Assembly (NCBI GenBank): GCA_017304675.1
Contig: JAFKLS010000020.1
Coordinates: 54,300-118,299 of the forward strand
Source: Sphingobacteriia bacterium
Lineage (GTDB): Bacteria > Bacteroidota > Bacteroidia > Chitinophagales > Chitinophagaceae
Length of the DNA stretch: 64,000 bases
Reading direction: 5' to 3'
Shown here one piece after another: positions 1 through 64,000 of this stretch. Numbering within the stretch: position 1 is the stretch's first letter; the number at the start of each line of letters is the position of its first letter. Made by a program: the position numbers and the translations under genes. The notes beneath the pieces were generated by a model. The model saw only the letters and a list, made by a program, of their open reading frames with translations. It had not been told where the DNA came from and ran no database searches.

Positions 1-216
1 TAAAATTTGAATAAGTACATCGCTTAAAAACAAGGCTACCAAAGGTAAAATGAAAGACTGTGTTTTATCTTTCACCATCATACCGCTGAACAAAGCAATG
101 GCTATAACCGGTGAAATGCCAGCCCATTCTATTTTAGGTGCAAAAAAGAATTTAGACAAAGTGGTTACCAACACCAGTACCATAGTAAAAACAATATCTT
201 TTTTAGAGAACTTCAT
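1..216 (-). CDS. Partial (N-terminal part only) polytopic membrane protein, DUF6580-like; continues off the left edge
   Basis: My own minus-strand translation from the ATG at 216 gives MKFSKKDIVFTMVLVLVTTLSKFFFAPKIEWAGISPVIAIALFSGMMVKDKTQSFILPLVALFLSDVLIQIL. It stays open to base 1 and has hydrophobic helices. It is absent from the ORF track, presumably because there is no stop in the window. Confidence 0.45.
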   Translation of the reverse strand, partial: MKFSKKDIVFTMVLVLVTTLSKFFFAPKIEWAGISPVIAIALFSGMMVKDKTQSFILPLVALFLSDVLIQIL

Positions 217-286
217 GTATTCAATATTTCGTGCAAAAATAAGTTTAAATGGCTATCAGTCAATCTCAATTTTTTCAAATTGCGAA

Positions 287-1504
287 TTATGCCGGCACAA
301 ATGCTTTGATCAGTAAACAATTCCCGGAAGAAGTAATGGTATAATCTTCCCCGGGCAATATGGCCACCACTTCTCCTTGCTTTATGGTCATGTTGGCGCC
401 GCTGCTCCCGTTAATAATTCCGCCACCTTCAACGGCAATGATGATCTCGAAAGAAGAGCTACTGGCACTGGTTGTTTGGCCACCATGCATCTCTATGGCA
501 TTAATCCCGAAATCGGGAACAGGGCAAGGATAATTTTTTTCGCAATCGCCCAGCTTAATACCTTTCATTACATCAGGAGTAACCCCTTCAAATAAAGTAT
601 GCTTCATTAATTCAGAAACATCAATATATTTTGGCGTTAATCCACCTCTCAATACATTATCACTGTTGGCCATCAGTTCTGCATTCTGCCCTTCGAGATA
701 AGCATGCGGTACGCCTGCTTTTTGAAAAACGGCCTCTCCTTTTTCTACTTTTACAATATTGAAAAAATAAATGGAGAAAATGCCCCGGTCAATATTCGTA
801 AAGTCTGTTTTTCCTTCATACAGTTTACAAACCCACCATCCTGGCATTTGTTTGTTCAGGTCTCCGCGAGATTTCCTGCTCAGTTCGTTTTTAATCAGCG
901 GTATGAGCATTCCGTCAACAGTATCCTGCCCCAGTTCCATCACAAATTGATACAAGCCTTTCAGGCCATTCTTTCTCAAAACAGGCAATAAAATATTCAA
1001 CTCGGCAGTATCTTCCAATATTTTTTCAAGGTCGGGCAAATGTTTAAACCCATGCAAAAGCCAGAACTCGCTTAAAGCAATCATTACTTCCGGTTTATGG
1101 TTTTTGTCTTTATAGTTCCGGTTAGGTGCGTTAATAGGAATGCCGGCAGCATTCTCTGCTTCAAATCCCTTTACCGCCTCTTCTTTAGTAGGATGCACCT
1201 GAATGCTCAGCATATCTTTAACATCCAGTATCTTAAACAAATAAGGCAATTCACCAAACTGTTGAAATACCTGTTCTGTAATCATAGTACCGGGGTTTGC
1301 ATTTATAAGGGCCAACAAAGAACTGGCCTGGCCTGTATGGATGATTTCTGAAGAAGCAGATGGGTGAGCACCCATCCAATATTCGGCGCAGGGCTTTCTA
1401 TCTTTATTATCGAAGCCTAACAAATGAGGGATATAATCGTATCCGCCCCATGCATAGTTTTGAACTTTACCTTTCAGTTTAAAAATTTTTCCAATTAATT
1501 CCAT
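287..1504 (-). CDS. manA: Mannose-6-phosphate isomerase, type I
   Basis: 405 aa. N-terminal KGKVQNYAWGG and the QVHP metal-site motif are typical of class I PMI. Confidence 0.9.
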   Translation of the reverse strand: MELIGKIFKLKGKVQNYAWGGYDYIPHLLGFDNKDRKPCAEYWMGAHPSASSEIIHTGQASSLLALINANPGTMITEQVFQQFGELPYLFKILDVKDMLSIQVHPTKEEAVKGFEAENAAGIPINAPNRNYKDKNHKPEVMIALSEFWLLHGFKHLPDLEKILEDTAELNILLPVLRKNGLKGLYQFVMELGQDTVDGMLIPLIKNELSRKSRGDLNKQMPGWWVCKLYEGKTDFTNIDRGIFSIYFFNIVKVEKGEAVFQKAGVPHAYLEGQNAELMANSDNVLRGGLTPKYIDVSELMKHTLFEGVTPDVMKGIKLGDCEKNYPCPVPDFGINAIEMHGGQTTSASSSSFEIIIAVEGGGIINGSSGANMTIKQGEVVAILPGEDYTITSSGNCLLIKAFVPA

Positions 1505-1529
1505 AGGTTAGCATTGATATCAGTTAAAG

Positions 1530-1883
1530 ATGAAATCTAAAGATACAGGCAACTTAGGAGAAAAAATCGCTTCCGATTTTTTGGTGAAAAAAGGGTTTAC
1601 ACTCTTGTTCCATAACTGGCGTTACAAGCAATATGAAATAGACCTGATTGCCCAAAAAGAAAACAGGTTGCATATTATTGAAGTGAAAACAAGGAATGGC
1701 GGAAAATTTGGCTTGCCGGAAGAAAGTATTTCTACAAAAAAAATGAATGCGCTGAAAAAAGCAGCAGCTATTTTTCTTGAATTGAATACAGCATATAAAC
1801 AGCTGCAGATAGATGTAATAGCCATAGTGCTTCACCCGGGCAAGGCCCCTGAGATTATGCTGATTGAAGATGTATTCTTTTAA
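1530..1883 (+). CDS. YraN family (UPF0102) endonuclease-like protein
   Basis: 117 aa. GEKIASDFLVKKGF...YEIDLIA...IIEVKTR matches the YraN/UPF0102 pattern. Confidence 0.85.
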   Translation: MKSKDTGNLGEKIASDFLVKKGFTLLFHNWRYKQYEIDLIAQKENRLHIIEVKTRNGGKFGLPEESISTKKMNALKKAAAIFLELNTAYKQLQIDVIAIVLHPGKAPEIMLIEDVFF

Positions 1884-1886
1884 GCA

Positions 1887-2402
1887 TTATTTTTTCTTTT
1901 CCAGCTTCACTCTATCAATCATTTTTTCTACCATTTTAAAAGTTGCAGGGCAATATTCAATATTCTGCTGGTGCACATGAATATAATCTACCATTTTCTT
2001 TTTCGTTAGATGCGGAAATCCGGCACAATCAGCAGGCCTCACCTCATAAATGCTGCACATATTGGTTTGCAGATCTAAAAACTGGCAGGGTTGCTGTTTG
2101 TTCATCCAATCACCATCTTCTTCATCAAAATACAGCCATTTATCTTTAAACTCCGAAGGTTTTATTTCAAAATGGTCTGCAATACGTTTTATATCTTTTG
2201 TGGTAAACGTTGGGCTCATCTTCTTGCAACAGTTTGCACAGGTAAGGCAATCTACTTCGCGCCATACTTCTTTATCTATTTCCTCGGCCATTGCATCCAG
2301 GTTTTTAGGCGGTTTCTTCTCTATATGCCCCAGGAATTTCTTGAACGCTTTCTTTCGGTGACGTAATCTTTGTTTAAACGAGCGGATATTAACTGGCTGC
2401 AT
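1887..2402 (-). CDS. YkgJ family cysteine-cluster (Fe-S/Zn) protein
   Basis: 171 aa. The CLTCANCCKK cluster plus later Cys residues match UPF0153/YkgJ. Confidence 0.75.
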   Translation of the reverse strand: MQPVNIRSFKQRLRHRKKAFKKFLGHIEKKPPKNLDAMAEEIDKEVWREVDCLTCANCCKKMSPTFTTKDIKRIADHFEIKPSEFKDKWLYFDEEDGDWMNKQQPCQFLDLQTNMCSIYEVRPADCAGFPHLTKKKMVDYIHVHQQNIEYCPATFKMVEKMIDRVKLEKKK

Positions 2403-2504
2403 GCAATGTTTAATTAAAAATTGAAAATCTTATATTTGGTTGATTGCTAAAGTAAGGTATTCTTCACGCAATTTGTAATCTTCAATTTCAAATCGGTATT
2501 TAAC

Positions 2505-3407
2505 ATGTGGGATGCTTATAAGAAAGGCTTTAAAGCTTATTTACAGTTAGAAAAATCGTTAAGCGAAAATTCTGTGGAAGCTTATTTGCGTGATATAGAA
2601 AAATTAACCACTTTCCTGCAGGTAACCGAAAACTTAAAAGCGCCGGATACCATTGAATTGAAAGACCTTCAACAATTTATTAAATGGATTGCAGACCTGG
2701 GCATGACAGCCACATCGCAGGCAAGAATTATTTCGGGCATTCGCGGGTTTTACAAATACTGTTTAACAGAACAGATAACTACAAAAGACCCTTCTGTTTT
2801 ACTGGATGCCCCGAAAACCAGAAGAGCACTCCCGGATTTTTTAACATTCGGAGAAATTGAACACATTATTAGCCAGATAGATTTAAGTAAACCGGAAGGC
2901 CAAAGAAATAAAGCCATCGTTGAGACAATGTATAGCTGTGGCCTAAGGGTAAGCGAATTGGTGAGTTTAAAAATTAGTTGCCTTTATTTGGATATTGGCT
3001 TTATACGTGTTGTGGGTAAGGGCGATAAGGAAAGGCTGGTGCCAATTGGAAGGGAAGCCATCAAGCATATTAAAATTTATTTTAACCAGATAAGAGCTCA
3101 CCAAAATATTGCAAAAGATTATGAAGACATATTATTCCTGAATAAATTCGGCAGGTCGCTTTCCCGTATTATGATCTTTTACATAATTAAAGAGTTGGCA
3201 CAAAAAGCCGGTATCACCAAAACCATTTCACCACATACTTTTAGGCATTCTTTTGCCACTCATTTAGTAGAAGGCGGAGCAGACCTCAGGGCCGTACAGG
3301 AAATGCTTGGACACGAAAGCATTACCACAACAGAAATATACACTCACCTTGACCGCGACTATTTACGAAGTACATTAATGCAGTATCACCCGGCATTTAA
3401 GAAATAA
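2505..3407 (+). CDS. xerD: Site-specific tyrosine recombinase XerD
   Basis: 300 aa. The SAM-like N-terminal domain and the C-terminal HTFRHSFATHL...LGH...TTEIYTH catalytic R-H-R-Y signature are present. Confidence 0.85.
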   Translation: MWDAYKKGFKAYLQLEKSLSENSVEAYLRDIEKLTTFLQVTENLKAPDTIELKDLQQFIKWIADLGMTATSQARIISGIRGFYKYCLTEQITTKDPSVLLDAPKTRRALPDFLTFGEIEHIISQIDLSKPEGQRNKAIVETMYSCGLRVSELVSLKISCLYLDIGFIRVVGKGDKERLVPIGREAIKHIKIYFNQIRAHQNIAKDYEDILFLNKFGRSLSRIMIFYIIKELAQKAGITKTISPHTFRHSFATHLVEGGADLRAVQEMLGHESITTTEIYTHLDRDYLRSTLMQYHPAFKK

Positions 3408-4511
3408 TTATTGAACGCTTATTTTTTCTACATACTGCTTTTGTTGTTTTATGCCTGTAACCTTAACAAAATAAATGCCCGGCGCTAATGTTGATGGCAA
3501 TTGCATCCGAATAGTTTGTGTTTTAATAACAGCAGGCAGTTCTTCGTGTACAAGCAGTTTCCCATGAACATCCAGCAATTGTAATTGCACCTCTCCTGCT
3601 ATTCCCAACTCAATATTTAAAATACCATTTCGCATAATCGGGTTAGGAAATACTTTTAACGGATTAGCAATAATTGTAAATACCGGGTTATCCAAAGCTT
3701 TTCTTACCGCTGCAAGGCTGGTATCTGTAAAAGCAGGCTTACTACAACCAACAACAACAGCACCAACGGTAACAACTTCGCCCATCATTGCTTTGGTATT
3801 GCTATGAATAACGATTTCGGGCAACATTCCGTATTGAGTGTTTAACTTCAATGTATCTTTTGAAACTACAAGAGATACATTCCTGGTAACCGTCTGGTAT
3901 CCTAATGCAGATACCGTTATATCTGCTTTCTCAGAATATTTTCTAAGCTGCAGTTTAAAATTTCCATCTACATCTGTACTTGTTCCCATCTTTGTATCTT
4001 TCAGCATTACTGTTGCATAGGGAATAGGCATACCGTTTTCATCAACAATTTTCCCACAAATAAAATTGGCTTTAAGTAATTCGGGTTTTCGTTGCTTTGT
4101 TGTTAGCACTTCCTTATTGCTTTGTTTTGCTTCCACTACAATAGTATCGCCTAACATTGTTGATTCCGGGTTCACTGTTATTTGTACAGCCTTTGTTTCT
4201 TTTTTTTGTGCATATCCTTTTTTTGTACTTATCATCAATGCCAAAATTGTTGCCACCAACCATTGCCAGCTTTTTTTCTTTTCAATCTTTGTATCGTTCA
4301 AACTGCGCTGTAATTGACTATTATCGAATCGTCCACATATTTTTCCCGTTGCATGTTTAAAATAGTTCAGAATTTCTGCATCGGTCATTACACTAAAATC
4401 CATTACCTGTTTATTACAGCTATCACAAAACCTGCCTTTCTGTGCAGGATGCATTTGATCCCAATTTTCATAGCAAGGCCTGGGAATATTTAATTGAAAT
4501 GTTTTGTTCAT
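3408..4511 (-). CDS. Single-pass membrane protein with four parts: an N-terminal Cys-rich zinc-finger-like module, a TM helix, a CarboxypepD_reg-like domain and a T9SS C-terminal sorting domain
   Basis: N-terminus is PCYENWDQMHPAQKGRFCDSCNKQVMDFS. TM helix is WQWLVATILALMI. The GKIVDENGMPIPYATVMLKDT...SALGYQ segment is the CarboxypepD_reg fold. The C-terminus VFPNPIMRNGILNIEL...GIYFVKV...ISVQ looks like Por_Secre_tail. Confidence 0.7.
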   Translation of the reverse strand: MNKTFQLNIPRPCYENWDQMHPAQKGRFCDSCNKQVMDFSVMTDAEILNYFKHATGKICGRFDNSQLQRSLNDTKIEKKKSWQWLVATILALMISTKKGYAQKKETKAVQITVNPESTMLGDTIVVEAKQSNKEVLTTKQRKPELLKANFICGKIVDENGMPIPYATVMLKDTKMGTSTDVDGNFKLQLRKYSEKADITVSALGYQTVTRNVSLVVSKDTLKLNTQYGMLPEIVIHSNTKAMMGEVVTVGAVVVGCSKPAFTDTSLAAVRKALDNPVFTIIANPLKVFPNPIMRNGILNIELGIAGEVQLQLLDVHGKLLVHEELPAVIKTQTIRMQLPSTLAPGIYFVKVTGIKQQKQYVEKISVQ

Positions 4512-4586
4512 ATGGTTTTTGTTAGCAGGATGCAGTGTTTCAAAAAATTACATAGCAGGTCAGAAAAAAAATTATCTTCATTTCCC

Positions 4587-5150
4587 ATGATTCCGGTAAA
4601 GCACATAACTTCTCCCAGAGAAGACATTGATCTATTACATGAATTCCAATTGAGCGGAGATCAGCAAGTGCTTGCTATACTATACCTGCGCTATGCAGAC
4701 CTTGTATATGGCGTTTGTATCAAATACCTGAAAAACCAGGATGCAGCCAAAGATGCCGTAATGACTATTTATGAAGAATTATTTCAAAAGTTACCTATGC
4801 ACCAGGTAGAGTCCTTTAAAAGCTGGTTATATGTGTTTACTAAAAATCATTGCCTGATGCAACTGAGAAAAGAAAAAAAGGCAGTTATGGTAGAAATAAA
4901 GAACAGCGATATGCAATCCGAAGATTTTTCGCATCTGGATGATGTGCTTGAAAAAGAAAAGGAGCTAAAAAAACTGGAGCGTTGTATTGATACGCTGAAT
5001 ATGGATCAAAATAAAGTGATACGATTGTTTTACCTGGAAAACAAATGCTATAACGATATCGCAGCATGCACCGGATGGGATTGGAATAAGGTAAGAAGCA
5101 CAGTGCAGAACGGAAGAAGAAATTTAAAAAACTGTATGGAGCAAAAATGA
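4587..5150 (+). CDS. RNA polymerase ECF-type sigma-70 factor
   Basis: Sigma region 2 (LYLRYADLVYGVCIKYL...) and region 4 (IRLFYLENKCYNDIA) are present. I moved the start to the ATG at 4587; the ORF-track start at 4494 overlaps the divergent gene. Confidence 0.85.
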   Translation: MIPVKHITSPREDIDLLHEFQLSGDQQVLAILYLRYADLVYGVCIKYLKNQDAAKDAVMTIYEELFQKLPMHQVESFKSWLYVFTKNHCLMQLRKEKKAVMVEIKNSDMQSEDFSHLDDVLEKEKELKKLERCIDTLNMDQNKVIRLFYLENKCYNDIAACTGWDWNKVRSTVQNGRRNLKNCMEQK

Positions 5151-6475
5151 CTGAACAATCTAAACATATTAATTATTCTGCAGCAGATATAGAACGTTAT
5201 TTCAATGGTAAAATGCCTGCTGTGGAAATGTATGCGTTAGAAAAAGCAGCTTTACAAGACCCTCTTCTTGCAGATGCTTTAGAAGGTTATGCCGGTGCAG
5301 ATTTTGAGCAAGCAAAACATCATTTGAAAGATATAGAACAAACTGTGCTGAACGGAAAAAGAAGTGCTAAAGTTGTTCCGTTACTACAGTCTAAATCTTT
5401 TAACCGGATAATTGCCGCATCTGTTATAGTGGTTGCAATTACAGGTATTGTTGTATACGAGGTAATGCAACCTGCTTCAAAAGAACAAAAGCAAACTGTT
5501 GCAATTACACCGGCAGCAGATACAACTTTAATTGCTTCACAAAAACAAAACAATAATAAAACAGGTGCTGTTACACTTGCAGCACCATCCTTCAAAAAAG
5601 AAAAAACAATTAAGCAACATACGCCAACACCACAGCCCGGTTTATTGGCTGCAACCGAAAAGAAAGATACTGAACAAGCAGGCAATAGCGTACAACTACA
5701 GGACGTTGCAACTTTTAAAACTGCCCCGGTTAAAAGCAAAGATGTTGCTGCAGCCATACCACCAATTGCAGACAGCATTGCAATGCCCCATGAGCAGAAA
5801 TCTTTAACGGCATTGGCTGGCCGTGTTGCAGGTATGGAAAGAAGTAAATTACAAAATTATGCCATCAGGGGAAGGGTTACTACAGCAAAAGGGAAACCTA
5901 TTCCGTTTGCAACTATTATGATTCCTGATAAAAAGATCAGCACAACCACTGATGGTAACGGAAGCTTTGAATTATCATTAAGAGACAGTACAGCCAAGGT
6001 ACAAGTAAGCGCTTTAGGATTTGAAGAAATGACTACCGCATTGTCTTTTCAAAGCAACAACCAGGTATCCTTAAAAGAAAGTGAGCAATCACTATCTGAA
6101 GTGGTGGTTACAGCATTAAACACAAAAAAGTCAAAAAAAATATCAGATGCAGGGTTTCTCAAAGAGTCTCTTGCCAAAGATTCATTAATGCCAGACGGAG
6201 GATGGAACGCATACAGGGATTATATCAGATCACAAATAAAAATCGATAGTTTCTTTAATGGTATCCCCTACGCTGAAATAGAGTTTGAGTTTAATATAGA
6301 TAAACAGGGTAAGGCTATGAATGTAGAGATATTAAAATCTCCTTCCACACAAATAAACCCATATTTAATTGAAGCCATTGAAAAAGGGCCAAAATGGCTG
6401 AGTAATTCGGGAAATAAAAAATCAAAAAAGAAAGCAAAGATCAATTTGCAAACAGATAACCCTCCATCAAATTGA
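5147..6475 (+). CDS. Anti-sigma-like single-pass membrane protein with CarboxypepD_reg-like and TonB-C-like domains
   Basis: It overlaps the sigma gene stop by 4 nt. There is a TM helix (IIAASVIVVAITGIVVY), a low-complexity linker, IRGRVTTAKGKPIPFATIMIPD...SALGFEE, and a C-terminal TonB-like fold. Confidence 0.6.
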   Translation: MTEQSKHINYSAADIERYFNGKMPAVEMYALEKAALQDPLLADALEGYAGADFEQAKHHLKDIEQTVLNGKRSAKVVPLLQSKSFNRIIAASVIVVAITGIVVYEVMQPASKEQKQTVAITPAADTTLIASQKQNNNKTGAVTLAAPSFKKEKTIKQHTPTPQPGLLAATEKKDTEQAGNSVQLQDVATFKTAPVKSKDVAAAIPPIADSIAMPHEQKSLTALAGRVAGMERSKLQNYAIRGRVTTAKGKPIPFATIMIPDKKISTTTDGNGSFELSLRDSTAKVQVSALGFEEMTTALSFQSNNQVSLKESEQSLSEVVVTALNTKKSKKISDAGFLKESLAKDSLMPDGGWNAYRDYIRSQIKIDSFFNGIPYAEIEFEFNIDKQGKAMNVEILKSPSTQINPYLIEAIEKGPKWLSNSGNKKSKKKAKINLQTDNPPSN

Positions 6476-6523
6476 TATTGCAGGTGCAAAATCAAACATG
6501 TAGGTTTGTGAAAAATAAAGTTT

Positions 6524-7363
6524 ATGAAAAAAATATTATTGCCGGCCTTATTGCTTGCAACTTCTTTTTGTATTGCCCAGGTTAAAATGCCTGCACCCAG
6601 CACTACACAAACCATAGTACAGGATTTTGGCATGGGCAAATTAGAACTAACTTATTCAAGGCCCAATATAAAAGGCAGAACCCTGTTTAAAGAAAACAGT
6701 GAATTGGCTCCCTTGGGTAAAGTTTGGAGAACCGGTGCCAATAGCGCAACCAAATTAAAAGTTACCGATCCCATTAATATGGCCGGGCATACAATAGATA
6801 CCGGCAGCTATGCCATTTTTACCATTCCGGGTAAAAAAGATTGGACCATTATCATTAACAAAGATTCTAAGAATTGGGGTACACAGTATGCTGAACAAGA
6901 TGATTTGTTTCGCTTTACCGTAACGGCAGACGCCATGAAAGAAAGTATTGAAACATTTACCATGCAATTTGCAGATATTAAAGCCGAAAGTTGCGAGTTA
7001 CATTTAATGTGGGGAAATACATTTGTAAGAATCCCCATTACCACCAATATAAGGGAAAGATTAAGAGCACAGTTTGAAACAGCATTGAATGCAGATAAAG
7101 TAAACCCCGTTGTTTACCAACAGGCAGCAACATTTTATTTTGAGATGGACAAAGACAATAATAAAGCCTTACAATGCGTTGCTAAAGCTTCAGAAGCCAA
7201 CCCTAAAGCATTTTGGCTTTTTTTACAAAAAGCTAAGATAGAAAAAGCCATGGGAGACAAAGCCAGTGCAAAAGCAGATGCTGAAAAATGTATCAGTTTG
7301 GCTACAGAACAGAAAAACGATGATTATGTTAGATCGGCCAAAGAAGTGTTGAAATCTTTGTAG
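6524..7363 (+). CDS. DUF2911 domain-containing secreted protein with a helical-repeat C-terminus
   Basis: Signal peptide, then GKLELTYSRPNIKGR...WRTGANSATKL, which is typical of DUF2911. Confidence 0.7.
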   Translation: MKKILLPALLLATSFCIAQVKMPAPSTTQTIVQDFGMGKLELTYSRPNIKGRTLFKENSELAPLGKVWRTGANSATKLKVTDPINMAGHTIDTGSYAIFTIPGKKDWTIIINKDSKNWGTQYAEQDDLFRFTVTADAMKESIETFTMQFADIKAESCELHLMWGNTFVRIPITTNIRERLRAQFETALNADKVNPVVYQQAATFYFEMDKDNNKALQCVAKASEANPKAFWLFLQKAKIEKAMGDKASAKADAEKCISLATEQKNDDYVRSAKEVLKSL

Positions 7364-7383
7364 GATTTTAAAATAGTATACAA

Positions 7384-7416
7384 CAATAAAGCCCCAGCCA
7401 CACTGGGGCTTTATTG
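7384..7416. terminator. Bidirectional rho-independent terminator between convergent genes
   Basis: A perfect 14-bp stem, CAATAAAGCCCCAG / CTGGGGCTTTATTG, with a 5-nt loop and A/T runs on both sides. Confidence 0.75.
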
Positions 7417-7417
7417 T

Positions 7418-8683
7418 TTAAAATGCAACATTAGTTCTTGAATTAAGATTATAGGCTCCTACTAACTCATCGTACCTGTTGCTTAATGATCTGTAATAAA
7501 CCAAAATTGTATATTGGTTTTCTGTTTCCCAATGGCTTCCATCAATTAAAGATGTTTCAGGTTTGGTATTATCCGTAACATCTTTAGCAATGTAATTGTA
7601 ATTATAGTATCCCTGTTTAAGCAAGATTTTTTTCTCATACACCCCTTTTTCTTTATTGAATTCCATTTTACTGTTTTCGTTCAGTTGGTTGGCAACCAGT
7701 TCTCCTGACAAAAAAATATCTTTCCCTGTATATGGCTGATGGTTGGGAGGAACCAACGTAAACACTACTGTACCATATTCGGTTTGCCACCACGGATTAA
7801 CATTATCTGCCGATGCAATAAAGAACATTCCATCATAATCCTGCCAGTATAAGTATTGTGATGTTTTTCTAGCAGCATCGGGTTGCAATACAATCTCCGA
7901 GCCATTGCTCACTTTAACAATACGATCACTTAAAAAACGAAAGCTTCTCAAATCGGCCCAATGGTACTCGTTGCCCCCCTCAAAAACAAGATCATCATCT
8001 CCATTATATTCTATGGTATTCCCTTTTAAGAATGTAGGTTGCGGATTTATGACAGCATTATCGTACCGGGCATTTTGTAAAACAGTTAACTTTACCTGCT
8101 GCAAAGCATTCACCATATCGTTCTTTTGCAAGTTGATTTTTAACTGAATTTTTTGGTGGGTTAAATAAGTGTCCTGGTTTAAAGGTTGTACTACCCTTGC
8201 TGCAATAGAAGCTTTTTGATCGACCACATAAAACCTTTTTGTAAAAGCCAGTTGTGCCGTGTCGCCATTTAAAAATACCTTCAGCAGGTAATTACCGCTC
8301 TTGGTGGGCTTGCAGTTGTATTCCGGCAACAACGCCTGGTAATGAATATAATTGGTAGCAGCGATAGAAGAATTTCTGTATTGTGTAATTCTCTGTTGTA
8401 TATACCCGCTTATGAAATCGAAAGCAGACAATTGGCAGGGTTGCCAATCTGCATCGCACAACTGAAAAGTATAATAATAAGATTGAATATTTTTTCCAAG
8501 ATCATCGAAATGCAGTTCTATAAGATCGGCAGAGTTTAGTCTGATAACAGGCAGGCTTAACTGGTCGTTCTGCAAAAAAAGTTTCACTGCTTTAACAGTG
8601 GGGGAATAAACCTTATCTGGTTCTGTTTGGGCTGCACCACCTAAAAAAATACAGCAACCCATTAATAAAAGCATATATTTCAT
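7418..8683 (-). CDS. DUF5103 / T9SS plug-like domain protein
   Basis: Signal peptide from the ATG at 8683 (MKYMLLLMGC...). VYSPTVKAVKL...HFDDLG...YYYTFQLCDADW resembles the DUF5103 family as I remember it. The family assignment is from memory only. Confidence 0.55.
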   Translation of the reverse strand: MKYMLLLMGCCIFLGGAAQTEPDKVYSPTVKAVKLFLQNDQLSLPVIRLNSADLIELHFDDLGKNIQSYYYTFQLCDADWQPCQLSAFDFISGYIQQRITQYRNSSIAATNYIHYQALLPEYNCKPTKSGNYLLKVFLNGDTAQLAFTKRFYVVDQKASIAARVVQPLNQDTYLTHQKIQLKINLQKNDMVNALQQVKLTVLQNARYDNAVINPQPTFLKGNTIEYNGDDDLVFEGGNEYHWADLRSFRFLSDRIVKVSNGSEIVLQPDAARKTSQYLYWQDYDGMFFIASADNVNPWWQTEYGTVVFTLVPPNHQPYTGKDIFLSGELVANQLNENSKMEFNKEKGVYEKKILLKQGYYNYNYIAKDVTDNTKPETSLIDGSHWETENQYTILVYYRSLSNRYDELVGAYNLNSRTNVAF

Positions 8684-8761
8684 ACGATCAATAAAATACA
8701 AATTAACTATAAATACTTTTGTTCATTGCATTTATCAATTTAGTTTTGACAATAACAAATT

Positions 8762-9988
8762 TTGAATCTTCCATTTTTCATAGCAGCTAGGGTTGCTTTT
8801 AACAGCAAAAAAACATTTTCCCGTTTTATCATCCGTCTTTCTATTATTGCCACGGCAGTAAGTGTGGCAGCCATGATATTGACTGTTTGTTTTGTGAGCG
8901 GCTTTCAGCAAACCATTTCAAAAAAAGTATTTAGCTTTTGGGGGCATATCCGTGTACAGCATTTCAGTCTGAATAAATCGCTGATAGCGGAAGAAGAAGC
9001 CATTGAATCTAACTCGCTTGTTGAGGATATTATTAAACGCCAGCCGGGCGTGGTATCCGTTCAACCGTTTGCAACCAAAAGCAGCGTAGTTCAGGTTAGT
9101 CAGGAAATAGAAGGTGTTTTGGTAAAAGGTATTTCTAACTCATACGATAGTACACAATTTAAACGCTTTATTAAAGAGGGCAGATGGCTGCACTTCACAG
9201 ATTCGTCTTATTGCAAAGAAATTTTATTACCTCTAAATGTTGCCAGTGCTCTTAAAATACATGCCAATGATTCCGTAAGGGTTTATTTTATCACCAATGG
9301 CAACGGTACTTTCAGGAAACTCAGTGTTGCCGGCATCTATAAAACAGGGATTGAAGAATACGACAATACTTTTGCGCTTGCAGACCTCAAATTAATACAG
9401 CGTGTGAGCAACTGGCAACCGAATGAAATTGGCGGATACGAAGTATTATTAAATAACGCTTCTGAATTAGACAGTATCAGTAGCCACTTACACAGTGAAT
9501 TACCCCAGGTTTGGGAAAGCAGAACCATTAAAGAAGTATATCCTAATATTTTCGACTGGCTGAACATTTTAAATACCAACCGCAACGTTGTATTTATTGT
9601 TATGGGCATTGTGGCCATTATTAACCTGATTACCTGTTTATTGATCCTGGTACTGGAAAGAACTACAATGATAGGCGTATTAAAAGCACTGGGCATGCCG
9701 GATGCATCTTTGCAGAAATTGTTTTTATATTATGCGGGCAGCATTGCTGCAATTGGCATAGGTATTGGGCTTTTTTTTGGTTTAGGCATCTGCATATTGC
9801 AATATTTTTTTGGCATTATTACTTTAGATGAAGTGAATTACTATGTATCGGTAGCTCCTGTTTCGTTTGAATGGGGCTGGATAGTATTGATTGTTTCAGG
9901 CACTATTGTAGTTTGCTTTGCAGCATTACTCATTCCTTCTTTATTTGTAAGAAAAATTGCGGTGGTAAAAGCCATTCAATTCAGGTAA
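8762..9988 (+). CDS. FtsX/LolE-like ABC transporter permease
   Basis: 408 aa with an N-terminal TM, a large periplasmic MacB-like domain and a C-terminal FtsX 3-TM bundle. The start is TTG in the ORF track and is uncertain. Confidence 0.8.
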   Translation: MNLPFFIAARVAFNSKKTFSRFIIRLSIIATAVSVAAMILTVCFVSGFQQTISKKVFSFWGHIRVQHFSLNKSLIAEEEAIESNSLVEDIIKRQPGVVSVQPFATKSSVVQVSQEIEGVLVKGISNSYDSTQFKRFIKEGRWLHFTDSSYCKEILLPLNVASALKIHANDSVRVYFITNGNGTFRKLSVAGIYKTGIEEYDNTFALADLKLIQRVSNWQPNEIGGYEVLLNNASELDSISSHLHSELPQVWESRTIKEVYPNIFDWLNILNTNRNVVFIVMGIVAIINLITCLLILVLERTTMIGVLKALGMPDASLQKLFLYYAGSIAAIGIGIGLFFGLGICILQYFFGIITLDEVNYYVSVAPVSFEWGWIVLIVSGTIVVCFAALLIPSLFVRKIAVVKAIQFR

Positions 9989-9991
9989 TGA

Positions 9992-10717
9992 TTATAAAAC
10001 CAGGTGCGAAAGAATAATACCTGTGGCTACTGCTGCATTTAACGATTCTGCTCCACCCAGCCTGGGAATGGTTATTTTTTGCCCGATAAAAGGTTGAATA
10101 TTCTTGCGGATGCCTTTAGACTCGTTGCCGATAACCAAAATACCTTCTTGAATATGCTTCATAGTAAAGAGGCTGTTACCGTTTAACATAGCACCATAAA
10201 CAGGTTTATCCGTATTTCTTAAAAAGTTTTCAATATCGGTATAAACAATATTTACCCTCACAAAACTGCCCATTGTACTTTGTACCACTTTGGGGTTATA
10301 AAGCTCTGCCGTATCTGCGCTGCAAACAATTTGTTTAACTCCAAACCAGTCTGCAATCCTTATAATGGTGCCTAAATTACCCGGATCCTGAATACCGTCT
10401 AATACAATCGTCCACGAATGCTTCATTGCCTTATCGCTCATTGCTTTTTGCCTTATTAGCAATACCACTTGATTAGGTGTTTGCAATTCGCTTATCTGTG
10501 CCAGCTCTTTCTCAGATACCATTGTTGTTCTTTGCTTAATAGCATCCGGCTGTTGCTCTATCCAGCTTTGCAGTGCATAAATCTTTACAATATCCCAATC
10601 GCTGTTTAGCAATTCTTCCGCTAATTTTGGGCCTTCAGCCAAAAAAAGCTTTTCTTGTTCCCTGTTTTTTTTCTGGCACAGAGATTGAATATATTTGATC
10701 TCACTCCTGGTTAACAT
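9992..10717 (-). CDS. TrmH/SpoU family RNA 2'-O-methyltransferase
   Basis: The SpoU motifs DGIQDPGNLGTIIR, VIGNESKGI and AESLNAAVATGI are present. Confidence 0.85.
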   Translation of the reverse strand: MLTRSEIKYIQSLCQKKNREQEKLFLAEGPKLAEELLNSDWDIVKIYALQSWIEQQPDAIKQRTTMVSEKELAQISELQTPNQVVLLIRQKAMSDKAMKHSWTIVLDGIQDPGNLGTIIRIADWFGVKQIVCSADTAELYNPKVVQSTMGSFVRVNIVYTDIENFLRNTDKPVYGAMLNGNSLFTMKHIQEGILVIGNESKGIRKNIQPFIGQKITIPRLGGAESLNAAVATGIILSHLVL

Positions 10718-10722
10718 TAAAT

Positions 10723-13143
10723 ATGAAATTTAATCTTCATTCAATATACAATATAACTGCTTTACTGGGCCTGGCTCTGTTTATTATTTCTTGTTCTGAG
10801 CAAAGAAGAACAATTATTAAAAACTATCAGCCAAATAAAGCGTTTGCTTACAAAAACACGATAACGGTTAATGGTAATCTCACCAAAGATGAGAAAAAAC
10901 AATTAATTGGTAATCTCGCTAATTATTGGGATGATAGTTTGCAGGTAAAAAAATTACAATCTTTTCTCGTCCTGTACAAGGTTAAGAACCCACCTTTATT
11001 TGATACAGCAAATATTTACCGCTCGCAAAAAAACATGAGCAATTATCTTAATTCTTTGGGATATTATTATTCTGAATTCGATTTTCCTTCCATTCACTTT
11101 GATACTATTAATGCCCCGCACGGATACAACCTGTTAATCTTCCCCAAAAACAGGCTGAGAGACCAGATCAGAACCACCCTATCAATGAACATCAGGCTGG
11201 GCAAAAACATTACGGTTGATTCGGTAAATTATGTAATGGCCGACAGCTCTTTGCAACGGATAGCTAAAAATGCTTTTAAAAATGCATATACTTTACCAGG
11301 TAAACCTTATACCAAACAAGGCATCAGTTCAGACTTAGACAGGCTTGCAAAGCTGTACAGAGACAGTGGATATTATAAAATAAACCGAACAGATTTTTAT
11401 GCTTTGGTAGACTCTACCAATAGAAAATTATTAAAATTAACCTTCGATCAGCATGAGCAGGCTAAGCTGCTGATGGAAGCAACCAAAAGCAAAAAAGAAA
11501 ACCCGCAATGGGATGTAACTTTTTACCAAAAAGATATTGACGACTCTTTAAAAATAAGGCGCTACTATATTAACAAAACATATTTCTATCCGGAAACAAA
11601 AGCTACCGAAATAACCGACAGCCTTATGTTAAGCGATAGATTTTACGAAACGGGTAAGAAAGATCTTATACTGCGTTATAAGGAAGGAAAGTTTAGACTG
11701 AGACCTATGAGGGATAATATTTATTTGCGGAAAGACAGTCTCTATAACGAATCAAAAGTATATCGTTCCATTAACAACCTAAGCCGCATTGGTGCATGGC
11801 AGCAGGTAGACCTGAAGATAAAAGACCTGGGCAACGATTCACTTGACCTGTACTATTTTTTAACTCCCAATATTAAGCAGAATTATGAAGTAACCATTGA
11901 AGGCTCTCAAAACACCGGCGACATTGCATCCAGCAATCTTTTAGGTATCTCCACAACCATCGCTTACCGAAACAGGAATGTATGGAAGCAGGCCACACAA
12001 TCTACCACCAGTTTGCGGGGTGGTATTGAATTGAACACATGGAACAGCAGGAACACTACTAATGATCTCTTGCAAACCATACAAGCCGGTATTGCACATA
12101 CGTATAGTTTTCCGAGATTGATACAGCCATTTAAAAATTGGGATTATCTTAAAACATTCGATAATAAAAAGACCAATATTTCCTTCGCTGCATCTTACAC
12201 AGACAGGAAACAGTATTATGTGATTCGTAACCTGAATGCCTCTTTAGGATACGAATGGCTGAAAGGGCCTTATGCCTGGAGTTTTAAACCATTGAATATA
12301 GAATTATACGGATTAGATACATTGCCCAAATTTGATTCCCTGATTCACAGCAATCCTTTTCTGAAGAACTCTTTCAGAGATGGAAATGTATTTGGCCTGA
12401 TATTAGGTGTTGCCAGAACTTTTATTAGCAAAAGAAATCCCAATATCAATCATTACTTGAGATTGGGGTTTGAAGAATCGGGTACAATTACTTCTTTGTT
12501 GATTAAAAGTGACCGGTTATTTGAATATCAAAAACTGGAAGGAGAATATCGTTTTCATCATAAGTACAAAAAAACCGATTTTGGAGCGAGGTATTTTATG
12601 GGGGTTGTTTTCCCACGCAGAGACCAGCATACACCCGTATATAAACAATTTTTTATGGGGGGGCCAAACAGCATGAGAGCATGGGGCTTAAGGCAATTGG
12701 GGCTTGGCTCATCTATTTTAAGCGATACCAGCACTACCGGCTATACAGACAGGTTTGGCGATTTTGCCATAGAAGCCAATGTTGAATACCGGTTTAACCT
12801 GTTAGAGTTCAGTTCTTTTAAATTAGCCAGTGCCATCTTCGCAGATGCCGGTAATATATGGTCTTTAAAAAATAACCCCACCGACCCTAATGCGCAATTC
12901 AGATTAAACAAATTGTACCAGGATATTGCTCTTGGCGTAGGAACCGGTATAAGAGTAGATTTTTCTTACGTTCTGATCAGATTAGATGTTGGCTATAAAG
13001 TAAAAGACCCCGCCAGGCAAGATGCTAACGGGTTAATTAATAACGGCTGGATGAGTTTCCCTATTAAGTTAAAAGAACAACGTATGAATGGTGTTTCGGT
13101 TAATAATTATACTTTTCAACTGGGTATTAATTTACCGTTTTAA
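10723..13143 (+). CDS. BamA/TamA-family outer-membrane protein (surface antigen D15 barrel)
   Basis: 806 aa with a lipoprotein-like signal, POTRA-like N-terminal region and a C-terminal Omp85 barrel ending ...FQLGINLPF. Confidence 0.75.
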   Translation: MKFNLHSIYNITALLGLALFIISCSEQRRTIIKNYQPNKAFAYKNTITVNGNLTKDEKKQLIGNLANYWDDSLQVKKLQSFLVLYKVKNPPLFDTANIYRSQKNMSNYLNSLGYYYSEFDFPSIHFDTINAPHGYNLLIFPKNRLRDQIRTTLSMNIRLGKNITVDSVNYVMADSSLQRIAKNAFKNAYTLPGKPYTKQGISSDLDRLAKLYRDSGYYKINRTDFYALVDSTNRKLLKLTFDQHEQAKLLMEATKSKKENPQWDVTFYQKDIDDSLKIRRYYINKTYFYPETKATEITDSLMLSDRFYETGKKDLILRYKEGKFRLRPMRDNIYLRKDSLYNESKVYRSINNLSRIGAWQQVDLKIKDLGNDSLDLYYFLTPNIKQNYEVTIEGSQNTGDIASSNLLGISTTIAYRNRNVWKQATQSTTSLRGGIELNTWNSRNTTNDLLQTIQAGIAHTYSFPRLIQPFKNWDYLKTFDNKKTNISFAASYTDRKQYYVIRNLNASLGYEWLKGPYAWSFKPLNIELYGLDTLPKFDSLIHSNPFLKNSFRDGNVFGLILGVARTFISKRNPNINHYLRLGFEESGTITSLLIKSDRLFEYQKLEGEYRFHHKYKKTDFGARYFMGVVFPRRDQHTPVYKQFFMGGPNSMRAWGLRQLGLGSSILSDTSTTGYTDRFGDFAIEANVEYRFNLLEFSSFKLASAIFADAGNIWSLKNNPTDPNAQFRLNKLYQDIALGVGTGIRVDFSYVLIRLDVGYKVKDPARQDANGLINNGWMSFPIKLKEQRMNGVSVNNYTFQLGINLPF

Positions 13144-13962
13144 ATTTTCGTTCATCTGTTCAAAAAATTTATAAAAGAATAACAACTGGTATTGTATGGC
13201 ATTGCTCCAGTAATTCCAATCATGTTTTCCCGGCCTTTCAATATAATCATGTGGTATTTGTAGCTGCAACATTTTTACGTGCAGGGCCTTGTTATCATTA
13301 TAAAAAAAATCGTCCGTTCCGCAATCGAAAATAATCTTCTGTCTGGTTTTAGGGTATTTTTCAACCACCCATAATACAGAATAATTTTTCCAATTATCTG
13401 CGTAATGTGCCGTATCGCCTATCCTTTTAGCCACATCAAATTTCCTGGTGCTATAATGTAAATCCACGCCACCGCTCATGCTGCCACAGGCCCCATATAT
13501 ATCCGCATGCCTTAATCCTAAAAATAGGCCGCCATGCCCGCCCATGCTTAAACCCGTAATAGCTCTGGCGTTGGCAGCAGCAATGGTTTTATAATGGGTA
13601 TCAATATAATTTATCAGTTCATTGGCAACAAAGGTTTCGTATTTAAAAGTTGTGTCTATCGGGCTATCAAAATACCAACTACTGTACCCGCCATCGGGGC
13701 AAACGATCAATAACCGATAATCGCTGGCATATCGCTCTATCTGCGGAACGTTTTTTATCCAATTAGTATAATCTCCACTAAAGCCATGTAAAAGATACAC
13801 TACCGGAAAGCGATCACTTTCTTTCGTGTATGAGTTGGGAGTAATAACAATTGTTTTAATGGTTTTATGCATTGCCTTGCTGTATACCTGTACCGTATCT
13901 ACTCCTGCAATGACAATATTTGCAGCAAGCACCCATGCCGTCAGTAAAAACAATTTTTTCAT
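13132..13962 (-). CDS. Secreted esterase (putative esterase/esterase D family, alpha/beta hydrolase)
   Basis: The GLSMGGHG nucleophile elbow is present. I moved the start to the ATG at 13962 (MKKLFLLTAWVLA signal peptide), 1 nt after the upstream gene's stop. Confidence 0.8.
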   Translation of the reverse strand: MKKLFLLTAWVLAANIVIAGVDTVQVYSKAMHKTIKTIVITPNSYTKESDRFPVVYLLHGFSGDYTNWIKNVPQIERYASDYRLLIVCPDGGYSSWYFDSPIDTTFKYETFVANELINYIDTHYKTIAAANARAITGLSMGGHGGLFLGLRHADIYGACGSMSGGVDLHYSTRKFDVAKRIGDTAHYADNWKNYSVLWVVEKYPKTRQKIIFDCGTDDFFYNDNKALHVKMLQLQIPHDYIERPGKHDWNYWSNAIQYQLLFFYKFFEQMNENLKR

Positions 13963-13963
13963 A

Positions 13964-16075
13964 TCAGAATTTGGGGGTAATGCCCATATTGAATAAAATA
14001 AAAGAATAAATATTCGCAGTTTGCTCAATTGCTTTTGCCGTATTACTTGAACCATGCCCCGAATTGGTATCGATCATGATTAATGTAGGGTTTTTGCTTG
14101 TATTTTTTTCCTGCAAAGTAGCTGCATATTTAAAAGAGTGTGCAGGCACCACCCTATCATCATGATCCGCGGTAGTAATTAATGTTGCGGGATAATCCTG
14201 CGCTTTAATATTGTGTATGGGAGAATAAGCATACAAAGCTTTAAATTCTTCCGCATTATCGCTGCTTCCATAATCAGCAATCCAGTTCCATCCGATTGTG
14301 AATTTTTGAAACCGCAGCATATCCATTACTCCAACTTGCGGAATCGCCACTTTGCACAGGTTGGGGCGTTGATTAATTACTGCGCCTACCAGTAAGCCTC
14401 CATTGCTCCCTCCGCGTAAACTGAGGTAATTATTAGAAGTATAATTGTTTTTAATGAGGTATTCGCCGGCTGCAATAAAATCGTCGAATACGTTTTGCTT
14501 TTTCAGCTTCATTCCGGCTTCATGCCATTTTTCGCCATACTCTCCTCCTCCTCTTAAATTGGCTACTGCATAAACACCGCCTTGTTCTAACCACGGTATT
14601 AAAGAGGCGCTAAAAGCAGGGGTTGAGTTAATATTAAATCCACCATAGCCGTACAAGATGGTTGGATTTTTTCCATTCTTTAGCATATTTTTTTTAGAAA
14701 CAATAAACATAGGCACCCTGGTTCCATCTTTGCTTGTATAAAAAATCTGCTCTACATTATAATCTGAAGGGTTGAAGCTAAGTTCAGGTTTTTGAAAAAC
14801 TTCGCTTTTGCCCGTAGCTATATCGTATTTAAAAATAGTTGGCGGGTAGTTAAATGTAGAGAAAGTATAGAAAGTAAAAGCATCATCCATGTTACCCCCA
14901 AAGCCACTAACATTTCCCAAAGCAGGTAGTTTTACTTCGCCCAATTGTTTCCCCTTAAAATCGTATTCATAAACCCTTCCGGTAACATCTTTCAAATAAG
15001 TTACAAACAACCTGCCGCCAACACTGGAAACATTTTGCATAGGTTCGGCTTTTTCAGCAATAATTTCTTTCCATTCACTCGTAGCAGATACTGTAAATTC
15101 AACGATTTTCCGGTTAGTGGCTTTATCGTTCGTAACAATTAATATTTTGTTTCCAACATTATCTATAACAGAATAAGAGCTCTTTCCTATTTCCTTTATA
15201 ATAGGTTTGAATGTTTTATCAGGAGATTGATTGTCTTTGTACCAAAGTGCATTTCCATCAAGCCCCTTACCCCTATCGCTTATTGTTAAGAAAACAAATC
15301 TTTCATCTTCACTGGTGCCAGCAATATTAAAACGCTGTACATTATTCCTGTCTTCATACACAAGCTCGTCAGCATTTTGAGAAGTGCCTACTTTGTGAAA
15401 CCATACCTGGTGATTTTCGTTTTTACCAGCCAATTCTTTTCCTTTTTCAGGTGTTGGGTAACGGCTGTAATAAAAGCCATTGCCCTGCCATGCGGCGCCA
15501 GATACTTTTACCCAGTTTAACTCATCTGCAAGGTCTTTGCCGGTTTCCATATCTCTTACATAGTATGTTTGCCAGTCGCTACCACCTTTTGAAATTCCCC
15601 AAACAGCATACTTGCCATTCTTGCTCAGATTAAACAGTACCAAGCGGGTAGTGCCATCAGTAGATAATTTATTCGGATCGAGTACCAATTCAGGTGCACC
15701 GTTCAATCCTTTCTGCCTGTATAACACACTCTGGTTTTGTAATCCGTTATTTTTATAGAAATAAAACCAATCTCCTTTTTTTTGCGGTGCAGTATATTTT
15801 GCATAATTACTTACCTGTTCTATTCTTTTTTTGAAGCCGTCTTTAAAAGCAATCTGAGAAAAATAATTGTTGGTTACTTCATTCTCCGCCTTCACCCATG
15901 CTTTGGTATCGTCGCTATTATCGTCTTCCAGCCAGCGATAAGGATCTTCTATTTTTGTTCCATGATACTCATCAACCTGACTTACTTTTTTGGTGACAGG
16001 ATATTTCAGTTGTGCATTAGATGCCAATACTATAAAAAACAAAAATGAAAAGAGGGATGCTTTTCTCATATGCAA
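13964..16075 (-). CDS. Prolyl oligopeptidase (S9A prolyl endopeptidase)
   Basis: 703 aa. An N-terminal beta-propeller (YPVTKK...DPYRWLED) and a catalytic domain with GGSNGGLL are present. Confidence 0.9.
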   Translation of the reverse strand: MHMRKASLFSFLFFIVLASNAQLKYPVTKKVSQVDEYHGTKIEDPYRWLEDDNSDDTKAWVKAENEVTNNYFSQIAFKDGFKKRIEQVSNYAKYTAPQKKGDWFYFYKNNGLQNQSVLYRQKGLNGAPELVLDPNKLSTDGTTRLVLFNLSKNGKYAVWGISKGGSDWQTYYVRDMETGKDLADELNWVKVSGAAWQGNGFYYSRYPTPEKGKELAGKNENHQVWFHKVGTSQNADELVYEDRNNVQRFNIAGTSEDERFVFLTISDRGKGLDGNALWYKDNQSPDKTFKPIIKEIGKSSYSVIDNVGNKILIVTNDKATNRKIVEFTVSATSEWKEIIAEKAEPMQNVSSVGGRLFVTYLKDVTGRVYEYDFKGKQLGEVKLPALGNVSGFGGNMDDAFTFYTFSTFNYPPTIFKYDIATGKSEVFQKPELSFNPSDYNVEQIFYTSKDGTRVPMFIVSKKNMLKNGKNPTILYGYGGFNINSTPAFSASLIPWLEQGGVYAVANLRGGGEYGEKWHEAGMKLKKQNVFDDFIAAGEYLIKNNYTSNNYLSLRGGSNGGLLVGAVINQRPNLCKVAIPQVGVMDMLRFQKFTIGWNWIADYGSSDNAEEFKALYAYSPIHNIKAQDYPATLITTADHDDRVVPAHSFKYAATLQEKNTSKNPTLIMIDTNSGHGSSNTAKAIEQTANIYSFILFNMGITPKF

Positions 16076-16118
16076 GATTTTATATGTGCTAAAGATTGAA
16101 GTTGAAATTTATAAAATT

Positions 16119-18116
16119 TTATTTACGTTTAGCCGTTTTCTTTTCTTTTGTTGCCACATTCAACTGCCACTCATAATCCAACTGTCTTTTCTCAAGGTTA
16201 GCTGCCACTACTTTAATTGTAACCTTATCGCCTATTTTAAATTTCCGGCCACTTCTTTTGCCCACCAGTGAATAATCGCTTTCTATAAGCCTGAAATCAT
16301 CATAATCACTCAGGCTTATAATGCTTACCAATCCTTCGCATTTATGCTCAACTGTTTCTACCCAAAAGCCAAAGCCGGCAACACCACTGATTACTCCATC
16401 AAATACTTCACCCAAATGGCTTTGCATAAATTCAACCTGCTTGTACTTATTCCCGGCCCGCTCACACTCCATTGCAGCCCTTTCTTTATCGCTGCAATGT
16501 TTGCATTCTTCTTCCATTTTTTTATCGATCATCGGTTTATGGTCCAATACGGTTTGCAATACACGGTGCACCAATACATCAGGGTATCTTCTTATAGGTG
16601 AAGTAAAATGACAATAATATTCAAATGCCAGGCCGTAGTGCCCAATGTTCTGTGTGGTATATACTGCTTTTGCCATAGTGCGTATACCCAGTTGCTCTAA
16701 TACATGTTGTTCTGGTTTGCCTTTTGCATTCAGTAACATTTCATTAAAGCTCTCTGCAATTTTTTCAGGAGATGATATATTGAACTGATGCCCATATTTT
16801 CGGGCAAACTCAATAAAAGGTTTTAATTTTTCTTCATCCGGCTGGTCGTGTACCCTATATGGAAAAGGAATAGGTTTATGGTTTAACTCTATCTTGGCAA
16901 TATTTTCTGCAACGGTTCTATTAGCCAACAGCATCAATTCTTCAATCAGCTGGTGTGCTTCTTTACTTTCTTTCACCATAATACCAATGGGTTTTCCCTG
17001 TTCGTCCAGTTTAAAACGCACTTCCTGAGAAGAAAAGTTAATAGCTCCTTTTTTAAACCGTTTTTTCCTTAACCGTTGCGCAATACCGTTTAAGAATAAG
17101 ATTTCCTCTTTATACAAGCCGTCTTCCTGTTCAATAATTTCCTGCACGTCTTCATAAGTAAAACGATGATCGGAATGGGTAACCGTTCTACCCAACCAAT
17201 ATTGTTTCACTTCGCCCTTGTCGTTCATTTGAAATATGGCAGAAAAAGTAAATTTATCTTCATGAGGGCGGAGAGAACATAATTCGTTCGATATTTTTTC
17301 TGGCAGCATTGGGTTTACGCGATCAGGCAAATACACCGATGTTGCCCGTTTATATGCTTCGGCATCTAATGCAGTACCCGGCTGCACATAATAGCTCACA
17401 TCGGCAATATGTACCCCCACTTCATACAACCCATTCTTTAATGTTCTGATTGAAATGGCATCGTCAAAATCTTTTGCATCCACCGGATCAATCGTAAATG
17501 TTAATGTTTCCCTACAATCTTTTCTTTTGGCAATTTCTTTTTTATCCAATACCACCGGCAGTTTTGCAGTTTCTTTTAAAACATCTTCTTCAAACGCAAG
17601 AGGAAAGCCGTTTTCAATCAATAATTCTTTCATTGCCGCATCGTTTGCATTTACTGCATTAATGCTGCCTACCACTTCTCCAACCGGTTTCTTATCATCC
17701 TTATTCCAACGTATTATGCGTACTACAACACGCTCTTTGTTTTTGGCGCCGTTAAGTTTTGGTAGTGGTATAAAAAAGTCCGGCATGGGCCTGTCTGTAT
17801 CCGGAATAAAAAAAGCGAAATTGGTAGATAGCTGAATATACCCTACAAACTCCGTTTGTTTTCGTTCTACCACTTCCACAATCCTTCCTTCCCTTTTTCC
17901 GGTATTTACATTTTCTTTTACAACTTTTGCCCGTACAACATCTCCGTGTAAAGCATTTGTAAAATCGCCGGGCCTTATTAAAATATCATTTTTACCATCG
18001 CCTATAATTACATAACCAACCCCGCTTCTGGTAACATCTAACACACCTTTATAACTGGCTGCAACTTTATGAGTTTGTTTTGAGGTGCTGTGTTTTTTCT
18101 TTTTTGTGTTCTTCAT
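16119..18116 (-). CDS. rnr: Ribonuclease R
   Basis: 665 aa. A cold-shock-like N-terminus, the RNB domain (DPVDAKDFDDAIS) and a C-terminal S1 domain with a basic tail are present. Confidence 0.9.
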   Translation of the reverse strand: MKNTKKKKHSTSKQTHKVAASYKGVLDVTRSGVGYVIIGDGKNDILIRPGDFTNALHGDVVRAKVVKENVNTGKREGRIVEVVERKQTEFVGYIQLSTNFAFFIPDTDRPMPDFFIPLPKLNGAKNKERVVVRIIRWNKDDKKPVGEVVGSINAVNANDAAMKELLIENGFPLAFEEDVLKETAKLPVVLDKKEIAKRKDCRETLTFTIDPVDAKDFDDAISIRTLKNGLYEVGVHIADVSYYVQPGTALDAEAYKRATSVYLPDRVNPMLPEKISNELCSLRPHEDKFTFSAIFQMNDKGEVKQYWLGRTVTHSDHRFTYEDVQEIIEQEDGLYKEEILFLNGIAQRLRKKRFKKGAINFSSQEVRFKLDEQGKPIGIMVKESKEAHQLIEELMLLANRTVAENIAKIELNHKPIPFPYRVHDQPDEEKLKPFIEFARKYGHQFNISSPEKIAESFNEMLLNAKGKPEQHVLEQLGIRTMAKAVYTTQNIGHYGLAFEYYCHFTSPIRRYPDVLVHRVLQTVLDHKPMIDKKMEEECKHCSDKERAAMECERAGNKYKQVEFMQSHLGEVFDGVISGVAGFGFWVETVEHKCEGLVSIISLSDYDDFRLIESDYSLVGKRSGRKFKIGDKVTIKVVAANLEKRQLDYEWQLNVATKEKKTAKRK

Positions 18117-18118
18117 AA

Positions 18119-19201
18119 CTAATCTTGATTAAGGGTGAAATGCCGGATGAAATCGGTAACGATACTATCAAATTGTGCTGCCTCATCAAACAGAAAAAGA
18201 TGTTGTATGGGCAATACATAAAAAGGAATGTCTTTTAATTCTTCCCGAAACTTATGCAATCTAACTGCATCTTTCTCAGTAGTAATGATGGCTTTATGCG
18301 AAGCATCCATTTCATAAAATTTCTGTTTAATTTCATTCAAATCATCAATTGAAAAAATATGATGATCGCCATAAGATTTTTCGTAGTAAGTGGCTGTATG
18401 CTCTACTATATAATTTTTCAGAGGCACAGGATTCGCTATACCACTCACCAGGAGCACTTCCTGCTCGTGAGAAAGTGTTATTGTATTTTGCTGATGGATT
18501 ATATGGTAAGGTTTACCATATTGAATAGTGGTAAAAAAAGCTTTTTGTTTTTTTTGCAAACGCAGGCTTTTAATAATCTTTTGCTTCTTGTCTGCACTTA
18601 GATCCGGCGGGCATTTTGTAATAACAATAATATCAGCTCTTCTTGCAGAGGCCCACTCATCTCTTAACTCGCCTGTAGGCAAGAAGAAATCGTGTATGTA
18701 TTGATTGTTGTAATCGCTCAATAAAATATTCAATCCTGCTTTTACTGCCCTGTGCTGAAAAGCATCGTCTAAAATAATTGCCTGCAACCCTTTTACATCT
18801 TCTATCAGGTATGGAATTGCCACTAAACGCTCTTCGCCAACCGCAACAGCAACATCAGGGAATTTTAAATGGAATTGCATGGGCTCATCTCCAATCTCCA
18901 ACGCGGTAGTTTGTTCACTCGCCAGAGCATAACCTTTTGTTTTGCGTTTATACCCACGGCTTAGGGTGGCAATTTTAAATTGTGGATGCAGTAATTGAAC
19001 AAGGTACTCAACCATTGGAGATTTTCCTGTACCGCCAACGGCAAGGTTACCAATACAAATAACAGGAAAATTAAATGTTGCAGATTTAAGTATGTTCCTA
19101 TCGAACAGCCTGTTCCTGATAATGATGATTAAACCATAGATTAATGACAGAGGCAATAAAACAACACGAAAAGATTTAAGGAACAGGTTATTAAAATTCA
19201 T
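18119..19201 (-). CDS. lpxK: Tetraacyldisaccharide 4'-kinase
   Basis: P-loop GNLAVGGTGKSPMVEYL; length and layout are typical of LpxK. Confidence 0.9.
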   Translation of the reverse strand: MNFNNLFLKSFRVVLLPLSLIYGLIIIIRNRLFDRNILKSATFNFPVICIGNLAVGGTGKSPMVEYLVQLLHPQFKIATLSRGYKRKTKGYALASEQTTALEIGDEPMQFHLKFPDVAVAVGEERLVAIPYLIEDVKGLQAIILDDAFQHRAVKAGLNILLSDYNNQYIHDFFLPTGELRDEWASARRADIIVITKCPPDLSADKKQKIIKSLRLQKKQKAFFTTIQYGKPYHIIHQQNTITLSHEQEVLLVSGIANPVPLKNYIVEHTATYYEKSYGDHHIFSIDDLNEIKQKFYEMDASHKAIITTEKDAVRLHKFREELKDIPFYVLPIQHLFLFDEAAQFDSIVTDFIRHFTLNQD

Positions 19202-19760
19202 AAATATTGTCTGGCGTAATGCAATAATCTAAAGGTACGTCAAATTGGTTTGTATCGTCTATACGATCCACCGCTTCAAAATAACTAAAACCAATGGCAA
19301 GGGTTTCCTGATGGCAATTAATCAGGAACCGGTCATAAAAGCCTTTACCATAACCAACCCTATACCCTTTTTCATCAAAAGCTATCAGTGGAACAAAAAC
19401 GAGGTCTATGTCGAATGGCTGGATCACTACTCCCGTCTTAGGTTCTGTAAGGCCATATTGGTTGTTTATAAAAACAGTATCATCATGTGTTAAATGAGCC
19501 TGCATAGAATGATTGTTAAAGTTGGTTACCGGATAGGCAATCTGCAAGCCGGGAAGCATATGTTTCAGATAGCGAGTAAAAATATGCGTATTGGGTTCGT
19601 TAAAGTTTGTAATAGGCCAGTAGCTCATTACTGAGTGGATAGATTGAAAATTAAGTTGCTGAAACTGGATCAGCATCAAATCATCGAGGCGCAATTTATT
19701 GCTATGCTCTAATGAAAGGCGTTTTTGTTTGTAAATATTTCTCAATTCCTTTTTCGTCAT
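19191..19760 (-). CDS. 5-formyltetrahydrofolate cyclo-ligase
   Basis: 189 aa. The GYGKGFYDRFL motif is present. It overlaps lpxK by 11 nt. Confidence 0.85.
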   Translation of the reverse strand: MTKKELRNIYKQKRLSLEHSNKLRLDDLMLIQFQQLNFQSIHSVMSYWPITNFNEPNTHIFTRYLKHMLPGLQIAYPVTNFNNHSMQAHLTHDDTVFINNQYGLTEPKTGVVIQPFDIDLVFVPLIAFDEKGYRVGYGKGFYDRFLINCHQETLAIGFSYFEAVDRIDDTNQFDVPLDYCITPDNIYEF

Positions 19761-20404
19761 ATGCTAGCCAATAATTTTGTTCTTATTTTTTGCGACTGCA
19801 AGTAAATAGCATTACGATCTGTATTATGTAACAAAGGTATGCTTCCCAGCGATGGAATGCCCGTCCAGCGAACAATGTCTTCTTCATAATCTAAATATTG
19901 ATCATTAAATACCCACCCCAACACTTCAATATTGTATTGCCTGCAAGCAGCGGCAGTTAACAGTGAATGATTGATGCTACCAAGGTAATTCCTGCTCACT
20001 AAAATAACTTTCGCATTTAACTCTTTAATAATATCTACAATAAATTCTTTTTCATTTATGGGAACCATTAACCCTCCGGCGCCTTCTATAATGAGATAAG
20101 GGTTTTCTGATTGTAACCTGGAAAATGCAGATTTTATTTTTTCAATTCTGATAACCTCACCTTCCTCCCTGGCTGCAATATGCGGCGAAGCCGGCATTTT
20201 GAGTTTGTATGTTTCCGGATGAATTTTTGAGAAGCTGTTGCTCAGTAAACCCTTTATGCGCAAGGCATCCGTTCCATCATCAAAACCGGCTTGAACAGGC
20301 TTCCAATAGTCGGCCTGCAAAGCTTCTGTAATGATTGCGCTTACAATGGTTTTACCAATATCTGTTCCTATACCTGTTATAAAAATAGGTGTCATCATAA
20401 ACAA
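19757..20404 (-). CDS. bioD: Dethiobiotin synthase
   Basis: ITGIGTDIGKT P-loop and IEGAGGLMVP are present. The start may be one of the downstream Met codons. Confidence 0.85.
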   Translation of the reverse strand: MFMMTPIFITGIGTDIGKTIVSAIITEALQADYWKPVQAGFDDGTDALRIKGLLSNSFSKIHPETYKLKMPASPHIAAREEGEVIRIEKIKSAFSRLQSENPYLIIEGAGGLMVPINEKEFIVDIIKELNAKVILVSRNYLGSINHSLLTAAACRQYNIEVLGWVFNDQYLDYEEDIVRWTGIPSLGSIPLLHNTDRNAIYLQSQKIRTKLLASI

Positions 20405-20459
20405 TAACGGGCAATTAGCATTAAAAAATTATCTGTTATTTATGAGCCGGAATATTTTT

Positions 20460-21002
20460 CTAAGGTTCACACGTAAAAAAACTGAAAAGAGTGGTTCCAT
20501 AATTCCTGACAAATTTAAATCCATTGAAAGACTCATAACCATTGCGGGGGGTATGTTCCAATACAAAATACCCACCTTCTGCAATCAGTTTTTGAGAAAC
20601 AATTATTTTAGGAAGTTCATCTATAGCTCCCAGGGCGTAAGGCGGCCCTGCAAAAATAAAATCATATTGTTCTTTACAGGTTGATAAGAAAGTAAACACA
20701 TCCATCTTTAATACTTTAGCATTTTCTGCTCCCAGCATTTCCAGGTTTTTCCTGATGAAATCATACATTACATGGTCTTTCTCTACAATAGTAAGGTCTT
20801 CTGCCCCACGTGAAGCCAGTTCATAGCTAATACAACCGGTTCCGCCAAAAAGGTCGAGTGTTTTGATACCTGTGAAATCAATCCTGTTCTGTAAAATATT
20901 GAACAAACCTTCTTTTGCAATATCAGTTGTAGGCCTTGTGTGAGGCATTTTTGCAGGAGGGCTTATTCTTCTTCCTCCCCATTTTCCTGAAATAATCCTC
21001 AT
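20460..21002 (-). CDS. rsmD: 16S rRNA (guanine966-N2)-methyltransferase RsmD
   Basis: MRIISGKWGGRRI...DLFGGTG...FAGPPY are the classic RsmD motifs. Confidence 0.9.
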   Translation of the reverse strand: MRIISGKWGGRRISPPAKMPHTRPTTDIAKEGLFNILQNRIDFTGIKTLDLFGGTGCISYELASRGAEDLTIVEKDHVMYDFIRKNLEMLGAENAKVLKMDVFTFLSTCKEQYDFIFAGPPYALGAIDELPKIIVSQKLIAEGGYFVLEHTPRNGYESFNGFKFVRNYGTTLFSFFTCEP

Positions 21003-21847
21003 GCCAAAACTTTAAAGAAAGGTGACAAATAGTGAGCGGGGTATTGTTCAACCAATTCAGGCAATGCAATAGCAGTATTCAGTGTATCGAAGCTAATATG
21101 TGGAAAGAGTTTTCTTAAGAAATCGTAATCCTGGGTTCTTGTATCTATTATCCCTGCCACTTCCAGTTGCACTTCGCTTGGTTTATACCGGTACTGTTCT
21201 AGTACACTTAAAACATAATACAGCATATCGTCTGCATTTGTAATATTATACTGCTGTACCAATTGTAATCGGCGCTCATGAATAAGCACCAACACTAAAG
21301 TGTTTTTATAAAACTCTAACCTGAGAAAGGTGCCTGAAGGCAATACTGAATCATGCAACAATACATTTAATAACATGGAATAATAATGCCGTGCTTCTAC
21401 CATTAGAAAATTAGAGCCTACAATATCGAACAAAGACCGCTTAATACCATATGCATTCACAACAGGTTCATTAATATTAAAAGTATCCGTATTAATTAGT
21501 TGATTAAAATGCTCCCCGAAAACGGTGGTCAGAAAATCTGAAGCGCTTTCGGCCGAATATTTTTCTGCCGGTATTAAAACAGATTCAGGCATATTATACA
21601 AAACAGTGGTATGGTTGTAGCTTCTGTCTAATATTTTAGACTGGTTCTTTACATTATAAAAAACATCATACCAGTTATCCAATACTTTATCGAACTCAAA
21701 TAGTTCAAAGGCGGCAATTTCTTCTTTTCCATGCAGCCTTACAATAAAGCACATGTATGTAGGCCCAACATTAACAACCAGTTTATCGCTGTTAAAAGGC
21801 GACTGCGATGTTAAATCTCCATAACTGCTAATACTTTTCTCAACCAT
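20999..21847 (-). CDS. DUF3822 family protein
   Basis: 282 aa and translationally coupled to rsmD (4-nt overlap), a conserved Bacteroidota gene pair as I remember it. No motif check is possible here. Confidence 0.55.
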   Translation of the reverse strand: MVEKSISSYGDLTSQSPFNSDKLVVNVGPTYMCFIVRLHGKEEIAAFELFEFDKVLDNWYDVFYNVKNQSKILDRSYNHTTVLYNMPESVLIPAEKYSAESASDFLTTVFGEHFNQLINTDTFNINEPVVNAYGIKRSLFDIVGSNFLMVEARHYYSMLLNVLLHDSVLPSGTFLRLEFYKNTLVLVLIHERRLQLVQQYNITNADDMLYYVLSVLEQYRYKPSEVQLEVAGIIDTRTQDYDFLRKLFPHISFDTLNTAIALPELVEQYPAHYLSPFFKVLA

Positions 21848-21909
21848 TATTCAAATATAGTTGATGCAATGATAAAAAATAATTACCAAGCATATAAATC
21901 GGCTTTTAC

Positions 21910-23286
21910 ATGCTCAAAAGCATAGTTTTGCCAACTATGAGCACTGCAATGAATTTGAGGGTACAAATCACCAATAAACAGATTTTAGGTATTGCATTAC
22001 CCATTGCCTTAGCCATTCTGGTACCCCAGATTAACTTTATTACCAATAATATTTTTTTAGGCAGGCTGAATGAAAAGGCATTGGCAGTGGCCGGTATTAC
22101 AGGTGTTTACTATCTAATATTTGCTGTAATCGGCAATGGATTAAATAACGGTTTGCAGGCGCTTATTGCCCGCAGAGCCGGCGAGAACAGGATTGATGAG
22201 ATAGGAAATCTTTTTGTACAAGGTATCAGAATAGCATTTGTGATGGCTTTTTTGGGGATTCTCGTAACATGGTTTATTGCGCCACAAATACTTCACTGGG
22301 CCATTCATGATGAAGATACTTATACCATGTCCATCGCTTTTTTGCGTATAAGGATTTTTGGTCTCTTTTTTTTGTACCTATACCAAATGCGTAACGCGGT
22401 TTTGGTAGGCACCAACCAAAGCAAATACCTGATTATTGGAACGGGAACGGAAGCCCTTGTAAACATTGTGTTAGATTATTGTTTTATTTATGGAAAATTA
22501 GGTTTCCCATCCTTAGGTTTCAATGGCGCTGCAATAGCTTCGGTAATTGCAGAAGGTGCAGGTTTATTAAGTATTTTTATTGTATTGCATGTAAAAGGCA
22601 TAGGCCAACAGTTGCAATTATTTAAAAGCTTTGCGTTTGATAAAAGAACAACCAGGCTTATTCTTGTACAATCGAGCCCACTGATAGGCCAATATGCCTT
22701 AAGTATTATTACCTGGGAATTCTTTTATATATTGATTGAGCATCATGGCTCAAGGGATCTTGCCATTTCTAATACCATGCGTAATATTTTTGGCTTTTTC
22801 GGTTGCTTTACCTGGGCTTTTGCAGCTACAACCAATACGATGGTAAGCAATATTATCGGGCAGGGAATGCACGATAAAGTAATTTATCTTGTTCACAGAA
22901 TTATAAGGCTCTCTCTTTTATTTGCCGGCTGTATTTGTTTGTTATTAAATTTATTGCCACATCTGTTCTTGTCCATTTATGGCCAGGAAGAAAGTTTTAT
23001 CACTGCCGCTATGCCGGTATTAAGAATTGTTTCAACAGCATTGGTTTTAATGAGTGTTGCCACCATTTGGTTAAATGCAGTTACCGGAACAGGAAGCAGT
23101 AAAATGAATTTATTGATTGAAATGATCGCCGTTAGTTTTTACATTACCTATGTATATCTGGTGCTGGAAAAGTGGAAATTATCCATCGTCATTGGCTGGG
23201 GCAGCGAATGGGTATATTGGATATGCACTTTCATCCCTTCATATTTGTTTATGCAAAGCAATAAATGGAAAAGTAAAAAGATATAG
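21910..23286 (+). CDS. MATE family efflux transporter
   Basis: About 12 TM helices with a NorM-like N-terminus. The real start is probably MSTAMNL or MNL, a few codons in. Confidence 0.85.
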   Translation: MLKSIVLPTMSTAMNLRVQITNKQILGIALPIALAILVPQINFITNNIFLGRLNEKALAVAGITGVYYLIFAVIGNGLNNGLQALIARRAGENRIDEIGNLFVQGIRIAFVMAFLGILVTWFIAPQILHWAIHDEDTYTMSIAFLRIRIFGLFFLYLYQMRNAVLVGTNQSKYLIIGTGTEALVNIVLDYCFIYGKLGFPSLGFNGAAIASVIAEGAGLLSIFIVLHVKGIGQQLQLFKSFAFDKRTTRLILVQSSPLIGQYALSIITWEFFYILIEHHGSRDLAISNTMRNIFGFFGCFTWAFAATTNTMVSNIIGQGMHDKVIYLVHRIIRLSLLFAGCICLLLNLLPHLFLSIYGQEESFITAAMPVLRIVSTALVLMSVATIWLNAVTGTGSSKMNLLIEMIAVSFYITYVYLVLEKWKLSIVIGWGSEWVYWICTFIPSYLFMQSNKWKSKKI

Positions 23287-23289
23287 GCA

Positions 23290-23553
23290 TTAATTGTTTC
23301 CTTTCAATACATTCACCAGGTTAATATATTGTTGCATGGCATCTTCTTTAGAAGTGCCTTTTAAAGATTGCCATGCATTGTATTTTGCTTTTGCTACAAA
23401 GTCAAAAGGATTGGCAGGTGTATCTCCATTATTATCTCCTTCTGTGGCTTGTTTGTACAGAGAATACAATTTTAACAATGTTTCATTATCTGGTTTTGCA
23501 GGTAAAGTTTTGCTTTCTGCTACTGCTGTTTCAAATAAGTGTTGTAATTCCAT
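23290..23553 (-). CDS. Acyl-CoA-binding protein
   Basis: 87 aa. LKLYSLYKQATEGD...KAKYNAW is the ACBP signature. Confidence 0.85.
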   Translation of the reverse strand: MELQHLFETAVAESKTLPAKPDNETLLKLYSLYKQATEGDNNGDTPANPFDFVAKAKYNAWQSLKGTSKEDAMQQYINLVNVLKGNN

Positions 23554-23559
23554 AAATTT

Positions 23560-24315
23560 TTATTGTAGGCTATCTAATATTTTTTGCGCTTCTGCTTTTA
23601 GTACGGGGTCATCCATTGTTCTTGTTGGCAACTTTACACAACGTTGTAGTGTTTCCATAGCTTTTGCCGGGTTCCTGTTTTCTTTATATGCTTTTCCAAG
23701 CGTTAGCATATTTAATACAAAGTAGGGATTTAAAGCCTTGCACTTTTCCATATATGCAATCGCATCATCTAGGCTGGGTTCAGGTAATCCGCCATACAAA
23801 GTTTTTACCGCCAATTTTTTGGCCCAGTTTAAAGTAACCATTTCATAATGCCATTTCCCTTCTATAAAATTGGCCATAGCATGGTTGGGATTTAATTTCA
23901 GAGCTTTATCTGCATTTATTTTAATATCACGTACAAACTGTACTGTTTTCTTGTTTTCTGTTTCCACTTCGGTCATTTTGCCAGATACCAAAGCTATTGC
24001 ATAATATCCCTCGGCATTGGCACTGTCTGTTGTTACCATTCTTTTAGCATAACTCATAGCAGATTCAAATGTTATTCGCTTATCGTTTTTAAGCGGCAGG
24101 CGTTCGCCAGTTGAGCAACTTAGCTCAACAGCTTTAAGCAAGGCTTTCATATTACCTGGCTCGTTCAATAAAATCTGCCTGTATTTATCTAATGCTTCCT
24201 GTTCTTTATACTGTGTTTCTAAATTAACAGCTTCTTTAAATAAAAGAGTTGTTTCCTGCGCAATTGAAAAAAAAGGGATACAACAAAACAATATCATCCA
24301 TTTATACTTCATCAT
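23560..24315 (-). CDS. Secreted TPR-like repeat protein
   Basis: Signal peptide plus repeated helical TPR-like segments. Function unknown. Confidence 0.6.
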   Translation of the reverse strand: MMKYKWMILFCCIPFFSIAQETTLLFKEAVNLETQYKEQEALDKYRQILLNEPGNMKALLKAVELSCSTGERLPLKNDKRITFESAMSYAKRMVTTDSANAEGYYAIALVSGKMTEVETENKKTVQFVRDIKINADKALKLNPNHAMANFIEGKWHYEMVTLNWAKKLAVKTLYGGLPEPSLDDAIAYMEKCKALNPYFVLNMLTLGKAYKENRNPAKAMETLQRCVKLPTRTMDDPVLKAEAQKILDSLQ

Positions 24316-24670
24316 TAGCTTTTCTTTTTAAATGATAGTGCACGCCAACGGAACCGTTCATTCCTTCAATAGGCGGGTTTATTTTTTTTATGGAAACAGT
24401 CACTTCTTCCGCCAGTTCAAATTTGTGTAAAATTTGCCCGGCTATTTCCATTACAATTGTTTCCAATAAAGGTGTGGGTATTTGCATCCTTTCTTCAATC
24501 AGCCTGTACACCAATTCGTAATTAATGGTTTCCTGTATATTTTTAATGGTAGAAACAGGATGGTGATAAATTTCTGCATTCACCTCAAAATCGTTTCCAT
24601 TGATTTTTTCCTGCTCATACAAACCATGGTATGCTTTAAACTGAAGATGATGTAACCGGATAATTAGCAT
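24302..24670 (-). CDS. folB: Dihydroneopterin aldolase
   Basis: 122 aa. LQFKAYHGLYEQEKINGNDFEVN is typical of FolB. Confidence 0.85.
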   Translation of the reverse strand: MLIIRLHHLQFKAYHGLYEQEKINGNDFEVNAEIYHHPVSTIKNIQETINYELVYRLIEERMQIPTPLLETIVMEIAGQILHKFELAEEVTVSIKKINPPIEGMNGSVGVHYHLKRKANDEV

Positions 24671-24717
24671 AAAGCGAAGATAAGTGCTGGGCCTGTGTAA
24701 ATGAACCCTGTACTAAA

Positions 24718-27246
24718 TTGTTTAACTTATTTTTGATGTGTATGTTGCAAAACACCATAGGATATAGAATTGTTACACAATGGATGCACAGCAAAGGCCT
24801 GAAACCATTTGCTTTTCAGGAAGAAACCTGGCAACATGTTCTTAAAACGGAAAGTGGTTTGGTAAATGCACCAACCGGCTGTGGCAAAACATATGCTGTT
24901 TTTTTAGGGAGCATTATCCGGTTTATTAATACTCACCCGCAAAGTTATCAGCAACTAAAATATAATGGATTACAATTACTTTGGATTACCCCTCTAAGAG
25001 CGTTGGCCAAAGATATAGCCAGGGCAATGCAGGAAGTCATTACTGAATTGAATATGTCATGGGAAGTGGGCATAAGAAACGGAGATACAACTATCGCAGA
25101 ACGCAACAGACAGAAAAAAAACACACCTGAGATTTTAATTATCACACCCGAAAGCCTCCATTTACTTCTGGCTCAGAAAAACAACCACTCTTTTTTTGCC
25201 TCTTTAGAAACAATTGCAATAGATGAGTGGCATGAGTTAATGGGAAGCAAAAGAGGTGTGCAAACAGAGCTGGCGTTAAGCAGGATCATACCTATTGCTG
25301 CGCACAATAAATCGGGTGTATCTGTTTGGGGAATTAGTGCCACCATTGGCAACTTAGAGGAAGCTAAAGAAGTATTATTAAGCCCGTTGCACCGCTCTAA
25401 GCTTATAGAAACTTTTGTTATACAGGCGAATCTTCCCAAACAAACGGAAATCATTTCCATCATTCCCGATGAAATAGAAAAATATCCCTGGGCCGGGCAT
25501 TTGGGTATAAAGCTGGCCGAAAAAATTGTTCCCATAATTGAGCAAAGCAATACCACACTTATATTCATCAATACAAGAGGCATGAGTGAAATGTGGTATC
25601 AAACATTATTAAATATTGCCCCTCAACTGGCAGGAGCTATTGCTTTGCATCATGGAAGTATTGAACAGGAATTAAGGCTTTGGGTGGAAGAGTCTTTACA
25701 TACAAAAAAACTTAAAGCGGTTGTTTGTACGGCCAGCCTGGATCTCGGTGTTGATTTCAGGCCGGTTGATACGGTTATTCAGGTAGGTTCTCCTAAAGGC
25801 ATTTCCCGTTTTTTGCAACGAGCCGGAAGAAGCGGCCATCAACCCGGAGATACGAGTAAAATCTATTTCCTTCCTACACATTCTCTGGAATTAGTAGAGG
25901 CCGCTGCTTTAAAAAAAGCCGTAAGCAGCCGCATAATAGAAAGTAAAGAACCACTGGTTTTATGTTTTGATGTACTGATGCAGTATATGTGTACCCTTGC
26001 AGTAGGAGACGGATTTGTACCAGAACAGTTATTGCCCGAAATAAGGAGTACCTATAGTTTTTCAGAAATAACCGATACTGAATGGAAAGAAATATTACAG
26101 CACCTCAGTACCGGAGGCACAGCTTTACAGCATTATGATGATTATAAGAAAATAGAGATAACGGATGATGGTGTTTATACTATAAAGAACAGGAGAATGG
26201 CTATGCGCCATCGTATGCATATAGGCACAATAGTAAGCGATGCGATGCTTAAAGTAAAACTGTTGAATGGTAAATATATAGGTGTAATTGAGGAATGGTT
26301 CGTTAGTCGCCTGGAAACAGGTACCACTTTTACGCTGGCAGGAAGAAACCTGGAGCTGGTAGGCATAAAAGATATGAGTGTAATTGTTAAGCCATCTGCT
26401 TCCAAGAAAACAATTGTTCCCAGCTGGATGGGGGGAAGAATGAGTTTATCTGCAAACCTTGGTAAAATATTAAGGGAAACTTTTGCAGAAGCAGAAGCAA
26501 TGGTCAATGGACAATTGACAATGGACAATTCTTGCAATGAGCTACAAGCTTTGCAACCGCTCTTTCAACTTCAACAAGAATTATCACATATTCCATCCGA
26601 TAAAGAAACTTTAATTGAACAGATAGAAAGTAAAGACGGTTACCATCTTTTGGTATATCCTTTTGAAGGAAGGCAGGTACATGAAGCTATGAGTGCACTC
26701 ATAGCTTACAGGATAAGCCGGATAACACCCATTACTTTTTCAATAGCTATGAACGATTATGGTTTTGAACTGCTCAGCGATCAACCCATACCTGTTGATG
26801 ATACCAATGTTCATGAACTTTTCTTTACCAACCATCTGTTGAATGATATTCAAAAAAGCGTAAACAGTACAGAGATGGCAAGGAGAAAATTCAGAGATAT
26901 TGCGGCAATAGGCGGCCTTATTTTTCAGGGATACCCGGGTGAGCATAAAAAAGCAAGGCACCTGCAATCTTCAGCCGGGTTACTTTTCAATGTATTTGAA
27001 GAATATGAGCCCAATAATATTTTACTCAGGCAGGCATATAACGAAGTGCTGGAACAACAGATGGAAGAAGTTAGGCTAAGGAGTGCATTGAACAGGATTG
27101 CGGGCAATAAGATTGTGCTTACTTTTCCTGAAAAGTTTACACCGCTATCTTTTCCTATAGTTGTTGATGGGCTTAACCGAAACAACCTGTCTTCAGAAAA
27201 AATGGAAGAAAGGGTTAAAAGAATGCAGCAACAATTAAACAAATAA
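24718..27246 (+). CDS. Ligase-associated DNA damage response DEXH-box helicase (Lhr-core-like)
   Basis: Contains NAPTGCGKT (motif I), DEWHE (motif II) and QRAGRSGH (motif VI), plus a long C-terminal Lhr-type extension. The start is uncertain (TTG in the track). Confidence 0.85.
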   Translation: MFNLFLMCMLQNTIGYRIVTQWMHSKGLKPFAFQEETWQHVLKTESGLVNAPTGCGKTYAVFLGSIIRFINTHPQSYQQLKYNGLQLLWITPLRALAKDIARAMQEVITELNMSWEVGIRNGDTTIAERNRQKKNTPEILIITPESLHLLLAQKNNHSFFASLETIAIDEWHELMGSKRGVQTELALSRIIPIAAHNKSGVSVWGISATIGNLEEAKEVLLSPLHRSKLIETFVIQANLPKQTEIISIIPDEIEKYPWAGHLGIKLAEKIVPIIEQSNTTLIFINTRGMSEMWYQTLLNIAPQLAGAIALHHGSIEQELRLWVEESLHTKKLKAVVCTASLDLGVDFRPVDTVIQVGSPKGISRFLQRAGRSGHQPGDTSKIYFLPTHSLELVEAAALKKAVSSRIIESKEPLVLCFDVLMQYMCTLAVGDGFVPEQLLPEIRSTYSFSEITDTEWKEILQHLSTGGTALQHYDDYKKIEITDDGVYTIKNRRMAMRHRMHIGTIVSDAMLKVKLLNGKYIGVIEEWFVSRLETGTTFTLAGRNLELVGIKDMSVIVKPSASKKTIVPSWMGGRMSLSANLGKILRETFAEAEAMVNGQLTMDNSCNELQALQPLFQLQQELSHIPSDKETLIEQIESKDGYHLLVYPFEGRQVHEAMSALIAYRISRITPITFSIAMNDYGFELLSDQPIPVDDTNVHELFFTNHLLNDIQKSVNSTEMARRKFRDIAAIGGLIFQGYPGEHKKARHLQSSAGLLFNVFEEYEPNNILLRQAYNEVLEQQMEEVRLRSALNRIAGNKIVLTFPEKFTPLSFPIVVDGLNRNNLSSEKMEERVKRMQQQLNK
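26499..26533. repeat. Heptamer tandem array, AATTGAC family, inside the helicase CDS
   Basis: AATGGTC AATGGAC AATTGAC AATGGAC AATTCTT, five units, encoding MVNGQLTMDNS. Confidence 0.7.
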
Positions 27247-27250
27247 AAAA

Positions 27251-27274
27251 GGTAGCAACAAAATAGCTGCTACC
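27251..27274 (-). terminator. Weak terminator hairpin for the minus-strand membrane-protein gene
   Basis: GGTAGCA / TGCTACC 7-bp stem. On the minus strand it is followed by TTTTTT. Confidence 0.4.
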
Positions 27275-27294
27275 CTCCTTAAAATGCGTGTGCA

Positions 27295-27792
27295 TTATTT
27301 ATTGGTAAGATACTTACGTTGTAATGTATACAGGATAATGAACAATAACATAAATGCAAACCCTATTAAAGCGCCAAATCCGCTCACTGCTGCTTTTCCA
27401 AGCAATACGATCGTGCATATTGCCGGAACAATTTCGCCCATCAGCCAAATATAATATCCCTGCATTTTAAGTTTACGCATTTGCACCGCGCCAATAATAC
27501 AAAGTACACCACCCACAATGGTTACAATTAAAATAGGTAGCTTATTAGTAGCTGCAAGCCTTGCCTGTTCCAGTGCTTCCGGTGTAATCATTTTTTTTGC
27601 AAAATCAGGAAGTTTATCAAAGTCGGGGCTGTTTAAGGCTTTATCAAGATCTTCAACAGCTTTATCTGCACGAACAAATTGCCAGAATGCTCCGGCCAGG
27701 TTGAATAAACCGCTTCCAATAAAAGTTAAAATGGTTAATACATTAAGCGATGAAGGCAGCTTTCCTTCTTCAGGGTTGAAATTGGTGGTCAT
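27295..27792 (-). CDS. Hypothetical 4-TM membrane protein
   Basis: 165 aa with four hydrophobic helices. No family recognised. Confidence 0.5.
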   Translation of the reverse strand: MTTNFNPEEGKLPSSLNVLTILTFIGSGLFNLAGAFWQFVRADKAVEDLDKALNSPDFDKLPDFAKKMITPEALEQARLAATNKLPILIVTIVGGVLCIIGAVQMRKLKMQGYYIWLMGEIVPAICTIVLLGKAAVSGFGALIGFAFMLLFIILYTLQRKYLTNK

Positions 27793-27892
27793 TGTTATTT
27801 CGATTTTAATATGTTAAATGTAATTGCTTTCCTTTAAATAGTAAAGTGTAAAAAATGATTACTGAATGAAATGTGGATAATAGATTTGCAAC

Positions 27893-28558
27893 ATGCAGCA
27901 ACCGGTACCATTTATATTGGCAGAACAACAGTTATGGCTTAGCGAACAAAGATGTATTTTTTGGGAAACACACAAAGCACTGATTGTTTCAGATATTCAT
28001 TTTGGCAAAACCGGTCATTTCAGAAAAAGTGGAATAGCCATACCACAGGCGGTTTTCAAAGAAGACTTACAAAGGTTGGTTGATTGCATCAGTTTCTTTA
28101 AAGCAGAACAATTAATAGTTGTTGGAGATCTTTTTCACAGTATTGCCAATAAAGAGTTGGACCTTTTTGTAAAATGGCGCAACGATTTATCTCATTTACA
28201 TATACACCTCATTAAAGGTAATCATGATATTTTAAAAGATGAATGGTATGCAAGTGCAGGAATACAAATTACAGAACATAGATTACAGATGGCAGATTTT
28301 TGTTTTGTGCATTCAATTGAAGAAATCAATCTTGAAGAAGAACAAAACAATTTCTTTTTTTCAGGGCATATTCATCCGGGTATCAGCATCAAAGGCAACA
28401 GTAAACAAACATTGCGATTCCCTTGTTTCTATTTCACCAAACAATATGCAGTATTGCCGGCATTCAGCAGGTTCACAGGTTTAGCAGCCATCAAACCAAA
28501 AAAGAATGAAAAAGTTTTTGCAATCGTGAATGAAAATGTAATGTCATTGAATGATTAA
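27893..28558 (+). CDS. pdeM: Ligase-associated DNA damage response endonuclease PdeM (metallophosphoesterase)
   Basis: The calcineurin-like motifs SDIHFGK, VGDLFH, GNHD and GHIHP are present in PdeM order. Confidence 0.8.
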   Translation: MQQPVPFILAEQQLWLSEQRCIFWETHKALIVSDIHFGKTGHFRKSGIAIPQAVFKEDLQRLVDCISFFKAEQLIVVGDLFHSIANKELDLFVKWRNDLSHLHIHLIKGNHDILKDEWYASAGIQITEHRLQMADFCFVHSIEEINLEEEQNNFFFSGHIHPGISIKGNSKQTLRFPCFYFTKQYAVLPAFSRFTGLAAIKPKKNEKVFAIVNENVMSLND

Positions 28559-29450
28559 AATTGCTTACGATACCATTTATGCTCATCCTTTACCCGAAGG
28601 GCACCGGTTTCCCATGTTGAAATATGAATTGATTCCTGAACAATTATTACATGAAGGAACCATTACACAGGAAAATATTTTTAAACCAAGAGCATGTGAA
28701 GAAGAGCTTGTATTGCTTACACATGCAGAAGAATATTTCAATAAGCTAAAACATCAAACATTAACAGCATCAGAACAAAGAAAGATCGGCTTTCCGCAGT
28801 CACCGCAATTAACACAAAGAGAATTAATAATCACGCAAGGATCAATTGATTGTTGTTATCATGCCATGAAAAACGGCGTGGCATTAAATATTGCCGGAGG
28901 AACACACCATGCTTTTGCAAATCGTGGCGAAGGCTTTTGTTTGTTGAATGATTTTGCCGTTGCAGCAAACTATTTATTGCACCAAAAAGATGCGAAACAA
29001 ATTCTAATTATCGACCTGGATGTTCATCAGGGAAACGGAACTGCCAAGCTTTTTGAAAAGAATAAAAACGTTTTCACATTCAGTATGCATGGAGCACACA
29101 ATTATCCTTTTCACAAAGAAAAAAGTGATCTGGATATTGGATTGAAAGATGGTACCACCGGAAAAGAATATTTGGAAATATTAAAAACTACTCTACCACA
29201 ATTAATTGAACGAGTGAAACCCGATTTTGCTTTTTATTTATCGGGAGTGGATATTCTTGAGACAGACAAATTCGGGAAACTAAAAGTAAACATAGACGAA
29301 TGCAAACAAAGAGATGCGTTCGTTTTCACACAATTGAAAAAACATAATATTCCCGTAACAGTGGCTATGGGTGGCGGTTATTCACCCGAAATAAAAACGA
29401 TTGTAGAAACCCATTGCAATACGTTCAGAATAGCTGGTTCCCTGTATTAA
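28551..29450 (+). CDS. Histone deacetylase family (AcuC/HDAC-like) protein
   Basis: GGTHHAFANRGEGFCLLND and DLDVHQGNGT are present. The start overlaps the pdeM stop by 8 nt (ATGATTAA). Confidence 0.85.
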   Translation: MIKIAYDTIYAHPLPEGHRFPMLKYELIPEQLLHEGTITQENIFKPRACEEELVLLTHAEEYFNKLKHQTLTASEQRKIGFPQSPQLTQRELIITQGSIDCCYHAMKNGVALNIAGGTHHAFANRGEGFCLLNDFAVAANYLLHQKDAKQILIIDLDVHQGNGTAKLFEKNKNVFTFSMHGAHNYPFHKEKSDLDIGLKDGTTGKEYLEILKTTLPQLIERVKPDFAFYLSGVDILETDKFGKLKVNIDECKQRDAFVFTQLKKHNIPVTVAMGGGYSPEIKTIVETHCNTFRIAGSLY

Positions 29451-29454
29451 AAAA

Positions 29455-29472
29455 GGCCGGTAGACACCGGCC
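29455..29472. terminator. Terminator hairpin between convergent genes
   Basis: GGCCGGT / ACCGGCC 7-bp GC stem with a 4-nt loop. The T-run is on the minus strand, so it serves the XRE/S24 gene. Confidence 0.6.
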
Positions 29473-29492
29473 CTTATTACTAACTAACCCAA

Positions 29493-30248
29493 CTAATTCA
29501 ATTTCTTTTTTAAACTGCTTACCTGCTCTTGCAGATTATTGACCATTCCGGCAAGTGAGTTTACATCCCAATGTTGAATAGTGTTTGCTTTTTGCAAAAC
29601 GTATACCGCCTTCCACATTTCCAATACATCCTCTGCATTTACATTGTATGGTTCATATTGTGGATTATCACTGACAAGTGTAAGCTTGTTCTTAGTGCGA
29701 TTATTCTTCATCACCCGTTTATACACTACACCTTCGTTCCTGCTCAAAACAATATAGGTATTGCTGCTTTTCAGGCTTTCCAGATCATCTACCTTCTCCC
29801 CTACAATCACACTGCCGCTGGGGGTAGGCAACATACTATCACCTATAATTTCAAAGGCACGATATTGTCCCGGAGCCAGCATTGGTAAAGTAAACGTATT
29901 CAATTCATCTATAAAATCAGGATCTGCATAACCGGCCAAATAGCCTGCAGCCGCTTTTACAGGTACAAACTGTATTTCCGCACTACTTAATGCCGCCATT
30001 TTTTGTTTTCGGCGTTGTTCTATATAACTACTTCCTTTTGCAGCACTAAGATCTTTTAATAATAGATCATCCAAACTCAATTTAAAAATAGTACAGACTT
30101 CTTCCAATGCTTCTAATCGTGGCTCTGCACGTTCTTCTTCATAGGCACCTACCAAAGATCGTTTTACATTAATCTTTTGGGCAAATTCTTCCTGAGTCCA
30201 CCCTCTTAATTTTCTGAGATAGCGAAAATTTTTTCCTGCATAACTCAT
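29493..30248 (-). CDS. LexA-like repressor: XRE-family HTH plus S24 autopeptidase domain
   Basis: HTH segment FRYLRKLRGWTQEEFAQKINV. A possible Ala-Gly cleavage site lies in VKAAAGY. Ser is in GDSM and Lys in VYKRV. A C-terminal coiled-coil tail is extra. I moved the start to the ATG at 30248. Confidence 0.8.
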   Translation of the reverse strand: MSYAGKNFRYLRKLRGWTQEEFAQKINVKRSLVGAYEEERAEPRLEALEEVCTIFKLSLDDLLLKDLSAAKGSSYIEQRRKQKMAALSSAEIQFVPVKAAAGYLAGYADPDFIDELNTFTLPMLAPGQYRAFEIIGDSMLPTPSGSVIVGEKVDDLESLKSSNTYIVLSRNEGVVYKRVMKNNRTKNKLTLVSDNPQYEPYNVNAEDVLEMWKAVYVLQKANTIQHWDVNSLAGMVNNLQEQVSSLKKKLN

Positions 30249-30473
30249 AACTAATAAATTTAGATTCAAGTGCAAAATACTAAAAAAATTAGTTTTTCAA
30301 AAAAAAATTTTACTCCTATCAAAATATTTTACTCCAACCGTTTCATAAACTTATGGCAACAGGTGATAATTTAGAATGAGCGGTATACAAATAAACTTTA
30401 ATCCGGCATAATGATTCAGCCATTTAGCAGTTGATGAAAATTTTGCTACGTTTTTTGCTTGTATCTTGCACCC

Positions 30474-31259
30474 ATGGCAACCAGAAAAAAAGAAGAGCCG
30501 GTTATTTTAATTACGAACGATGATAGTATTTATGCTCCCGGCATTAAAGCATTAACAGAAGCAGTAATGCACTTGGGCAGAGTGGTGGTGGTGGCGCCAG
30601 ACAAGCCTCAAAGCGGTATGGGGCATGCCATTACCATTGGCCATCCACTGCGTTTGCAAAAAACCGTTTTTGTAGAAGGCACAGAAGCTTATACCTGTAA
30701 CGGTACGCCTGTTGATTGTGTAAAACTGGCAGTAGATAAAGTATTGCACCGGAAACCGGATATCTGTTTAAGCGGAATAAATCATGGCGCCAATCACAGC
30801 ATCAATGTTATTTACAGCGGTACAATGAGCGCTGCAATGGAAGCGGCCATTGAAAGTATTCCAAGCATCGGTTTCAGTTTACTGGATTATTCGATGGAGG
30901 CAGATTTCGATCCTGCAAAAAAAATTGTTGAAAAAATCACAGCCAAAGTTTTAAGTCAGAAAAAAACTCCTACTCACTTTTTGTTGAATGTAAATATTCC
31001 TGCGGTTGATGAAGAGTTGATCAAAGGCATAAAAATTTGCAAACAGGCTTATGCCAAATATGAGGAAGATTTTATTGAACGAAAAGATCCGCATGGAAGA
31101 AAGTATTATTGGCTAACAGGTGAATTTGTAAATTTCGATAAAGGCAAAGACACCGATGTTTGGGCGCTGGCTAATAATTATGTAAGTGTTGTGCCTGTAC
31201 AGTTTGATTTAACCAATTATCAATTGAAAGAACAATTAGAAAAAAACTGGAAATTTTAA
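30474..31259 (+). CDS. surE: 5'/3'-nucleotidase SurE
   Basis: ILITNDDSIYAPGI...SGINHGAN...YSGTMSAAMEA are present. I moved the start to the ATG at 30474. Confidence 0.9.
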   Translation: MATRKKEEPVILITNDDSIYAPGIKALTEAVMHLGRVVVVAPDKPQSGMGHAITIGHPLRLQKTVFVEGTEAYTCNGTPVDCVKLAVDKVLHRKPDICLSGINHGANHSINVIYSGTMSAAMEAAIESIPSIGFSLLDYSMEADFDPAKKIVEKITAKVLSQKKTPTHFLLNVNIPAVDEELIKGIKICKQAYAKYEEDFIERKDPHGRKYYWLTGEFVNFDKGKDTDVWALANNYVSVVPVQFDLTNYQLKEQLEKNWKF

Positions 31260-31338
31260 ACACAGATTGCACAGATTTTTGCAGATATGAAAGCAAAATA
31301 AATTCGTGTAATTCGATAGAATTAGTGAAAAAAAAGAA

Positions 31339-31632
31339 ATGTTGAAGAAAGACAACCTTAAATTAGGCTTACTACTCGGCTTGTTAGCACCCTTATTGGG
31401 AATGCTGGGTTTTTATTTTTATAAATTCAGAAGATTGAGTTTTGCTGAATTCATTCAATATCTGGGAATAGAAAGGCACTTGCTTACAGCGATGATCAGT
31501 TTTTCACTTTTGGCAAATGCCATCATTTTTACAGTTTATATCAATGCACAAAAAGACAAAACAGCAAGAGGCATTTTTATCATTACAATAATTTATGCCA
31601 TTGCTGCTTTGTTATTAAAATGGTTGTATTAA
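31339..31632 (+). CDS. Small hypothetical 3-TM membrane protein
   Basis: 97 aa and hydrophobic. No family recognised. Confidence 0.45.
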   Translation: MLKKDNLKLGLLLGLLAPLLGMLGFYFYKFRRLSFAEFIQYLGIERHLLTAMISFSLLANAIIFTVYINAQKDKTARGIFIITIIYAIAALLLKWLY

Positions 31633-31633
31633 G

Positions 31634-31661
31634 GATGTACGATGGCTGATGTATGATTTTT
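31634..31661. repeat. Heptamer tandem array (GATGNNN)
   Basis: GATGTAC GATGGCT GATGTAT GATTTTT, in the spacer between convergent genes. Confidence 0.55.
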
Positions 31662-31676
31662 GTTTATGAAAATTTA

Positions 31677-33824
31677 TTATTCTTCTGACACTTGAAAAGT
31701 AATTGTCTTTTCCATTTTGGCAACTACATTTTTACCATTCTGAACAGCAGGCTTCCAAGGAATACAGTTTTTCATTAATCTAACAGCTTCTTCTTTTGTT
31801 CCATAACCTGGATCGTTCAATGCCGTGACATTGTTTATATCTCCTTTATCATTTACAATAAAAGATAAGTTAACAATATATTTTCCCGGAGGAGCACCTT
31901 TGTTTACAGGAATATCTCTATTTAGTTTTTGTTCCAAATATTTAATCCACTCTTTATGCCCACCCGGAAATTCTGCAGGTATTTCTACCTGTGTGAAGAT
32001 TTTATTATTGATGTTTTGATTGGAAGATTCATTTACATTCTTCCCTAAATCTTTTACTTCCTGTGGTTTGTTTTCTTCTGCAAATTTTTTGGTTGTAATT
32101 TCTACTACACCTTTTTTACCTGCATCGCCATATTTATTTATTGCCTGTTCATCCTTCAAAACGTCAATTCTGCTTATTGTATTCGGGTTCATTGAATTGA
32201 TAACATTTGCATCTTCCCCCCTACCCATAACTTTTCCATCCACAACAAACAAGACATTGTTCATATCTGTTTTTGGATGCATTCTCGGCACACTTGGATC
32301 AATTACAATGGTTGTATCTTTTTTTGCAACAGTATTAGTATTATTATCTGTTTTGGTTATGTTTTTAAGTGTGATTGTGGGTTTGATAGTGGTATCTGCA
32401 TTTGTTGTTATCGGTTTAGCCATAAACAAGGTTAATGAGGTATCCCTTCTTCTTGTTTTTTCAAAGTATGCATTCGTATATAAATCTACCTGAACAAAAT
32501 GTTTTCCATAATTAATGGCATTAGGCGCCAATTTGCTTTCAAAAAACTTTGAGAAATCAGCTGCTTTATAATTACTCAAAATTTTATTCTCTATACGTTT
32601 ATCATCTACCCACAATCCATACATTTTGGCATCTTTCCATTTTGAGATTTTAGTTTCTGATGGAACCGCTTTTACATCAGGAGGTATTTTATAGAACTTA
32701 ACTCCTGTTCTCGCCTGTTGTGATGTATTCATTTCCGAGTATAACTTAAAAAGTTCTTTAAGCTTATTCTGATCATTAATTATCACTATTGCCGTTTTAC
32801 CATTAGGCAGTGTTTTTTCTTTTTGAATTGAATGCAGCATTTCAGAAAAATGCTTCATAGTTTCAGAGGAAGCGCTATCCACTCCAGCATTTGCAACAAG
32901 TGGCAATGCGTTTTCATTTAATAAAAATTTTTCATTCAGATGTTGAGTATTTTCTTTCATTCGGAATGCAAACAATAAAGCAACCATTGCAAAAAGCGGA
33001 AGTATTAGAACTCTTCTCAGATAAGAGAATTTTGGATTTGAATTATTGGAGATCATAACAAGTCTTCGTTTTATAGGTGAAAAGAAAAATGGATTGGTTA
33101 TACTAATTTGATGATTTGGATAAACAGATTTTAAAAGCATAGCCGCCAAAGCAGAAGCATCTCCGTTGTGAATGGCTTTTTTGTCTGCAATAAATTCATG
33201 TATCATGGATAGTTCTTTATTCATCAGCCAGAAGAAAATATTCCACCAGCCAAATACATGATTTATCTGCATGAATAATTTATCGTAACTATGTTTTTCT
33301 CTAACATGGGTAAGTTCATGCTCTAAAACTTGTTTTCCCGCTTCAGAAGCAATATCTATCTCTTCGTTCCAGAAAATAAACTTTAAAAAAGAGAAAGGTG
33401 TTCCTGCTGTGTTTGCCAAAACAAGCACCACATCTTTATAGGTTTTACAGGGATGCTTTCTCAACAATTTCCTGATCTGTAAAAGCGACCACACAAACAC
33501 TATAAAAAACGATATACAAACTATACTAAACAAAGTTTCAAAGAATAATTCCCAGGAAAATTGAAGCCCTTTGGTATTAATTTCTATCAGTGTGTTTTGT
33601 GTGGCTATAGAATAAGCCAGGTAGCTTACAGGCCGTTCTTTTCTAAACAAAGCACTCAGATCTATTTTAATGAGCGGGATTAGCCAGCTCAACATTACAG
33701 CCGCAAGCAAATAAAACCTATTATACTGGTGAAATCTTTTATTACGAAGTACAGCATAATAATAACCAAACAACAAGCCGCTGCAAAGCATTACTTTTAA
33801 AAAGTATAGAGCAATTGTTGCCAT
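31677..33824 (-). CDS. BlaR1-like M56 family peptidase/signal transducer with a C-terminal TonB-like domain
   Basis: Multi-TM N-terminus with the HELTHVREKH zinc motif. The C-terminus has FTQVEIPAEFPGGHKEW... (TonB_C). Confidence 0.8.
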   Translation of the reverse strand: MATIALYFLKVMLCSGLLFGYYYAVLRNKRFHQYNRFYLLAAVMLSWLIPLIKIDLSALFRKERPVSYLAYSIATQNTLIEINTKGLQFSWELFFETLFSIVCISFFIVFVWSLLQIRKLLRKHPCKTYKDVVLVLANTAGTPFSFLKFIFWNEEIDIASEAGKQVLEHELTHVREKHSYDKLFMQINHVFGWWNIFFWLMNKELSMIHEFIADKKAIHNGDASALAAMLLKSVYPNHQISITNPFFFSPIKRRLVMISNNSNPKFSYLRRVLILPLFAMVALLFAFRMKENTQHLNEKFLLNENALPLVANAGVDSASSETMKHFSEMLHSIQKEKTLPNGKTAIVIINDQNKLKELFKLYSEMNTSQQARTGVKFYKIPPDVKAVPSETKISKWKDAKMYGLWVDDKRIENKILSNYKAADFSKFFESKLAPNAINYGKHFVQVDLYTNAYFEKTRRRDTSLTLFMAKPITTNADTTIKPTITLKNITKTDNNTNTVAKKDTTIVIDPSVPRMHPKTDMNNVLFVVDGKVMGRGEDANVINSMNPNTISRIDVLKDEQAINKYGDAGKKGVVEITTKKFAEENKPQEVKDLGKNVNESSNQNINNKIFTQVEIPAEFPGGHKEWIKYLEQKLNRDIPVNKGAPPGKYIVNLSFIVNDKGDINNVTALNDPGYGTKEEAVRLMKNCIPWKPAVQNGKNVVAKMEKTITFQVSEE

Positions 33825-33828
33825 TGTT

Positions 33829-34194
33829 TTATTTTTTTGTTTTTAGATGTTGAAGCAAAAGTTCAAGGTCTTTCAGTTTTAGTTTTTTTTGATTCACCAT
33901 AAAAGAAACAGCATCTGCAAAAGAGCCTTCAAAATAACTGTCCACCAAATTATTCATGGTATTGGAAGAATAATCCTCTTTGGAAACCACCGGAAAATAA
34001 CTGTACACTCTCCCATGCACTTCAACATCTACAAACCCCTTTTCCATCAGTATCTTCAAAACAGTGGCAACTGTATTGGAGTGTGGCCTGGGTTCCGGCT
34101 GATCCTCTACCACATCTTTTAAATAAGCTCTTTGCAGTTTCCAAAGCGATTGCATGATCTGCTCTTCCGCTTTTGTAAGTTGTTTTATTTCCAT
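33829..34194 (-). CDS. BlaI/MecI/CopY family transcriptional repressor
   Basis: About 121 aa winged helix (LTKAEEQIMQSLW...NTVATVLKILMEKGF), sitting immediately upstream of the M56 gene. Confidence 0.85.
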   Translation of the reverse strand: MEIKQLTKAEEQIMQSLWKLQRAYLKDVVEDQPEPRPHSNTVATVLKILMEKGFVDVEVHGRVYSYFPVVSKEDYSSNTMNNLVDSYFEGSFADAVSFMVNQKKLKLKDLELLLQHLKTKK

Positions 34195-34195
34195 C

Positions 34196-34259
34196 AACTA
34201 AATATTTAGTTATTCAAACGTAAAACTATTATTTTAGTTATGCAACTATTTTTTTAGTT
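34196..34259. promoter_or_regulatory. Three AACTA-N6-TAGTT inverted-repeat sites, candidate BlaI-family operators
   Basis: AACTAAATATTTAGTT (34196-34211, a perfect 16-bp palindrome), AACTATTATTTTAGTT (34224-34239) and AACTATTTTTTTAGTT (34244-34259), directly upstream of the repressor start codon. Confidence 0.45.
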
Positions 34260-34318
34260 TTTTTTTAAAAAAAAGTTTCTGCTCTAATTAATAGGCTTTG
34301 GTTATTTTGCAGAAAATT

Positions 34319-34343
34319 AAAATTCCCCTTTAGGGGTTAGGGG
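34319..34343. repeat. C4/G4 mini hairpin element (CCCCTTTAGGGGTTAGGGG), abutting the lpxB start codon
   Basis: AAATTCCCCTTTAGGGGTTAGGGG. 21 of 24 nt are identical to 56153-56176. It is related in reverse complement to the CCCCTGAAGGGG copies. Confidence 0.75.
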
Positions 34344-34344
34344 T

Positions 34345-35460
34345 ATGAAGTATTACATCATTGCAGGAGAAGCCAGCGGAGATTTACACGGAAGCAATCT
34401 GATAAAAAAATTGCACTTGTTAGATGAAAGTGCAGACATAAGATGCTGGGGCGGCGACTTAATGCAGGAAGCAGGCGCCACTGTAGTAAAACACTACAGA
34501 GATCTTGCATTCATGGGCTTTGCTGAAGTAGTTAAAAATCTTCCTACCATTTTAAACAATATTAAATTTTGCAAAAAGGATATATTGAGTTTTAAACCCG
34601 ATGTATTGGTATTGGTAGATTATCCTGGATTTAACTTACGTATTGCAGATTGGGCAAAGAAACAGGGATTTAAAGTGGCATATTATATTTCTCCGCAGGT
34701 ATGGGCATGGAAAGAAAACAGGGTAAAAAAAATGAAGCAATGCATAGATAAAATGCTCTGTATTCTTCCATTTGAAAAAGAGTATTTTAAGGATAAATGG
34801 AATTGGGAGGTGGAATATGTTGGGCACCCGTTGGTTGAAGTGATTGATGAAAGCATAAAAAAAGGAGCTGAAAATAAACTAAGCGAACGCCCTGTAATTG
34901 CCTTATTGCCCGGAAGCAGGAAACAGGAGATCGCCAAAAAATTACCGGTAATGCTATCGGTAAACAAGCACTTTCCAAATTACCATTTTATTGTTGCGCA
35001 GGCTCCCGGGCAGGATGATGCTTTTTACAAACCTTTTTTAGAACAGTATGCAAATGTTTCCCTTGTTAAAAATCAAACATATAACTTATTAAAACAGAGT
35101 GTGGCTGCGCTGGTTACCAGTGGCACGGCTACTTTAGAAACTGCCCTATTCAATGTTCCGGAAGTGGTTTGCTATAAAGGAAGCAATATAAGTTACCAAA
35201 TAGCTAAACGGTTGATCAGCATTAAATATATATGCCTGGTAAACCTTATTATGGATAAGCCGGTAGTAAAAGAACTGATCCAAAACGAGCTTAACGAAAA
35301 AAACTTGACTGAAGAATTGAATTTATTATTAAATAATTCCGAAAGGCAATTACAACTTTCTTCAGATTATTCCGCTTTACACAAATTATTATCGCTCGGC
35401 GGCAATGCCTCGGCTAAAGCGGCCACTGCTATCTATAAAATGGTTTCTCCGAAAGGGTAA
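34345..35460 (+). CDS. lpxB: Lipid-A-disaccharide synthase
   Basis: MKYYIIAGEASGDLHGSNLI and the overall GT19 layout. Confidence 0.9.
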   Translation: MKYYIIAGEASGDLHGSNLIKKLHLLDESADIRCWGGDLMQEAGATVVKHYRDLAFMGFAEVVKNLPTILNNIKFCKKDILSFKPDVLVLVDYPGFNLRIADWAKKQGFKVAYYISPQVWAWKENRVKKMKQCIDKMLCILPFEKEYFKDKWNWEVEYVGHPLVEVIDESIKKGAENKLSERPVIALLPGSRKQEIAKKLPVMLSVNKHFPNYHFIVAQAPGQDDAFYKPFLEQYANVSLVKNQTYNLLKQSVAALVTSGTATLETALFNVPEVVCYKGSNISYQIAKRLISIKYICLVNLIMDKPVVKELIQNELNEKNLTEELNLLLNNSERQLQLSSDYSALHKLLSLGGNASAKAATAIYKMVSPKG

Positions 35461-35490
35461 AAAAGTTAGTACTACAAATACCCTTATCCT

Positions 35491-35700
35491 CTATTTCTTC
35501 ATTAATGGCAGTAATACGAGCCTTATTAATATAATAATCAGGGCAATTAAAAACATAAACAGGGATATTCTGTTCATCCCGTGCATGTACTTGGTCCACC
35601 TTGTAATAGGTTTGTTCGGGTCTCTCTTTTTTATAAAAAGGTATTCTGCAAATTGTCTTAATATACCCATTGCCTTTTTTTGCAAAGGTAATACGGGCAT
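35491..35700 (-). CDS. Small membrane protein (resembles DUF6728-type proteins)
   Basis: 69 aa. KKRDPNKP...MHGMNRISLFMFLIALIIIL gives one TM. I prefer it over the overlapping plus-strand 111-aa ORF. Confidence 0.4.
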   Translation of the reverse strand: MPVLPLQKKAMGILRQFAEYLFIKKRDPNKPITRWTKYMHGMNRISLFMFLIALIIILIRLVLLPLMKK

Positions 35701-35746
35701 AAAAATTAACCCTATAAATATTCAGGATAATTTTTTTTAAGTAAAC

Positions 35747-35776
35747 TTTGCCGCAACAAAAATCATCTTATATTCG
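35747..35776 (+). promoter_or_regulatory. Candidate Bacteroidota sigma-A promoter for etfBA
   Basis: TTTG (35747-35750), an 18-nt spacer, then TATATTCG (35769-35776), compared with the consensus -33 TTTG / -7 TAnnTTTG. Confidence 0.35.
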
Positions 35777-35820
35777 CAATAGTTGCATAAACAACTAATT
35801 TATTATAGAAATTGTTTCGT

Positions 35821-36564
35821 ATGAAAATTTTAGTCTGCATCAGTAAAACACCGGATACAACTTCAAAAATTGCTTTTAAAGAAGGCAATACCAAGTTTGA
35901 TGATAATGGTGTTCAATGGATCATCAATCCTTACGACGAGTGGTATTCACTGGTACGTGCCATTGAATTAAAAGAAAAAGACGCAAGTATTGTTTTGCAT
36001 CTTGTTACAGTTGGCCTTGCCGATTGTGATCCGGTTATCCGAAAAGCTTTGGCATTAGGTGGAGATGAAGCCATCAGAATCAACACAGACAGTAGCGACA
36101 GCTATTACATTGCTGCTCAAATTGCAGAAGTAGCCAAACAAGGCAATTACGATCTTGTTTTAACAGGTAAGGAAACAATTGATTATAACGGGTCTTCTGT
36201 AGGAGCCATGGTAGCTGAACTGTTAGACATCCCCTACATTTCACTGGCTACCAAATTAGAGCTGAATGGTAGTACAGCAATCATTAACAGGGAAATTGAA
36301 GGCGGGGAAGAAGTAAATGAAGTAATATTACCACTTGCCGTTAGCTGCCAGAAAGGAGTTGCAGAACAACGTATACCGAATATGCGGGGTATAATGGCTG
36401 CAAGAACCAAACCTTTAAAAGTAGTGGAGCCTGTACAGATAAACGAACTTACAAGTATAACCGGTTTTGAATTACCTCCGGCAAAAGCAGGAGTAAAACT
36501 GGTTGCCCCGGATAACGTGGCAGAACTGGTACGTTTATTACACGAAGAAGCAAAGGCTATTTAA
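35821..36564 (+). CDS. etfB: Electron transfer flavoprotein subunit beta
   Basis: MKILVCISKTPDTTSKI... is typical of EtfB. I moved the start to the ATG at 35821. Confidence 0.9.
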   Translation: MKILVCISKTPDTTSKIAFKEGNTKFDDNGVQWIINPYDEWYSLVRAIELKEKDASIVLHLVTVGLADCDPVIRKALALGGDEAIRINTDSSDSYYIAAQIAEVAKQGNYDLVLTGKETIDYNGSSVGAMVAELLDIPYISLATKLELNGSTAIINREIEGGEEVNEVILPLAVSCQKGVAEQRIPNMRGIMAARTKPLKVVEPVQINELTSITGFELPPAKAGVKLVAPDNVAELVRLLHEEAKAI

Positions 36565-36637
36565 ATTATTACAGGCGCTGGGTAATGGTTTCAATCCACT
36601 ACCTTAAACACCAACTTCAAATTTTAAATTTTAGAAA

Positions 36638-37600
36638 ATGTCAGTTTTAATATTTGTTGATCAGGCTGAAGGTCAAATTAAAAAATCTTCTTATGAAGTA
36701 TTAACCTATGGCGCAGCTTTGGCCGCTCAATTAGGCACTCAGGCCCAAGCACTGGTGCTGGGTACGGTAAAAGACGATTTAAGCACACTGGGCAAATATG
36801 GTATTTCTAAAGTATTTACAATAAACAATACTTCCTTAGATCACCTGGATGCACAAGTATATGCCAGGGCAATTGCAGATGCTGCTACAATAACACAGGC
36901 TACCGTGATAGTAATCTCGCATAACCAAACAGGCAAAGCTGTAGCAGGCAGGGTGGCGGCCCGTTTAAAAGCCGGATTGGTAACCGGCGCTATTGCACTA
37001 CCCGATACTACAAATGGTTTTGTAGTAAAAAAATCTGTATTCAGTGGTAAAGCTTATGCCAATGTAAGCATTAAGAGTACCGTAAAAATCATTTCACTTA
37101 ATCCCAATAGTTTCCACACCAAAACAGTGGATGGTACTGCAAGCATTGAAGCATTGCCAGTTAATGTTGACGCATCTAAAGTAAAAACCGTTGCAGTGAA
37201 TAAAGTAAGTGGTGAAGTACCACTCACCGAAGCAGAAATTGTAGTAAGTGGTGGAAGAGGTTTAAAGGGCCCTGAAAATTGGGGAATGATAGAAGACCTT
37301 GCTCACGTATTACATGCAGCTACTGCCTGCAGCAGGCCGGTGGCAGATGCACACTGGAGGCCCCACCATGAACACGTTGGGCAAACCGGCGTTCAAATAG
37401 CTCCTAACCTGTATTTTGCTATTGGCATCAGCGGCGCTATACAACACCTTGCAGGCGTTAACAGAAGCAAAGTGATTGTGGTAATTAACAAAGACCCTGA
37501 AGCGCCATTCTTTAAAGCTGCAGACTACGGTATAGTAGGCGATGCCTTTGAGGTTGTGCCGCAATTAACCGCAGAAATTAAAAAGCTAAAAGGATTATAA
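36638..37600 (+). CDS. etfA: Electron transfer flavoprotein subunit alpha
   Basis: The C-terminal FAD-binding region is present: VVSGGRGLKGPENW...QVGQTG...YFAIGISGAIQH. Confidence 0.9.
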   Translation: MSVLIFVDQAEGQIKKSSYEVLTYGAALAAQLGTQAQALVLGTVKDDLSTLGKYGISKVFTINNTSLDHLDAQVYARAIADAATITQATVIVISHNQTGKAVAGRVAARLKAGLVTGAIALPDTTNGFVVKKSVFSGKAYANVSIKSTVKIISLNPNSFHTKTVDGTASIEALPVNVDASKVKTVAVNKVSGEVPLTEAEIVVSGGRGLKGPENWGMIEDLAHVLHAATACSRPVADAHWRPHHEHVGQTGVQIAPNLYFAIGISGAIQHLAGVNRSKVIVVINKDPEAPFFKAADYGIVGDAFEVVPQLTAEIKKLKGL

Positions 37601-37613
37601 TATAAATGCCCTG

Positions 37614-37642
37614 CCCCCATTCATTACCGAATGGGGGTTTTT
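37614..37642 (+). terminator. Rho-independent terminator of etfBA
   Basis: CCCCCATTC / GAATGGGGG 9-bp stem with a 6-nt loop, followed by TTTTT. Confidence 0.8.
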
Positions 37643-37706
37643 GTATCTGTAAGCTGATACTTACAACTTCTTTTTAAACTAATTTCATTTATTTTCGTAT
37701 CCTCTT

Positions 37707-38297
37707 ATGAAGAAAATAGAACTCGAAATAGTTGCCTTATCGCACAGTATTACACAAACACATTCTTATGCTGTTGTATTGGGAGAGGTAAATGGTTTAA
37801 GAAGATTGCCTATAGTAATAGGCGGCTTCGAGGCACAGGCTATTGCTGTTGCCCTGGAAAGAATGCAGCCCAGCAGGCCCCTTACCCATGATCTGATGAA
37901 AAACTTTATGAATGCATTTAATGTAGAGTTACAGGAAATTGTAATAAATGATTTGCAGGAAGGAATTTTTTATTCAAAGCTGGTTTGCTCCACAGAAAAC
38001 GACACAGTTGAAATAGACAGCAGAACCAGCGATGCACTTGCCTTGGCTGTACGCTTTGGGTGCCCTATTTATACATACGAGAATATTTTAGAAAGCGCTG
38101 GTATTTTGATGGATGAAAATACGGCCGGTAAAAAGAAAAAACAGGAAGCTGTTGGCGTTACAGATGAAGAGTCTTCTCTGGAAGACCTGAGCTCACTAAG
38201 CCTAGAAGACCTTCAAAATCTCTTGAACGAGGTATTAGAAAACGAGGATTATATACGGGCCATTGCCATAAGAGATGAGATCAACAAAAGAAAATAA
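37707..38297 (+). CDS. Bifunctional nuclease family protein (DUF151) with a UVR-like C-terminus
   Basis: RLPIVIGGFEAQAIAVAL...RPLTHDLM, plus a C-terminal ...EDYIRAIAIRDEINKR. Confidence 0.8.
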   Translation: MKKIELEIVALSHSITQTHSYAVVLGEVNGLRRLPIVIGGFEAQAIAVALERMQPSRPLTHDLMKNFMNAFNVELQEIVINDLQEGIFYSKLVCSTENDTVEIDSRTSDALALAVRFGCPIYTYENILESAGILMDENTAGKKKKQEAVGVTDEESSLEDLSSLSLEDLQNLLNEVLENEDYIRAIAIRDEINKRK

Positions 38298-38373
38298 ATA
38301 AGCACTGCTGATAAAATAACAATATAGGTAGCCATAAACGTTCTTTTTTCAATTCCTCCAAAACATATTAATC

Positions 38374-39201
38374 GTGGTTGTTTTTCCTAACTGTAAAATA
38401 AACCTGGGTTTACATATTACGAGTAAAAGAACAGATGGCTTTCATAATCTTGAAACCATTTTTTTCCCGGTAGCTATTCATGATTGTTTAGAAATTATCT
38501 ATGCAAATAAAACAGAAAGCACTCATTTCAGTCAAACAGGACTTAACATAGATACAACTTCAGATAACAATCTCTGTGTTAAAGCATACCACCTGCTAAA
38601 GAAAGATTTTCCCCTACTCCCCTCCATTCAAATACACTTGCACAAGACCATCCCGATGGGTGCAGGTTTGGGAGGCGGTAGTGCAGATGGTGCATTTGCG
38701 CTGAAGTTAATGAATGACCAATTCCATCTTCACCTTTCCGATGATGAATTGATTCATTATGCATTACAGTTAGGAAGCGATTGCCCTTTCTTTATAATTA
38801 ACAAACCCTGTTTTGCTTCTTCAAGAGGAGAAATCTTAACTCCGATTACTTTAACAGGGCTTACAGCTTACCAGCTATTAATTGTAAACCCGGGTATTCA
38901 TATTTCAACAGCCTGGGCCTTTGCCAATATTAAACCCAAACAACCTCTTCAATCGCTGAAGGAAGTTATTCAACAACCTGTTGATACTTGGAAGCAACTC
39001 CTTTTCAACGATTTTGAAGTGCCGGTGTTACAACAATTTCCTGAATTAAAACAATTGAAAGAGGTGCTTTACCAATCGGGTGCCGCATATGTTTCTATGA
39101 GTGGAAGCGGGAGCACTTTTTTCGCTTTCTTCAAAAATAATATCCCGGAAAACTTATCGCTTCCGGCACACTATTTTATAAAAATGGTTACACCGTTATA
39201 A
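38374..39201 (+). CDS. ispE: 4-(cytidine 5'-diphospho)-2-C-methyl-D-erythritol kinase
   Basis: FPNCKINLGLHI and the GHMP motif IPMGAGLGGGSADGA are present. GTG start. Confidence 0.85.
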   Translation: MVVFPNCKINLGLHITSKRTDGFHNLETIFFPVAIHDCLEIIYANKTESTHFSQTGLNIDTTSDNNLCVKAYHLLKKDFPLLPSIQIHLHKTIPMGAGLGGGSADGAFALKLMNDQFHLHLSDDELIHYALQLGSDCPFFIINKPCFASSRGEILTPITLTGLTAYQLLIVNPGIHISTAWAFANIKPKQPLQSLKEVIQQPVDTWKQLLFNDFEVPVLQQFPELKQLKEVLYQSGAAYVSMSGSGSTFFAFFKNNIPENLSLPAHYFIKMVTPL

Positions 39202-39205
39202 ATTA

Positions 39206-39952
39206 ATGAAGTATATAATAGCCATACCCCGATATATATATACAACATATGCATTAATTGCCTTTGTACTCATTATGCTGGTGCTGTTACCCTTTGTAAT
39301 CATTGCATCTTTCTTTGGCATAAATGGCGGTAATTTTATTTATAAGCTTTGCAACATATGGGGCAGCATTTGGTATTTTTTTGTAGGCATTTGGCACAAA
39401 GAAATTTATGAAGTGCCGCATACTACCCAAAAGCCGTTGATTTTTGTTGCTAATCATATATCGTATTTAGATATTCCCGCTATTGTAAAAGGCATCCATC
39501 AACCCTATCGGGCATTAGGTAAATATGAAATGGTGAAGATTCCTGTTTTTGGGTGGATATACCGGTCAGCCGTTATTTTGGTAGACAGGAGCAGCCATGA
39601 AAAAAGAGCCAGAAGTGTTCGGGCCTTAAAAGCAGCGCTGGCAAAAGATATTTCTATTCTTCTTTTCCCAGAAGGAACATTTAATGAAACCGGCAAACCA
39701 CTGAAATTCTTTTACGACGGGGCTTTCAGAATTGCCATAGAAACCCAAACCAATATTAAACCGTTGATATTGCCAGATACCGTTAACAGGCTTCATTATA
39801 CAAATATCTTTTCACTTACGCCCGGCATTAACCGGGTAATTTACCTGGAAGAAATATCTGTGCAAGGCTATACGCTGAAAGATATAGAGCAACTGAAAGA
39901 AACTGTTTTTGCTGCCATGCAAAAAGCATTATTAAAATATGGAAGTTGGTAA
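39206..39952 (+). CDS. 1-acyl-sn-glycerol-3-phosphate acyltransferase
   Basis: The NHISYLD (HX4D) and FPEGT motifs are present, with an N-terminal TM. Confidence 0.8.
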   Translation: MKYIIAIPRYIYTTYALIAFVLIMLVLLPFVIIASFFGINGGNFIYKLCNIWGSIWYFFVGIWHKEIYEVPHTTQKPLIFVANHISYLDIPAIVKGIHQPYRALGKYEMVKIPVFGWIYRSAVILVDRSSHEKRARSVRALKAALAKDISILLFPEGTFNETGKPLKFFYDGAFRIAIETQTNIKPLILPDTVNRLHYTNIFSLTPGINRVIYLEEISVQGYTLKDIEQLKETVFAAMQKALLKYGSW

Positions 39953-40006
39953 TTTCTATTCATGTATTCTCCTGTTACACTTAATTTAGTACGGTAATTC
40001 ATCAAT

Positions 40007-42484
40007 TTGCAGGAAGAACTTTTTCATACCGATATTACTACCGCTTTGTTTGCAGAGGTTATTATTCCTTTGGCTTTGCCTACAACGTATACCTGGCGCA
40101 TTCCCCAGCATTTTCAACAATCTGTAACCATAGGTATACGCGTAGAGGTGCAATTGAGAAATAAAAAATATTCAGGGATCATCAGATCATTACACAAAGA
40201 AAAGCCTTCTGCATTCAAGCCTAAAGAAATATTGAATGTGTTAGATGATGAGCCGCTTCTCTATCCGCAGCAATTACAATTATGGCAGTGGATTGCTAAC
40301 TATTATTTATGTAGTGAAGGGGAAGTAATGCAGGCCGCCATTCCATCTAACTTAAAACTTTCAAGCGAAAGCGTTCTCATTCATAATGAAGAATTCGGCG
40401 TTGACTATTCTTCTCTTAACGATGAAGAATTTATTGTTGCAGAAGCACTGGAATTGAAAAAAGAGCTGCGTTTAAGTGAAGTGCAACAGTTATTGGATAT
40501 ATCGCATGTTTATCCAGTCATCAAAAAGCTGATTGATAAGGGTGTGTGCTTTATATGGGAAGAATTGAAAGAAAAATACAAAGAGAAAAAAGAGAATTTT
40601 GTTATACTTACTACAACATACCATAACGAAGATAAGTTAGCCGATTTGCTGAATAATTGGAGCAAAGCCCCCAGGCAAATGGAGCTTTTATTGGCTTACC
40701 TCCATTTATTAAAAACCAATGGAGAAGTAAAACAATCAGACCTGTTAAAAAAAGCCAATGCTTCTCTTGCACAACTAAAAGGCCTGCAAGATAAAGGTGT
40801 TGTTAGAATTGAAGCAAGATCTGTAAACAGGCTTAAGCCCATTAACGAAAAAGAAAGATCAGGCTTCAGTTTATCTCCTGCACAACAAAATGCACTTGCG
40901 GGAATACAAGAAAATTTTACGGAAAAAAATACCTGTTTACTGCACGGTGTAACAGCCAGCGGCAAAACACAGATTTATATTAAACTAATAGAATCTGTTA
41001 TAGAAAAAGGCGAACAGGTTTTGTATATGCTTCCTGAAATTGCTTTAACAGCACAAATCATCAGGCGCCTGCAGGAATATTTCGGTAATAGTATTGCCGT
41101 TTATCATTCCAAATTCAACCCGAACGAAAGAGTGGAGTTATGGAACAAAGTAAAAGAAGGTACTATTAAGATTGTATTGGGTGCCAGAAGTGCATTGTTC
41201 CTCCCGTTTAAACACATAGGACTTATTATTATAGACGAAGAACACGATGCGAGTTACAAACAACAAGACCCCGCACCAAGATACAATGCACGTGATGCGG
41301 CTATTTATTATGCCTCTTTATTCAATGCAAAAGTTTTACTGGGAAGTGCCACTCCTTCTGTAGACACTTATTACAATTGCATACATAACAAATACGGCTT
41401 GGTTGAACTCACAGAGCGGTTTGGGAATGTTTCTTTACCTGCTATAGAGATCATTGACCTGAAAAAAACCGTTCAGCAGCAAAAAGAAAAAATTGTTTTA
41501 ACCCAACCTCTAAAAGAAGCCATAGCACAATCGTTACATGAAAAAAAACAAATAATCATCTTTCAAAACAGAAGAGGTTATAGCCCCTATATATTATGCA
41601 ATACCTGTGGCTGGATACCTCAATGCAAACATTGCGATGTTACTTTAACTTACCACAAATCTAAAAATACACTGAGTTGTCACTATTGCGGAACATCTTA
41701 CCCTGTTTTGCAAACCTGTGCTGCCTGTGGAAGCCACAATTTCATTCAGAAAAATTTCGGTACCGAGAAAATAGAGGAATTGATAGCAGAAACATTTTCC
41801 GATGCCAAAACAGCCAGGATGGATTATGATACGGTAAAAGGAAAACACGACTATGATGCGCTGATCAGGCTATTTGAACAACAAAGAATAGATATCCTGG
41901 TAGGAACACAAATGGTAGTTAAAGGGCTCGATTTTGAGCATGTGAACCTTGTTGGTATTACAGATGCAGATGGCATTTTAAATTTTGCAGATTTCAGGGT
42001 TAATGAAAGAGCTTTTCAATTAATGGAGCAGGTTAGCGGCAGGGCCGGTAGAAAAGATGGCAATGGTAAAGTACTGATCCAGGTAAGTAACGTGCAACAT
42101 CCTGTACTTCATTTTGTAAAAGAACATAATTATAAGCAGTTTTTTGAGCATGAAATATTGGCAAGAAAAATGTATCATTATCCTCCTTACTCAAGAATCA
42201 TCAATATTGTTTTCAAACATAAGCTTAACCATATTGCAGAAGAAGCTGCCAACATTATGAAAGGAGGCTTAAGCAGCACTTTTGGGCTATATATAAACGG
42301 TCCTGCGCAGCCGATGGTTAACAGAATACGAAACCAGTATCTTTGGGAATTGCAGCTTAAACTTCCTAAAAACACTGCTTTAATACAGCATTGTAAAACG
42401 GCCATTCTGCAACAATCAACCATTATTCAATCTAACAAACAATACAGCGCCGTATCTATCATTGCAGATGTAGACCCGGTCTAA
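40007..42484 (+). CDS. priA: Primosomal replication restart protein N'
   Basis: GVTASGKT, DEEHD, a Cys-rich zinc insert (CNTCGW...CKHCD...CHYCG...CAACG) and QVSGRAGR are present. The TTG start is uncertain. Confidence 0.9.
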   Translation: MQEELFHTDITTALFAEVIIPLALPTTYTWRIPQHFQQSVTIGIRVEVQLRNKKYSGIIRSLHKEKPSAFKPKEILNVLDDEPLLYPQQLQLWQWIANYYLCSEGEVMQAAIPSNLKLSSESVLIHNEEFGVDYSSLNDEEFIVAEALELKKELRLSEVQQLLDISHVYPVIKKLIDKGVCFIWEELKEKYKEKKENFVILTTTYHNEDKLADLLNNWSKAPRQMELLLAYLHLLKTNGEVKQSDLLKKANASLAQLKGLQDKGVVRIEARSVNRLKPINEKERSGFSLSPAQQNALAGIQENFTEKNTCLLHGVTASGKTQIYIKLIESVIEKGEQVLYMLPEIALTAQIIRRLQEYFGNSIAVYHSKFNPNERVELWNKVKEGTIKIVLGARSALFLPFKHIGLIIIDEEHDASYKQQDPAPRYNARDAAIYYASLFNAKVLLGSATPSVDTYYNCIHNKYGLVELTERFGNVSLPAIEIIDLKKTVQQQKEKIVLTQPLKEAIAQSLHEKKQIIIFQNRRGYSPYILCNTCGWIPQCKHCDVTLTYHKSKNTLSCHYCGTSYPVLQTCAACGSHNFIQKNFGTEKIEELIAETFSDAKTARMDYDTVKGKHDYDALIRLFEQQRIDILVGTQMVVKGLDFEHVNLVGITDADGILNFADFRVNERAFQLMEQVSGRAGRKDGNGKVLIQVSNVQHPVLHFVKEHNYKQFFEHEILARKMYHYPPYSRIINIVFKHKLNHIAEEAANIMKGGLSSTFGLYINGPAQPMVNRIRNQYLWELQLKLPKNTALIQHCKTAILQQSTIIQSNKQYSAVSIIADVDPV

Positions 42485-42497
42485 AGAAATTTTAAAA

Positions 42498-43517
42498 ATG
42501 ACGATACTGCAAAACATTTCCCTTAAACCTTACAATACTTTCGGTATAGATGTTACTGCAAAACAATTCGCAACATTTACATCTGTTGAAGAATTAAAAG
42601 AATTGATTTCAAATTCAAAGTTCAAAACGCAAAATTCAAAATTGATTCTTGGTGGCGGAAGCAATATTCTTTTCACAAAAGATTTTGACGGCATCATTTT
42701 AAAAAATGAACTGAAAGGAATTGAACTGGTTCATCAGGATGAAGAATATTTTTATATAAAAGCTGCTGCCGGAGAAAACTGGCATTCTTTTGTTTTGCAT
42801 TGCTTAAATCACAATTATGCAGGCATTGAAAACCTAAGCCTTATTCCCGGAACAGTTGGAGCCAGCCCCATGCAAAACATAGGTGCATATGGCATTGAAA
42901 TAAAAGATATTTTTTATCAGTTAGAAGCGCTGCATATTACCACACAAACGGTTCAAACATTTAACATAGAAGATTGTGGCTTTGGTTATAGAACCAGTGT
43001 TTTTAAAACCAAACTCAAAAATGAGTTCATTATTCTGAACGTTACCTATAAACTTCGCAAAAAAGCAGTGCTGAATACCAGCTACGGAGCTATTGAAAAA
43101 GAGTTAGAGGCCATGCATATTGCCGAGCCAAATATTCAATCGGTTGCAGATGCTGTTATCCGTATCCGTTCATCCAAGTTACCCGATCCTGCAAGAATTG
43201 GCAATGCCGGTAGCTTCTTTAAAAACCCTGTAATATCAAAATTCAGGCGGCATGCTATTGCAGAGCGTTTTAAAGATCTGCCATCTTTTGTAATTGACGA
43301 CATGCATTATAAGATTGCAGCAGGATGGTTAATTGAAAAGTGTGGTTTTAAAGGATTTAGAAAGGGTGATGCAGGCTGTCATAAAGATCAGGCCCTGGTA
43401 CTGGTAAATTATGGCCACGCCAAGGGCTCTGAGATATTTGATTTAAGTGAAACCATAATCAGCGCAGTAAAAAAAGAATTTGGTATAGAACTGGAAAGGG
43501 AAGTGAACATTTATTAA
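42498..43517 (+). CDS. murB: UDP-N-acetylmuramate dehydrogenase
   Basis: LKPYNTFGI...GGGSNILF...AGSFFKNP are typical of MurB. Confidence 0.9.
   Translation: MTILQNISLKPYNTFGIDVTAKQFATFTSVEELKELISNSKFKTQNSKLILGGGSNILFTKDFDGIILKNELKGIELVHQDEEYFYIKAAAGENWHSFVLHCLNHNYAGIENLSLIPGTVGASPMQNIGAYGIEIKDIFYQLEALHITTQTVQTFNIEDCGFGYRTSVFKTKLKNEFIILNVTYKLRKKAVLNTSYGAIEKELEAMHIAEPNIQSVADAVIRIRSSKLPDPARIGNAGSFFKNPVISKFRRHAIAERFKDLPSFVIDDMHYKIAAGWLIEKCGFKGFRKGDAGCHKDQALVLVNYGHAKGSEIFDLSETIISAVKKEFGIELEREVNIY
42604..42648. repeat. Heptamer tandem array (TTCAAAA family) inside murB
   Basis: AAATTCA AAGTTCA AAACGCA AAATTCA AAATTGA, encoding SNSKFKTQNSKL. Confidence 0.65.
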
Positions 43518-43545
43518 CCCGCAGGCATATAAGGTTTTTAACAAA

Positions 43546-43583
43546 AAGGATAAGGCCCGCCGGTAGGCGGGCCTTATCCTTTT
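43546..43583. terminator. Strong bidirectional terminator between murB and the ompA-like gene
   Basis: A perfect 16-bp stem, AAGGATAAGGCCCGCC / GGCGGGCCTTATCCTT, with loop GGTA and A/T runs on both sides. Confidence 0.85.
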
Positions 43584-43608
43584 CAGAACCGGCATAAAAC
43601 GGATCCGG

Positions 43609-44943
43609 TTATTTTTTAGTTTTAAATTCTACTCTTCTGTTCTCTGCTCTGCCTTTTACTGTTTTGTTATCGGCAACTGGCTGAGAAGAACCAAAACCTG
43701 CAGCACTTAATCTTTCAGCGGCAATACCATTTTTCACAAAATAATCTTTTACTGCATCAGCACGTTTTTGAGATAATGCAAGGTTTGTTTTATCAGAACC
43801 TGTATTATCGGTATAACCTTCAATAATCAAATTCAAAGAAGCATGGTCTTTTAATATAGTAACGGCTTTATCAAGTTCTGCTTTAGCCACTTTTGTTAAT
43901 ACGGCAGTGCCTGTAGCAAACTGAACCTGTTTGTAGTTGAAGCCAAAGTCTTTAATTTCAGGGCAACCTGCATTAGAAGCTGGTCCTTTTTCAGTAGGGC
44001 ATTTATCTTCTTCATCGTTTACACCATCACCATCGGTATCAGGGATAGGACAACCCTGGTAACGTGCAACACCGGGTACAGTAGGGCATTTATCTTCTTC
44101 ATCGTTAATACCATCACCATCGGTATCAGGAATTGGGCAACCTTGGTATTTTGCCACACCCGGTACGGTTGGGCATTTGTCGTTCTCATCATTAATACCA
44201 TCACCATCGGTATCAGGAACAGGACAACCCTGGTATTTTGCCACACCCGGTACAGTAGGGCATTTATCCTGATCATCAGGAATACCATCTTTGTCTGTAT
44301 CTACCACAACTGGAGCCGGAGGTGGTGGTGGAGTTGGAGCCAACACAGGAGCAGCTTTTTTCTCAGTTAATGGTGATGAGAAACCTAGAGAATAATGGAA
44401 ATTATAGTTAGAAAGATCACTAACTCTTAAATGGTAATTCCATTGCAGGTTAATAAAAGAACCTTCGCCTAATTTAAATTGTAAACCGGTTCCAACAGGA
44501 ATATACGCATAATAATATGTACCTCCTACCATACCAGCACCAACACCGGCAGACAAATAAGGTACTACCGCATAGTTATCTGTTAACAGTTTTAAGTTAA
44601 CATTGGCATCTGATTCTAGTAAGAACTTATCGGTTCCAACCTTTGTTCCATTATAAAAAGGGTAGTTTACAAAAGTGCCATGCAAACTGGCCATAAAATC
44701 AATGTAATCGTTCAATCCCTGAAAATAGGATATAGACATACCCGGATTCATATTAGATACTTTATTCCAGCTACCATCTCTTAACACAGAGCCTAATCCA
44801 TTCTGGCCGATCAAATCCGGAGTTACATAATCTTTCAAAAAAAAGTTGATGCCTAATGTAGGGCGTTTTGTTAAGTCTGTTTTTTGGCTAAATGCAATTA
44901 CTGTCGAAAATAATACCACCAGTAAAGAAGCAATTTTTCTCAT
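43609..44943 (-). CDS. OmpA family outer-membrane protein with thrombospondin type-3 repeats
   Basis: An N-terminal beta-barrel, a Pro-rich linker, repeated DKCPTVPGVAKYQGCP.PDTDGDGINDE units, and a C-terminal OmpA domain (NTGSDKTNLALSQKRADAV). Confidence 0.85.
   Translation of the reverse strand: MRKIASLLVVLFSTVIAFSQKTDLTKRPTLGINFFLKDYVTPDLIGQNGLGSVLRDGSWNKVSNMNPGMSISYFQGLNDYIDFMASLHGTFVNYPFYNGTKVGTDKFLLESDANVNLKLLTDNYAVVPYLSAGVGAGMVGGTYYYAYIPVGTGLQFKLGEGSFINLQWNYHLRVSDLSNYNFHYSLGFSSPLTEKKAAPVLAPTPPPPPAPVVVDTDKDGIPDDQDKCPTVPGVAKYQGCPVPDTDGDGINDENDKCPTVPGVAKYQGCPIPDTDGDGINDEEDKCPTVPGVARYQGCPIPDTDGDGVNDEEDKCPTEKGPASNAGCPEIKDFGFNYKQVQFATGTAVLTKVAKAELDKAVTILKDHASLNLIIEGYTDNTGSDKTNLALSQKRADAVKDYFVKNGIAAERLSAAGFGSSQPVADNKTVKGRAENRRVEFKTKK
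44002..44290. repeat. 87-bp tandem repeat, about 3.3 copies, encoding the TSP3 calcium-binding units
   Basis: Units start at 44002, 44089, 44176 and 44263 and are roughly 85 percent identical by eye. Confidence 0.8.
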
Positions 44944-45027
44944 AATGATTTTTTTGGTTGGGCAAAAATAGAGTGTTCCGTTTATTTAATGAAAAAATAC
45001 AAAATATTCATTTATTCACATAAAATA

Positions 45028-45516
45028 CTAATCCACAGTTCCTTTTGGTAATTCTTCTACCAAAACTTTGGTTAATCCTTTCTTTATGAAGTTTAGTTTT
45101 TGGGCTGCAAGCCTTGTTACATCAATCACCCTGCCTTTTCTGGCCATACGGGGGTGCATCCTATCGTTAATACGTATAATGACCGATTTACCGTTACTCA
45201 GGTTGGTGACTCTTACCCAAGAATTTAACCTAAAGTTATTACTGGCACCCGTAAGCTTATCGTGCCTGAATCGCTCTCCCGTAGCAGTTTTGGTGCCTTC
45301 CAGGTTTCTACTGTAAAAGCTTGCAATGCCCTTAAGCACTTTAAATATATGTCCGTTACTATCGGCTTTAGCTACAATAGTATCTATTGAAGAAGGGATG
45401 TTGATGGTGTCCCTGAACAATATGAGTGAATCATTCTTTTTTATGCTCGTATCTGCTTGGCTCCAAGCAGTACTTGCACAAATACATACCGCAATAAGGC
45501 TTAATAGTTTTTTCAT
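45028..45516 (-). CDS. rlpA: Septal ring lytic transglycosylase RlpA family (DPBB) protein
   Basis: Signal peptide plus GIASFYSRNLEGTKTATGERF...VRVTNLSNGKSVIIRINDR. Confidence 0.8.
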   Translation of the reverse strand: MKKLLSLIAVCICASTAWSQADTSIKKNDSLILFRDTINIPSSIDTIVAKADSNGHIFKVLKGIASFYSRNLEGTKTATGERFRHDKLTGASNNFRLNSWVRVTNLSNGKSVIIRINDRMHPRMARKGRVIDVTRLAAQKLNFIKKGLTKVLVEELPKGTVD

Positions 45517-45691
45517 GCTTTATTGTTTCGTTATATGCCGGCCTGTATTTTTTATGAAAATACTTTATAGTTTTTACAAACTATCGGCAAATAATTCCAT
45601 GCCTTTTGCCAACTATTGTGCCAAAACTGTAATAAAATCACTCAATTCTAATCAGGTAATTTATAAAACACTGAAAATCAGTTACGATATT

Positions 45692-45994
45692 TTAAGAGTG
45701 TTTAAATTTTCCTGTTTTTTCCTCACCGGTAACAGCTCCCTGGCTCCTTATTTGGATTTGTAAATTGCTAATCCATTCTGCACAATTCCTGTTGTACAAA
45801 TACTCATTCACCTGGTGAATTACACCCATAACCTCCTCATAAGTTCCTTCCAAAACAGTTGAAAAAGCCCCAACCTCATATTTAATTCCTGATTTTTGAA
45901 TGATGGCAATGGCCTCATCAACCCATTCGTAAGGATGCTTATCTAAAACCACGGGAACAATTTGAATGGATGCGTTGATGATATATGAATGCAT
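45692..45994 (-). CDS. MTH1187/YkoF-like (UPF0045) thiamine-binding family protein
   Basis: 100 aa. NASIQIVPV...AIAIIQKSGIKYEVGAFSTVLEG. Confidence 0.75.
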   Translation of the reverse strand: MHSYIINASIQIVPVVLDKHPYEWVDEAIAIIQKSGIKYEVGAFSTVLEGTYEEVMGVIHQVNEYLYNRNCAEWISNLQIQIRSQGAVTGEEKTGKFKHS

Positions 45995-46001
45995 ATATAG
46001 A

Positions 46002-46036
46002 GAATTATGGATTAAGAATTATGAGTTATTAAGATT
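46002..46036. repeat. Heptamer tandem array (GAATTAT family), intergenic
   Basis: GAATTAT GGATTAA GAATTAT GAGTTAT TAAGATT. Confidence 0.55.
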
Positions 46037-46044
46037 GGAGCTTT

Positions 46045-46362
46045 TTATTTGGAATTTATTAGCTCAATTTTTATCACAGCGTCAATATTAATGGTTCCAA
46101 AAACATGAGGAAATTCTTCATTAACAGATGGAGCCAGTTCAAATTTCAATTCGTTTTGCAATTTTGAAATATCAATATGCAATTTCACAAGATCATTCTT
46201 CCCTTGAAAGTATCTTCCTAAAACACCTGCAACTTGTTCTGCTTTGCTGCAATGAATAAAGCCTTCTGTGTGCAATGATGCTGCTTCATAAAATCCTTTC
46301 TGCAAAGCTGTTTCCCATTCTTGTTTTGTGGTTACATGATAGATCACTTCCATTTCTTCCAC
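46045..46362 (-). CDS. DUF952 domain-containing protein
   Basis: 105 aa. IYHVTTKQEWE...EGFIHCS...FPHVFG is the DUF952 pattern. It overlaps the aroC stop by 1 nt. Confidence 0.75.
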   Translation of the reverse strand: MEEMEVIYHVTTKQEWETALQKGFYEAASLHTEGFIHCSKAEQVAGVLGRYFQGKNDLVKLHIDISKLQNELKFELAPSVNEEFPHVFGTINIDAVIKIELINSK

Positions 46363-47357
46363 TATTTAATTACTCTAGAAATTCTTTGTTCTAATAACAT
46401 TGCATCTGCTAAAACAATAGCTGTTGCTGCTTCTACAATCACTGGCGCTCTTAATGCAACACAGAGATCATGCCTTCCTTTAATAGAAAAAGTTTCTTGT
46501 TGTTCTGTATCCCAATTCGAGCTTGTTTGTTCTTTTGGCGTTGATGAAGTTGGTTTAATAGCAATTCTGAAAACAAGATCGTTGCCATTACTGATACCAC
46601 CAACAATTCCACCGGCATGATTTGTTCTAGTTGCACCTTGCATATTTTCAATAGCATCGTTGTGTTCACTACCGAACATTTTTGCAGCAGCAAAACCTGC
46701 TCCGAACTCTACTCCTTTTACTGCAGGAATCGTAAACATCATATGCGCTAAAGAAGATTCCAACGAATCAAAATAAGGTTCGCCTAAACCAACCGGCATT
46801 CCTGTTACAACACATTCAACAATACCACCAACAGAATCTTTTGCATCAATTGCTTTTTGCAATCCTGCTTCAATATCTTTCAATCCAGCAACTTCTGTTA
46901 TGATTGCTGTAATTTGTAATTGCGATAATAATTTTTTTGCAATAGCGCCTGCAGCCACTAATCCGGTTGTTAATCTTGCACTGAAATGCCCACCACCTCT
47001 ATAATCTTCATTACCACCGAATTTTTCATGAGCCACCCAATCGGCATGTCCCGGTCTTGGAATACTTCTTTGTTTTTGATAATCTTCACTTCTTGTATTG
47101 TTATTCTCAAACAAAATAGTGATGGGAAATCCGGTTGTTTTTCCATTGAATATCCCACTCTTGAAAATTGGATAATCCGCTTCCTGACGAGGTGTTGTTC
47201 CTTTTTGTTTGCCACCTTTTCTCCTTTCCAAATCGAACAACAGGTCTTCTTCATTCAATGATAAACCTGCAGGACAACCATCAACAGTTATTCCAACACA
47301 TTCACCATGTGATTCACCAAAAATGGATACACGAAATATGCGACCGAATGAATTCAT
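46362..47357 (-). CDS. aroC: Chorismate synthase
   Basis: MNSFGRIFRVSIFGESHG and GRHD are present. I moved the start to the ATG at 47357; the track start at 47378 is TTG. Confidence 0.9.
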   Translation of the reverse strand: MNSFGRIFRVSIFGESHGECVGITVDGCPAGLSLNEEDLLFDLERRKGGKQKGTTPRQEADYPIFKSGIFNGKTTGFPITILFENNNTRSEDYQKQRSIPRPGHADWVAHEKFGGNEDYRGGGHFSARLTTGLVAAGAIAKKLLSQLQITAIITEVAGLKDIEAGLQKAIDAKDSVGGIVECVVTGMPVGLGEPYFDSLESSLAHMMFTIPAVKGVEFGAGFAAAKMFGSEHNDAIENMQGATRTNHAGGIVGGISNGNDLVFRIAIKPTSSTPKEQTSSNWDTEQQETFSIKGRHDLCVALRAPVIVEAATAIVLADAMLLEQRISRVIK

Positions 47358-47386
47358 TTTATAATTTTCAAATGACAATTTACGAA

Positions 47387-48703
47387 TTACAAGTGATTTA
47401 CTGAGGCTCCCAATTTTTGCAAATGCTCATAAAAGTTGGGATACGATTTATTGATGGCATTCGCTTCTTCAATTGCTGTATTGCCTTCTGCTCTTAACGC
47501 TGCGACAGCACAAGCCATTGCAATACGATGATCGTGACGAGAATGCACTGTTGCTCCTTTCAATCCGTTGCCACCTTTTATCATCATCAGGTCATCCTGC
47601 AATTCTATTTCAACACCTAACTTTTTAAATTCTTCCTGTAAGGTTAATCCTCTGTCACTTTCTTTATGCGCCAATCTTGAAACACCTTCTATCACTGTTG
47701 TTCCTTCGCAATAAGATGCTAATGCAACAAGCGGCGGAAATAAATCCGGACAATCAGTTGCATTAAAATGAAATGCTTTACCCCTAGCCCCTGAAGGGGG
47801 ATTAGAGATTTCAATTTCATTATCTCTAATAGAAATTTTGCAACCACAATCTTGCAAAGCTTCAATAATTTTTTTATCTGCCTGTGTTGATTGAATATCT
47901 AATCCTTTCACTACAATCCCATTTTGTGCAGCAACAGCACCAGCCACTAATAAAAATGCACCTCCACTCCAATCGCTTTCAACAGTGTAATTGACAATTG
48001 ACAATTGACGATTGACAATTGACGATTGAAAAATAAATTTTTCATAATTATGATTAACCGGAACATTCAAACCGAAGTCTTCCATCACTTTTAGAGTGAG
48101 ATCAACATAAGGTTTGCTCTTCAGATTATTCACTGAAATACTAACACCATCAGCGTTTGAAGCCGCATAGGCCAACAAAAATCCTGTTAAGAATTGAGAA
48201 CTTAAACTGCCATCGATTGTGATGTTTTTTGGTTGTAACGGACCTTTTACAACTAACGGAAGTTTCCCTTGATTCGATTGAATGAAAACATCTAACTGCG
48301 GAAGAATTTCATCAAAAAAATTCATCGGCCTTGTTGTTAAACTTCCCGAACCGTTGATCGTAATTTCACTTGAACTCAATGCAACCAATGGTGTGAACAT
48401 TCTAATGCTTAATCCGCTTTCACCACAATTGATAGATATAGGTGAATGGTGAGTGGTGAATGGTGAATGAATAATAGCATTCGTGCTATCTATCAATAAT
48501 TGACCATTTACAATTGACCATTCACATCCCATTTCTTTAATGATGCTTAACGCCGCTTTATCATCGTTACTGATGCCGGGATTATGTATGATTGATTTTC
48601 CTTTTCGCACCAAAGCCGCCGCACATGCCCTTTGCATAGAGCTTTTAGATGCAGGTGCAGTAATGGTTCCGGAAACAAATGAAGGTTGTATTTGAACGAT
48701 CAC
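47387..48703 (-). CDS. aroA: 3-phosphoshikimate 1-carboxyvinyltransferase (EPSP synthase), carrying three mini-repeat segments
   Basis: APASKSSMQRA, LAHKESDR and HDHRIAMA are present. At 438 aa it is longer than I expect for the family. Confidence 0.9.
   Translation of the reverse strand: MIVQIQPSFVSGTITAPASKSSMQRACAAALVRKGKSIIHNPGISNDDKAALSIIKEMGCEWSIVNGQLLIDSTNAIIHSPFTTHHSPISINCGESGLSIRMFTPLVALSSSEITINGSGSLTTRPMNFFDEILPQLDVFIQSNQGKLPLVVKGPLQPKNITIDGSLSSQFLTGFLLAYAASNADGVSISVNNLKSKPYVDLTLKVMEDFGLNVPVNHNYEKFIFQSSIVNRQLSIVNYTVESDWSGGAFLLVAGAVAAQNGIVVKGLDIQSTQADKKIIEALQDCGCKISIRDNEIEISNPPSGARGKAFHFNATDCPDLFPPLVALASYCEGTTVIEGVSRLAHKESDRGLTLQEEFKKLGVEIELQDDLMMIKGGNGLKGATVHSRHDHRIAMACAVAALRAEGNTAIEEANAINKSYPNFYEHLQKLGASVNHL
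47781..47800. repeat. C4/G4 mini hairpin element inside aroA
   Basis: CCCCTAGCCCCTGAAGGGGG, encoding PPSGARG. It shares the 11-mer CCCCTGAAGGG with 55558 and 56067. Confidence 0.75.
47989..48030. repeat. Heptamer tandem array, AATTGAC x6 (42 bp), inside aroA
   Basis: AATTGAC AATTGAC AATTGAC GATTGAC AATTGAC GATTGAA, encoding QSSIVNRQLSIVNY. Confidence 0.85.
48431..48472. repeat. Heptamer tandem array, AATGGTG family (42 bp), inside aroA
   Basis: GATAGAT ATAGGTG AATGGTG AGTGGTG AATGGTG AATGAAT, encoding HSPFTTHHSPISI. Confidence 0.75.
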
Positions 48704-48705
48704 GT

Positions 48706-49725
48706 TTATAAAGATTGAATGATTTGCTCCAGCTCACTTAAAGGAATTTGTTTGATCACTCCTTTACCAATCTTCTCCAATAAAATATAGTTGATGGTTG
48801 TTCTTTCTCGTTTCTTGTCCATTTTCAACACATCAAAAACCTTTTGTTTGTCAAACTGAACATAGGTTGGCAAGCCATATTGCTCCAATATTTTTACAAC
48901 AGTTTCAGTTTGTTTGAACTTAAGTAATTGATGAGAAATATGCGAAGCATAAGTCATGCCGATTGAAACCGCTTGCCCATGCATTAAATCGTATTGATTT
49001 TCCAAAGCATGTCCAAGTGTATGACCAAAGTTTAAAAGTTTTCTTTCACCTTGTTCAAATTCATCGTTCTGAACTACTTTTAATTTTATTTTGGCATTCC
49101 GCTGAATAAGCAAACAAGCCTCTTTTTTTCTTTTAGTGTAAAAGTTTACATCATGCTTTTGTAGCTCTTTAAACATAGCAGCATCTTTAATGCATGCATG
49201 CTTAATAATTTCTGCAAAACCATTCTGCCATTCTTTCTCTGGTAATGTATTTAGAAAAATCAGGTCGTGCAGAATGAAGGAGGGTTGCTTCGTAACACCA
49301 ATAACATTTTTATATATATCAACATCAATTCCGTTTTTACCGCCAATGCTTGCATCCACTAAAGCAAGCAATGTTGTTGGCACAAAACCAAATTGTATCC
49401 CACGCATATAAATACTGGCAACATAACCGGTGATATCTGTAATAACACCACCGCCAACGCCTACCAGAAAAGTTTTTCTATCAGCTTCTAATTCTATTAA
49501 TTGTTGAATAATGGAATCAACAGTTGCCTGAACTTTATATTCTTCTCCTGCTTTTAAAACAATGGTCTTATAATTTTTGAACCGCTTTGCGTGTGCTTCA
49601 AAAATATTTTCATCGGTAATAAAAATGGTATTCTTAATATCGATCAACTCTTTGAGATGGCTGATACCATTTGCGAAATAAAAATCGGTTGAACTATTAT
49701 TGAATTTGAAAGTTTGCTTAAACAT
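48706..49725 (-). CDS. aroB: 3-dehydroquinate synthase
   Basis: GGGVITDITGYVA, DASIGGKNG and LNFGHTLGHALE are present. I moved the start to the ATG at 49725. Confidence 0.9.
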   Translation of the reverse strand: MFKQTFKFNNSSTDFYFANGISHLKELIDIKNTIFITDENIFEAHAKRFKNYKTIVLKAGEEYKVQATVDSIIQQLIELEADRKTFLVGVGGGVITDITGYVASIYMRGIQFGFVPTTLLALVDASIGGKNGIDVDIYKNVIGVTKQPSFILHDLIFLNTLPEKEWQNGFAEIIKHACIKDAAMFKELQKHDVNFYTKRKKEACLLIQRNAKIKLKVVQNDEFEQGERKLLNFGHTLGHALENQYDLMHGQAVSIGMTYASHISHQLLKFKQTETVVKILEQYGLPTYVQFDKQKVFDVLKMDKKRERTTINYILLEKIGKGVIKQIPLSELEQIIQSL

Positions 49726-49753
49726 GGTCAATAGTCAATAGTCCATTGTCAAT
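49726..49753. repeat. Heptamer tandem array (GTCAATA, the AATTGAC family in reverse complement), intergenic
   Basis: GGTCAAT AGTCAAT AGTCCAT TGTCAAT. Confidence 0.65.
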
Positions 49754-49770
49754 ATTTATGAATCAACGAT

Positions 49771-49798
49771 CGTGGACTGTCGACCGTTGACCGTTAAC
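49771..49798. repeat. Heptamer tandem array (CGTTGAC family), intergenic
   Basis: CGTGGAC TGTCGAC CGTTGAC CGTTAAC, ending at the stop codon of the upstream gene. Confidence 0.65.
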
Positions 49799-50884
49799 TT
49801 ATGAATTCATAATCCTATTTTGATGGCTGATACTTTCCATATGCACCGCATCAAAATATTTAGTGATGAACTCTTTACTTAAACCTAATTTCTCACCTTT
49901 TGCAAACGCTCTTTCCAAAATGGAGTTCCAACGATTGGTTTGTAAAATGGTGATGTTATTATCTTTTTTATACTGACCGATTTTTTCAGCAACTTTCATA
50001 CGTTGACCAAGAATTTGCATCAACTCATCATCCAAATGATTGATTTGTTGACGTAATTTTTCCAAAGCCGCATGATATTCTTCATTGGCAACATCTTCTT
50101 TTCTCCAATGAATATTGCTGATCATTTCACCCAGGCGTTCAGGTGTAATTTGTTGTTTGGCATCACTCCATGCATTATCAGGATCAATATGGCTTTCAAT
50201 GATCAATCCGTCATAATGTAAATCAATTGCTTTTTGTGCAACATCCTGTAAAATATCTCTTCTGCCACAAATGTGAGAAGGATCGTTAATCATCATTAAT
50301 TCAGGATTTCTTCTTTTCATTTCAATCGCTAAATGCCACATAGGAGCATTGCGATATTCTGTATTGCCGTAAGAAGAAAATCCACGGTGAATTAATCCGA
50401 TTTTATTAATACCTGCTTTTGCTACACGTTCAACAGCACCCAGCCATAATTCCAAATCTGGATTGATCGGATTTTTAATTAATACAGGAACATCAACACC
50501 TTTCAACGCATCAGCAACTTCTTGCACACTGAATGGATTAACAGTTGTTCTTGCACCGATCCATAAAATATCAACATCAAAATGCAAAGCATCTTCTACC
50601 TGCTTACCTGTTGCCACTTCAATTGCTACGGGCAAGCCTGATAAAGCTTTTGCTTTTTGCAACCAAGGCAAGCCTTTTGTACCAACGCCTTCAAAAGTTC
50701 CGGGACGGGTACGAGGTTTCCAAATACCTGCACGAAGTACATCTACTTTACCTGTAGCAGCCAAACGTGTTGCAGTTGCCACTACTTGCTCTTCTGTTTC
50801 TGCACTGCAGGGGCCGCTGATGATAAGCGGGCGTTTATTCCAAACTTCACTGATTGATTTTGATAATGTTTCTGTTTGTTCCAT
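49799..50884 (-). CDS. Bifunctional 3-deoxy-7-phosphoheptulonate synthase (KDO8PS-like class I-beta) / chorismate mutase type II
   Basis: An N-terminal DAHPS barrel (ISGPCSAE...RAGIWKPRT...DPSH) and a C-terminal CM2 helix bundle (LRQQINHLDDELMQILGQRM). Confidence 0.85.
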   Translation of the reverse strand: MEQTETLSKSISEVWNKRPLIISGPCSAETEEQVVATATRLAATGKVDVLRAGIWKPRTRPGTFEGVGTKGLPWLQKAKALSGLPVAIEVATGKQVEDALHFDVDILWIGARTTVNPFSVQEVADALKGVDVPVLIKNPINPDLELWLGAVERVAKAGINKIGLIHRGFSSYGNTEYRNAPMWHLAIEMKRRNPELMMINDPSHICGRRDILQDVAQKAIDLHYDGLIIESHIDPDNAWSDAKQQITPERLGEMISNIHWRKEDVANEEYHAALEKLRQQINHLDDELMQILGQRMKVAEKIGQYKKDNNITILQTNRWNSILERAFAKGEKLGLSKEFITKYFDAVHMESISHQNRIMNS

Positions 50885-50941
50885 TTCGAAATGTTTAAGA
50901 TTAGAATGTTTTAGTTTAATTCTATCTCAGGTGTGTATTGT

Positions 50942-51020
50942 AAGTCAAAATTCAAAAGTGAAAAGTCAAAACCCAAAGCAATAAACTTTTTCTTTTCACT
51001 TTTGCCTTTTTACTTTTTAT
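50942..51020. repeat. Inverted pair of heptamer arrays (GTSAAAA x5 / TTTTSAC x5) forming a long hairpin
   Basis: GTCAAAA TTCAAAA GTGAAAA GTCAAAA CCCAAAG, then CTTTTTC TTTTCAC TTTTGCC TTTTTAC TTTTTAT. The perfect 13-bp core is CAAAAGTGAAAAG (50953-50965) pairing with CTTTTCACTTTTG (50992-51004). Confidence 0.75.
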
Positions 51021-52676
51021 TTATCTGCTATTCGCATCATTCATTCTGATTCTTCTGCCACGATAGTTTTTACCATCAATTGCAGCGATCATTTGCTTTG
51101 CAGCTTTTTTCTCAATTTCAACCCAGCTGTTCATTTCTTTCATATCAATTCTTCCCAACACTTCTTTACGCAAATCACTCATATCTAAAATGAACTGTAA
51201 AAAACTTGCTTTATAAAAACCATCTTTCGTTCCAAGGTTTACAAACAATCTTGCATAATCGCTGCCGCCATGTTGAGCGCCTCTGTTATCTCTGCCTCTG
51301 CTTCTTCCCTGATCTCTTCCATCACCCGCATCTCTTCTTTCTCTGCGTTGTTCACGAATATTCAAATCACCTGCATTTTCATAATATTTCAAGAAACGAT
51401 CAAACTCAGTTGCTGCCATTCTTGTAAGAATTTCTTCTTTAGTAACGTCTGCAAATTTTTCCTGCAGCATTGGTAAATAAGTTTGATAATCTCCATGGGA
51501 AATATCTACCTGCAATAATTTATCCATGAAATGATAAAACTGTTTTCTGCAAACATCTTTACCACTTGGAATTTCCAGTTTATGAAAAGTGGCTTGCACC
51601 ATTTTTTCAATCGAACGAATCTTGTACACATCTTTTGTATGCACGATACTCATACAAATACCTGTGCTTCCAGCCCTACCCGTACGGCCGCTTCTGTGTG
51701 TATACACTTCAATATCGTCAGGTAATTCAAAATTGATAACGTGTGTAATTTCTTTCACATCAATACCACGAGCCGCAACATCTGTTGCCACCAACAACTG
51801 CAAGGTTTTATCGCGAAACTCACCCATTACTTTATCACGTTGTTGCTGCGTTAAATCGCCATGCAAAGCATCAATATCGTAACCATCTCTGGTTAATTTT
51901 TCAGCAATATTTTGTGCATCAACTTTGGTACGAGTGAAAATGATACCATACATTCCCGGATTGAAATCAATCAATCTTTTTAATGCTTCGTAACGTTGAC
52001 TGGCATTTACAACAAAGTATTGATGATCGATACTTTTGTTGGTCGTATTCATTTTACCAACCGTTACTTCCACGGGATCTTTCATGTAACGCTTACTAAC
52101 TCTGCGAATTTCAGCTGGCATAGTTGCGCTGAATAACCAGGTAGATTCACGCTTTGGAGTATTTTCTAAAATGAATTCAATATCATCTTTAAAACCCATG
52201 TTCAGCATTTCATCTGCTTCATCTAAAACCACATAACTGATCTGTTCTAAGTTGATGGCTTTCCTTTCGATTAAATCAATCAATCTCCCCGGAGTTGCCA
52301 CCACTATCTGAACGCCTCTTCTCAAGTCGCGGATCTGCATACTGATAGATGCACCACCATACACCGCCACAACGTGTAGCCCTGGCATGAACTTTTTAAA
52401 CCCTTCAATTTCTGTTACGATCTGCATACACAATTCACGTGTAGGGCAAACCACCAATGCTTGCGGATATCTCTGAGAAGCATCTACTAATTGTAATAAT
52501 GGCAAGCCAAATGCTGCCGTTTTTCCTGTGCCTGTTTGAGCCAATCCAATTAAATCCTTCGTACCGTTTAGCAATACAGGAATAGCCTTTTCCTGTATTA
52601 AAGTTGGGTTCACAAACCCCAACGCATCGGTAGCTTTAATCAAATTCGCATCCAAGCCTAACTCACTAAATGTCAT
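51021..52676 (-). CDS. DEAD-box ATP-dependent RNA helicase with an RG-rich linker and DbpA-like C-terminal RNA-binding domain
   Basis: Q-motif, AQTGTGKT, DEADEM, SAT and HRSGRTGRAG are present. The C-terminus is ...RRERRDAGDGRDQGRSRGRDNRG... followed by the DbpA fold. Confidence 0.9.
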   Translation of the reverse strand: MTFSELGLDANLIKATDALGFVNPTLIQEKAIPVLLNGTKDLIGLAQTGTGKTAAFGLPLLQLVDASQRYPQALVVCPTRELCMQIVTEIEGFKKFMPGLHVVAVYGGASISMQIRDLRRGVQIVVATPGRLIDLIERKAINLEQISYVVLDEADEMLNMGFKDDIEFILENTPKRESTWLFSATMPAEIRRVSKRYMKDPVEVTVGKMNTTNKSIDHQYFVVNASQRYEALKRLIDFNPGMYGIIFTRTKVDAQNIAEKLTRDGYDIDALHGDLTQQQRDKVMGEFRDKTLQLLVATDVAARGIDVKEITHVINFELPDDIEVYTHRSGRTGRAGSTGICMSIVHTKDVYKIRSIEKMVQATFHKLEIPSGKDVCRKQFYHFMDKLLQVDISHGDYQTYLPMLQEKFADVTKEEILTRMAATEFDRFLKYYENAGDLNIREQRRERRDAGDGRDQGRSRGRDNRGAQHGGSDYARLFVNLGTKDGFYKASFLQFILDMSDLRKEVLGRIDMKEMNSWVEIEKKAAKQMIAAIDGKNYRGRRIRMNDANSR

Positions 52677-52828
52677 ATTCTGTTTTTAAAATTTGCGGCA
52701 AAGGTAACTAAAACCACTCCGTTGCCCTGTTTTATTTAGTAAAGTGTTGTTTAGCAAGCTTTTACCTTCATGGCATCGCCTGTTGCGTCGCACTCTTCAA
52801 CGCTTTGAACTTTACTTGTCAATTTTTT

Positions 52829-52897
52829 TGTCATGCTGAGATCGTCAAAGCATTTGCTACTTTTATTCTCAGATTCTTCGCTTCGCTCAGAATGACA
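52829..52897. repeat. REP/MITE-like palindromic intergenic element (GTCATTCTGAGCGAAGCGAAGAATC type)
   Basis: The terminal inverted repeat is TGTCATGCTGAG ... CTCAGAATGACA (11/12). It generates the spurious peptide HSERSEESE, which I remember as typical of a widespread Bacteroidota repeat. Confidence 0.6.
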
Positions 52898-52898
52898 A

Positions 52899-53627
52899 TT
52901 ATTGTAAAAATTTCCTCCAATTATTTTTCCAATAAGTTGAATAATCAAAGCCATGCTCACCTACTCGCTCAATTGTTTTCACAATATTTTCTTTAACCAT
53001 AGCTAATTGATTGTTATTAATCTTATAAATTATACCGTTTTTTGGTTCATATTTTTTATTCCTCTCAGAATAAATTGCAAATTGAAAAATTACACCCAGC
53101 TCTATTCTTTTATAATTTTTAATCTGGAATAAATGAGATACAAATTGTCCACTTTTTTCAGGTTGATAATCAAAAAACAACCCTAAATCCTTATCTATTA
53201 ATTGCATTTTTTGTTCATCAAATTCTTTTCCTGTATAAGTAAGATCATAATAAATTGAATCATTCAAATCTCTTGTCGAATATTCCCCACTTGAAACAAA
53301 TATGTTGTTTTGTGGATTAAAAAGATAAACATCATAACTTAATTTCTGCCAAACAGCAATATCAGGGAATCCGTTTTTATCAATATCTATACTTCTAATA
53401 TATTTCGCAGCATCAAAAAAAGAATCAATGGTCTTCCATTTATTGTTTTCAAATTTTTCAATTACAACATTTTCTTTTGTAGTATCCTCCAAGCGAATTT
53501 TAAATTTTACTTTATTAACATAAAATGTATCTCCTTTTACAGAAGGCCAATGAAAATCACTTGCTTGCCCTTTGCAAAAAGGATTGCAAAAAGTAAAAGT
53601 CAATAGTATCGTAAATACTTTTTTCAT
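52899..53627 (-). CDS. Hypothetical secreted protein, AT-rich, inserted within the aromatic gene cluster
   Basis: 242 aa. Signal peptide MKKVFTILLTFTF and one DIDKNGFPDIAV (FG-GAP/VCBS-like) segment. No family recognised. Confidence 0.5.
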   Translation of the reverse strand: MKKVFTILLTFTFCNPFCKGQASDFHWPSVKGDTFYVNKVKFKIRLEDTTKENVVIEKFENNKWKTIDSFFDAAKYIRSIDIDKNGFPDIAVWQKLSYDVYLFNPQNNIFVSSGEYSTRDLNDSIYYDLTYTGKEFDEQKMQLIDKDLGLFFDYQPEKSGQFVSHLFQIKNYKRIELGVIFQFAIYSERNKKYEPKNGIIYKINNNQLAMVKENIVKTIERVGEHGFDYSTYWKNNWRKFLQ

Positions 53628-53641
53628 TTTCCACTTTCCAT

Positions 53642-54535
53642 TTACTTAATAATTTTTCTGATCTTATTTGCCTTCTCCATCAGCTCATTTAAAAATTCAA
53701 GGTTCTCTTTTTCCAAAGCGCTTTTAAATTTCCTGAGTTGAGAAATATGTTCATTTAAAACATCCAATACATTTTCTTTGTTCTGCATAAAAATCGGCGC
53801 CCACATAGCTGGATTACTTTTTGCCAAACGAACGGTGCTTTCAAAACCACCACCGGCCAATTCAAAAATGGCATCTTCTTCTTTTTCTTTCTCTAAAACC
53901 GTATTCGCCAAAGCAAAAGAAGTGATGTGTGAAATATGGCTTACATAAGCCGCATGCATATCGTGATCATGTGCATTCATATACACCAAATGCATTCCCA
54001 ATTCTTTATAAATATTTTCAACAATCTCAACTGCTGTTGCATCACTTTTTTCTTTTTCACAGATCACACAAGCCCTGCCTGCAAACGCATTTTGCACAGC
54101 TGCTTCCGGACCACTATATTCTGTTCCCCACATAGGATGTGTTGCAACAAATCTTTTTCTGTTTGCATGATTTTCTAAAGCCTCGCATAAAGCAAATTTT
54201 GTAGACCCCGCATCCACCACAATTTGTTTGTCATTCACCAAATCCATTATTTGTTGCATAATAGGAATGGTAGCATCAACAGGAATGGCCACATAAATCA
54301 AATCAGCTTTTTTAACGGCTTCTTCCAAAGGCAATACTTCATCTACCAAATTCAATTGCAACACTTTTTGCTTTGTTTCTTCTCTATTGCACACACCAAT
54401 GATATGCGATGCCAACTTTTTATTTTTTAAAGCCAACGCAAATGAACCACCAATTAATCCAACACCCACGACACAAACTGACAATTGAGAATTGACAATT
54501 GACAATTGGAGATTATTATCTGTACTATTTGTCAT
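53642..54535 (-). CDS. tyrA: Prephenate dehydrogenase
   Basis: The Rossmann segment VVGVGLIGGSFALAL and HPMWG are present. The first ~18 codons are encoded by a heptamer array, so the true start is uncertain. Confidence 0.85.
   Translation of the reverse strand: MTNSTDNNLQLSIVNSQLSVCVVGVGLIGGSFALALKNKKLASHIIGVCNREETKQKVLQLNLVDEVLPLEEAVKKADLIYVAIPVDATIPIMQQIMDLVNDKQIVVDAGSTKFALCEALENHANRKRFVATHPMWGTEYSGPEAAVQNAFAGRACVICEKEKSDATAVEIVENIYKELGMHLVYMNAHDHDMHAAYVSHISHITSFALANTVLEKEKEEDAIFELAGGGFESTVRLAKSNPAMWAPIFMQNKENVLDVLNEHISQLRKFKSALEKENLEFLNELMEKANKIRKIIK
54476..54517. repeat. Heptamer tandem array, AATTGAC family, encoding the tyrA N-terminus
   Basis: AACTGAC AATTGAG AATTGAC AATTGAC AATTGGA GATTATT, encoding NNLQLSIVNSQLSV. 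Confidence 0.8.
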
Positions 54536-54581
54536 TACTCTGTTTGCTTGATTTAATGATACTAATTAATAATTTCAGCAA

Positions 54582-54887
54582 CTATTTACAATCAGAATTA
54601 AGGCTTTCAAAGAGCTTTTGATCCAAATAACCTGATTGATGCAATAATTCTAACCAATATTCAGTTTCATTTGCTTCTTTCAGTGCAATTGATAATTTAT
54701 GAATAAAATCAGTTTTACTTTGAGCTTGTTCTGCTTCTCGAATATTTGCTCCAATTGAAGTTCCACTTCGCAACAATTGCTTTGACAAAATATGTTCTTG
54801 CTTCTCCGAACACAAATATTGATTGCATTTAACTATTCTAAGTGCAAAGGCAAAACTTTTCTCTTTTAAAATATTTTCTTTCTTCAT
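54582..54887 (-). CDS. Four-helix-bundle protein (23S rRNA intervening-sequence protein / Avd family)
   Basis: About 101 aa. SFAFALRIVK...QLLRSGTSIGANIREA...F..KLSIALKEANETEYWLELL is the TIGR02436/PF05635 pattern. ATG at 54887. Confidence 0.8.
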   Translation of the reverse strand: MKKENILKEKSFAFALRIVKCNQYLCSEKQEHILSKQLLRSGTSIGANIREAEQAQSKTDFIHKLSIALKEANETEYWLELLHQSGYLDQKLFESLNSDCK

Positions 54888-54888
54888 T

Positions 54889-54916
54889 GTCAATTATCAA
54901 TTGTCAATTTTTAATT
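54889..54916. repeat. Heptamer tandem array GTCAATT (inverted relative to 54476-54517)
   Basis: GTCAATT ATCAATT GTCAATT TTTAATT. It spans the gap between the aminotransferase stop and the four-helix-bundle start. Confidence 0.75.
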
Positions 54917-56121
54917 CTTCTGATTGCTTCTTCAAAACGCTCAATACTTCCGCACAAACTCACTCTTATATAACCATCTCCTGCCGTTCCAAAAATTCCA
55001 CCCGGAGTGATGAACACATTTGAGTTGTATAAAACTTCATCACTCAATTCATATCCGTTTTTATATGTTGAAGGGATCTTTGCCCACACAAACATTCCAA
55101 CTTGTTTTGTAGAATATTCACATTGCAATAGATCCAACAATTCAAAAACCTTTGTTCTTCTTTCTGTGTAAATTTTATTCACGCTATCGTACCAATCTTT
55201 ATCCAAGCTCAACGCTTTTGCGGCAGCCAATTGTACCGGCAAGAACATACCGCTATCCATATTGCTTTTAAACTTCAATACTTCATCAATTCTTTCTTTA
55301 GCACCACACAACATACCAACACGCCATCCCGCCATATTAGATGATTTACTTAATGAGTTTAATTCTAACACAACATCTTTTGCGCCATCTACACTCAACA
55401 AACTTTTAGGATTATTATTCAAAATAAAACTGTAGGGATTATCGTGAATGATGAGGATATTATTCTTCCTCCCAAATGCAACAATTTTTTTAAACAATGC
55501 ATCATTAGCATTTTGTCCGGTTGGCATTTGCGGATAATTCACAAAAAGCCCCTTAATCCCCTGAAGGGGAAATGATGAAATCAATTTTTCTAATTCAGCA
55601 AAATCGGGTTCATAATTATTTTCTTCTTTTAAATTATAATATACAGGCGTAGCTCCTGAAAGCTTTACTGCACTTGAATAAGTTGGATATCCAGGATTGG
55701 GCACCAATACTCCCACTCCTTCTTCAAAATACGTCATACAGATATGCATGATGCCTTCTTTACTTCCAATCAATGGCAAAATTTCTGTATCCGCATTCAA
55801 CTCAACATTGTACCATTTCTTATACCAATCCTTCACTGCATTTCTCAATACAGGAGAACCTTTGTAAGATTGATAAGCATGAACATTAGGCTTTGCGCTT
55901 TCTTCCTGCAACACTTTTATAACATCAGGGTGTGGTGGTAAATTCGGACTACCAATTCCCAAATTGATGATATTCTTTCCTTGCTTATTCAACTCATCAA
56001 TCTCTCTTAATTTTTGAGAGAAGTAATATTCGCCTATACCTTCTAAACGTTTGGCCACCCCCCACCCCCCTGAAGGGAGAGTTAATATAGATTCTGTTTC
56101 GCTTGTTGTATTTGATTTCAT
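54904..56121 (-). CDS. Class I/II PLP-dependent aminotransferase (probable aromatic/aspartate aminotransferase of the operon)
   Basis: SLSKSSNMAGWRVG (PLP lysine) and NPGYPTY are present. It carries two mini hairpin elements. Confidence 0.85.
   Translation of the reverse strand: MKSNTTSETESILTLPSGGWGVAKRLEGIGEYYFSQKLREIDELNKQGKNIINLGIGSPNLPPHPDVIKVLQEESAKPNVHAYQSYKGSPVLRNAVKDWYKKWYNVELNADTEILPLIGSKEGIMHICMTYFEEGVGVLVPNPGYPTYSSAVKLSGATPVYYNLKEENNYEPDFAELEKLISSFPLQGIKGLFVNYPQMPTGQNANDALFKKIVAFGRKNNILIIHDNPYSFILNNNPKSLLSVDGAKDVVLELNSLSKSSNMAGWRVGMLCGAKERIDEVLKFKSNMDSGMFLPVQLAAAKALSLDKDWYDSVNKIYTERRTKVFELLDLLQCEYSTKQVGMFVWAKIPSTYKNGYELSDEVLYNSNVFITPGGIFGTAGDGYIRVSLCGSIERFEEAIRRIKN
55549..55569. 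repeat. C4/G4 mini hairpin element inside the aminotransferase
   Basis: CCCCTTAATCCCCTGAAGGGG, encoding FPLQGIKG. Confidence 0.75.
56055..56077. repeat. C4/G4 mini hairpin element inside the aminotransferase N-terminal region
   Basis: CCACCCCCCACCCCCCTGAAGGG, encoding LPSGGWGV. Confidence 0.7.
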
Positions 56122-56152
56122 AAATAATTTATGATAATTTTTATAAATGTTT

Positions 56153-56176
56153 AAATTCTCCTTTAGGGGTTAGCGA
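56153..56176. repeat. C4/G4 mini hairpin element overlapping the pheA stop codon
   Basis: AAATTCTCCTTTAGGGGTTAGCGA. 21 of 24 nt are identical to 34320-34343. Confidence 0.75.
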
Positions 56177-56997
56177 TTACCGTTTTTATAAATTCCAAAA
56201 ACTGTTAACTCTTCTATCAACGATTGGATTTTATCCATTGCTTTATTGAATTGCTGAATGTTTTCAAATTCCAGATCAGCATGAAAACTGTATTTAAAAT
56301 TTGTTCCGGCAATTGGCATGCTTTGCAGTTTACTAAGATTAATATCTGCTTCAGCGATCTTTGTTAATACTTTTGCCAAACTTCCTTTTGTATGATTTGT
56401 TTGAAAATTGATAGACGCTTTATTTGCGTCATTCACAACAACTTCTTCATCTTTTCTTTTCAGAACTAAAAATCTTGTGTAGTTATTCTTTTGCGTGTGA
56501 ATGTTGGGAGCAGCAATTTCTAAATTGAATAATTCTGCCGCCAGTTTCCCTGCTACAGCCGCTATATGTTTGCTTTTGTGCTGATGAACATGTTTGGCAC
56601 TTAAGGCTGTATCTTCTGTATCCACTAATTTCCAATGATATTTATCTAAATAATCCATGCATTGCTGAATGGCCATTGGATGAGAATGCACTTCTTTAAT
56701 GTCTTCAAGCTTTACTCCGGGATTCACGAGTAAATGTTGTTTGATGGGCAAATACACTTCACCAACAATTTTCAAATTACCCTTTTGTAACAAAGTATAA
56801 TTGGGAAGAATGCTTCCGGCAATGGAATTTTCAATAGCCATTACACCACCATTACTTTCTTTTTTGTTGGAAGCAATTTTCACCACTTCTCTGAAAGTGC
56901 CACAGGGAATAACTTCTACATTATTTCCGAAGTACTGCCTTGCAGCCATTTGATGAAAACTGCCTTCATAACCTTGTATGGATACTTTAACTGACAT
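56170..56997 (-). CDS. pheA: Prephenate dehydratase
   Basis: The PDT domain (IQGYEGSFH...ENSIAGSI) and a C-terminal ACT domain are present. Confidence 0.9.
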   Translation of the reverse strand: MSVKVSIQGYEGSFHQMAARQYFGNNVEVIPCGTFREVVKIASNKKESNGGVMAIENSIAGSILPNYTLLQKGNLKIVGEVYLPIKQHLLVNPGVKLEDIKEVHSHPMAIQQCMDYLDKYHWKLVDTEDTALSAKHVHQHKSKHIAAVAGKLAAELFNLEIAAPNIHTQKNNYTRFLVLKRKDEEVVVNDANKASINFQTNHTKGSLAKVLTKIAEADINLSKLQSMPIAGTNFKYSFHADLEFENIQQFNKAMDKIQSLIEELTVFGIYKNGNR

Positions 56998-57005
56998 AAA
57001 TTAAA

Positions 57006-57028
57006 AATCCCGGCTTTTGACCGGGATT
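57006..57028 (-). promoter_or_regulatory. Attenuator terminator hairpin immediately upstream of pheA
   Basis: On the minus strand the RNA reads AAUCCCGG-UCAAAAG-CCGGGAUU, followed by UUUAAUUU and then the pheA AUG at 56997. Confidence 0.6.
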
Positions 57029-57054
57029 GTATTTTGATTTTTTATTTGCTTTAG

Positions 57055-57141
57055 TTACGCTTTTACAAATACTACCCGGCTACTTGGTTTAAAGTAGTAA
57101 TAAAAAAAATAAAAGAAAGTATTTGCAATTGTTTGTTTCAT
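57055..57141 (-). CDS. Phe/Tyr-rich leader peptide of the aromatic operon (28 aa)
   Basis: My own codon-by-codon translation gives MKQTIANTFFYFFYYYFKPSSRVVFVKA followed by a stop. Nine consecutive aromatic codons lie 27 nt upstream of a terminator hairpin. Confidence 0.6.
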   Translation of the reverse strand: MKQTIANTFFYFFYYYFKPSSRVVFVKA

Positions 57142-57245
57142 AACTGTGTGAAAATACTAACATTTTAATACTGACAAAATATTTTTTTGTTAGCCATTAA
57201 AAAAAATTATGAATAAACGTTTGTTAGTTTTAAATAAAAGACATT

Positions 57246-57271
57246 AAAAAAGCCGCTCTGAGAGCGGCTTT
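57246..57271 (-). terminator. Rho-independent terminator of clpC
   Basis: AAGCCGCTC / GAGCGGCTT 9-bp stem, followed by TTTTTT on the minus strand. Confidence 0.75.
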
Positions 57272-57282
57272 CAGTTTGATTA

Positions 57283-59862
57283 TTATTTTTCAGCTCCGGC
57301 ACTTGCGTTTTCTTCTGCTGTTGTTTCTTTTAATGTAAAAGTTATTTTACCATTCTCTTTATCTAAACCTGCCACCAGTACATCACCGTTTTTTATATGC
57401 ATATTTAAAATTTCTTCTGCTAAAGGATCTTCCAAATATTTTTGAATAGCCCTATGCAATGGTCTTGCACCGAATTGCACATCGTATCCTTTATCTGCAA
57501 TGAATGATTTAGCATCTTCCGTTAATTCTAAACTGAATCCAAGATTCGCTAATCTCTTTGTTACACCTTTCATTAGGATGTCAATGATGCTGAAAATGTT
57601 TTCTTTGCTAAGTGAATTGAAAATAACCACATCATCTATTCTGTTCAAGAACTCAGGAGAAAAAGTTCTCTTCAATGCTTTCTCAATAACTGCTTTATTA
57701 TTTTCTTCCTGGTTTTGTACTCTTGCGGCTGTTGCAAAACCAACACCATCGCCAAACTCTTTCAATTGGCGAACACCAATGTTCGAAGTCATGATAATAA
57801 GCGTATTCTTGAAATCAACTTTTCTACCCAAGCCATCTGTTAGCTGACCATCATCTAATACCTGCAATAAAATGTTGTAAATATCAGGATGCGCTTTTTC
57901 AATTTCATCCAACAGAATTACACAATAGGGTTTGCGGCGAACTTTCTCCGTTAATTGCCCGCCTTCTTCATAACCCACATAGCCCGGAGGAGCACCAATT
58001 AAACGGCTAACAGTAAATTTTTCCATGTATTCGCTCATGTCGATTCTTATTAAAGAATCTTCACTATCGAACATGTAACGAGCTAAACTTCTTGCCAGCT
58101 CTGTTTTACCAACACCAGTTGGCCCTAAGAAGATAAATGTACCAATAGGTTTCTTCGGATCTTTTAAGCCAACCCTGTTACGTTGAATAGCTTTCACCAC
58201 TTTCTGAATAGCTTCATCCTGGCCAATTACCATTCCCCGCATATCATCACTCATTCTACGCAGCTTTTCTGTTTCTGCCTGCACCATTCTTTTTACAGGA
58301 ATACCGGTCATCATACTCACTACCTCAGCAATATTTTCTTCATTGATAGGGTAGCGTTTATTTTTACTTTCCTCTTCCCACTGCGTTTTTGCAGTTTCCA
58401 GTTCTTCCCCTAAACGTTTTTCTTTATCGCGTAACGCTGCAGCTTCTTCGAAGCGCTGGCTTTTTACAACTTTATTTTTTTCATTCTTGATTTCCTCAAT
58501 CTGTTTTTCCAGTTCAACAATATTTTGAGGAACATTGATGTTCTTTAAGTGCACTCTTGCTCCAACTTCATCCAACACATCAATGGCTTTATCAGGTAAT
58601 AACCTGTCGGTCATATACCTGTCGCTCAATTTCACACAAGCTTCAATGGCTTCTGCATCGTATTCAACATTATGGTAATCTTCGTACTTGTTTTTTATAT
58701 TGTTTAATATCTGAATGGTTTCTTCAACACTTGGCGGTTCTACCAATACTTTTTGAAAACGACGATCCAGTGCACCATCTTTTTCAATGTACATTCTATA
58801 CTCATCTAAAGTAGAAGCACCAATACATTGCAATTCTCCTCTTGCCAAAGCAGGTTTAAAAATATTGGAAGCATCCAACGAACCGCTGGCACCACCCGCA
58901 CCAACAATGGTATGAATTTCATCGATGAACAAAATCACATCCCTATTCTTTTCCAATTCGTTCATAATGGCCTTCATTCTTTCTTCAAACTGTCCGCGAT
59001 ATTTTGTTCCTGCCACCAATGCAGCCAAATCTAAACTAATCACACGCTTATCAAATAAAACCCTTGAAACTTTTCTTTGTACAATACGCAATGCCAATCC
59101 TTCAACGATTGCTGTTTTACCCACACCCGGCTCTCCAATTAAAATCGGGTTATTTTTTTTGCGGCGTGAAAGTATTTGAGAAACTCTTTCAATTTCTGCT
59201 TCTCTTCCAACAATAGGATCTAGAGAGCCTGTTTCGGCGAGCTTTGTAATGTCTCTGCCAAAATTGTCTAATACAGGCGTTTTACTTTTGGTATTGGAAG
59301 CTTGTTTACTTCCTGCACCGCGGGGTTGCTGAAAACCGCCTCTTTGTTTCTCATCATCAAAATCATCATCATCATTTTCTGTGAATTCAGATTTTGGTGA
59401 AGAAGTGCCGCTACCAGGTTGTGTACTACCTACAACACCCAATTCGTTCCTGAAAATATCATAGTCCACATCAAACTGGTTTAAAATCTGAGTGGCAATG
59501 TTTTCCTTATTCTTTAAGATACTGAGTAACAAATGCTCTGTTTCTACCAGAGGACTTTTTAAAGCTTTTGCTTCCAGAACGGTAACACGAATTACCTTTT
59601 CTGCCTGCTTGGTTAAGGGAAGGCTGTTAATATTAGCAATATTCTTTCCCGTTTTATCTTTTACTGCCAGTTCTATCTCTTTACGCAATTCGTAAAGATC
59701 AACATTCAATTGCTTTAAAACTTTTATAGCTATATTATCTCCATCTCTTATTAAACCAAGCAGTAAATGCTCTGTGCCGATGAAATCGTTGCCCAACCTC
59801 AATGCTTCTTCCCTGCTGAACGAGATGATTTCTTTTACCTGAGCTGAAAAATTATTATCCAT
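57283..59862 (-). CDS. clpC: ATP-dependent Clp protease ATP-binding subunit (ClpC/ClpA-B family, two AAA+ modules)
   Basis: Clp_N repeats, GEPGVGKT and GPTGVGKT Walker A motifs and a UVR-like middle segment are present. I moved the start to the ATG at 59862 (MDNNFSAQV). Confidence 0.9.
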
Positions 59863-59944
59863 ATTCTTTTTGGATTTATACAATGATAACGAATATTTTT
59901 GATGATAGTTGTGACCCATTTATGCACAACTGTGACTGATTATT

Positions 59945-60352
59945 ATGATACAGTTCAAAATTGATACCAAGGAGAAATTTACTGTTGTTCATGTGACTGA
60001 ACCACATGTTAATGACAATATGGCTGCCGATTTAGCTGCCGAATGCCTAAAAGTTTTATCGTCTTCCGTAAAAAATCTGGTGCTCAATCTTCAAAGTGTT
60101 GAAAGTGTTGAAAAGGGAGTAGCAGAAAAAATAGCCCGGCTTCAACAAACCTTCTATGAACAAAATACTTCGTTTGTAATTTGTTGCCTTCAGGAAGTGG
60201 TTGAAAAAACATTTGAAGATGAAGATCTGCTTGATTTTTTAAACATCACCCCTACAGAAAGCGAAGCATGGGATATAGTGCAAATGGAAGAAATTGAAAG
60301 AGAATTGCTTGATGGAGGAAACATTGAGTTTGAAGATCATTCAGAAGAATAA
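59945..60352 (+). CDS. STAS-like (anti-sigma-factor-antagonist fold) protein with an acidic tail
   Basis: 135 aa. The pattern FTVVHVTEPHV...LVLNLQSVESV...FVICCL resembles a STAS domain. This is a weak call made from pattern only. Confidence 0.5.
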   Translation: MIQFKIDTKEKFTVVHVTEPHVNDNMAADLAAECLKVLSSSVKNLVLNLQSVESVEKGVAEKIARLQQTFYEQNTSFVICCLQEVVEKTFEDEDLLDFLNITPTESEAWDIVQMEEIERELLDGGNIEFEDHSEE

Positions 60353-60361
60353 TTTAAACCA

Positions 60362-61252
60362 ATGCGATACACATTATTTTTTTTATTCGTCATGAGTGTT
60401 ATAAAAACCCTGCCTCAGAAAGAAATTAGTTTGTATGAAGGCAATATTCCTAACGCAATTCCCTGCGGTAAAAAAGAATTTTCATCCGCACCTGGGAGAA
60501 TCAATAACATCACTACACCAACACTTACAGCTTATCTTCCTGCTAAAACAGATAGTTTAAGCACAGCTGTAATTATTTGCCCGGGCGGTGGTTATGCAAG
60601 GCTGGCCATAGAGCATGAAGGGCATGAAGTAGCAAAAAGATTTAATGAATTGGGCATGGCTGCTTTTGTTTTGAAATACAGAATTCCTAATGATACTTGC
60701 ATGACGAACAAAGAAATTGTTCCGTTACAGGATGCACAAAGAGCCATTCAATTCGTGAGAGAAAAAGCAACAGAATGGAAAATCAATCCACAAAAAACAG
60801 GTATCATGGGATTTTCAGCAGGCGGGCATTTAGCTTCAACCGCAGGAACACATTTTACAGAAACCACTATTGACAATCCTAAACAAATTTCTTTGCGGCC
60901 TGATTTTTTAATTCTTGCTTATCCTGTTATCAGTTTTGAAAATAATGTTCATGAAGGTTCAAGAGATAATTTGATTGGAAAGAATGCATCAGTTGAAAAA
61001 ATTAAATACTATTCGAACGAACAACAGGTAACTGCACAAACACCAATCACTTTTTTGGTGCATGCTGCAGATGATAAAACCGTTCCGGTACAAAACAGTA
61101 TTGATTTCTTTACCGCATTGAAAAAACATAATGTGAAAGCAGAATTGCATATTTATGAAAGAGGCGGGCATGGCTTTGGCTTGCATAATCCAACAACAAA
61201 AGATGAATGGTTTGAAAGATTGATCAATTGGATGAAAGCAAATCAGTTATAA
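60362..61252 (+). CDS. Secreted alpha/beta hydrolase (esterase/lipase-like)
   Basis: PGGGY oxyanion region, the GFSAGGHLA nucleophile elbow, and a C-terminal GGHGF. Confidence 0.8.
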   Translation: MRYTLFFLFVMSVIKTLPQKEISLYEGNIPNAIPCGKKEFSSAPGRINNITTPTLTAYLPAKTDSLSTAVIICPGGGYARLAIEHEGHEVAKRFNELGMAAFVLKYRIPNDTCMTNKEIVPLQDAQRAIQFVREKATEWKINPQKTGIMGFSAGGHLASTAGTHFTETTIDNPKQISLRPDFLILAYPVISFENNVHEGSRDNLIGKNASVEKIKYYSNEQQVTAQTPITFLVHAADDKTVPVQNSIDFFTALKKHNVKAELHIYERGGHGFGLHNPTTKDEWFERLINWMKANQL

Positions 61253-61270
61253 ATAATAGACTTTAAGTTT

Positions 61271-61313
61271 AAAAAAAAAAGGTCAGCTTAATTACGAGCT
61301 GACCTCTTTTTTT
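61271..61313. terminator. Bidirectional rho-independent terminator
   Basis: A10, then an AGGTCAGCT / AGCTGACCT 9-bp stem, then CTTTTTTT. Confidence 0.8.
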
Positions 61314-61337
61314 AACTTATGATTGTTTACTTTTTAC

Positions 61338-62975
<1,638 letters not shown>

Positions 62976-63049
62976 TTAAATTGTTCTGAAAAGTGCCGCA
63001 AAAGTAAGGGTTACAGAAGAAACGGCGCTTTAAGTATTTTATGAAAGCA

Positions 63050-63742
63050 TTATTTTACCTCTTTAATCACATTCCATAATTCAGTTGCTACAAGATCGGT
63101 TCCTTTATCGTTCAGGTGCACGCCATCGGTGGTAAGCAAGCCTCTGTCTGTATTATTGGCATTATTAGCAGCCTCATAGTTAATGAAATAACTTCTGAGA
63201 TCACAAACCGGCAGGCTTAAATCCTGGCCAATTTTTTTAACAATATAGCCATAGCCATCCAGGTCTTTATCCTGTTTATTATCTCCGTCTTTTTTTTCGC
63301 CAATAGCTGCCGGCGTTGCCAGTACCACTTTAATATTGTTGGCCTGTAATTTTTTAATGATGGCCCTGTAGAATTTTTCAAATTTATCCATATCTGTTCC
63401 TGTTCCGGCCAAAACCTTATGCCATACATCATTTACACCAATATAAATTACAACGATATCAGGGTTCTTGGCCAATACATCATCTTCCAAACGCAAATAA
63501 AGATCGTACACTTTGTTACCGCTAATTCCTGCGCCTAGTAATTCATAATTGGTAATATTTTGCTGTTGCAGCAATAATTTCATTTTTGTAATATACCCAC
63601 CTGGCTGAATACCCATTTCCGTAATAGAATCTCCAAAAAAAATTACTTTTCTATTTTTTTGTGTGCTGAAGCCCATAATAAACAGTGAAAATACAAAGAG
63701 TGCAAGCCAAATGATCTTATTGCTCATACAAATTTCTTTCAA
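63050..63742 (-). CDS. SGNH/GDSL hydrolase family protein
   Basis: FFGDSIT (block I), GxND (IGVNDV) and DGVHLN (block V) are present. Confidence 0.8.
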   Translation of the reverse strand: MKEICMSNKIIWLALFVFSLFIMGFSTQKNRKVIFFGDSITEMGIQPGGYITKMKLLLQQQNITNYELLGAGISGNKVYDLYLRLEDDVLAKNPDIVVIYIGVNDVWHKVLAGTGTDMDKFEKFYRAIIKKLQANNIKVVLATPAAIGEKKDGDNKQDKDLDGYGYIVKKIGQDLSLPVCDLRSYFINYEAANNANNTDRGLLTTDGVHLNDKGTDLVATELWNVIKEVK

Positions 63743-63788
63743 GAAAGATACAGATATGTTGAGTGAAAAAAATTTATTGCATAGTTTT

Positions 63789-63820
63789 TTTGGAACATTT
63801 TTGCTGCACCCCTATTTTTG
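63789..63820 (+). promoter_or_regulatory. Candidate Bacteroidota promoter for tRNA-Gln
   Basis: TTTG (63789-63792), a 20-nt spacer, then TATTTTTG (63813-63820), a perfect TAnnTTTG box about 30 nt before the tRNA. Confidence 0.4.
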
Positions 63821-63851
63821 CACCCCAATCGAGAAATTGATGGCTAAGGAT

Positions 63852-63922
63852 TGGGTTATGGTGTAACGGTAGCACTACAGATTTTGGTTCTGTCTGTCTA
63901 GGTTCGAATCCTAGTAACCCAA
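63852..63922 (+). tRNA. tRNA-Gln (anticodon UUG)
   Basis: Manual cloverleaf. Acceptor is TGGGTTA/TAACCCA, D stem GTGT/GCAC, anticodon stem ACAGA/TCTGT with loop TTTTGGT, and T arm CTAGG-TTCGAAT-CCTAG. No CCA is encoded. Confidence 0.85.
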
Positions 63923-63925
63923 CAA

Positions 63926-63959
63926 AAGACCCCGCTGTACAGCGGGGTCTTTGTTTTTT
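63926..63959 (+). terminator. Rho-independent terminator after tRNA-Gln
   Basis: AAGACCCCGCTG / CAGCGGGGTCTT stem, followed by TGTTTTTT. Confidence 0.75.
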
Positions 63960-64000
63960 GCTTTCTTTCTTAAAAGAAGCGTATGCATTAACAATGCTTT

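Follow-up and report, generated by a model that had tools for sequence, protein, structure and literature searches.

The pheA gene of this Sphingobacteriia contig (56170..56997, minus strand), which encodes a prephenate dehydratase with an ACT domain (Pfam PDT 1.2e-58, and NCBIfam), is preceded by a short reading frame rich in Phe and Tyr codons, raising the question whether translation of this frame governs transcription of pheA and the genes behind it. Reading of the minus strand and the ORF listing revealed that the frame (57141..57055) consists of 28 codons plus a stop and encodes the peptide MKQTIANTFFYFFYYYFKPSSRVVFVKA, in which codons 9–17 (57117..57091, minus strand) are nine consecutive Phe/Tyr codons (FFYFFYYYF; five Phe and four Tyr), as the first-pass annotation had described. 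Throughout the window (i.e. the whole stretch of 64,000 nucleotides analysed here), the longest other Phe/Tyr run in any of the six frames was at most five, and a run of nine was matched in 0/300 local-composition shuffles. A short ORF with tandem codons for the end products hence stands before a biosynthetic operon leading from pheA to tyrA, and a scan of the whole window for further leader-peptide attenuators returned this pheA candidate alone. An overlapping Leu-rich ORF (57163..57089) was set aside, as it is not conserved in relatives.

Related loci were retrieved with a profile of PheA homologues, yielding 80 Chitinophagaceae-like loci drawn from as many species-level genomes. Equivalents of the leader ORF were present in 80/80 of them, starting with ATG in 79 and with GTG in one (L041), and an in-frame ATG was found in the Phe/Tyr frame of 79/79 loci, whereas the two alternative frames had one in just 3 and 8 loci. 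The 80 leaders measure 21–31 residues (median 27) and contain on average 5.4 Phe, 3.7 Tyr and 0.2 Trp (35% aromatic residues), with the codons of the run being almost exclusively TTT, TTC, TAT and TAC. Conservation of the peptide is confined to an N-terminal motif (M..K/T-A/N-Y/T) and the aromatic core. In the C-terminal third it is the nucleotides that are conserved and not the peptide, and loci differ in which of three frames they use to read them: those of the RNA segment referred to below as segment 2 translate as RPGMLLL, SSRVVF or IVRDAF depending on the locus, and the codon positions of its invariant G split 64/12/4 over the 80 loci. Because this G occurs in all three codon positions, the constraint acts on RNA and not on peptide, and the 3′ part of the leader ORF is constrained as RNA. 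The conserved traits of the ORF are its start, its aromatic run and the position of its end, as the attenuation model requires.

An intrinsic terminator (57001..57028, minus strand) is located between the leader ORF and pheA. The terminator scan revealed AATCCCGGT-CAAAA-GCCGGGATT at 57028..57006, with nine pairs (five of them G-C) and TTTAATTT directly after it, and folding yielded the stem AAUCCCGGU/GCCGGGAUU closed by the loop CAAAA (ΔG –13.2 kcal/mol). The stem ends 8 nt ahead of the pheA ATG (56997), and the 9-bp hairpin with its U-tract just before pheA thus bears out what had been claimed for this site. The U-tract of the window is short, comprising five U (57007..57003) and then AAUUU, and was counted against an attenuator. 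Since the upstream clpB gene has a separate terminator of its own (57271..57249), the hairpin in the pheA leader is not the clpB terminator. In 78/79 related loci, a hairpin with a U-tract starts 14–46 nt past the leader stop, with folding energies of –11 to –24 kcal/mol. Its distance to pheA ranges from 3 to 198 nt, the hairpin ending within 25 nt of pheA in 39/79 loci and more than 60 nt away (up to 198 nt) in 30/79.

The minimum free energy of the window's leader was –31.9 kcal/mol (z = –3.1 relative to shuffles), and the corresponding fold combined the terminator with a long upstream stem between two segments referred to as 1 and 2. Segment 1 (UUGCAAAUACUUUCU, codons 5–10; 57114..57128, minus strand; supported by the minimum free energy fold, covariation and the duplex test) is the 5′ strand of this 1:2 stem, in which 57128..57114 pairs with 57077..57063. 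Its 3′ end sits inside the first codons of the Phe/Tyr run, so that by geometry stalling at this point would place the ribosome over segment 1. Segment 2 (GCCGGGUAGUAUUUGUAA; 57063..57080, minus strand; from folding and the codon-position analysis) is the partner of either segment 1 or segment 3. The latter (AAAUACAAUCCCGGU; 57020..57034, minus strand; from folding and covariation) pairs with segment 2 through its 5′ part and contributes the terminator's 5′ arm with its 3′ part (57028..57020). The resulting 2:3 antiterminator joins 57080..57067 with 57034..57020 at a ΔG of –12.4 kcal/mol versus –13.2 kcal/mol for the terminator. As 57025..57020 also belongs to the terminator stem, within its 5′ arm, the two structures are mutually exclusive. 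The first-pass annotation had placed an antiterminator between 57066-57080 and 57021-57036; these coordinates were correct, the pairing folded as predicted, and the comparison of folds and energies confirmed that the alternatives exclude each other. Its 1:2-type hairpin of CUACUU with AAGUAG (57097..57092 with 57085..57080, minus strand, within 57080..57097; minimum free energy fold) does exist, but is only the apical part nested in the longer 1:2 stem. In relatives, a hairpin of the end of the run with the following bases was visible by inspection, in differing registers. The Phe/Tyr run itself was mostly unpaired loop in the folds and not a conserved helix.

Compensatory changes were followed in two ways. 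In a plain MAFFT alignment (A2), the CCGGG cores of window-type and main-type sequences were not in register; column covariation on the raw MAFFT alignment, from which RNAalifold recovered the terminator alone (6/11 pairs compensatory), was dropped and replaced by alignment-free and covariance model (CM)-guided analyses. In the alignment-free test, the segments of each locus were duplexed with its own and with every other locus's segments, using 5000 permutations. Cognate duplexes were more stable for 2:3 (mean –19.75 versus –16.72 kcal/mol for non-cognate duplexes), 1:2 (–12.31 versus –9.93 kcal/mol) and 3:4 (–18.71 versus –14.76 kcal/mol), with 0/5000 permutations being as good in each case. 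The control pairs 1:3, 1:4 and 2:4 were weak and had no cognate advantage in this test.

For the CM-guided analysis, two covariance models were built on the alternative structures and all sources were realigned. Each model matched once per source, always directly upstream of pheA. As CM alignments lean towards the modelled structure, the alignment-free duplex test serves as the independent check on the following values. For the 2:3 antiterminator (CM alignment A3), 83% of cells were paired and 14/18 pairs had changes on both sides, giving a covariation score of 0.195 versus 0.105 for shuffles and at most 0.100 for slid-partner controls. The 1:2 stem that sequesters segment 2 had 8/9 pairs changed on both sides in a compensatory manner, and the terminator (3:4) had 7/11 such pairs with 96.8% of cells paired; the model of 1:2 plus terminator scored 0.354 versus 0.171 for shuffles and at most 0.117 for slid controls. 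Individual loci illustrate these changes: segments 2/3/4 read GCCGGG/CCCGGU/GCCGGG in the window and GUCGGG/CCCGAC/GUCGGG in two loci with 87% PheA identity (L091 and L092), a further locus (L001) provides the G-U intermediate of this three-way compensation among close relatives, and more distant loci co-switch to CGGGGA/UCCCCCG, GAGGAU/AUCCUCCG or GCGGGAU/AUCCCGC. All three alternative helices (1:2, 2:3 and 3:4) are conserved with covariation. The module was present at 80/80 Chitinophagaceae pheA loci fetched, so that a conserved mini-ORF and hairpin with compensatory stem changes, the mark by which the proposal could be checked in relatives, were indeed found. Because clpB is the upstream neighbour in the closest relatives only, it is pheA that the module accompanies.

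Equilibrium folding with ribosome masks was rejected as a test of the switch, since the terminator dominated nearly every state in which segment 4 was present. With the terminator winning at equilibrium, the choice would have to be kinetic and go to whichever partner is first to pair with segment 3; the accepted view of the E. coli trp leader is the same. Co-transcriptional folds were made by cutting the transcript before segment 4 and imposing a simulated ribosome footprint. With the footprint in the middle of the run, more than 60% of the terminator 5′ arm was paired to segment 2 in 74/79 loci (mean 0.78, mean ΔG –18.2). With the footprint at the stop codon (masking up to stop+10), this was the case in 0/79 loci (mean 0.07). 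In the window, a footprint on the Phe/Tyr run left 57080..57067 to pair with 57034..57020, and a footprint at the stop covered segment 2 and left the arm free. Measured from the invariant G of segment 2, the leader stop falls between –6 and +27 nt across the 80 loci (median 20), a position in which a non-stalled ribosome would block 2:3. In ribosome-free truncated transcripts, 2:3 competed with 1:2 in 63/79 loci, and the ribosome-free terminated state would therefore depend on folding order.

The start of the leader transcript was approached through promoter motifs. A sigma-70 promoter scan is uninformative in this phylum, and the Bacteroidota motif TAnnTTTG was used instead. In 68/79 related loci this motif was perfect and ended 4–16 nt ahead of the leader ATG, most often at 7 nt; an A-rich/TTTG element occupied the –33 position upstream of it. 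The putative promoter of the window (57149..57188, minus strand) comprises a –33-like A-tract/TTTG (AAAAAAATATTTTG) at 57188..57175 and a degenerate –7 box (TATTTTCA instead of TAnnTTTG) at 57156..57149 that ends 7 nt before the leader ATG. Because this box matches at 4/6 positions, in a variant common to contigs of relatives with 93% PheA identity, the window promoter is assigned by homology only. The degenerate –7 box was counted against an attenuator, and transcriptional read-through from clpB is possible. Transcription of the pheA 5′ region in Flavobacterium psychrophilum has been mapped to begin 6 nt past a TAnnTTTG-type motif (PMC9723704). Taking this spacing as a yardstick, we infer a 5′UTR of about 0–5 nt for the majority of Chitinophagaceae leaders.

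Downstream of pheA, family searches identified an aminotransferase of class I/II (56121..54904), a four-helix-bundle/23S IVS protein (54893..54582), a prephenate dehydrogenase (54535..53642) and a 242-aa ORF without a family (53627..52899), all on the minus strand. These are followed on the same strand by a DEAD-box helicase and then by DAHP synthase-chorismate mutase, aroB, aroA and aroC. Neither a promoter motif nor a terminator was found between the genes of 52899..56121, and no convincing intrinsic terminator was found inside the cluster. Distant Bacteroidota loci keep the gene order pheA-aminotransferase-prephenate dehydrogenase(-DAHPS/CM). Attenuator control from pheA through prephenate dehydrogenase, over approximately 4 kb, is well founded. 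The first-pass annotation had extended it to a supraoperon of approximately 10 kb. A single unit of that size is unproven because the helicase has a TAnnTTTG of its own (52706..52699, 23 nt before its ATG); moreover, the DAHP synthase gene of F. psychrophilum has its own transcription start (PMC9723704).

Taken together, the element is very probably a ribosome-mediated leader-peptide transcription attenuator of the pheA-aminotransferase-tyrA operon. Transcription would begin a few nucleotides upstream of the leader AUG, and the long hairpin of segments 1 and 2 would form first, after which the ribosome translating the leader would set the outcome. With ample Phe-tRNA and Tyr-tRNA, it would pass the nine Phe/Tyr codons and reach the stop 6 nt past segment 2, covering the latter, so that segment 3 would be free for segment 4 and the terminator would halt RNA polymerase 8 nt before pheA. 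If either charged tRNA were scarce, the ribosome would stall in the run and cover segment 1, and segment 2, left free, would pair with segment 3 once made. This would sequester the 5′ arm of the terminator and allow read-through into pheA and tyrA. The mixed Phe/Tyr codons match an operon that serves the Phe branch through pheA and the Tyr branch through prephenate dehydrogenase. The pheL/trpL-type architecture initially proposed is thus supported, as its mini-ORF, terminator, antiterminator, 1:2 stem and stop placement are all present and conserved.

In principle, the same RNA switch might respond not to a translating ribosome but to some other factor (for instance a protein that binds the RNA, an uncharged tRNA or a small molecule), with the Phe/Tyr ORF being a by-product of a U-rich segment. 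The conservation of the three helices as RNA and the RNA constraint on the 3′ half of the ORF would fit this explanation, as would the U-richness of the run and the fact that one alternative frame has no interrupting stop codon. Nevertheless, the Phe/Tyr frame has a start codon in 80/80 loci compared with 3/79 and 8/79 for the alternative frames, the codons of its run are nearly all TTT, TTC, TAT or TAC in what is mainly an unpaired loop and no conserved helix, its stop codon is always within ribosome reach of segment 2, and the encoded amino acids correspond to the products of the operon. T-box and riboswitch families were moreover absent from the Rfam results for the window, and we consider control by such a factor to be very unlikely.

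Translation of the leader and stalling as the chooser would thus remain the preferred account of how the switch is set; a separate issue is what the hairpin controls. In Bacteroidota, initiation does not rely on Shine-Dalgarno pairing and requires an open start region. The window stem, ending 8 nt from the pheA ATG like the hairpins ending at most 25 nt away in 39/79 loci, might occlude this region and chiefly control pheA translation instead of transcription termination. However, in the 30/79 loci where the hairpin is more than 60 nt (up to 198 nt) away, the U-tract and the same switch are kept. Furthermore, transcript levels of the F. psychrophilum 5′ region and gene differ across conditions, which indicates termination (PMC9723704). 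Translational occlusion as the main function is therefore very improbable; it could be an added effect, not the primary one. Finally, that the ORF encodes a functional hydrophobic micro-peptide with the hairpin as merely its terminator is extremely unlikely, since, despite an N-terminal motif and aromatic core conserved as peptide, its C-terminal third is conserved as nucleotides read in three frames and not as peptide, its length varies from 21 to 31 residues, it always lies immediately upstream of pheA, it has zero Pfam or NCBIfam family matches, and a plain gene terminator needs no covarying antiterminator.

Returning to the attenuator, its breadth was explored at eight distant loci fetched via divergent PheA homologues (Lutimonas, Lutibacter, a Robiginitalea-like flavobacterium, an Ichthyobacteriaceae MAG, a Flavobacteriales-like contig, Chitinophaga caeni, a Bacteroidota MAG and a Rikenellaceae MAG). 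An aromatic-rich mini-ORF followed by a terminator was present upstream of pheA in 8/8 of them, the Rikenellaceae locus being the weakest. Model R2, built on Chitinophagaceae, detected 7/8 (E 5e-8 to 4e-3), including three Flavobacteriaceae, and the window itself scored 90.8 bits with model R1 and 97 bits with R2. Aromatic leaders of pheA in Bacteroidota are hence detectable by a common model, to which the published F. psychrophilum sequence relates by folding only. R2 also matched two tandem copies in Chitinophaga caeni, and two such attenuators appear to be stacked in tandem in some species.

No model in Rfam, Pfam or NCBIfam covers the pheA aromatic leader, and a scan of the whole window at the Rfam gathering thresholds returned tRNA only. 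Membership of the Rfam Phe_leader/Trp_leader families was rejected, as the matches were sub-threshold and also occurred on the neighbouring clpB terminator: RF01859 (Phe_leader) scored 28.2 bits (E 0.014) on the window against a gathering threshold of 55, and 25.9 on the clpB terminator.

The window element appears to be a genuine attenuator of the classical type with Phe and Tyr codons, belonging to a pheA leader family conserved in Bacteroidota. This family is missing from the curated RNA and protein libraries, yet has already been noticed in Flavobacterium. The principle is not new, the mechanism being a textbook one and a related Flavobacterium element already annotated. Covariation in three helices across at least 80 genomes would nevertheless establish leader-peptide attenuation of pheA-tyrA as a conserved regulatory device of Bacteroidota, and supplies a ready alignment and model with which such genomes could be better annotated. 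It would also offer a clean natural case in which a sensor of both Phe and Tyr fits an operon with two branches. A joint reading, which we put forward tentatively and with some doubt, is that of an ancient, uncatalogued and Bacteroidota-wide family acting as an OR gate, in which starvation for Phe or Tyr opens the two-branch operon, with a leaderless or near-leaderless leader in Chitinophagaceae. The leaderless part of this reading comes from the –7 box ending only 4–10 nt before the AUG in most loci. If true, this would be a 'leaderless leader peptide' in a phylum without Shine-Dalgarno initiation, and a direct handle on transcription-translation coupling in Bacteroidota. Such coupling is not known to have been demonstrated in Bacteroidota, a point that was counted against an attenuator; the leader could provide a simple system for testing it together with near-leaderless initiation, in bacteria whose promoters are unusual and that make no use of Shine-Dalgarno sequences.

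The first-pass annotation was not aware of an experimentally characterised pheA attenuator in this phylum. Our search of the literature found no mutational or biochemical study of such a pheA leader for Bacteroidota, and to that extent the remark stands. The abstract of Vitreschak et al. (2004) reportedly mentions attenuators in Bacteroidetes/Chlorobi. A related element has nonetheless been annotated: Guerin et al. (2021, ISME Commun) listed a leader peptide attenuation element in the pheA 5′ region of F. psychrophilum (Table S7 / SI D9; PMC9723704), with a mapped 5′ end, condition-dependent read-through and the highest operon expression in minimal medium, and remarked on its conservation in other Flavobacteriaceae and on the absence of an Rfam family (PMC9723704). 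This element is likewise positioned upstream of pheA-aminotransferase, and its sequence folds into the same three states. Its mini-ORF is aromatic-rich (MNTNNTFYSNNSFYFYWNIGRDCYMVI) with an N-terminus (M..T..NTF) like that of the window, and its segment 2 (GGGAUUGUUAUAU), segment 3 (AUAUACAAUCCCG) and terminator (AAUCCCG...CGGGAUUUUUUU) follow a window-like logic in similar sequence. Unlike in the window, its aromatic codons are fewer, interrupted and include Trp, and it has a mapped 5′UTR of 20 nt, whereas the –7 box of Chitinophagaceae lies only 4–10 nt from the AUG. F. psychrophilum belongs to a different order of the phylum, and its element was annotated by transcriptomics and inspection, without covariation analysis or mutational test. 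The F. psychrophilum element most probably belongs to the same family as that of the window.

Among the more distant systems, E. coli pheL and C. glutamicum aroR are the analogues that have been studied by experiment. The E. coli pheL-pheA attenuator (RF01859; Zurawski 1978, and Gavini & Pulakat 1991, as cited in PMC11802643) shares with the window a leader ORF with tandem codons, 1:2, 2:3 and 3:4 helices and an intrinsic terminator directly before pheA. As far as that account goes, pheL senses Phe only and targets pheA alone (chorismate mutase/prephenate dehydratase), in contrast to the Phe and Tyr codons and the two-branch operon of the window. There is no detectable homology between the two in sequence or structure, and E. 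coli uses Shine-Dalgarno initiation. Within the phylum, Bacteroid-trp (RF01692; Weinberg et al. 2010, PMC2864571) is the Trp counterpart, being likewise a leader-peptide cis-regulatory RNA before an aromatic amino-acid operon, and has been mapped upstream of trpE in F. psychrophilum (PMC9723704). It differs by its Trp codons and its trp operon, and RF01692 was absent among the 39 Rfam matches up to E = 10 in 56800..57400. The Corynebacterium glutamicum aroR leader upstream of aroF (Neshat et al. 2014, as summarised in PMC11802643) is of unrelated sequence, stems from Actinobacteria, has three regulatory codons only and precedes DAHP synthase instead of pheA; by the same summary, it reportedly responds to Phe and not to Tyr. 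Like the window, however, it is described there as combining mixed aromatic codons (Phe-Tyr-Phe) with control of an aromatic operon by ribosome stalling (PMC11802643).

The TAnnTTTG motif, which corresponds to the –7 promoter element of Bacteroidota, occurred 51 times on both strands of the whole window, versus 97.5 ± 10 occurrences expected from dinucleotide shuffles. The motif was found at least 51 times in 100/100 shuffles of the window, and it appears to be avoided outside promoters. Directly upstream of the Phe/Tyr-rich leader of pheA, the –7 position (57149-57156, minus strand) reads TATTTTCA, a sequence shared with two related pheA loci (L089 and L090; 93% PheA identity). Relatives with 87-89% PheA identity, in contrast, carry a canonical TAnnTTTG –7 box 5′ of the leader, and the TATTTTCA of the window's clade may represent a weakened or shifted promoter.

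The leader is overlapped in a different frame by another ORF (57089-57163, minus strand), in which the U-rich run is read as Leu/Phe (MLVFSHSYETNNCKYFLLFFLLLL). Because an in-frame ATG was present in only 3/79 and 8/79 relatives for the two alternative frames of the leader, this overlapping ORF is probably not a meaningful gene. An Rfam scan of the window at the gathering threshold yielded a tRNA gene (63852-63922, plus strand) and no other match.

Several further genes and sequences were observed within the aromatic cluster. A gene for a four-helix-bundle / 23S rRNA intervening-sequence protein (54582-54893, minus strand; PF05635, TIGR02436) is flanked in the operon by the genes for the aminotransferase and prephenate dehydrogenase, and no such gene was found at the same position in the distant loci examined. 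The cluster is also interrupted, with tyrA on one side and DAHPS-CM on the other, by a gene (51021-52706, minus strand) that encodes a DEAD-box helicase containing a DbpA RNA-binding domain and has its own TAnnTTTG motif (52706..52699). The operon further includes a 242-aa ORF (52899-53627, minus strand) without a Pfam family, for which the best NCBIfam score (XAC2610-related, 16.7 bits) was below the cut-off of 35. The stop codon of this ORF is spanned by GTCATTCTGAGCGAAGCGAAGAATCTGAG (about 52867-52897, minus strand; initial bases within the ORF), which resembles a short, imperfectly repeated or palindrome-rich element.

Among the pheA loci fetched from other Bacteroidota, that of a Rikenellaceae MAG (L081) encodes a weaker aromatic leader, MFSPFQNRFCYFYHCRGGTGRSCA, directly preceded by tandem repeats (about 995-1040; three copies of GCATCGGGC and three of GATTT). 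No match was obtained in this locus with model R2, a covariance model of the leader's 1:2 stem and terminator built from Chitinophagaceae pheA loci. In Chitinophaga caeni (CP023777.1; L087), two modules of aromatic leader plus terminator are arranged in tandem 5′ of pheA (862-993 and 1017-1163), encoding the peptides MTLHRTVAYFYGFYFFWYQER and M(LQQV)QRPYFYYFFYYFFFGKKPGALL, each followed by a separate terminator. Both modules were matched by R2 (35 and 50 bits), and together they may constitute a stacked attenuator.
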